A DNA stretch of 64,000 nt, taken from the NCBI GenBank assembly GCA_964016885.1, contig OZ024743.1, forward strand, positions 125,240,001-125,304,000. The letters run 5' to 3'. The position numbers and the translations under genes were made by a program. This DNA is from Eledone cirrhosa (lineage: Eukaryota). A model generated the notes under the pieces. It was not told the DNA's origin. It searched no databases and worked only from the letters and a program-made list of their open reading frames with translations. The first letter of the stretch is position 1; each line of letters opens with the position of its first letter. This document shows positions 1-64,000 of this stretch, in pieces.

Positions 1-146
1 GCACTACCTTAAGGGAATTTAATTGATCCTGACAACTACCCCAGTACTTATTTTATCGATCACACTTTGTCGAAACGCTAAGATACGGGGTATTAAAACA
101 GACATAGACGTTCAATTTAACGTCTATCATGGGAGAAAAATAAATT

Positions 147-534
147 AATTGTTTCTACTTTAGGCACAAGGCCAGCAATTACTCAATTCATTACTGGTAC
201 TTTATTTTATCGACCCCGTAAGGATGAAAGGCAAAGTCAACCTCGGCGGGATTTGAACTCAGATCGTAAAGGGACGTAACTATGCTGGAAAGCATGGCAT
301 CCGACCCTCTACCGATACTGCCAAGCCACCGCCTTGACTGTATTAATAATTGTTTCTACTTTAGGCACAAAGCCAGCAATTACCCAGTGCATTACTGGTA
401 CTTTATTATATCGACCCCGTAAGGATGAAAGGCAAAGTTAATCTCGGCGGGATTTGAACTCAGATCGTAAAGGGACGTAACTATGCTGGAAAGCATGGCG
501 TTCGACCCTCTACCGATACTGCCAATCCACCGCC
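147..534 (-). mobile_element. Tandem dimer of tRNA-derived SINE (147-333 and 348-534)
   Basis: On -, each unit has an A-box-like TGGCAGTATCGG, a B-box GAGTTCAAATCC, the core GCCTTTCATCCTTACGGGGTCGATA and the tail GGCCTTGTGCCTAAAGTAGAAACAATT. The pair is flanked by the direct repeat GGGAGAAAAATAAATTAAT (131-149, 536-554). Confidence 0.85.
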
Positions 535-754
535 CGGGAGAAAAATAAATTAATGAGTCGAAGTCGGGATTCGGTTTAATGACCAGCTTAGGCCAATTAC
601 CTTCACTTGCGACGTTAACAAAATGTCATTCGGAAAAGCATGAAAATTAGTTTTCATTTTACTTTCCTTTAAAATGTAAACATTTTTTTTCTTTTTTTTT
701 TTCTATTCTATTAACCGATATTTCACCGATATTTCATAAGGGTGAAATAACTAA

Positions 755-830
<76 letters not shown>

Positions 831-859
831 TATATATATATGTATATATATATATACAG

Positions 860-893
<34 letters not shown>

Positions 894-925
894 TACAGTA
901 TATATATATATATATATACAGTATG

Positions 926-957
<32 letters not shown>

Positions 958-1032
958 CAGTATGTATATATATATGTATATATATATACATATGTATATA
1001 TATTATATATATATATGTATATATATATATAT
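755..1032. repeat. (TG)n/(TA)n microsatellite; representative of many large (TA)n tracts in the window
   Basis: Seen directly. Similar tracts lie at about 24160-24840, 25083-25523, 26250-27490, 27970-28775, 30400-31075, 31725-32240, 33040-34947, 39070-40260 and 49622-52480. Confidence 0.95.
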
Positions 1033-1122
1033 AGGGAAACATAAAGCAGGCTTTGTTTACAAACAGGTAGCGAATTTGAAAATAGGTAGTAATATGTGCT
1101 TACGCCGTATTTGACTAAATAA

Positions 1123-1192
<70 letters not shown>

Positions 1193-1243
1193 ATGTTGAA
1201 AAAGTAACACACAGCGAGGGCCTATGCCTCCGTTAATTTATCA

Positions 1244-1278
<35 letters not shown>

Positions 1279-1458
1279 CAAAAGTTTATATGGTTCGTTG
1301 ATTATTCAACGAATTCAATTTTACAATAGATTAGAAGCACTCAATAGATTTATCTGGAGTATCTATAATATTAATAAATGAGAATTTTCATAACCAAAAT
1401 ATATAGTTTATTATTCAAGGGTACTGTGGTTTTTAAGTACGCCATCATCAGATAAAAC

Positions 1459-1539
<81 letters not shown>

Positions 1540-1544
1540 TTATA

Positions 1545-2045
1545 TGCGCTAGACAAACACTACTGGAGTTTCAGAAGGAATACTGGACCAGAAATACATA
1601 TAGTAATCTCTTCGACATAACTATGGGCTCTAGTGATTCCGCCCAAATTACCGATCTTGTGGGCCTCTTTCTTCTATTTAACATTAATTCATCTTTTCCC
1701 CACGTTAAAGGTGGTTTATATCGTGATGACTGTCTTCTTCTTTCCACTAATCTTAGCCTATCAGAAATTGAAAGAAATAAAAAACTTATTAGAACTTTCC
1801 TCAAAGACTATTACAATCTCACTATTACATTTGAAAACACCAGTAAAATAGTCAATTTCCTTGATATAACATTAGACTTATCTACGGGTATCTACCAACC
1901 TTACCATAAACCTAACCAAAACTTACATTACATACACTCACAATCCAATCACCCTAGATCTATCCTTAAAAATCTAGCATATAATATCTCACTCAGAATT
2001 TCTAACCTTTCATCTAACCAGGATGTATTCGATAAAAACACTCCC
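1545..2045 (+). pseudogene. Penelope-like element reverse transcriptase fragment (Hydra-clade-like), truncated at both ends
   Basis: Translation FDITMGSSDSAQITDLVGLFLL...GGLYRDDCL...VNFLDITLDL...YHKPN...SNHP shows the PLE RT motifs. The DNA is closely similar to the reverse complement of 45330-45575. Confidence 0.85.
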
Positions 2046-2094
2046 TGGTTTTTCATCAGATGTGAGAAAAACCACAGACCCTCCATCTCAACTC

Positions 2095-2133
2095 CACTTT
2101 TGAAAAGCAGAAGAACTGCGAAACCGGTAAAGG
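2095..2133 (+). ncRNA. Minimal type I hammerhead motif, U3:A8 variant (copies at 2880-2917 on - and 2987-3025 on +)
   Basis: ctt-TTGAAAA-gcag(aagaa)ctgc-GAAA-ccgg-TA-aag: short stem I, 4-bp stem II, palindromic stem III and a GUA triplet. Confidence 0.6.
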
Positions 2134-2202
2134 AACCAAATAAATATATATATTTAAAAAAAAAATAAGACTCCAGTTGCATTTTCGATTTCATCTTTTT
2201 TT

Positions 2203-2240
<38 letters not shown>

Positions 2241-2581
2241 AAAGTTATATTTAAATTGTTGGGTTAACAACGAGTAAATATTTATAACTGATATAAAAGC
2301 ACTCAACAAGTATTTGGAGTATATTTATGATATTAAATAAATGGAAACTATATTTATAAAACCATATTTATTTCGTTATATATATTTCAGGGATATCATA
2401 TTAACAATATGTTATGCCTTCTTCAGACAAAATACAATATAAACAGTCTTATAAATAAATAGATACGACATACCTTTCAATCACCTTGCATTTGGGAGGT
2501 TGATTTGGCAAATCAACCTCCCAAATGCAAGGTGATTGAAAGGTATGTCGTATCTATTTATTTATAAGACTGTTTATATTG

Positions 2582-2647
2582 TATTTTGTCTGAAGAAGGC
2601 ATAACATATTGTTAATATGATATCCCTGAAATATATATAACGAAATA
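2582..2647 (+). ncRNA. Minimal type I hammerhead ribozyme (mirror copy at 2369-2434 on -)
   Basis: tattttgt-CTGAAGA-agg...cct-GAAA-tatata-TA-acgaaata: 8-bp stem I (one G-U), hairpin stem II and an AUA triplet. Confidence 0.75.
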
Positions 2648-2775
2648 AATATGGTTTTATAAATATAGTTTCCATTTATTTAATATCATAAATATACTCC
2701 AAATACTTGTTGAGTGCTTTTATATCAGTTATAAATATTTACTCGTTGTTAACCCAACAATTTAAATATAACTTT

Positions 2776-2809
<34 letters not shown>

Positions 2810-3162
2810 AAAAAAAGATGAAATCGAAAATGCAACTGGAGTCTTATTTTTTAAAAAAATATATATATTTATTTGGTTCCTTTACCGGTTTCGCAGTTCT
2901 TCTGCTTTTCAAAAGTGGAGTTGAGATGGAGGGTCTGTGGTTTTTCTCACATCTGATGAAAAACCACAGACCCTCCATCTCAACTCTACTTTTGAAAAGC
3001 AGAAGAACTGCGAAACCGGTAAAGGAACCAAATAAATATATATATATTTTTTTAAAATAAGACTCCAGCTGCATTTTCGATTTCATCTTTTTTTCTTAAT
3101 ACTTTCACTCGTGTAGGGCACCTCGGTTATTTTTCATTTTGTAAAAAAAACCTCACTTTCTA

Positions 3163-3268
<106 letters not shown>

Positions 3269-3686
3269 ATGTATATATATATAGAGAAAAGATGAAGTTG
3301 GAAATAGCACGGGAGATATATTTAAGGGTCTGTTTTTCTTTTTTGATTCGTGAAAGTAACATTATTGAAAAGATAATTTTATTAAAAAAAAGGAGTGACA
3401 ATTTATTTTAAAAAAATTGTTTATATATCTATACATATATAAACTTCCTCGTTTTTTCTATTATATATATATATATATATCTTTATATAAAATTTTTTAT
3501 ATATCTATACATATATAAACTTCTTTGTTTTTTCTATTATATATATATATATATATTTATATATATGTATAGTATATTTGGCAATATACCGTATGTTTAA
3601 TTTAAAACATTTTGAAGACCATACGCTATCGGTTTTAAAGTAGTGACTATGTCACTTACTTCTTTTCTGCGAAAGAAGGGAGAGAT

Positions 3687-3724
3687 GCTAACAATCTGTT
3701 TCACACATTGGCGATCATCAGAGC
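3687..3724 (-). ncRNA. Possible minimal hammerhead motif
   Basis: On -: gct-CTGATGA-tcgc(caat)gtgt-GAAA-cagattg-TT-agc. The stems are short. Confidence 0.45.
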
Positions 3725-3951
3725 CACGCACTCCCCCGCTTTCGCCGAAAATTATAGAAGCTGGATTCTTATAGAATTCCAGTAATAATCATGAGCTGAT
3801 TATACAGAGCGATTGCCGGTCCAGCAAAAATTAGGTATTAGGATTGGAGCACCAATCCTATATTATATATATATATATATAATGTAAAGAGTTAGTGCCT
3901 GCCTGACGGCTGAGCTCATCCCGTTTCAACGGTCAGTGGATAACTCATGAG

Positions 3952-4074
<123 letters not shown>

Positions 4075-4619
4075 ATATATATATATGTGTGTATATATAT
4101 ATTATATACATATGAGTGTGTGTGTGTGTGTGCGTGTATTTGGCGGTCCTATTTGCTTTGACTTATAAGTATATATGTATGTATGGGTACGTGTGAAAGT
4201 GTCTGTGAGTTTGTGTGGGGGTGGGGGTACTATTGATATGTGTATCCCACCAAAGCACCTAGTCGTGGTATATGTCGACTGAATCAGTGCTATAGAGTGA
4301 GGTGCATCCTCGCGAGGTGGAGAGAATACTTTGCTTATCTCCTAAACCAGACCACAACAATATCTGATGTACAGGTCCTAATACCACACGATCCTCTCCA
4401 CCACTTTGGTCATTTCCCCCAACGCTACTGCGCAGTATATATATGTTTAGTGATTTATCTATTGACTAGACCACCCATGATCCATTGGATCACGTTCAAA
4501 TAAAAATAATTTTCAAATAATTAAAATATACACAGACATGTATGTAATGTGAAATGAAACTGGAAGGCCCATATATATATACGTGTGTGTATATATATAT
4601 ATATATAAACATGTGTGTT

Positions 4620-4651
<32 letters not shown>

Positions 4652-4657
<6 letters not shown>

Positions 4658-5216
4658 TTAAAACAATGAAATAAAAAATCAAGTCCTTAGAGATATACTT
4701 CACTGCTTTACGATCGTTTCTAGATGCTGATAATACATTGTATCTATACTCAGTTATTGATCTATGTAAGTTTACAAACTATCAGATAGAGAGAATATTT
4801 ACTTACATGCATATCACCAGCTGTTTTCAAAAGCAATAATAATTTTATTCAATAATAATTTTACTCAGAATTAATATCATGTCCATATTTGGAGGTAGTT
4901 GAAGAACTAACGAATCAAATTGTTTTTTTCGCATGTAAGTAAATATTCTCTCTATCTGATAGTTTTTAAACTTACATAGATCAATAACTGAGTATAAATA
5001 CAATGTATTATCACCATCTAGAAACGATCGTAAAGCAGTGAAGTATATCTCTAATGACTTGATTTTTTATTTCATTGTTTTAACTTATATCATGACTCTG
5101 TTTTCCTTTTAATGTTTTATTGTTTTCTGAGATTTATCTTAACCTACAACATTTTCAACATATGGATTACATTGAGTTCTTCATACAGAATAGACCCCAC
5201 AACTTACAGTGGATAC

Positions 5217-5225
<9 letters not shown>
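4652..5225. mobile_element. Head-to-head (fold-back) PLE pseudo-LTR insertion in (TA)n
   Basis: 4652-4810 is the inverted copy of 4931-5090. The long arm ends with TACATTGAGTTCTTCATAC, which is homologous to the PLE end at 40260-40440. Both sides are flanked by (TA)n. Confidence 0.7.
4700..4839 (-). ncRNA. Hammerhead ribozyme with long stem II, U3:A8 variant
   Basis: On -: ttattgctt-TTGAAAA-cagctggtgatatgca...tgtattatcagcatcta-GAAA-cgatcg-TA-aagcagtga, with a 9-bp stem I. Confidence 0.7.
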
Positions 5226-5269
<44 letters not shown>

Positions 5270-5389
5270 AACCAGTAAGACCCCGACAGCTGAGCTCAAG
5301 CCGTCGTTCCTATTACCCACTCTACTACCTCAAGTATTGAGTACTTTGGTGCGTTATGGTCCACCTGGTTCCTTACCACATTTCCTTCG

Positions 5390-5590
<201 letters not shown>

Positions 5591-5664
5591 TATGTGATCT
5601 ATATACACTGGTCATAGACACACACATATATATACACACACACTCACATTGAATTGTATAATAT

Positions 5665-6485
5665 TCTAATACAACAAAGCTAAGAAAAGAAACAAAAGTC
5701 GAACTTTCAATAGAAAACAACCTTTTACTGTGTTGAGGAAATATCAATAAGGAAAAAGATATGGCTTGAGGCGTTTCCAGGATACCTAAACAGTTATTGA
5801 AGCAATAAATAAAGCAATCAAGTGACACAACACCACCAGCTCTCTTCCATTCTCCTTCGATGTCTCCTCTCCCTCTCTCTATGTCTCTCTCTTTTAATCT
5901 ACTCTCTCACAACCACTATCTCTTTCTCTCTATCCTTCTCTCTCTCTGTGTTTATGAAGGTACCCAGAAAACCCCATATCTCAGGAACCTATTCTTCGAT
6001 TTACGCGAAACTTGTTTTATTCCATTTATATTCCCATTTCAGGAGCAACTTCCTTTCAAAGTATTTCCCATTATGCGCCCTTTTGGCTGTATTACATTAC
6101 AGACAAGCAAGCAAGCAAGCAATCACAGAATTTTAGTAATATACTAGACTACCCGTGACCCATGGGTCACCAGTAGTTCAAGGTACCCGAAAAAACCCGC
6201 ATATCTCGGGAACCTGTGATTCGATTTACGCGAAACATGTTTTATTCCGTTTGTTACTTTCGTGGTATTTTTCCATTGTGTACCGTTTTGGTTATTTATG
6301 AAGGTACTCAGAAAACCCCATATCTCAGGAACCCGTGTTCCGATTTACGCGAAACTGGTTTTATTCCGTTTGTATTCCCATTTCAGGGTCAACTTCCTTT
6401 CAAAGTATTTTTCCATTATGCACCCTTTTGGCTGTATTACATTACATCCAAGCAAGCAATTGCAGACTTTTAGTATTATATAGAT
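5665..6485 (+). mobile_element. Helitron-like non-autonomous element(s) with internal tandem duplications
   Basis: Starts with TCTAATA. The hairpin GTGACCCATGGGTCAC is followed by CAGTAG (6155-6176). 5952-6145 recurs at 6296-6485, and the 5' part recurs at 9866-10108. Confidence 0.45.
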
Positions 6486-7088
6486 AGATAAATTGCAGGA
6501 AAGTATTACATATTTGATTATATAAAATTGCACAAAACTGATTCTTTAAAGTTCAATAATGCACCTTTATGATATCTACGTCGTAGACGGCTGTTTAGTT
6601 GGCCTCAGTGGTAGCGCCGGTCATGTTCATATATCCATCCTTTTTGTGCTAATATTGATTAAAAAATAAAAACTTTATAAAAGGAAACAATAAGACATTT
6701 TCTGATAGGTCAGTATTTCTGTTTAATTTGTCATGTAGCCACAAAAACATCTGAAAGAAATCTTGTTGCTGTTTACTTAAGTGTACCAACGTTTTTTATT
6801 TTGTTTTAATATATTTCTTTTTGCCATGTAGCTCATTTGCTTTTGTTATGCTTTTTGCTTGTTTTTTGTTAGTCTTGTTTCGTGTTTACCTTATATAAAC
6901 TGCTGCTATTGAATTGTAATCCATATATATAAAACTGAGGATGTCTGTCGGTGTGTGTGTCTGTGAGTTTGAATCCCTAAAACTCGAGAAATATCCAACC
7001 GATTTTTTTCAAACTTTACATGTGTATTACTTATGTTTCAGGGAGTGTTGTGCACATAAACAATTCAACTTTTTGATCCCCTAGGACA

Positions 7089-8743
7089 CAGGTTCTCAAC
7101 CCATTTAGGCCAAACGCCCCCTTTTGTCCCTTGAAATCATGACCCCCCCCCCCCCCACACACACACACACTATTTTCCCATTTTTCAATATACTACTGAT
7201 TTTGATATCAGTCGATTACTAAAGAATTGATTAACAATATTCAGGCAGCTGAGAGTATAAATACATTCCTTGAAAGGAAATATATAAATTTCAAAAAAAG
7301 GAACATAAATGTTCTTTTTTATGAATAAGGACCAGTTGAATTTGTTATATTCCCACCAGGAACATTTATACAAGAGCAACTCTGTCTATCCCAAGAGTGT
7401 TCTTATCTGGAAGAAAGTGGCAATTATATCATTTCAAAGCTTTCCAATTTTCCCTTTAATGAAACGAACAGAATAAATGTTGATATCAAACTTGATGTTC
7501 CCTCTGCTTTGTGAGCTTAGAGACCATGGAAGAGGGTTTTCATGACCACGCGGGAGGGTATATTGTAGTAGATGGTTTCCAGTCCAGTCAGACTGCAACT
7601 ACAAATAAAAAAATTGTTAGTTTGCTTTGTAACAATAGCATATCCAAGTTTTAGGATAAATCAACCTACTTTAACTTTGATTCATTTCAATGGGACCCTT
7701 GAGCTTCATGGAATCTAGCTAACTCTTTGACGTGAGGTTGAATTTTCCTAAGGTGTAGCCAGAGATCTCCACGTGTAATTACATTGTAGCGGTTGCGAGC
7801 CTTACTGTGCAGTCTGGAAACAACACCATACCTCCTCTCGACTAGGTATGAGCTTGGAAAAGGCAGAGCAAATCTCTTAGCCTCTGCATGTAGGTGTGGA
7901 AATCAACGCTGAATTTCCTCTTGCATCCCAAAAAGGGGTTCACCTATTTTGGGAAATCTTATTTTGATCATGTCATCTGCTTGAAGTTCAATGAATTCTT
8001 CCTGAAATTTAACGTCCAAATCGTCGACGTTAGCTATGAAAGCATCTGTTACCCACATTGGGATGTCCATCGGCAAAAGGTCGACAAACCGTTCTCTCAT
8101 GTTGTCCTGTAGCGCACGGAGATGAGTGGTATAAATTTGGAGTTGGTCATCGCTTACAATGTTTTGAACATTGGCGACACTAGGAAAATTATAGAATTCC
8201 CGTCAACAAAGATTCCTTTCGATGACATTCAATTTGGCCAGGAATGTTTTCACAGCATTCCTTTCTTTAAGCAAGGTGATCTTCTTCCCCTGCAAAGCCA
8301 AAATGACGCTATTGCATTTGTCGAAGGTGTTGGTGAGGTAGGCGCAGTCTTGCCTCACATCGAGGGTTTTCTTGTACAGTTCTGTGTTGCGTCCTCGCAG
8401 AAACTCAATGATAGAGTCGAAGAGTTGAAAGAAGTGAGTAAAGCACTTGCCCTTTGAAAGCCACCTCACTTCAGTATAAAGGAGCAACTTTACGAATTCT
8501 TCGTCATTATCTTGGCACAGTTGCTGGAAAATTCGTTCATTGAGGGAATGCCGTTTGATAAAATTGATGACATCAATGGCCACCTGCAAGGACTTGTTCA
8601 GCGGCTTGCTGAATTTCTTCGCAGCCAAGTGTTGTCGATGAATGACACAATGAACAGCAAATACAGATAGATTTTCTCTCTTCAGAAGAGTGACGAAGCT
8701 TTTATGTTGGCCGACCATTGCTCTTGCGTCGTCCGTAGCACAT
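7089..8743 (-). mobile_element. hAT (Charlie/Buster-type) transposon, 5'-truncated, with frameshifted transposase pseudogene (~7687-8743)
   Basis: Motifs TDDARAMVG, HCVIHRQHLAAK, LLYTEVRWLSKG, FPSSYLVE and a C-terminal AQGSH*. A TIR-like CAGGTTCTCAACC lies at 7089. Confidence 0.88.
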
Positions 8744-8744
8744 G

Positions 8745-9365
8745 ATACAATGTGTGTTGTATGTGGTCCTAGATGTATGTATTACCTGCCTGTGTGTTGT
8801 ATGTAGTCCTAGATGTATGTATTACCTGCATATGTATTGCATGTGGTCCCAGCTGTATGTATTACCTGCTTGTGTGTTGTATGTCGTCCTAGATGTATGT
8901 ATTACCTGCTTGTGTGTTGTATGTCGTCCTAGATGTATGTATTACCTGCATATGTATTTCTTGTGGTCCCAGCTGTATGTATTACCTGCTTGTGTGTTGT
9001 ATGTCGTCCTAGATGTATGTATTACCTGATTGTGTTGTATGTGGTTCTAGATGTTTGTATTACCTGATTATGTGTTGTATGTGGTCTTAGATGTGTGTGC
9101 TACCTGCCTGTGTGTTTTATGTGGTCCTAGATGTGTGTGTGCTACCTCCTTATGTGTTGCATGTGGTCCTAGATGTTTGTATTACCTGATTATGTGTTGT
9201 ATGTGGTCCTAGATGTGTGTGCTACCTGCCTGTGTGTTTTATGTGGTCCTAGATGTGTGTGTGCTACCTCCTTATGTGTTGCATGTGGTCCTAGATGTGT
9301 GTATTATCTGCTTATGTGTTGTATGTGGTCTTAGATGCATGTATTACCTGCTTGTGTTGTATGTG
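8745..9365. repeat. ~40-bp minisatellite
   Basis: About 15 copies of TGTGTGTTGTATGTGGTCCTAGATGTATGTATTACCTGC. Confidence 0.92.
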
Positions 9366-11202
9366 CCACCCACTTCTATGTTTTTTTTCTTTTTTTCTTT
9401 GTAATATTATTTATACAATAGGGAATAAAATAGATTAACATAGTGTTAACTCGTTACGGTTGAGTCAATAATTTCAGACATGAAATACATTGTTATCGGT
9501 GAAAGAAAGATAAGATTCTAACTGGCTGCGCTCAAAGTGTCATTGACCCAGATGACTGGGTTGTTTTAATTTTTTTCATTTTACCGGTTAATGGCATATT
9601 ATTAATATGCCTTGAAATTTCTAATAATATTATTATGCACATTAAAAAAATTCATTTTCTTGATCACCTAGAGCCTGCATTAGGTAAAAACCTGCATTTT
9701 TCCTGCTTCATCGAGGAAAATCTTAAAGATTATCCAGCCATCAGAGTATTTGGTTTATTTTCTTTATATATTGTCCAGGCATGCAGTTTTTCCACGATTA
9801 GGTCTGTTGGCGGCCCGCGTTCCAAAATACCTTATCCCGTGCAACGCCGGGTACCACTGCTAGTATTCTAATATAACAAAGCTAAGAAAAGAAACAAAAG
9901 TCGAACTTTCAATAGAAAACATAACCTTTTACTGTGTCGAGGAAATATCAATAAGGAAAAAGATATGGCTTGAGGAGTTTCCATGATACCTAAACAGATA
10001 TTCAAGCAATAAATAAAGCAATCAAGCAAACAAATGGGACAAAATAGTGACACAACACCACCAGCTCTCTTCCAATCTCCTTCGATGTCTCCTCTCCCTC
10101 TCTCTATGACACCTGATTAGATACATTAAAGGGCTGTTGTTGTTGTTGTTGTTGATGTTGGTGGTAGTGGTGGTGGTATCATTGTCGTTGCCGTTCTTCA
10201 AATCAACCCTGATCGAGCAGACCAATCCCGTCCTTTTAACGCATGTAGGCCTACATTACCGAATGTGCCCCGTCCTAATATATAAGCATACGGTGTGACT
10301 TAAATGGGATTTGGCTGCTATTTCTAGAATGTCGAGCAACCCCGTTGAGGCTCCCTCGTTTGGTCGTTGAGTGGTGGGTGATGGGCTGATGGCTTGAATG
10401 AGTGCACAGAAATGGAATAAACATGTGACCTTTCGGTTTCCATTTATTATTCCTATCGATTTGAAGATTTAACTCTCATTTACGAAAGCAGTTCTATATA
10501 TCATTCTGATTTAGATAAAGATTAACTTTAGAAAAATTTCTATTAAACGTACATGCATGTTGTCATTCTATTTTTAATTATTTGGATTCTGCCCATAAAG
10601 GAGGAGCTGATTTCTATTCTAACAAAGCAACAAAGCTCAATTGTCGGAATTTAGCTGGCGGCATCGGCGAAGTGTTACGTGTTGAACTTTAGAAACGTTT
10701 TGTACATCTTTACTGTTCTGCTTACAGATTTTATTTGCAAAGTGTATATTAGCTGGCGAATCTGACGAGTTTGCCACTTAGGCGTTCACTAACGTAGCCA
10801 AATGTGCCGGTATAGGTATAAAGGTGAATTTATAACCTGAGAAAACAAGATGTAGGCTTTGAAGCAGTTCTATATAAATATTAGATTTCCCACTGATTTT
10901 GACAGAAATCATTTGATCTGCATGGCAGCTGGCATCTATGTATGCATGTACATATTAATATATCAAAGATAATAGAGTTTCGCCAAGATAAGCATATTGT
11001 GTAAACCGATGATGTGTCCATTGGGCGCGCTGGATATCCATCTTAGCAGGCAAACTAACTGAGTTGGTATACACAATGGCGTTACATACACCACTACACA
11101 TATATTTCTATACATACATCCCCACTATACACTCTACTATTCATATATCATATCTACACACCCTGCTATACATATATAGGGCAGATACTGAGTTGTATGA
11201 AT

Positions 11203-11526
11203 GTAACAATGAGACATAGACATGGTTTGTGTGTATAATATTTAATTAACAATCATGGATATATATAGAACAGTATAGTTGACATGTCAAAGAAATAGAT
11301 GATAGAATGAAGCAAAGTTAGTAGTTACCGTTTTGATTGCCAGGCAAACGCGGCTGGCAGAAGACGCCTGGCTAAGGCCAGGCGCCGGAAGGGCAAATGA
11401 GAGGGAGAGAGCCGAAGGCTATTCGTTTTATAGGGCTCTGCCGGAAGTTACAGAAAGGGTTCTACTTCCCGTCTAGATGTTAATCTATTGGGGTTGTGAG
11501 TCACAACAAGGGAGACAACCGCTACA
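11203..11526 (-). mobile_element. Possible solo LTR
   Basis: TGTAAC...GCTACA inverted termini, a TATAAA on - and a GC-richer body inside CA-rich low-complexity DNA. No clean TSD. Confidence 0.3.
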
Positions 11527-11564
11527 CATACATCGCAACTAGACATCCTGTTTAACATACATTA

Positions 11565-11732
11565 TGGTGGATTGGCAGTATCGGTAGAGAGTCGGACGCC
11601 ATGCTTTGACGCATTCTGAGTTCAAATCCCGCCGAGGTTAACTTTGGCTTTCATCCTTACGGGGTCGATAAAATAAAGTACCAGTAATACACTGGGGTAA
11701 TAGCTGGCCTTGTGCCAAAAGTAGAAACAATT
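11565..11732 (+). mobile_element. tRNA-derived SINE
   Basis: A/B boxes, core and tail match 147-333. Confidence 0.85.
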
Positions 11733-11964
11733 ATATGTACATACCCTGCCATATACACCCTATTATACATACGTTTAAACTATACATCCTACTATATATA
11801 TTCATCACAATTACACACCCTGTTGTATATACATCATATCTACACACCCTGCTGTATATGCATGACAACTATACACCCTACTACCTATATATCACCACTA
11901 TACACTCTCCTATATATACAGCACCAGTATACATTGTATCATATATACATTACTACTATACTCA

Positions 11965-13705
11965 GTCGTTAGAATGTCAGATAGAATGCTTTATGGTATT
12001 CGTTCCGGCTCTCTGCTCTTGGAGTTCAAATCCCACCGAGGTCAACTTTGCCATTCATCCAATCGAGGTCGATAAAAAAAAGTACGAGTCTAGTACTGGG
12101 GTCGATTCTTCCTCTATATCATTTCCTCATATCCTCCCTTTGACTTTCTATCTTTCTCTGGAAGAAATCTGCTGTACTCAGGCCTGGAGAGGGATGGGCT
12201 CTGCCAGGCTTACAAATTGCCCAAGAAACGTCGTATGTCAATACAGCACCCATAAGATCGACATGATCTTCTCTGTACGCCAAGTGCAGGAGAAGTGTGT
12301 CGATCAGAACAATGGACCTCTTTGCCGTCTTCATAGACTTAACGAAGGCCTTCGACACTGTCAACCGGGAGGCCCTCTGGTCGATCCTGTCGAAGTTTGG
12401 ATGCCCGACAAAGTTCGTGAACCTGATACGGCAATTCCATGACGACATAACCGGACAGGTGCGCTCGGGCGGAGAGGCATCGGAGCCGTTCGGAATCACC
12501 AACGGCGTCAAGCAAGGATGCGTGCTGGCTCCCATCCTCTTTAACCTGTTCTTCACCTGCGTGCTCAATCATGCCGTCAGGGACCTCGAGTACGGAGTGT
12601 ATCTGCGATACAGATTGGATGGCTCCCTGTTTGACCTGCGGCGCCTGCCGGCCAAGACAAGGACCGTGCAGAGGATCGTCCTGGAGGCACTTTTTGCTGA
12701 CGACTGTGCCCTCATGGCTCACAGAGAGTCTGACCTCCAAGTCATCGTCAACAAGTTCGCGGAGGCCTCTGCATTGGTCTCACAATTAGCCATGGCAAGA
12801 CTGAGGTTTTGTTCCAGCCTGCACCTGCCTCCGTCGCCCACCCTTCTTCCATCTCCATTGGAGGCACCCAGCTAAAGACGGTGGACGACTTCAAGTACCT
12901 CGGCAGTGTCATCAGCAGCGATGGAAGCCTCGACAAGGAGATAAATGCCAGGATCTGCAAGGCCAGTCAAACCCTTGGCCGCCTGAGGACACGCGTCCTG
13001 AACCAGCACAACATTAGGCAGTCCACCAAGCTGAAGGTGTACAGGGCCGTTGTTCTCACCAGCCTCCTCTACGGATGTGAGACATGGACCCTGTACAGAA
13101 GGCACCTGAAGCAGCTGGAATGGTTCCACATGCGCAGCCTGCGGTCAATCATGAACATCAAATGGCAGGACAAGGTCTCCAACCTCGAAGTTCTTGACAT
13201 GGCTGAGACAACCAGTGTCGAAGCTATGATACTGAAGAGCCAACTTCGATGGGTGGGACATGTCATCTGGATGGACGATCACAGACTTCCGAAGCAACTG
13301 ATGTATGGGGAACTCTGTTCGGGGAATCGAAAGCGGGGCAGGCCTCTCCAGAGGTTCAAAGACTGCGTGAAGTCCAGTATCAACAACACTGGAATCGCCC
13401 CAAAACAACTCGAGTCCCATGCTTAGGACAGGACTAAGTGGCGAGCCATTACCAGACGCGCCAAAGACGGGCAGATGTCACTGAGGCCCGTGAAAGGAGG
13501 AGAAAAGCATCAACAGCTGCCCCAAGCGACTCCGGTCTCTTCCCCTGCCCCCACTGTCCCCGGACCTGCAAGTCAAGGATCGGCCTCCACAGCCACCTTC
13601 GTGCCCACGGCAGGCGGGAACTAAAATAAAGAAGATGTCATCATCGTTTACGATGGACAACCTAGAAAGACCCATAAGACTCTAACAGGAGTTATGGGAC
13701 CATAC
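11965..13705 (+). mobile_element. Related longer SINE split by the RTE insertion (11965-12257 + 13680-13705)
   Basis: An uninterrupted paralogue is at about 55864-56190. Confidence 0.75.
12258..13669 (+). mobile_element. RTE-clade (BovB-like) LINE, 5'-truncated, frameshifted RT
   Basis: DMIFSVRQVQEK, FIDLTKAFDTV, GVKQGCVLAPILFNLFF, LFADDCAL, FKYLGS, LLYGCETW and a C-terminal CPHC...HLRAH. TSD ACCCATAAGA at 12248-12257 and 13670-13679. Confidence 0.93.
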
Positions 13706-14343
13706 CATACTACTATACTCTATCATATATACAACACCATGTACTATATATACATTACCACACGTCATTTACTATACTCTCGTATTGTACCATTGTAGTA
13801 AGCAAAGGCACTACTTGCCGCGGCGGAGCAATTCGGTTGCGCTTGGTAAATCGCAGGGCCTCTAGACTGGCGGCGCAGAAATATCAAGAAACAACTTCCG
13901 CCCAGCTGGGGAAAATTCGCGCTTCTTTTTTTTTACTTCAGACAGTTGCTGCATTCACTTCGTGAAGTCAAGACCTATTTACGTTCCCGTGTCGATACTA
14001 GCAAGATGTAACACTAAAAAAGAAACTGTGGCCCTATAGGCAAGGGACCAACCTCTTTCTTCCAAAATTTCATTTTAGTTCAACTTACTCATGCGGCATG
14101 CCGGCAGTATTTTATTGTAATTTTTTACGGTTGAAAATAAACCCTTTGTAAAAATGTTTAAACAGCCTTCTGATAATTTCTGCCACCATTCAATCTGCAC
14201 ACATACTACAAATATTTCTTCTGACGTGATATAGGAAAATCATTTTTCCCAAGGTAATATCACTTCACACCCTAACAAGTGAGTACAATGTTTGTTCCCT
14301 TAAATAGGACATAGCTTCTCTCAACTTCACTTACTCACTTGCC

Positions 14344-14399
<56 letters not shown>

Positions 14400-14576
14400 C
14401 TATATTAAAGATTCATCTGCTAAAAGTGGCAACATCCAACTCAACCACATCTTTATCTGTTAAAGTGGTATATCAAGCTAGAACTCAGTAACATCTAACC
14501 AAACATCTTCTTCTGCTATAACATCTAAACATGTTTTACTGCTAAACCATGACTTGTGAGTGGAATAGAGTAGATG

Positions 14577-14696
14577 CAATGCCGGATTTAACATTGTGTT
14601 TAGATATGGTTAAACGTAGGCCCCCGTTAGCTTCAGGACCCAGTATGGGCTTCATAACTTACTAGCATGGCCTCATTTGTCCTAAATCCAGCACTG
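14577..14696. mobile_element. Small hAT-type MITE (related copy at 23058-23222)
   Basis: TIRs CA(A/G)TGCCGGATT...AATCC(A/G)GCACTG, shared internal GGCCTCATTTGTCCTAAATCC and degenerate 8-bp flanks. Confidence 0.6.
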
Positions 14697-15134
14697 GCTA
14701 GACGGTAACTATTTGGCAGTTTGTCAAATAGCCTACACCTGTAATTCAAAGACCCAGTCATATCACTCACATTGCCACGTTGAATCTCTCTGATAATTAC
14801 GTTAAGTGTACTCGTGTCTATGGATTGCTGAGCGACTTATACGATAATTTCATGAGCAGGCTGTTCGGTTAGGAACGTTAATATCATGTATGTATGTGTA
14901 GATGTTTATGCATGTGTGTATGTTTGAATACATGTGTGTAAATATGTGTGTAAATGCATGTGTGTCTGTGTATGTGTGTGTATGTGTGTGTACACGTTGT
15001 GTGTGTACACGTTGTGTGTGTGTCCGTCTATATGTATGTATGTGTATGTTCATATGTATATAGTTTGTGTGCATTTTATTAATTGTATATGTATATATGC
15101 ATGTGTGTGTGTGTGCGTGCACGCGAGTGTGTAT

Positions 15135-15170
<36 letters not shown>

Positions 15171-15524
15171 TTTGTATGCATCATTATGTATGTGTATGTC
15201 GGTATATATATGTGTGTCTGTGTGTATGTGAGTGTCTGTATCTGTCAGTATCTGTATATAACTATGTGTATGGGAGTATAAGTGCCTGTATGCTTATGGG
15301 TGTACGTGTGTGTATGAATGTATGTGTGTGTATCTGTATCTGTCTGTCTGTTTGTGTCTGTATGTGTCTGTGTGTCTCTGTGTGTGTCTGTGAGAGTCTG
15401 GGAGTATGTGTGTGTTTGTGAGGGTGACTGTGTAAGTGTATGTTCGTGTGCATGTGTGTCTGTGTTTGTGTCTGTACCTGTCTCTGTGTGTATGTGTCAA
15501 TGTGAGCCAGTATGTGTGTGTGTG

Positions 15525-17304
15525 CGCATGTTTGAGAGCGTGTGTGTGTGTGTGTACCTGTGTTTGTGAGCGTGTATGTGTGTGTGCGTGTGTTTGTGCA
15601 TGTGTATGTGCCTGGGAGTGTATATGTGTGTATGTTTGAGAGCGTGTGTGTGTGTGTGTACGTGTGTTTGTGAGCGTGTGTGTGTGTTTGTGCATGTGTA
15701 TGTGCCTGGGAGTGTATGTGTGTATGTTTGAGAGCGTGTGTGTGTGTGTGTACGTGTGTTTGTGAGGGTGTGTGTGTGTATGTGCGTGTGTTTGTGCATG
15801 TGTATGTGCCTGGGAGTGTATGTGTGTATGTTTGAGAGCGTGTGTGTGTGTGTGTGTACGTGTGTTTGTGAGCGTGTGTGTGTGTTTGTGCATGTGTATG
15901 TGCCTGGGAGTGTATGTGTGTATGTTTGAGAGCGTGTGTGTGTGTGTGTACGTGTGTTTGTGAGGGTGTGTGTGTGTATGTGCGTGTGTTTGTGCATGTG
16001 TATGTGCCTGGGAGTGTATGTGTGTATGTTTGAGAGCGTGTGTGTGTGTGTGTGTGTGTGTACGTGTGTTTGTGAGCGTGTGTGTGTGTTTGTGCATGTG
16101 TATGTGCCTGGGAGTGTATGTGTGTATGTTTGAGAGCGTGTGTGTGTGTGTGTGTGTGTGTACGTGTGTTTGTGAGCGTGTGTGTGTGTTTGTGCATGTG
16201 TATGTGCCTGGGAGTGTATGTGTGTATGTTTGAGAGCGTGTGTGTGTGTGTGTACGTGTGTTTGTGAGGGTGTGTGTGTGTATGTGCGTGTGTTTGTGCA
16301 TGTGTATGTGCCTGGGAGTGTATATGTGTGTATGTTTGAGAGCGTGTGTGTGTGTGTGTACGTGTGTTTGTGAGCGTGTGTGTGTGTTTGTGCATGTGTA
16401 TGTGCCTGGGAGTGTATGTGTGTATGTTTGAGAGCGTGTGTGTGTGTGTGTGTGTGTACGTGTGTTTGTGTGTGTGTGTGCGTGTGTTTGTGCATGTGTA
16501 TGTGCCTGGGAGTGTATGTGTGTATGTTTGAGAGCGTGTGTGTGTGTGTGTGTACGTGTGTTTGTGAGCGTGTGTGTGTGTTTGTGCATGTGTATGTGCC
16601 TGGGAGTGTATGTGTGTATGTTTGAGAGCGTGTGTGTGCGTGTGTGTGTGTACGTGTGTTTGTGAGCGTGTGTGTGTGTTTGTGCATGTGTATGTGCCTG
16701 GGAGTGTATGTGTGTATGTTTGAGAGCGTGTGTGTGTGTGTGTACGTGTGTTTGTGAGGGTGTGTGTGTGTATGTGCGTGTGTTTGTGCATGTGTATGTG
16801 CCTGGGAGTGTATATGTGTGTATGTTTGAGAGCGTGTGTGTGTGTGTGTACGTGTGTTTGTGAGCGTGTGTGTGTGTTTGTGCATGTGTATGTGCCTGGG
16901 AGTGTATGTGTGTATGTTTGAGAGCGTGTGTGTGTGTGTGTGTGTACGTGTGTTTGTGTGTGTGTGTGCGTGTGTTTGTGCATGTGTATGTGCCTGGGAG
17001 TGTATGTGTGTATGTTTGAGAGCGTGTGTGTGTGTGTGTGTGTGTACGTGTGTTTGTGTGTGTGTGTGCGTGTGTTTGTGCATGTGTATGTGCCTGGGAG
17101 TGTATGTGTGTATGTTTGAGAGCGTGTGTGTGTGTGTGTGTACGTGTGTTTGTGAGCGTGTGTGTGTGTTTGTGCATGTGTATGTGCCTGGGAGTGTATG
17201 TGTGTATGTTTGAGAGCGTGTGTGTGTGTGTACGTGTGTTTGTGAGCGTGTGTGTGTGTTTGTGCATGTGTATGTGCCTGGGAGTGTATGTGTGTATGTT
17301 TGAG

Positions 17305-17341
<37 letters not shown>

Positions 17342-17380
17342 GTATGTACCTGGGAGTGTATGTGTGTATGTTTGAGTGTG
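15525..17380. repeat. TG-rich ~95-105 bp minisatellite
   Basis: About 19 copies of the anchor GCCTGGGAGTGTATGTGTGTATGTTTGAGAGCG. Confidence 0.95.
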
Positions 17381-17819
17381 CGTGTGGGCCTGTCTGTGTT
17401 TCAACCCCCCCCCCCCCCCCCTCGTATGTAAATGAGGGTTTTGTGTAAAATATTTGCACAGTGAAGTTGTCACTCGTTGGTCAACAATCGAGCTTGGCCT
17501 TTCCTCGTCAGACGTGACTCCTGGCCAGTTTCTCCGGTAAATAGCCATCTCGCCAAATAGCCGCTACCTCCAGGCCAATTGCACGGCATGTCTGCACGTA
17601 CTTAGCTATGCCACTCAGTGCTTCTTGTGCTCGCCCATTCTACATCCACCATCGCCACTAACGTACACCCATCACCAATAAAACCACTGCCACTAACTAC
17701 TACTACTACCAGCTCAACCATCACCACCACTAACATGACCAACAAAAGTACTGCCATCAAAGCCACTACCATCAACACCACCGGCACCGCAACCCCACTA
17801 CCAGCCTCATCAACACCAC

Positions 17820-19560
17820 ACGATCGCGACCGCCACCATCGCAACCAACACCACAACCATCAACACCATCGCGACCGCCACCATCGCGACCGCCACCATC
17901 GCGACCGCCACCATCGCGAGCGCCACCATCGCAACCACCATCACAACCACCAACACCACCGCAACCACCAACACCATCGCGACCGCCACCATCGCAACCG
18001 CCACCACAACCACCAACACCATCGCAACTGCCACCACAACCACCAACACCATCGCAACCACCAACACCATCGTGACCGCCACCATCGCAACCACCACCAC
18101 AACCATCAACACCATCGTGACCGCCACCACAACCACCAACACCATCGCGACCGCCACCATCGCGACCACCACCACAACCACCAACACCATCGTGACTGCC
18201 ACCATCGCGACCGCCACCATCGCAACCACCACCAACACAAACACCATCGCGACCGCCACCATCGCGACCACCACCACAACCACCAACACCATCGCGACTG
18301 CCACCATCGCAACCACCAACACCATCGCGACCGCCACCATCGCAACCACCACCACCACAACCACCAACACCATCGCGACCGCCACCATCGCGACCGCCAC
18401 CATCGCAACCACCAACACCATCGCGACCGCCACCATCGCGACCACCACCACAACCACCAACACCATCGCGACCGCCACCATCGCGACCACCACCACAACC
18501 ACCAACACCATCGTGACCGTCACCATCGCGACCACCACCACAACCACCAACACCATCGCGACTGCCACCATCGTGACCGCCACCATCGCAACCACCAACA
18601 CCATCGCGACCGCCACCATCGCAACCACCACCACCACAACCACCAACACCATCGTGACCGCCACCATCGCGACCACCACCACAACCACCAACACCATCGC
18701 GACCGCCACCATCGCGACCGCCACCATCGCAACCACCAACACCATCGCGACTGCCACCATCGCGACCGCCACCATCGCAACCACCAACACCATCGCGACC
18801 GACACCATCGCAACCACCACCACCACAACCACCAACACCAACGCGACCGCCACCATCGCGACCGCCACCATCGCAACCACCAACACCATCGCGACCGCCA
18901 CCATCGCGACCACCACCACAACCACCAACACCATCGCGACCGCCACCATCGCGACCACCACCACAACCACCAACACCATCGTGACCGCCACCATCGCGAC
19001 CACCACCACAACCACCAACACCATCGCGACTGCCACCATCGTGACCGCCACCATCGCAACCACCAACACCATCGCGACCGCCACCATCGCAACCACCACC
19101 ACCACAACCACCAACACCATCGTGACCGCCACCATCGCGACCACCACCACAACCACCAACACCATCGCGACCGCCACCATCGCGACCGCCACCATCGCAA
19201 CCACCAACACCATCGCGACTGCCACCATCGCGACCGCCACCATCGCAACCACCAACACCATCGCGACCGCCACCATCGCAACCACCACCACCACAACCAC
19301 CAACACCATCGCGACCGCCACCATCGTGACCACCACCACAACCACCAACACCATCGCAACCGCCACCATCGCAACCGCCACCACAACTACCAACACCATC
19401 GCAACTACCACCACAACCACCAACACCACCACAACCACCAACACCATCGCGAGCGCCACCATCGCAACAACCACCACAACCACCAACACCATCGCGACCG
19501 CCACCATCGCAACCACCACCACAACCACCGCCACCCTCGCGACCACCGTTATCACCACCG
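17820..19560. repeat. CpG-rich triplet-phased minisatellite (ACCATCGCG/ACCGCC/ACCACAACC modules)
   Basis: Seen directly, with higher-order block duplications. It is open in several frames on both strands. Confidence 0.92.
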
Positions 19561-19697
19561 TCGTTACCACAACTCCTATTAACATACACCCACGACCAAC
19601 AAAACCACTATCTTACCACGACCACAATAAACAACAACGCCACCTCAACTAACTCTACTAACAAAAACTGAGACAAAAAAATCCACTATCTTACTAC

Positions 19698-20670
19698 CTC
19701 GAGTGCCTTCAGGCGCTCACAGCCCTCTACCGAGCGGAAACGGCAATCAGCGGAGACTCCACTTCGACATTCTATAAGGGATTAGTGGAGGATAAGTGTC
19801 ACGACGTTCTCGGGGAAACTCTAGGCATCGAGGAGGACGAACTAATCAGTCTGTTCGGGAGGACTTTCTGTCCAGGGCCTATGGATAACTTCCAGAGGTC
19901 TGTGGCCTGGCAGTGCTACTGAGGAGCTCTACCAGTTCGAGACAAAATCTACAGGCACGGATGCCCTGTCAGAGATCCTGCCAAAAAGACCTGTCCAAGA
20001 TGCGAGCAGGACATCGAAACCGTTCTGCACACAATTGTTCAGTGCCCTGGGGTGACCGACCCGTGGAATTATGTCGAACAGCTACTGTCACGTGTGGGAC
20101 GTATCCAGTTGTCAGCCGAGTCCATCGTGAGGATCACTCCGCCGCCTTCATTTAAGAATGAAGGAGAGGCGGTTTTCCTCTGTCTGGTGGCTATGGCGAA
20201 AGAGGTAATATGGTGGACGAGGTTAAAAGGACTGGGGGCAAACACCTTTCTCTCCGGACAACAACTCATCCCCTTCTTTAAGTACCACTTCAGAAGGAAG
20301 GTGAGAGTGGAGAGAGAGGTGCTACACCCCAGTAGATTCGCTGATAGGTGGGTGAATGTGACAAAAATGGCCCGAGTGAGTGGGCCTTCTCTGTATATAA
20401 ACCTGTAGGTTGATGAAGATAAACAGAGGGAAGACGGTAACACCTACAAAACGTGTTCCTCGTGTTGAGGTTTGTTCTATCCACGGGGTGTAAAACAACC
20501 CTACTGTAACGTCGTCGTCGTCGTCTCCCCCCGCCAATGGGGACTTTGATTGTTTTATTTTATATATAGTTTATTGTTATTCATCATTGTTAAAGATGTT
20601 ATGTAAAACCCCCGCCGTCACAGCTTGTAATGTCGCATTTTTGTACGCCCCTGTGGCAAATAAAGAACGA
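19698..20670 (+). mobile_element. L1/Tx1-type LINE 3' fragment (zf-RVT C-terminus + 3' UTR)
   Basis: W..Y*GALPV...CPRCEQDIETVLHTIVQCP...W...AKEVIWWTR. AATAAA lies at the 3' end. TSD TATCTTAC(T/C)AC at 19687-19697 and 20671-20681. Confidence 0.85.
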
Positions 20671-20822
20671 TATCTTACCACGACTACAACAAACAACAAC
20701 GCCACCTCAACTAACTCTACCAACAGTACTGAGACCAACACCAATAACACCAACATGATCACTATCACCACCAACACCAACACTGCCTCCAACAGTGCTA
20801 CCAACGCCAACACCACCAACAC

Positions 20823-21036
20823 CAGGCATGTGAAACTGAGTCCCCCGAGGGCCACATGGAACACATACGTGTTGTCTGAGGGCCACACACAACTAATTGC
20901 GAACATTACAACTAATTTTTTTCAATCTTATATTACGAAAATAAAACATCTCGCGCTTTAAAAACGTTTGAGCGGGCCGCAGGTGTGCTTGTAAAGGGTC
21001 GCATGCGGCCCGCGAGCTGCATGTTTGATATGTCTG
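20823..21036. mobile_element. hAT (Charlie-type) MITE
   Basis: TIRs CAGGCATGTGAAAC / GTTTGATATGTCTG and a perfect 8-bp TSD ACCAACAC. Confidence 0.85.
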
Positions 21037-21369
21037 ACCAACACCACCATTACCAGCACCAATAACACCAACATCAATACCAACAGTTGCCTATCTCGTC
21101 GTTATTACCATCACAATCACCATCATCACCGTCAACACAACTAACACTGACACCAGCAACACCAGTACCAATAATACCACTACTGCGAACACAGACAACC
21201 CCATCACCACCACAACCACAATACCACCTACACCCCATCCCAATATCCACCCCATTTCTATCACCAGCAGTAGCACCAATCCTACTGGTATTAACATAAT
21301 CACTAAACATATCCTTACTAATACCATCAACACCACCATACCGACCACCCACCACCATAGGCACTGAGC

Positions 21370-21660
21370 TGGCTACTCCCAGGTGTTCTTCCATCGCATC
21401 TCCCTCACCATCCTCCGGGGAAACGTCTTCTCTATTCTGTCCGCGAGGGCCGTGGATCGGCCAACGTATGGGGTCCCATTTTCTCATAATAGTTGTTTCT
21501 ACTTTGGGCACAAGGCCAGCAATCAAGCAGTACATTGCTGGTACATTATTTTATCGACACTGTAAGGATGAATAGTGAGAGATGGGGTGGGTGAAAGAGA
21601 CGGGGGCGATGACAGTGGCAGTTCGGCTCCTCTGTGGTCGAACCTGGTGTACGTATGTGT
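21370..21660. repeat. Unclassified interspersed repeat containing a SINE fragment (~21490-21570)
   Basis: Inverted, diverged homologue at about 56420-56600. Confidence 0.55.
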
Positions 21661-22446
21661 GTACGTTCACTTCTATTCATTCGATATGAGAGTATAAAAA
21701 TAATTATTTTATATTCACACGCCACCACCCTTCTACCAATCCTGCCTGCATTACAGTTAATCAACGGGTCATGAAAGCCTCAATGTGGTTGTTCGAATTA
21801 CTAGAAATAATAACTAAATTTCTTGAGCTTCAATAGAGCAGATGGAAAATACCTCGGGGTAAAGGATGCTTCTTTAAATATACACATAACTGAGATTATC
21901 CACGCAATTAGTAAAGCAAAGTTCCGTTTTGAGTATTCAAAGGTTTAAAACAGCACACAAGGGGGAAATAACTCCTATAAGATCATTTGATCAAAATTAT
22001 TGGAAGCCACAAGAATGGGGTGGATTTAGACTTTAAAGCCAGCTGGTAAATGTAACGGACATGATTCGGTCATATTACACCTTCTCGACGAAGTATACTC
22101 TGCTAGTTTAACAACTCGCTAGATGACATGTGTGAGACCTTACTCTATAGATATTAGACGCACTTTGGTTTTACTAAAAAAAAAGACGGATTGATAACGG
22201 CTCTGGTGATCTGGAGCTAAACAACAGTCATGTTACTGCAGCAGTCTCTATGTGGTCATTCAAACTGCAAAAAATAGCTGCCAAAAATATTAATATATAC
22301 AGGCTGTTCCCAAAAAATGTATGCAGACTTTAATTACCCGTGCAGGCAATATCTATTAGAATGCACAGCATTTCCCAAAAATAAAATGATCTACACACAT
22401 AATTTAATTGCATGTAAACACCCACAAATGTTTACATAATTTAAAT

Positions 22447-22791
22447 AATTGTTTCTACTTTTGGCACAAGGCCAACAAATATCCAGTGCATTACTGGTAC
22501 TTTATTTTATCGACCACGTAAGGATGAAAGGCAAAGTTAACCTCGGCGGGATTTGAACTCAGAATATAAAGGGCCATAACTCTATGCTGCAAAGCATGGT
22601 GTCTGACATTCTGCCGATACTACCAATCCAATACCTTAATAACTGTTTCTACTTTTTGCACAAGGCCAACAATTACTCCATTGCATTACTGGTACTTTAT
22701 TTTATCGACCCCGTAAGGATGAAAAGCAAAGTTAACCTCGGCGGGATTTGAACTCAGAATTGCAAGAGCCGTAACTCTATGCGTCAAAGCA
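22447..22791 (-). mobile_element. Tandem SINE pair
   Basis: Same SINE consensus as 147-333. Confidence 0.85.
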
Positions 22792-23289
22792 AATGCCTAT
22801 AAAACAGAATTCATTTTAATACATTGAAGTGTGTATACATTTTTTTTTTTGTTGGGGGGACACCCTGTATTGCAACTCATAACGCATAAAACACAATCGC
22901 AACCCAATAAAATAACGGGATTTATGTAGTACATATTCTACACAACAAATAGATGAGACACTAAAATAACAACAGGAACAACAAAACCTGACAACAAAGT
23001 TAATGTAATATACAACACAGTTCTGCAAACCCCCGCCCCAATACAATGATTCATACACAGTGCCGGATTGATCATTATGCTGAGGTGTGCTCAATCACAG
23101 GGCCCCGTTGGCCAGGGGGCCTATCTTCCTGACAGAAAAATTGTTTACTCCCTTCAGGGCCCAAATAAGGGGCCTCATAACTTAACTAGCACAGGGCCTC
23201 ATTTGTCCTAAATCCGGCACTGTTTACACACCTGAGACACAGTGTTGTACCTACTGCAGTAGAAGCTCGCGTGAATCTGCTGAAAATAT

Positions 23290-24296
<1,007 letters not shown>

Positions 24297-24356
24297 ATAA
24301 ATATATACAAAAGTGAGTTACAAACGAAACGAAATTTAATTTCGTTTCGTTATTTG

Positions 24357-24713
<357 letters not shown>

Positions 24714-24715
24714 AC

Positions 24716-24845
<130 letters not shown>

Positions 24846-25104
24846 CGTTTCTGAATTTGTTTAGCAAGATTCTTTATCTGAAAACGTGTGTTGAAACCGA
24901 AATTGTTATACTTTGGGAGGGTCATGTTGCCAATAAGAAACACACGCACCAGTTTTTTTACTTCAATTTATTATAATAAATTTATAAATTCCTAAATTTA
25001 TAAATATATTATAATAAATTGAAATGAAAGCAACTGGTGCGTGTGTTTCTTATTGGCAACATGACCCTCCCGAAGTGTAACAATATATATATATATATAT
25101 AGAT

Positions 25105-25189
<85 letters not shown>

Positions 25190-25253
25190 TATATCTATAT
25201 ATATATATATACATATACATATACATATATATACATATACATATACATATATA

Positions 25254-25317
<64 letters not shown>

Positions 25318-25395
25318 CATATATATACATATACATATACATATATGTGTACATATATATATATACATATATGTATACATATATATATACATGTG

Positions 25396-25487
<92 letters not shown>

Positions 25488-25522
25488 CATATATATATAC
25501 ATATATACATATATATATATAT

Positions 25523-26250
25523 ATGAAAGACGTTAATAAGAAAGTTATGAAAATTGACTTACTTACTAAAATTTCACTCCAACTAATTAGTTTCTGTAAG
25601 GGGATAAATATAGTTACGTAATATAACTATAGAGAAGCCTTACGTCATCAGGGAGTCTATTCTCAGCTAAGCTTCCAGGCAATGCGAGGACACTGGGAAG
25701 TTATATAAAAATAATTCAGTGGATGGAAAAAAGTGAGCGGGGCTAGATTCCAAGACATTGAAAAATTCACTGCCTACTTGGTCAAGTGGCAAATTCAAAA
25801 GAATCAATCACGTGACACTGAGGTTAATCAGCTAGGAGTGGGGTGCTATTAAGACAGAGGCTAGCCACTACTATCAGTCACAGTAGTAATTTCGGCATAT
25901 TTTGCTCAACAAATAATTTGGAGATAATTATAAAGAATTAATATATCTACCGACATATGTATACAGATGCATACCTATGCTAGCAAATATATGTTTTGTC
26001 TTAGTAACTTTGTGGTTCTATGCAGGGGGATGCAGAACAATTATATGAAAGACGCAAATAAGTAAGTTATGAAAATTGACTTACTTACTACAATTTCACT
26101 CCAACTAATTTGTTTCTGTAAGGGGATAATTAAAGTTACGTAATATAACTATAGAGAAGCCTTACGTCATCAGGGAGTCTATTCTCAGCTAAGCTTCCAG
26201 GCAATGCGGGGACACTGGGAACTTATGTAAAAATAATTCAGTGGATGGAA
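25523..26250 (-). mobile_element. Retrozyme-like non-autonomous element: ~200-bp direct repeats 522 bp apart, each with an HHR
   Basis: 25523-25728 matches 26045-26250. There is no meaningful ORF, and (TA)n flanks both sides. Confidence 0.75.
25576..25656 (-). ncRNA. Type I hammerhead ribozyme (second copy at 26098-26178)
   Basis: On -: actcc-CTGATGA-cgtaagg...ccttaca-GAAA-ctaattag-TT-ggagt. Confidence 0.78.
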
Positions 26251-26266
26251 ATACATATATATATAA

Positions 26267-26373
<107 letters not shown>

Positions 26374-26374
26374 T

Positions 26375-26409
<35 letters not shown>

Positions 26410-26483
26410 TGTATATATATGTATATATACATATATATATATGTATATATATATACATATGTATATATACATATATATAGATA

Positions 26484-26536
<53 letters not shown>

Positions 26537-26647
26537 TAGGTATATTAGGTATAGGATTATCCAACGTGTAGTACCACCGTCGAAACACTTGTAAGCACAC
26601 GGAATAAATTACCTTTTTATGATGTCTACCTGTTATTATTCATTCTT

Positions 26648-26678
<31 letters not shown>

Positions 26679-26680
26679 GT

Positions 26681-27020
<340 letters not shown>

Positions 27021-27050
27021 TTATACATATATATATATACATATACATAT

Positions 27051-27084
<34 letters not shown>

Positions 27085-27101
27085 ATATATATACATATAC
27101 A

Positions 27102-27165
<64 letters not shown>

Positions 27166-27180
27166 CATATATATATATAT

Positions 27181-27260
<80 letters not shown>

Positions 27261-27311
27261 ACATATATATATGTATGTATATATATATCTATATATATAT
27301 ATATGTATACA

Positions 27312-27395
<84 letters not shown>

Positions 27396-27396
27396 T

Positions 27397-27493
<97 letters not shown>

Positions 27494-27967
27494 CCTCAAT
27501 GTGGTTGTTCGAATTACTAGAAATAATAACTAAATTTCTTGAGCTTCAATAGAGCAGATGGAAAATACCTCGGGGTAAAGGATGCTTCTTTAAATATACA
27601 CATAACTGAGATTATCCACGCAATTAGTAAAGCAAAGTTCCGTTTTGAGTATTCAAAGGTTTAAAACAGCACACAAGGGGGAAATAACTCCTATAAGATC
27701 ATTTGATCAAAATTATTGGAAACCACAAGAATGGGGTGGATTTAGTCTTTAAAGCCAGCTGGTAAATGTAACGGACATGATTCGGTCATATTACAACTTC
27801 TCGACGAAGTATACTCTGCTAGTTTAACAAGTCGCTAGATGACATGCTAGGTCATTTCTATGTTTACCTATTATTCTAATTTCTATACTGTCTATGTCAC
27901 CGTAGTCTTATTGTCTGGCATGTTCGTATAGTATATATCAATATTCGTGTGAATCTGCTGAAAATAT

Positions 27968-28137
<170 letters not shown>

Positions 28138-28145
28138 TATGTATA

Positions 28146-28208
<63 letters not shown>

Positions 28209-28233
28209 ATGTATATATATAAATATATATGTT

Positions 28234-28367
<134 letters not shown>

Positions 28368-28390
28368 CATATATATGTATACATATATAC

Positions 28391-28421
<31 letters not shown>

Positions 28422-28422
28422 C

Positions 28423-28465
<43 letters not shown>

Positions 28466-28485
28466 CATATATATATATGTATATG

Positions 28486-28516
<31 letters not shown>

Positions 28517-28523
28517 GTATATG

Positions 28524-28635
<112 letters not shown>

Positions 28636-28662
28636 TACGCATATATACATATATATATATAC

Positions 28663-28776
<114 letters not shown>

Positions 28777-29125
28777 GAGATCTATATATATACGCGTGTT
28801 GAAGTATAAAGACGTGTTTTCACTTCTCTGCCCGAGTAAGCAGCAAGTCACACAGCTACAAAACAAAACCAAACAAACCAAATTGACCGGTAATTTATAT
28901 TTACATACATCTATATTCTTATATATTTGAAACCACGTGTTTACCAACTTGTGAGTACATTTTCCTTTAACTACAAATTATTATATACTTTCGTCTTTTC
29001 ATTAATTTCATTAATTTCAAACAACCAAATAACCAGAATATATTTATATATATATATGGTCATATTTATATATACACTTCTCACTCACACACAAGAAAAA
29101 CAAATATATTGAAATACTTAACTAA

Positions 29126-29220
<95 letters not shown>

Positions 29221-29229
29221 AAAACTAGA

Positions 29230-30162
29230 ATGGCTAACCAGCAAAAATCCAAACAGAACTGGTCTGATAATGAAATCGACATTCTAATAAACACATGGCA
29301 TTGCCTTACTCAAACAGAAGACATAGATGCTTCATGCCTGAACGACATTGCTAAACGTACAGTTCACCTTTTGAAAACCCGATCTGAACAACAGATTCAA
29401 AATAAATTAAAGCAAATCGAAGTTGCTTTTAAATTAATCAATAAACATTTGGATAAACTACGGTGTGTTGTTTCTGCGGACGCTATCCAGCAGCAGCAAC
29501 AACAGCTACAACAACAACAGCAACAACAACAACAACAGCAACAGCAGCAACAACAAAAACAACAGCAACAACAACAACGACAACAACAACAACAGTGTGA
29601 ACCACTTCTTGATTCATCAACAATGGCCGATCTACTAAATGAAACTATTGACCTCCCAGTAGCCACTGTGTCACAGCAGGAAACGCCTCTTCCTTTCTCT
29701 GCTCCAGCAGTCCAATCATGACCACTGCCAACCACTCCTCTGCCTACTACTACTACTACTACTACATCTTTGCCTATTGCTATCTCAAGGAATTTACCTT
29801 CTAATACCAGTACAAGAACTCTCCCTCCCACAGCCCACAAAGGTCGTCAAAACATACTCAAACTATCATCTACACCTCTCATAACACACACACACACATA
29901 CACACCCACTCGAAACCCAGTCATTTGCCGCTACTCTCTACGCTATATAATATGTACGGATAGTGGCTGCAAATTCACCCATTTACCTAGGACAAAACGG
30001 TCTATCCCCACAAACAGCCACCACCATAATACATACTCTAATTTAACACCAACACAACCACCAATAACTCAAACAAGAAATCCACAAATCTGCCGCTTTT
30101 CCCAGCAAGACGGATTGTGTTTACACCGGGATTGTCCCTTTACCCATCTCCCGGACAAATGA
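29230..30162 (+). pseudogene. Intronless Myb/SANT-like + polyQ + two CCCH zinc-finger ORF with one in-frame TGA (29719-29721)
   Basis: NWSDNEIDILINTW...RSEQQIQNKLKQI (Myb/SANT-like). ORFs 29230-29721 and 29770-30162 share one frame. CRYSLRYIICTDSGCKFTH and CRFSQQDGLCLHRDCPFTH both fit C-x8-C-x4-C-x3-H. Confidence 0.65.
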
Positions 30163-30393
30163 AAATAAAAATAAAAATAAAAGCAAAAACAAAAACCATA
30201 ACCTACATAAAAATAACCACTACCACAGTCACCAACAGTCTCCTAAACAGGAAACTTCTTCCTCTTTTTTAGCCATAATGAATCTGGCAAAAGAACTGGA
30301 AAAAAACATTCGAGCTATCACCCAGCACCACCCTCCACTATCACCCCACTGCACAAACTCCCATTGCTGCCATTAACAAACAAACAAATTACA

Positions 30394-30480
<87 letters not shown>

Positions 30481-30515
30481 AAATATAAATATATATATAT
30501 ATGTGTATATATGTT

Positions 30516-30637
<122 letters not shown>

Positions 30638-30680
30638 CATACATATATATACATATATATATATATATACATATATATAC

Positions 30681-30757
<77 letters not shown>

Positions 30758-30772
30758 CATATATATATATAC

Positions 30773-30809
<37 letters not shown>

Positions 30810-30826
30810 CATATATATATATACAC

Positions 30827-30881
<55 letters not shown>

Positions 30882-31000
30882 CATATATATATACACATAT
30901 ATATATATACACATATATATATACATATATATATATACACATATATATATACACACATATATATATAAACATATATATATATATATATATATATACATAC

Positions 31001-31033
<33 letters not shown>

Positions 31034-31241
31034 CACATATATATATATATACACATATATATATATATACATATATAAAGGTTAACATATACATAAAGTT
31101 ATAGATATATACATGTTGCAACTGGTCACTTTTAAGCTCTATGAAGAATTAATAAATTTAAAAAATCAGAGCAATATATCATAAATTCTCGCACACACAA
31201 CCCTGCTGACCTTTATCACAACAACGAAAACTTTATTACTA

Positions 31242-31331
<90 letters not shown>

Positions 31332-31574
31332 TTGTTGTGAAAGAGTCATTTCTCAGTCAGCCGATACAAACCTACATTTGGCGCAAAATCAATTTTTTAC
31401 ATTCACATGACCTCTACCCACCAATCAAAATTGTTTTGACCACACGAATTTTTGCAACACGAATTGGCGCAAAATTTATTTAAATACCGCTGGAGCCACT
31501 TTTTTAACATAAAAACAGGTAGAATTCCCAAAACTAATCAGATCAGAGCAAACATGACGCTCTATCTCAAAATT

Positions 31575-31612
31575 ATTTTTGAAAAGCATTAGAAATGCGC
31601 AACCGGTAAAAC
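31575..31612 (+). ncRNA. Degenerate hammerhead motif (U3:A8; GAAA mutated to GCAA)
   Basis: ttt-TTGAAAA-gcat(tagaa)atgc-GCAA-ccgg-TA-aaa, the same architecture as 2095-2133. Confidence 0.5.
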
Positions 31613-31718
31613 TTAAAACCAAAACTGAATACTAACCAATACAATTACTAATTCTCACTTATTCCAAATTAAACTATTTTTCACTGTGAACAATTTGTCA
31701 GCATTTTCTATTCCGTTT

Positions 31719-31827
<109 letters not shown>

Positions 31828-31829
31828 TG

Positions 31830-31878
<49 letters not shown>

Positions 31879-31901
31879 ATATATATATATATAAATATGT
31901 T

Positions 31902-32035
<134 letters not shown>

Positions 32036-32111
32036 TAGATAGATATAGACATATATATAGACATATATATACATATATATATAGACATATATATATATAG
32101 AAATATATCTA

Positions 32112-32197
<86 letters not shown>

Positions 32198-32209
32198 CAT
32201 ATATATATG

Positions 32210-32240
<31 letters not shown>

Positions 32241-32246
<6 letters not shown>

Positions 32247-33036
32247 GGAAAAAATGAAACGATATTTCATTTCCCACTCTTAGTACGGCTGTTACTTAAA
32301 TATAAGTATGTACACGTACATACATATATGTATACCGACGTACAGTAGTATGTATATATATATATATACATACATGCACACATATATATATGCACGTATG
32401 GATTCATCGAACATTTATTATAATGCTCGGTGTGTTTGTAAACAAACATCCCGTATTAAGCCGTAGTGTCTAGCAACCACCGTTGCTCGTTTGTTCAACA
32501 CTGACAAAGGAACGCTGTACTAGTTTCAAGCTTGTTAGCTATCGTCAGCAACGTATACCTTCCTGCCAGATTGTTGAACGTATATACTTACTTTATGCAT
32601 ATTAATGGCTGAGTAGCCCAATTTGCATATCGAGTGGGTTAATCGGCCGGGTGCACCGAAAACGATAAACGGAAAAAATGAAACGATATTTCAATTCCCA
32701 CTCTTAGTACGGCTGTTACTTAAATATAAGTATGTACACGTACATACATATATGTATACCGACGTACAGTAGTATGTATATATATATATATACATACATG
32801 CACACATATATATATGCACGTATAGATTCACCGAACATTTATTATAATGCTCGGTGTGTTTGTAAACAAACATCCCGTATTAAGCCGTAGTGTCTAGCAA
32901 CCACCGTTGCTCGTTTGTTCAACACTGACAAAGAAACGCTGTACTAGTTTCAAGCTTGTTAGCTATCGTCAGCAACGTATACCTTCCTGCCAGATTGTTG
33001 AACGTATATACTTACCTTATGCATATTAACGGCTGA
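32241..33036 (-). mobile_element. Retrozyme-like tandem repeat: 424-bp unit, ~1.9 copies, one HHR per unit
   Basis: 32241-32664 recurs from 32665 with few substitutions. (TA)n flanks both sides. Confidence 0.8.
32512..32554 (-). ncRNA. Minimal type I hammerhead ribozyme (second copy at 32936-32978)
   Basis: On -: acgttg-CTGACGA-tagct(aaca)agctt-GAAA-ctag-TA-cagcgt, with a 6-bp stem I and a GUA triplet. Confidence 0.82.
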
Positions 33037-33051
33037 TATATATATATACGG

Positions 33052-33161
<110 letters not shown>

Positions 33162-33478
33162 CGGCATATATATATATATATACGGCTGATATATATATAT
33201 ACATATATATATATAAGTATGCATATATATACATATATATATATACATATATATTTGTATGTATATATATACATATATATATATACATATATATTTGTAT
33301 GTATATATATACATATATATATATACATATATATTTGTATGTATATATATACATATATATATATACATATATATTTGTATGTATATATATACATATATAT
33401 ATATACATATATATATATACATATATATATACATATATATATGTATATATATATATGTATATATATATATATGTATAC

Positions 33479-33543
<65 letters not shown>

Positions 33544-33585
33544 CATATATATATGTATATATATATATATATATATGTATGTATA

Positions 33586-33689
<104 letters not shown>

Positions 33690-33704
33690 CATATATATAT
33701 ATAC

Positions 33705-33755
<51 letters not shown>

Positions 33756-33772
33756 TACATATATATATATAC

Positions 33773-33877
<105 letters not shown>

Positions 33878-33893
33878 TATACATATACATATA

Positions 33894-33925
<32 letters not shown>

Positions 33926-33970
33926 CATATATATATATATACATATATATATATACATATATATATATAC

Positions 33971-34183
<213 letters not shown>

Positions 34184-34188
34184 TATAC

Positions 34189-34223
<35 letters not shown>

Positions 34224-34224
34224 C

Positions 34225-34401
<177 letters not shown>

Positions 34402-34490
34402 CATATATATATATACATATATATATATATACATATATATATACATATATACATATATATATATACATATATATATACATATATATATAC

Positions 34491-34521
<31 letters not shown>

Positions 34522-34527
34522 CATATG

Positions 34528-34622
<95 letters not shown>

Positions 34623-34666
34623 GTATATATATATATGTATATATATATATATGTATATATATATGC

Positions 34667-34871
<205 letters not shown>

Positions 34872-35083
34872 TATACATATATACATACATATATATATAT
34901 ATATATACATATATATATGTATATATATGTATATATATATATATATAGGTAGTAGGAGCAGATGGATACTAGAGTCGGGTCCATAACTCATATGGGTCAC
35001 CTTGATCAAATCCTCTGCGAAACGCGTGTAACAGTTCGATACGCAATAAATATATGTAAACGAAACTTCTTCGTTTTTCCTAT

Positions 35084-35157
<74 letters not shown>

Positions 35158-35914
35158 TATACATACATATATATTTGTGTGTGTGTTAAAATATTGATTA
35201 ATGCGTAGAGCAATCTATCGTTTTTTCTGACAAAAGTAGGACTATCTTTTTCTCAGATCTTCTTATACCATTGCACCAATATAATCATAGAAACACGCAT
35301 AATGTGGATATATTTGTCTAGACAATGTTTTCCACTTGAATTTTTGAATGTATATATATATAGCTGACGATGGAAACTCCTTTCTTCCTTTCTCCTCCTG
35401 TTCCGTCCTAACCACCATCCCAAACCTTGTTTTTAGTAACCACACAGCACCTTTCGTTTCATAACTTTATATATATATATATATATACGAACTACAACAT
35501 ACATACGAACTACAACATAAAAACACTTAAATGAAAATCACATACCCAACTATATCATGTGCTTTACATTCATTACACCTTACATAAAAAATACCTACAT
35601 TATCACCAAACGCCTCTCTAACAGATTGCACACTATCTTAAATGGTTATTACAAATATAACATGCTTTAACACCCCACACAAAATATGTTTATTTCAACT
35701 GCATTATAACTCTCTCCTCATACATGCATTATTGACTGTATTGACTCCTGCATTGTACATCAATCGTCTTTGCTTGTAACTTCTTCGCCTGTGTTTTTTT
35801 GCTTGTGTGTTTTGCTTTTTTGCTTTTTTACTTTTACTTACATTTCCAAACACTGCTGCCTGTAATTGTGTTATTTCAAGCGGTACATCTTGTTAACTTC
35901 CTGAATCTCCACAT

Positions 35915-36400
35915 GATGCCCACCAGATCCGTCACCTGGGCCGAGTCCGTTGATCCCATGGTGATGTCGAAATTGTCCGGCCTATCTTTCCTGGTCCACA
36001 AGTCACCGTTGAACTCAATTAAGGTTTTCCTAGCTGGGAGAATAATGTTAATTTCTTCAGATGTAAGGTCGGTGTGTAAGCTAGCAAAGTTTAGGGCCTT
36101 ACCTAGAAGAGTTGGAGAGATCGAAGAGTAGTAGTTAGAGATATCGAACTGTATAAACTTAGTGCTATTCTTATTCTGCGATTTCTCAAACTAGTTAATT
36201 ACCTCACTAGTTCCTGACCATAATTTAAGCTTCGATCTCCTAACTAGAGTGGGGATTATTTTATCAAGGATATTTTTACTCACGATTCCTATGTCCGACT
36301 TCGAAGGGGCTATCAGCCTGACAGGTCTTGATGATTTGTGGTCCATAATTTTCTCAGCCCAGCCATATAACGGCAGCACTGGCGTTTATAATTTGTGTAT
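35915..36400 (-). pseudogene. PLE reverse transcriptase N-terminal fragment (second, diverged family)
   Basis: RLIAPSKSDIGIVSKNILD...W...VIN*F...FIQFDISNYYSSI...ARKTL...W.RK...FDITMGSTDSAQVTDLVG. Confidence 0.82.
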
Positions 36401-37324
36401 AGTTGAAACCTTTAATATTATTAGAGGCGGCCCCCTATTAATCAATAGGAGAGCGGATCTTTTCAGCAACTGCCAACATAGAACCTCGTAAATCTTCCGC
36501 AGGATTTTTGGAAAGTAACCTACCACTAACTCCTCCCTCTCTACCTTAGCCATAGAGTTCTCTCAATTAGCAAAAAAACAGACAATCACACACTCAGGTA
36601 GTTAGACAGCGAAGATCGTTTGCGCACTTACAAACGGTACTCGGCCTGTTTCCACAGAGTCCTCATAGCTGAGTACACATTAGAAGACCTAGTTAGTAAA
36701 TTGTTAGAATGATTACACACTCAGGTAAGACCGATTAGGCGCATTCACCATTACTTTAGGATACCCCAACCATTGAGTTCTCTCGGTTAGGATATAGCTA
36801 GACGTATTACACACTCAGTTAAGACTAATTACGCTATCTATACATAACTCTAAACACAGTACCTGGTTTCTTTAGACACTGAGTTCCCACAGTTATTACT
36901 GGTCACGTTCCTATCGATTGAACACTACACTAGGTTTTGATCCGTGATCATCTAACCATGGAGTGCTCACGGTTACAGATTGGACAATAATACTTACACA
37001 CCATTAATGGGCCTACACACACCCTCTGGGTTTTGCTATTATTTGTTATTTTATTTTGCCTTTTGTGTTGGATAACACACCTCCACCACTCAAACGCCCT
37101 ATCTTAAAAGCCGAAGGGCCCATATGACGGGAAATCGCACATACTGACACCTTAACCCAAGTACCCAACCCTACACAGAGCCTCTTGGTGGCCTACATAG
37201 CGGTTGCTTGAACGCACAGATTTGGGGATTCAGATTTTCAATGGGACAACGGCACATACTGAGTTCGATATGAGCTGACTACTTGCTCTTCACATGATGT
37301 GTATATACCTAAACATACACTTTT

Positions 37325-37802
37325 CTGGACGATACGGATGTGTATATACCATAACAGCCTTTTGGCTAAGATCAAAGTGTAGTGTATATACCATAACATA
37401 CACTATTTGGAGATACAGATGTTATAATTCAATCTATATACGTATAGCAGAACACTGAACTGAACTTACTTGCGTGTGTAGAGGGTTGCGGTTGATCCAA
37501 TTTTTCCAATTCTTTTGGACGATACGGATGTATATACTGTAACATACACTATTTTGAGATACGGATGTTACAATTCAATCTATACACGTATAGCAGAACA
37601 CTGAACTGAACTTACTTGCGTGTGTATAGGGTTGCGGTTGACCCACTTTTTCCAATTCTTTTGGACGATACGGATGTATATACTATAACATACACTATTT
37701 TGAGATACGGATGATACAATTCAATCTATACACGTATAGCAGAACATTGAACTGAACTTACTTGCGTGTGTAGAGGGTTGCGGTTGACCCACTTTTTCCA
37801 AT
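37325..37802. repeat. 146-bp tandem repeat, 3 copies
   Basis: Units start at TGGACGATACGGATG (~37325, 37515, 37661). The first unit carries an insertion. Confidence 0.9.
37357..37383 (+). pseudogene. U2 snRNA 5' fragment retrocopy with TSD
   Basis: GCCTTTTGGCTAAGATCAAAGTGTAGT matches the conserved U2 5' region. It is flanked by GTGTATATACCATAACA (37340-37356 and 37382-37398, overlapping by GT). Confidence 0.85.
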
Positions 37803-38158
37803 TTACATCGTCAAATTGAGATTTGACCAATATAACATTTGTTGTTTTGTAAACTAACTTTCGGTGAATACTATGTTGGTATATTTGTATTTTTTCTTTA
37901 ACCTCATGTCGGTGTGTGTGAGTGTGTGTGTACCCACTCACACATTAACTGTGACCGACTGTAATTCTACAGATTTGATTGATGTCCAGCGTCTTTTACA
38001 GCTATTGGGAGATAGAGACTTGATATTTTATGATCCTAACTGAGGACGATAGCAGTCGCCGTGTTTTGACTGCTTGATCTTCATATGAGGGACTAAACTT
38101 TGTGAATGAACACCGTTAATTTTCTCCCTCATATCAAGGATTTGAAGACAATTCATTT

Positions 38159-38232
38159 TCACCTGACGAGATCAGTGATAATCGATCTGGGCCACATGAT
38201 CGATCTATCTCTTATTGAAACACGTGTCGTGA
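38159..38232 (+). ncRNA. Type I hammerhead ribozyme
   Basis: tcac-CTGACGA-gat...atcgatc(...)gatcgat...att-GAAA-cacgtg-TC-gtga, with a canonical GUC triplet. Confidence 0.78.
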
Positions 38233-38415
38233 TTAAAATGATTGGAAATTTATACCATGCCTTCGGATCTTTATTTTGATACAAATACTCCGTTTTACAT
38301 CATCCAGCTGTTACCATAAATGGAATTGGAGATATACAAAAGCGTGGAAAACTTAATATTGCTAACACAACTTTTATTGGACCGTTTGACACAACCAATA
38401 ATACATCTTACTATA

Positions 38416-38478
<63 letters not shown>

Positions 38479-38489
38479 GTATTTATATA

Positions 38490-38696
38490 TAAGCGAAGGC
38501 TTATAATGTACTACCACCTCTCCGTCAGAGAATAAAAAAGAAGAAAGAAAGAAAGAAAAAAAGAAAGAACGAAAGAAAGAAGAGAAGTCAGCGTAAGGGT
38601 CACACTACAGTTATGCTAGAATAACATTTTTCGCGGGGTCTTCTAGCATGACATAGTGTGACCCCTACGCTGACTTCTCTTCTTTCTTTCTCTCTG

Positions 38697-38765
<69 letters not shown>

Positions 38766-39070
38766 TTTTGTACTCTCTGACGGAGAGGTGGTAGTACATT
38801 ATAAGCTTTCGCCCCCTCACCAGATGGTCATTAGTAGTTTGATTTGCCATCACTTGAGGACGACTGGCCGAGGTGAAAGCAGCTAGTTGGTCAGTCGTCC
38901 TCTCTGTCTCTGATTTCGGACCCATGGATTTTATATATTCCTTTGTTACATTTCGAATACCTGATGATATCACCGGATTCATACGGAACCCGGTCATTGA
39001 AATGATCATAGTATAATAAACTTTTCAAGGATTTACACCAGTCCAGCCTCCTGTTATTTTATTTGTAATT
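38490..39070 (+). mobile_element. Fold-back pseudo-LTR insertion; second copy inverted at ~52478-52808
   Basis: 38492-38620 is inverted against 38641-38811. 38760-39090 is near-identical to the reverse complement of 52478-52808. Confidence 0.75.
38957..39014 (+). ncRNA. Type I hammerhead ribozyme (mirror copy at 52555-52612 on -)
   Basis: atac-CTGATGA-tatcaccgg...ccggtcatt-GAAA-tgatca-TA-gtat. Confidence 0.75.
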
Positions 39071-39085
39071 ATATATATATACACG

Positions 39086-39138
<53 letters not shown>

Positions 39139-39206
39139 GTATATATATATATATACGTATATATATATATATATATACACATATATATATATATATATAT
39201 ATACAC

Positions 39207-39242
<36 letters not shown>

Positions 39243-39302
39243 GTATATATATATATACACGTATATATATATATATACACGTATATATATATATATATAC
39301 AC

Positions 39303-39338
<36 letters not shown>

Positions 39339-39409
39339 GTATATATATATATATATATATATATACGTATATATATATATATATATACGTGTATATATAT
39401 ATATAAAAC

Positions 39410-39449
<40 letters not shown>

Positions 39450-39483
39450 AGATTTGAATGGATACAGTTTAGTTGAAATGAAT

Positions 39484-39600
39484 TTATTGACACGTGTTTC
39501 TATAACAGTTACATAACCTAAAACAGCTATCTACAAACTTTTAGTTATGCAGACATTCAATATTTCAATGTTATTATTTACTGTCATTTCATCAGAATAA
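39484..39600 (-). ncRNA. Type I hammerhead ribozyme with branched ~90-nt stem II
   Basis: On -: ttatt-CTGATGA-aatgacagt...actgttata-GAAA-cacgtg-TC-aataa. Confidence 0.78.
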
Positions 39601-39896
39601 TATTACTGAGGACCTATTTAGTTTTTATAGAGAATATTAGGAGGGAGGGGTGAAGTTGTTAGAAGAATAGTTGAAGGAGTGGTTTTTCGATAGCAGTGAG
39701 AATTCTTGGTGGCAGTGAGTAATTAGATTCCCATCTGTTGTTTTGACATTTTTTATAGAATATATTATTGGTTATTTTTCTAAATCTATAGAAGGATTAG
39801 AGATAGTGAAGATATGCGTGGTTGGTTTTTGGTATATATATATATATATATATATATATACGTATATATATACGTATATATATATATATATACGTG

Positions 39897-39945
<49 letters not shown>

Positions 39946-40157
39946 GTATATATATACGTATATATATATACGTATATATATATATATACGTATATATATA
40001 TATACGTAAATATATATATACGTAAATATATATATATATATATATATATATACGTATATATATATATATATACGTATATATATATATATATACGTATATA
40101 TATATATATATATACGTATATATATATATATATATATATCTATATATATATATATAC

Positions 40158-40265
<108 letters not shown>

Positions 40266-40460
40266 AGATAAATCTACCAAGAGTTTACGGTAGTGTCCAA
40301 TCCGTATGAAGAACTCAATGTATTCCGGATATCATGGAAAGAAGAGATGTAATGAAAAATCACTTTCGGTGAAAGATAAACGGTATACAGAGTCAAGATA
40401 AAATATTAAACAAATAATGAATAAAACAATGAAACAGTTCCTTATATTAAACAAAAAAAG

Positions 40461-40615
40461 TTCATTATTTAACGATCGTTTCTAGGATATATATGTGTTA
40501 GAATTGGCATGCATATTCAACAGATCTATGTACAAAATTATACAAAATTATACAAACTATCAAGATTAAATATACATACCAAACACACATATACGCCGTC
40601 TTCAGAAATAATGAA
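40461..40615 (-). ncRNA. Hammerhead ribozyme with ~116-nt stem II (mirror copy at 49406-49560 on +)
   Basis: ttcattattt-CTGAAGA-cggcgtatatgtgt...acacatatatatccta-GAAA-cgatcg-TT-aaataatgaa, with a perfect 10-bp stem I. Confidence 0.82.
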
Positions 40616-41243
40616 ATATATTTATTGATAATAACAACAATTCAAAATTTCAGGTCCGTTTGGGAACAAAATTGACCAATGAAAATACAAAAGGTTTTAT
40701 GCAGTTTGGCGTGTGTATATACATGTAACTACCCCGTACACATATTTATACAAAGATGTATGCTCAACATGCATACGCATGCCAAAAAGATGCATGCAAA
40801 TACAAAATTTCAAGGTTAATGTCTCTGTAAGTTTATAATGCACAGATAAGATGCGTATAGACACATAAATATGAAATAAGTGTATACACATATTCTCATA
40901 CTCACACATATCCGTACACTCACACACACGCGCGCGTATATGCATAAACATACACATAATTACGAACATACATACACACACACACCCCCACACACATATA
41001 TATATATGTGGATATAATATTATCATAAGCACATGGATATTAATTCACTCACATAAACACTGCCACACACATTTAGATCAAGATACAGAAATTAGGTGGG
41101 AGGGGGGGAGAGGTCAGTATTCAACGGTTTGGGCAGACTGCTTATTTATAGATGTATCTATAAACTAAGAAATAAAAAATAAAAATTAAAAAGGAAAGAA
41201 AAGAAAAAGAAAAAAGAAAAAAGAAATATATCAAGAAAATATA

Positions 41244-41305
<62 letters not shown>

Positions 41306-41393
41306 CACACATCTACACTTAGAACACACATACACACACATATATAAACATATACATATACACACATACACACATATACACACATACATATAA

Positions 41394-41426
<33 letters not shown>

Positions 41427-41945
41427 TACACATATAATCACACATACATATATAGACACACATATATATACACATACACGCACATATACATACACATACA
41501 TACTTATATACATACAGATATACACATACATACCTATATATACACACAAATACATACAGACATACATACATACATACACACAAATACTTACGCATCCATA
41601 TATCGGTATATACATACAAACACCACTACACTCTCACACAACTCAGACATACAAAGAAAAAGGTATATACCTATACACATATACACATACAAATAGAGAT
41701 ACATATACATATATATATATATATACACATATATATATATATATATATATACATACACATATACACACATATATATACATACACATACATACATGTACTC
41801 ACACATACATATACATACATACACACATACACACATACATATATAGTCATACACACACATACACCTACACGAACATACACATACACATATATAAAGATAT
41901 ATATACACACACACACATACACACACACACATATATATAAAATAA

Positions 41946-42002
<57 letters not shown>

Positions 42003-42619
42003 CACATATACATAGACATATATGTACATACATACACACACATACATACATATACACACATATATATATATATATACACACATAGACACATACATACATA
42101 CACACACAACATACATACACACACATATATACTCATACATAGACATAGATATATATTCATACATACATACGCACTTACATATACTCATATATACAAATAC
42201 ATACGCATCCATATATGCGTATATACATACAAACACCACTACACTCTCACACAACTCAGACATACAAAGAAAAAGGTATATACATATACATATATACACA
42301 CATTAATAGAGATACATATACGCATATATATATACATATACACATACATTTATATATATACACCCACACACACATACAACCATAAACACACATACAAACA
42401 CACACATACACACATATATACATACATATATATACACACACACAAAAAAAACACACATACACATATATATTTTTTTACACATATATATACATATATATAC
42501 ATATACACACCCTCACATATACACACATACACATAAGTTATATTATAATAATAAATAATATATATATATATATATATATACACATACGAATATAGACATA
42601 TATACACACATAGATATAC

Positions 42620-42655
<36 letters not shown>

Positions 42656-42831
42656 TCACATATATATGTGCGCACACGTACATATATACACATACACACA
42701 TATACACATAAACATATACATGTGCATACATGTACATACACACATATAGCCACATAGATACGAAGATAGACATATATATAGAGAGACATACATATATATA
42801 CACATATATATATATACACATACATACACAC

Positions 42832-42864
<33 letters not shown>

Positions 42865-43656
42865 TACACGCCCACACACATATACACATATACACATATA
42901 TATATATATACATATACACATATATATACACACATGCATATATACACATATATATATACATACACACATATATATACACACAATCTTACATTCTTATTTG
43001 CATGCGCATATATGTATTTTTATATTCAGATATAAATACCCAAACATATATACACCTACCTACATATATATTCATACATACACGCTTACAAACACAGATG
43101 ATAATAGTATGGGGGAAAGGGGGGGTTGGAGAAGGGGATTATAGTAAATATATGTTTCAAGAAACATAGAATATTATCTGTATCTGGATCCCAATATATG
43201 TTTTTACATAGTTTCAGTGTTAGGAAATACAAGAAATAAGGCAAAATTATGCATTTCAAAATAAGTATACCATTAATTATATGTTAACTAAACTAAAGAT
43301 AGTTAACATATTGATTTCTAAGGTGTAAATTAGTTAGGTTTATAATATTTGAAGCAGAATTTTGAAGTTAAATAGTAGTAGAGTATTAATTATAGTATAA
43401 CTAAATTAAAGTTATTAACGTTATGGTATCAATATTAGGAAATGAATTTAGTAATAGGGAAAAAACAAATAAAGTATTACATCGGTAGTAGAATATAAAT
43501 TATAGGTTAACTAAATTAAAAATTATATATTAATTTCTATAGTATATGTTAATTAGGTATATAATAAATAAAACAGATATTGTATTTTATCAATAGCAGA
43601 ATATAATTATATGCAAATAGAAATCAAAATTAATACATATACATATACATATACAT

Positions 43657-43747
<91 letters not shown>

Positions 43748-44239
43748 TACATACACATACATATACATACATACATATACATATTTTTTCAAAAATTGCA
43801 AAGAATATATTAACTAGGTATACATCCAAAACACATCCCATTCTATGATTACATGACACTCTGCAATCCGTCTGTATAAGGATACTAATTTTAAGCCAAT
43901 TAAATTAAATTTTTAGGTTGACTAAATTTAAAACCAAATTATAAATATATTTCTAAAATGTATATTAATTAGGTCTATAATACTAAAAATTATTTCTCTG
44001 TCATTGGATACACGATATTTTGTTATATTTTATCTGTAAAGGAATTTTAATAAAAGGTTTAAATAAATTAAAATTAATCTATAAATTAAATTACTAAGTA
44101 TATATTAGTAATATTTAAAGGTTTTTCACAATTTATGATTACACAATATTTTATATTCTCATCTGTAGTAGAATTTTAATTAAATTAAATTTATAGGTTA
44201 ACTAACATTTAAATTAAATTAATTTCTAAAATAATGTTA

Positions 44240-59575: not shown

Positions 59576-60524
59576 GTAAGTACAAATGAAATAGTGTTAA
59601 GACTTTGAGTAGACCAGGCTAGGGAGAGGCCAGGTAAGCCAACTAACTCTTTTATTTTAAAATTGCACTGTCGATACATCACGTACACTACGTATATACC
59701 CGTAGCTTCTACAGCATATGAGTTTAACACAGGTTACTAAAATACTTAATGGGTAGTTTGAAATGGGGCCTATGTATCACAACTGGTCCGTGTCGATTAC
59801 CAGCTTTGGGGGCATACATTTTACATCTGGCCAACTCTAATTAGTTTTCCATAGGCCTTTTTGTAGGCCCCTTACGGAGTACAACATATAAGAAATATAA
59901 CTGATTCAGTACATCACCAAAATACCACTGGTTGGATTATACTTTTTGTTTTGGGGGGGATATTTTCTATTAAAAATGCGTATTTAAGATCAAGAATACA
60001 GTATACGCGTTATTCCAGTGTAGCCAGCTTCAAACTTTGCGATGAGTTTCAAACTGTCGCATAATGTCAATGAAATCGGGATAAGCTCTAACCCAAACAG
60101 CTTCTAGGCTGAAAAATACTTCACCTTATACCTTGCGAAATATTTTTTTCTCGTCTTTCCACCTCCTTGCTATTAACTTACCATGGACGTGAAATCTCGC
60201 ATTAAATTTAATAATTCATGCAAATATTCCATTGCGCTCTTTAAAATTTTTATTTCGCAGATCAGCGATTACTATAATAACTTATCAAAGTACCTGTGTC
60301 AAAATGACTTTTACAAAGGTTTTTTTTTAAATGTCACGAAATACTTGTTTACCTCCAGGTCGGCCCGAATCGAGTGAATACATTCAAAGCTTTTAGAGGT
60401 AATCAAATCCAGGTTAAGATATTACAACACACACGTGCGTGTATGTGTATCCGTCCACAATTTGGATTTAACTGTGTGTTTATGGAATATACTTATATTT
60501 CAAGTTCTTCATAATTCCTGAAAA

Positions 60525-61020
60525 CATCATTAGTATTGTATCTTAGTGTCACTGGATGTTTCTGGTCTTAAAATGCACATTCGCCTGAGTGACCTGATCG
60601 AAGTTGATCAGGCCTCGGCTTGTGTCCAAGTGGTAATCTACTGACTCACTCTGGGCCATTCTTTTCAGTTAAAGCCATCAAGATGCACTTTGCTGCTTCC
60701 ATATTGATTACTCTCGTAATACCTAGAGTTCTGTAGGTCTTACTAAGGGAACGACATTCCAGCCCTTGTCTGCCTACCTCCCCTGGCATGCACCTGGTCC
60801 TCCATCCATTCCTGCGACAGTCCTCCACCACTCCTGGTATTTTTGCTCTCTTCTCTTCTCGCATGCAACAGTTGGCTCCAGTAAAATGAGCTGCTTTGTT
60901 GCCTCAGAAACGGAAATGATGTCTGGTCTCAATAAAGCCTGAATATATAATGGAATTTTCATACATCTCTTCAGGTCAACTGTCATCGAGCAGCTCCGTT
61001 TTATGAAAAGCCTGCATAGG
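60525..61020 (-). mobile_element. Hero-like non-LTR retrotransposon 3' fragment (restriction-like endonuclease)
   Basis: Decayed LRPDII.VS....LILLEPTV..E....KY...GW....GEVGRQG...SL motif followed by a 3' UTR. Confidence 0.65.
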
Positions 61021-61183
61021 ATTGGTTCTTTTTTTTTTTTTTTTTTTACAAATGAATTTCGAGTTGCCAACCCTCGCCTCTCTGGTTGCTCTCTTCTACT
61101 GTCATCATTCTGTGAGCACCATTCACGTTTGTGATCCAGTAAGAATGAATGTACAGTTTTTTTTCTTTTATTTTCTATTCTAG

Positions 61184-61318
61184 TTTGTATCTGTGGTCAT
61201 GGCTGGAATGAAGGATTTATTGATACCCAAACCACTTACATCGATTATTCAGAGGAAAAAATTAATGCAAAAATTGGTATATCATTTTCTCTCATCAGCG
61301 TCAACTTAACACTTGAAG
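61184..61318 (+). CDS. DUOXA: DUOXA-like coding exon 3 (135 nt)
   Basis: tag|VCICGHGWNEGFIDTQTTYIDYSEEKINAKIGISFSLISVNLTLE|gtaagt. This fits the DUOXA W..G.....Y..S...A.IG....VNxTL pattern, and the phases are compatible. Confidence 0.88.
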
Positions 61319-62491
61319 GTAAGTTGGGTAGAACAGATTGTTTGTATTTTTTTAACCAGATAGCATTTTGACGTTTTGATTCGAAGAACATAAAGTAAAT
61401 TAATCCTTATATTAAAAAGTAACCTACGATATAAAGTAAAGCAGCTTGCATCATAGTTGTGCCGAAGCAGAACTTTTTATGTGAAGTTATCTATTATAAA
61501 GTTATCGATTATAAAGGGCTAGTTGTATATTGTATATGTTAAAAACAAATGTGTTCAGCTATATTCAATCTGAACTAAGAAAAGGTAATGTACATTTCAG
61601 ATAAGGGTAATCTTTTTCTTGGAGATCTTTTCTGTATTCCCTCAAGAAATACTTTAAACGCCAGAATATAGAGTCCCTAAACTGTAGTTTTGACGTCATC
61701 ACTTATATCTCACCTAGTGTAAATTTCAAAAGCCTTAAAAAAATAACTTAACTCCCTAATCTCTTTTAAGCAGCTAAAGCATTAACAATCGGTTCTATAT
61801 CGTTTTAATGATTTTTCTACGACACCAAATTTTTTTTTTATTTCTAATATAGAATGAGTCTTCCCTTTCTAATGATACTGTGTTCTTTACCACTTGTTGG
61901 TTGTACTTGGCCTGCATTCAAAATTAATAGCATTCTGTCACTCCAATTAAATTCTATTCTAAACAAACGTCCGTGTTCTTGCCTTGTACTAACTTCCAAT
62001 TGTATCACTTTTGTGTTCACTGAATCCTTATTATCCCCGATTTCACTTCTAATCGAAGAGAATTCCTTGTGGGGTGTGGCCAATTACCTCTTCTCCTTGG
62101 ACACAAATCAAAAATATATGATAATGAGACGAGTTGATACTTGGTTAAATGAATAACGAAAACATATTTTATGTGAAAGGATAATAAGCAATACTAATGT
62201 GAATTTTTAACCAACAGATTGAGAAACGTTTATATTTCTGTTTAAAGTAACGTTTCTAAATTCTTATTTACGGTGAAAAACAAAACCTTGCTAGTGTTTT
62301 ACTGACGATAATTTTCTCAATAAAAGCAGTTATATGAGAATGTATTCAGTAATTGGATTGCTGAGACCAACAATTACTGCAGTATTCAAGACAGTAAAGC
62401 TGCCTTTATTTGTAGGTAATTCTAACCTTTTGTTGCTGCCTTGCATAACTAATTTTTTTTGTCGTTAAAAAGTTTAATTTTCTTTTGGCAG

Positions 62492-62548
62492 GTGTAGTCG
62501 GTCAGAATTCAACTGTATATTATAACGAACGACTTTATCTATTTGATG
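62492..62548 (+). CDS. DUOXA: DUOXA-like coding exon 4 (57 nt); gene continues beyond the window
   Basis: cag|GVVGQNSTVYYNERLYLFD|gtaaaa, with the conserved YNE(R/E) motif. Confidence 0.8.
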
Positions 62549-62981
62549 GTAAAACAGCTTTAAATTCATTTTACATCTTATGAAGCATTTAATATTAATT
62601 TGTTCCTTATTTCTAAAATACTGATAGCAGAAAGCAATCCTTAACTTTTCGTTTAATATATAAACAGCTGAACATACATATGAACGTTTTGAGTATATCA
62701 GTTTCTTCGAAGTATATTTTTTATTGGATTAAGAACCATCTGCCAGGATAGTATCAGCAATAGAGAGATCAATGGAAACATTGTTTCCTTGGTCCGATCT
62801 GACTATCGGCTCCTGTCTTTAATTAGTCAAGCAGCGAAAGAATCTGTATTGGGGTTAACTTGGCCTCTCATTCTCTCGGAGTCGCTGAATTAATGTAGTA
62901 GTGAATAAAATTATAATAGACTGACATATTGATAGTGTAGTCTGAGCATGATATTTTGCATACGTCACTTTTATTCTATTA

Positions 62982-63916
62982 CAGTAGAATCTCGTAGTAC
63001 GAGTGTCCCATTGTACGAGTAATTTGCTGTACGAGCCGAGGCTCGAGCGAACGTTTGTCTTGTAGTATGAGTGGAAATTCGCAGTACGAACGAGTTTCAT
63101 ACAGACGACTGTTAGTCGGTGCTGAGCTCGCACACGCTCTCACAACAAACGTAGCTTCTGGTCGCTCAGTTCATGTGTTTACCTAGTTGTGGGAGTATCC
63201 CTATTGGGTTTTTTCTTAGTTTTGTGAATTAGTTTTGCTATTTTATAAGTGGAAGAGATTCGTTCCCCGGGGGAGGACATTGTAGCGGAGACGGCTATCT
63301 CTACGAGTAACATAAAGGTAGTGTTGGTAAAGTAACAGGATGTTTCTGAATTTGTAGAAAAAAAATCACCCTGAAAAAGTATCTACAGGTCGTGCAGCTG
63401 ATTTACTTAATGTCACTGCTCTGGTGTATTTTCGTAACACTTTGAAAGGCAGGAAAAAGCAGACTTCTCTTGATATGTTTTTAATGAAATGACCTGCAAG
63501 TGTGGAAAGTGTGTCCAAAAAGCCTAAATTAAGCGAAGTGGGAGAGAAAACGCCAGAAATTGTTCTCCCCGAAGTCTTAATTAATGGAAGGAGATTCTCC
63601 TTTCAAACAATAATCCTTCTCCGTCGTCTTCCTCGCGCACAAATCGTCCCATCTTTAAGATAATTAAATTATTAAAACTAGTTTACATATTTCTTTTGCA
63701 TTTTCTTTTATGTTTTTATAATTGTCATTTTCCTGTAACTGCATCTTTTCTGTTTTAAAACCCATAAAAAATTAATTTGGGGTGGTTTTGTGGGTCTGTA
63801 ACGGATTACTTATATTTTAATTAATTTCAATGGGGCAAATTGATTTGTAAAACGAGTAAATCGTAAAACGAGCTTGGTTATGGAACAAATTAAACTCGTA
63901 CTGCGAGATATCACTG
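62982..63916 (+). mobile_element. Tigger/pogo-type non-autonomous DNA transposon
   Basis: TIRs CAGTAGAATCTCGTAGTACGAGT / ACTCGTACTGCGAGATATCACTG, TA TSD and a decayed KQTSLDMFL C-terminal remnant. Confidence 0.85.
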
Positions 63917-64000
63917 TACTATGAATGAGCAAGAATTGTCTGTTGAGTATAATCATTGTCACCATTTCCAAAAGTGAAATTCTCAGCTACTCTGAAATTG

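Follow-up and report, generated by a model that had tools for sequence, protein, structure and literature searches.

The window, the whole stretch of 64,000 nucleotides of Eledone cirrhosa DNA that was analyzed, carries on its minus strand a type I hammerhead motif of a retroelement lineage here called A (4700..4839), in which positions 3 and 8 are U3:A8 and for which the cut is predicted between 4709 (A17) and 4708. The motif comprises the 5' strand of stem I (4839-4831, UUAUUGCUU), which forms 9 bp, three of them G-U, with the 3' strand at 4708-4700 (AAGCAGUGA); the core U3-U4-G5-A6-A7-A8-A9 at 4830-4824 (U3 at 4830, A8 at 4825), which reads UUGAAAA as the earlier note had it; a stem II region of 103 nt (4823-4721) bearing a conserved UGAUAKUUUGUA / UACAUAGAU module; GAAA (4720-4717); the palindromic stem III CGAUCG (4716-4711); and U16.1 and A17 at 4710 and 4709, all on the minus strand. 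The stretch 4839-4700 therefore contains the required elements of a hammerhead core (UUGAAAA, GAAA, U16.1, A17 and a Watson-Crick combination at 3:8), together with two traits of the hammerheads of Penelope-like elements (PLEs), the A-CGAUCG-U palindrome and a C as the extra base after A9. The usual, though not universal, G10.1-C11.1 pair is absent, with C opposite A followed by A-U or G-U in all 15 rows of the alignment described below. Stem I of lineage A is predicted with pair probabilities of 0.84-1.0, and the stem II sequence beside the core is predicted to form a long hairpin in lineage A and in its sister lineage B, more weakly in the window copy. The fold of this copy is weak by itself (z -1.68, with 10 of 200 shuffles equally good), and its stem II has a mismatch that is absent from most copies and common to 3 of 30 query-matched loci.

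The motif lies within a 280-nt stub of a 5'-truncated pseudo-LTR (4651..4930, minus strand), which ends in (TA)n 58 nt past the cleavage site. The stub abuts, in head-to-head orientation, another truncated copy (4931..5220, plus strand; arms 4651-4810 and 4931-5090), an inverted partner that begins inside stem II, without the 5' half of the core, and has a longer downstream tail with a (TA)n end. Most short copies terminate in (TA)n. Copies end not at the cleavage site itself, but about 55-75 nt downstream of it or in the longer tail, positions that the internal-initiation model set out in the available text of PMC11167929 would allow.

Two homologues in the window belong to lineage B and carry C3:G8, one on the minus strand (40462..40615, U17, core at 40605) and its inverted partner on the plus strand (49406..49559, core at 49416). 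The CUGAAGA core that the earlier note gave for them is present in both, and so are the shared GAAA-CGAUCG-U and the stem II blocks GATAGTTT / CATAGATC that it had found in common with the window copy. Also as described there, the stem I sequences differ yet pair in each case, over 9 bp in lineage A and 10 bp in the lineage B homologues, with two double, compensatory changes between the lineages (G-C/A-U and C-G/U-A). In an alignment of 15 subfamily rows, 92.2% of 283 cells pair compared with 33-52% in slid controls, a figure that leans positive, the rows being hand-picked and the structure drawn from the same sequences; because the rows are related, the shuffle counts of this alignment are not probabilities. 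Positions 3 and 8 are CG in eight of these rows, UA in six and another combination in one. A structural descriptor with both positions left free returned 360 matches in 1.30 Mb and 2 in the reversed control, and the genome-wide patterns presented below gave 0-1 control matches, so that the hammerhead motif is not a product of chance.

The hammerhead of lineage A is found in a pseudo-LTR, 3' of an RT plus GIY-YIG frame and in an inverted-repeat layout (L031, L315, L317), and that of lineage B lies likewise 3' of such a frame, both in the window and at three further loci (L319, L320, L323). The window frame (44240..45577, minus strand) is open for 445 aa and contains, by eye, the RT thumb region, a CxCX5C linker and, at the C terminus, a GIY-YIG domain. 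Compared by eye with the available text of PMC8557442, the motifs are those of the Hydra clade, namely CxCX5C in the linker, CCHH absent, and CxxC with CxH around the conserved E and N; they read CNCRNRSIC, CRLC and CNH in lineage A (L317) and CNCRNKANC, CRLC and CNH in the lineage B frame of the window, and a related family (L314) was the only one in which a DKT motif was recognized, again by eye. Pfam gave no useful match for the PLE fragments or for the 445-aa frame, and none of the 365 candidates scored in a search for homologues restricted to the size range 780-2225 aa, which is weak evidence. On these motifs both lineages may be assigned to sister Penelope-like retroelements of Hydra-clade type; Naiad was considered as the clade and dropped, the endonuclease being C-terminal. 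Two other RT fragments occur in the window, one of a lineage B-like element (1548-2051, plus strand), interrupted by an inverted cluster of the short type C hammerhead described below, and one of a more distant related family (36223-35912, minus strand).

The RT pieces of lineages A and B are 76-80% identical, and in a tree of 24 RT rows those of lineage A are grouped at 82/84, with nine more distant rows separated at 96/97. One of these nine (L314) is contiguous with a C3:G8 hammerhead, and with this single mapped outgroup the parsimonious direction in lineage A is CG to UA. We infer this direction from the outgroup family and from the predominance of CG among hammerhead families of this genome (8 of 10, see below).

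Genome-wide, the long-stem clade was counted with exact patterns anchored on the common 3' core (reversed controls 0-1), which yield lower bounds, copies with changes in the anchor being uncounted. There are 10,095 C3:G8 copies and 1,136 U3:A8 copies. The mixed classes are far smaller than the ~1,060-1,090 expected in each under independence: 101 matches have U3 without A8 (among the 100 matches listed, by eye 81 UG, 6 UU, 2 UC and 11 off the core) and 74 have C3 without G8 (by eye 56 CA, 12 CU, 5 CC and 1 off the core). CG and UA thus make up 11,231 of 11,368 Y3/R8 copies, in agreement with the expectation of the earlier note that CA and UG would be few, and its description of the change as a double one that keeps the Watson-Crick pair holds. 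The division follows descent: among the matches listed, 100 of 100 CG rows are of lineage B and 98 of 100 UA rows of lineage A, the other two being off the core. U3:A8 is fixed in lineage A and C3:G8 in sister lineage B, and U3 and A8 remain constant across lineage A subfamilies that differ at position 7 and in stem II.

The table of copies cannot serve as independent support for the pair, since each lineage is fixed for one state and the frequency of single mutants is at the level of background decay: 0.75% and 0.45% in lineage B and 0.86% and 0.35% in lineage A, against a background of 0.45% in B and 1.2% in A (3 and 8 of 660 sites, respectively). The table for lineages A and B records one switch, not thousands. 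With two lineage-level switches documented in all, the statistical weight of the pattern is low. Inserted copies decay freely, and we infer that selection, if there is any, operates on the active master elements and not on the copies they have inserted. Some U3/G8 copies have other variants in common (L078-L080), and of the 22 U3/G8 loci that were checked, 13 are truncation or inversion junctions, without the normal 5' flank. One U3/G8 locus (L059) was considered as a fixed intermediate subfamily and rejected, its family being mostly C3:G8, with five U3/G8 among the descriptor matches of a search that started from a U3/G8 query. The 3/8 table leaves aside 215 matches in which position 3 is a purine, found with a looser pattern; among the 100 listed, most are A3 on lineage B.

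A second type of hammerhead with U3:A8, here called type C, is short and has a CCGG loop; it lies at 2096..2133 on the plus strand, with more U3:A8 copies whose cores are at 2912 (minus) and 2992 (plus). The earlier note had reported UUGAAAA in an unrelated type at 2100, 2992 and 31579, and this stands for the first two; the third (31576..31612, plus strand) is a degenerate relative, since GCAA replaces the expected GAAA, with loss of A13. Genome-wide, the CCGG-loop clade gave 23,930 matches and 323 in the control; the 100 matches listed comprise 96 U3:A8, 3 mis-anchored CG motifs and 1 U3/G8, and those with U3:A8 have four or more distinct stem II sequences. The main family of this clade has 13,798 copies, with A8 in 100 of 100 among the matches listed and U3 in 30 of 30 loci, and in two loci (L308, L312) it follows, on the 3' side, an RT-EN frame in which CX4CxxC and CCHH motifs mark the putative host as a Neptune/Nematis-type element, from a distinct Penelope clade. 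With such a host, the type that the earlier note called unrelated is likely an independent origin of U3:A8. An endonuclease next to type C in another locus (L305) is part of a nested element from a different family and was discarded.

Ten hammerhead families are present at three or more loci, mostly retrieved through anchored searches; eight are C3:G8, two are U3:A8 and none is mismatched. In 400 kb sampled at fixed intervals, the descriptor gave 22 matches (14 CG, 5 UA and 3 G3), of which one UA and the three G3, all of these from one locus without stem III, are probably due to chance. The window itself has 15 descriptor matches, including nine further type I hammerheads with C3:G8, from five other families, at 2426(-), 2590(+), 25651(-), 32548(-), 32972(-), 38163(+), 38961(+), 39595(-) and 52608(-). 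Families with the CCGG loop, U3:A8 and other stem IIs also occur (e.g. L221:+1140), some with C17 or U17. Many hammerhead families of this genome, among them those with CTAATTAG, CTAG, CACGTG and CAATTG loops, have a 1x1 mismatch (C/A, U/U, A/A or A/G) where stem II meets the core, which replaces the directly stacked G10.1-C11.1 pair.

Taken together, the sequence evidence favors, with a probability of roughly three in four, a type I hammerhead in the terminal repeat of a PLE, in a lineage that swapped C3:G8 for U3:A8, which likely still cuts the element RNA after GUA, probably in dimeric form and assisted by the protein that the element encodes. The transcript of the pseudo-LTR would fold stems I and II. 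In the hammerhead structure the tertiary pair 3:8 positions residue 8, and U3:A8 would keep this pair in place. Stem III would be too short on its own, and the palindrome ACGAUCGU, for which a self-duplex is predicted at -10.0 kcal/mol, may pair two copies and permit cleavage in the dimer, a mode proposed for PLE hammerheads in PMC4209133; no hammerhead fold is predicted for the monomer. Opening the core is predicted to cost 2.0-3.3 kcal/mol, with 2.0-2.8 in lineage B too. Assistance by the protein of the element is suggested by analogy with the anole element PAc, whose hammerhead, according to the available text of PMC11167929, needs that protein and is inactivated by single mutations at 3 or 8, with partial rescue in the double mutant. 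According to the same text, cleavage is dispensable for insertion in vitro.

The selection on cleavage activity that the earlier note had proposed is probable for U3:A8, the pair persisting across diverged subfamilies and in a second clade; the copy counts, as seen above, lend it no support. One competing explanation is that two independent neutral transitions, C to T and G to A, hitchhiked in a master copy and that their pairing is coincidental. Both are common transitions in this AT-rich genome, a single switch explains the whole A/B table, single mutants are not depleted among copies, and a Saccoglossus PLE hammerhead with U3/G8 appears in the available supplement of PMC4209133. However, the two lineages stand ~21% apart in RT and have stems with compensatory changes, and yet no other core base differs between them; in addition, a distant clade is likewise fixed for the double state, with several types of stem II, and not one of the ten families is mismatched, which together make coincidence very unlikely. 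A reading that allows selection but dispenses with catalysis holds that the hammerhead-like fold is a structural or protein-binding signal and that lineage A cuts poorly or never, U3 pairing with A17 and so extending stem I over the cleavage site. Such pairing is indeed predicted, with a probability of 0.85 for lineage A, 0.52 for type C and 0 for lineage B, and A17 is present in 70 of 70 lineage A matches and 54 of 54 type C matches. A comparable C3-G17 trap is described in PMC3884650, where G17 variants are 8- to 100-fold slower, and cleavage of PLE hammerheads in vitro is weak (PMC4209133). On the other hand, the C3-G17 trap slows and does not stop natural hammerheads, and G17 variants with tertiary contacts still cleave (both in the available text of PMC3884650); nearest-neighbor folding ignores the tertiary core; U3:A8 coexists with C17 (3 of 96) and U17 (2 of 96) in the CCGG clade, among the matches listed; and a non-catalytic fold gives no reason to restore 3:8 or to keep all other core bases. 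A lineage A in which cleavage is poor or lost is for these reasons regarded as unlikely.

Two further proposals concern stem II, the length of which is the only feature here that looks unusual: it measures 103-116 nt, instead of the compact helix II of about 4-8 bp of PLE hammerheads, and keeps the internal-loop module across lineages as diverged in RT as A and B. The stem II blocks could be the splice signals of an intron of 42-54 nt, with a shorter, spliced form as the working ribozyme. A GTAAGT/GTATGT donor, a YTGAT branch and a CATAG acceptor do occur in this order in both lineages (4806-4762, minus strand, in the window), and introns touching the hammerhead have been described in Penelope elements (PMC4209133, available text). 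Against this, the search for precisely spliced copies, which covered lineage B, found none among more than 10,000 copies, its 14 matches being an unrelated tandem repeat, and the intron-like letters form conserved helices, with UGUA:UACA paired in 98% of cases and the donor-like stretch paired in the folds; splicing is accordingly considered extremely improbable. Three contig sets of unspecified kind from one sample, uninformative on expression, contain no listed change at positions 3/8 and no joint of the putative intron. The other proposal retains catalysis and treats U3:A8 as part of a gated ribozyme, in which the U3-A17 pair would hold the RNA uncut and the stem II module would be a docking site at which the protein of the element, or stem I, turns on cleavage. 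The chances of this are slim. If it were true, the CG and UA sister lineages within one genome would be a natural pair on which to test the role of the hammerhead in Penelope transposition.

The preferred reading, a catalytic hammerhead with a compensated core pair, has clear precedents, and the novelty of a natural U3-A8 that the earlier note implied is contradicted by publications of 2011 (PMC3088659) and, for Penelope hammerheads, 2014 (PMC4209133). Perreault et al. (2011; PMC3088659) described C3/G8 covarying to U3/A8 in several natural hammerheads, the change being compensatory and the variants active in vitro; the pair is the same as here, and the available text has neither a Penelope link nor a lineage-level count. 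Cervera and De la Pena (2014; PMC4209133) found U3-A8 in Cercyon PLEs of Schistosoma mansoni (~1,300 matches), noted that the standard descriptor missed such hammerheads and, in the available supplement, have S. mansoni UUGAAAAA beside its S. japonicum homologue CUGAAGAA, again a UUGAAAA/CUGAAGA pair. As far as the available text goes, the Cercyon hammerheads resemble those of lineage A in being type I, in the pseudo-LTR location, U3-A8, the base after A9, the palindromic stem III and the occurrence of opposite-strand pairs. They differ in stem II, which has at most ~8 bp and a short loop in the Cercyon alignment rows and 103-116 nt here, and the present motifs have a stem I of 9-10 bp, no G10.1-C11.1, A as the cleavage base and an unpaired A before G12, for which one alignment row of PMC4209133 has AGAAA.

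Similarly, the Hydra clade described by Craig et al. (2021; PMC8557442) agrees with the present elements in the C-terminal GIY-YIG, CxCX5C, the lack of CCHH, CxxC/CxH, insertion at (TA)n and the possession of hammerheads; according to the available text, its members are mostly shorter than 3 kb with canonical hammerheads, whereas the elements described here have long 3' UTRs and the long stem II. PAc, a Poseidon element of Anolis (PMC11167929, available text), also combines a PLE hammerhead with two alternative copy ends downstream, in the tail. It belongs to another clade and has a C3:G8 core and no long stem II, and its 3:8 pair was tested by compensatory mutation with activity measured, whereas the pair described here is known from sequence. 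The U3:A8 swap is in this respect a further example of a known phenomenon and no new principle. Its contribution is the scale, ~24,000 U3:A8 motifs in one genome and in two Penelope clades, and the clean comparison afforded by sister lineages that differ at exactly the 3:8 pair, both of which support purifying selection on the catalytic core.

These motifs, roughly 24,000 in the genome, would be missed by a CUGANGA search, as the earlier note had pointed out, and descriptors built on CUGANGA or with limits to a short stem II undercount hammerheads. At the gathering score, Rfam gave 0 matches in the window for C3:G8 and U3:A8 motifs alike, and since it misses both core states, this blind spot is not peculiar to U3:A8. 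By E-value, no hammerhead was among the Rfam matches listed (150 of 536 weak ones), which are microsatellite-driven miRNA matches.

Truncated copies show further regularities. The predicted cleavage site is altered by A runs, small duplications, deletions or a (TA)n end at eight loci (L096, L100, L101, L106, L109, L110, L116, L117), which come from a search that selected for changes there. Among unselected lineage B copies, 10 of 30 break or flip strand within ~12 nt upstream of position 3, in the 5' strand of stem I (L181-L183, L187-L189, L192, L194, L196, L197), which points to this strand as a hot spot of truncation and inversion, possibly through fold-back of the cDNA on stem I. Four lineage B stubs (L193, L202-L204) are joined at stem I to another upstream sequence that all four share, and may represent a composite non-autonomous subfamily.
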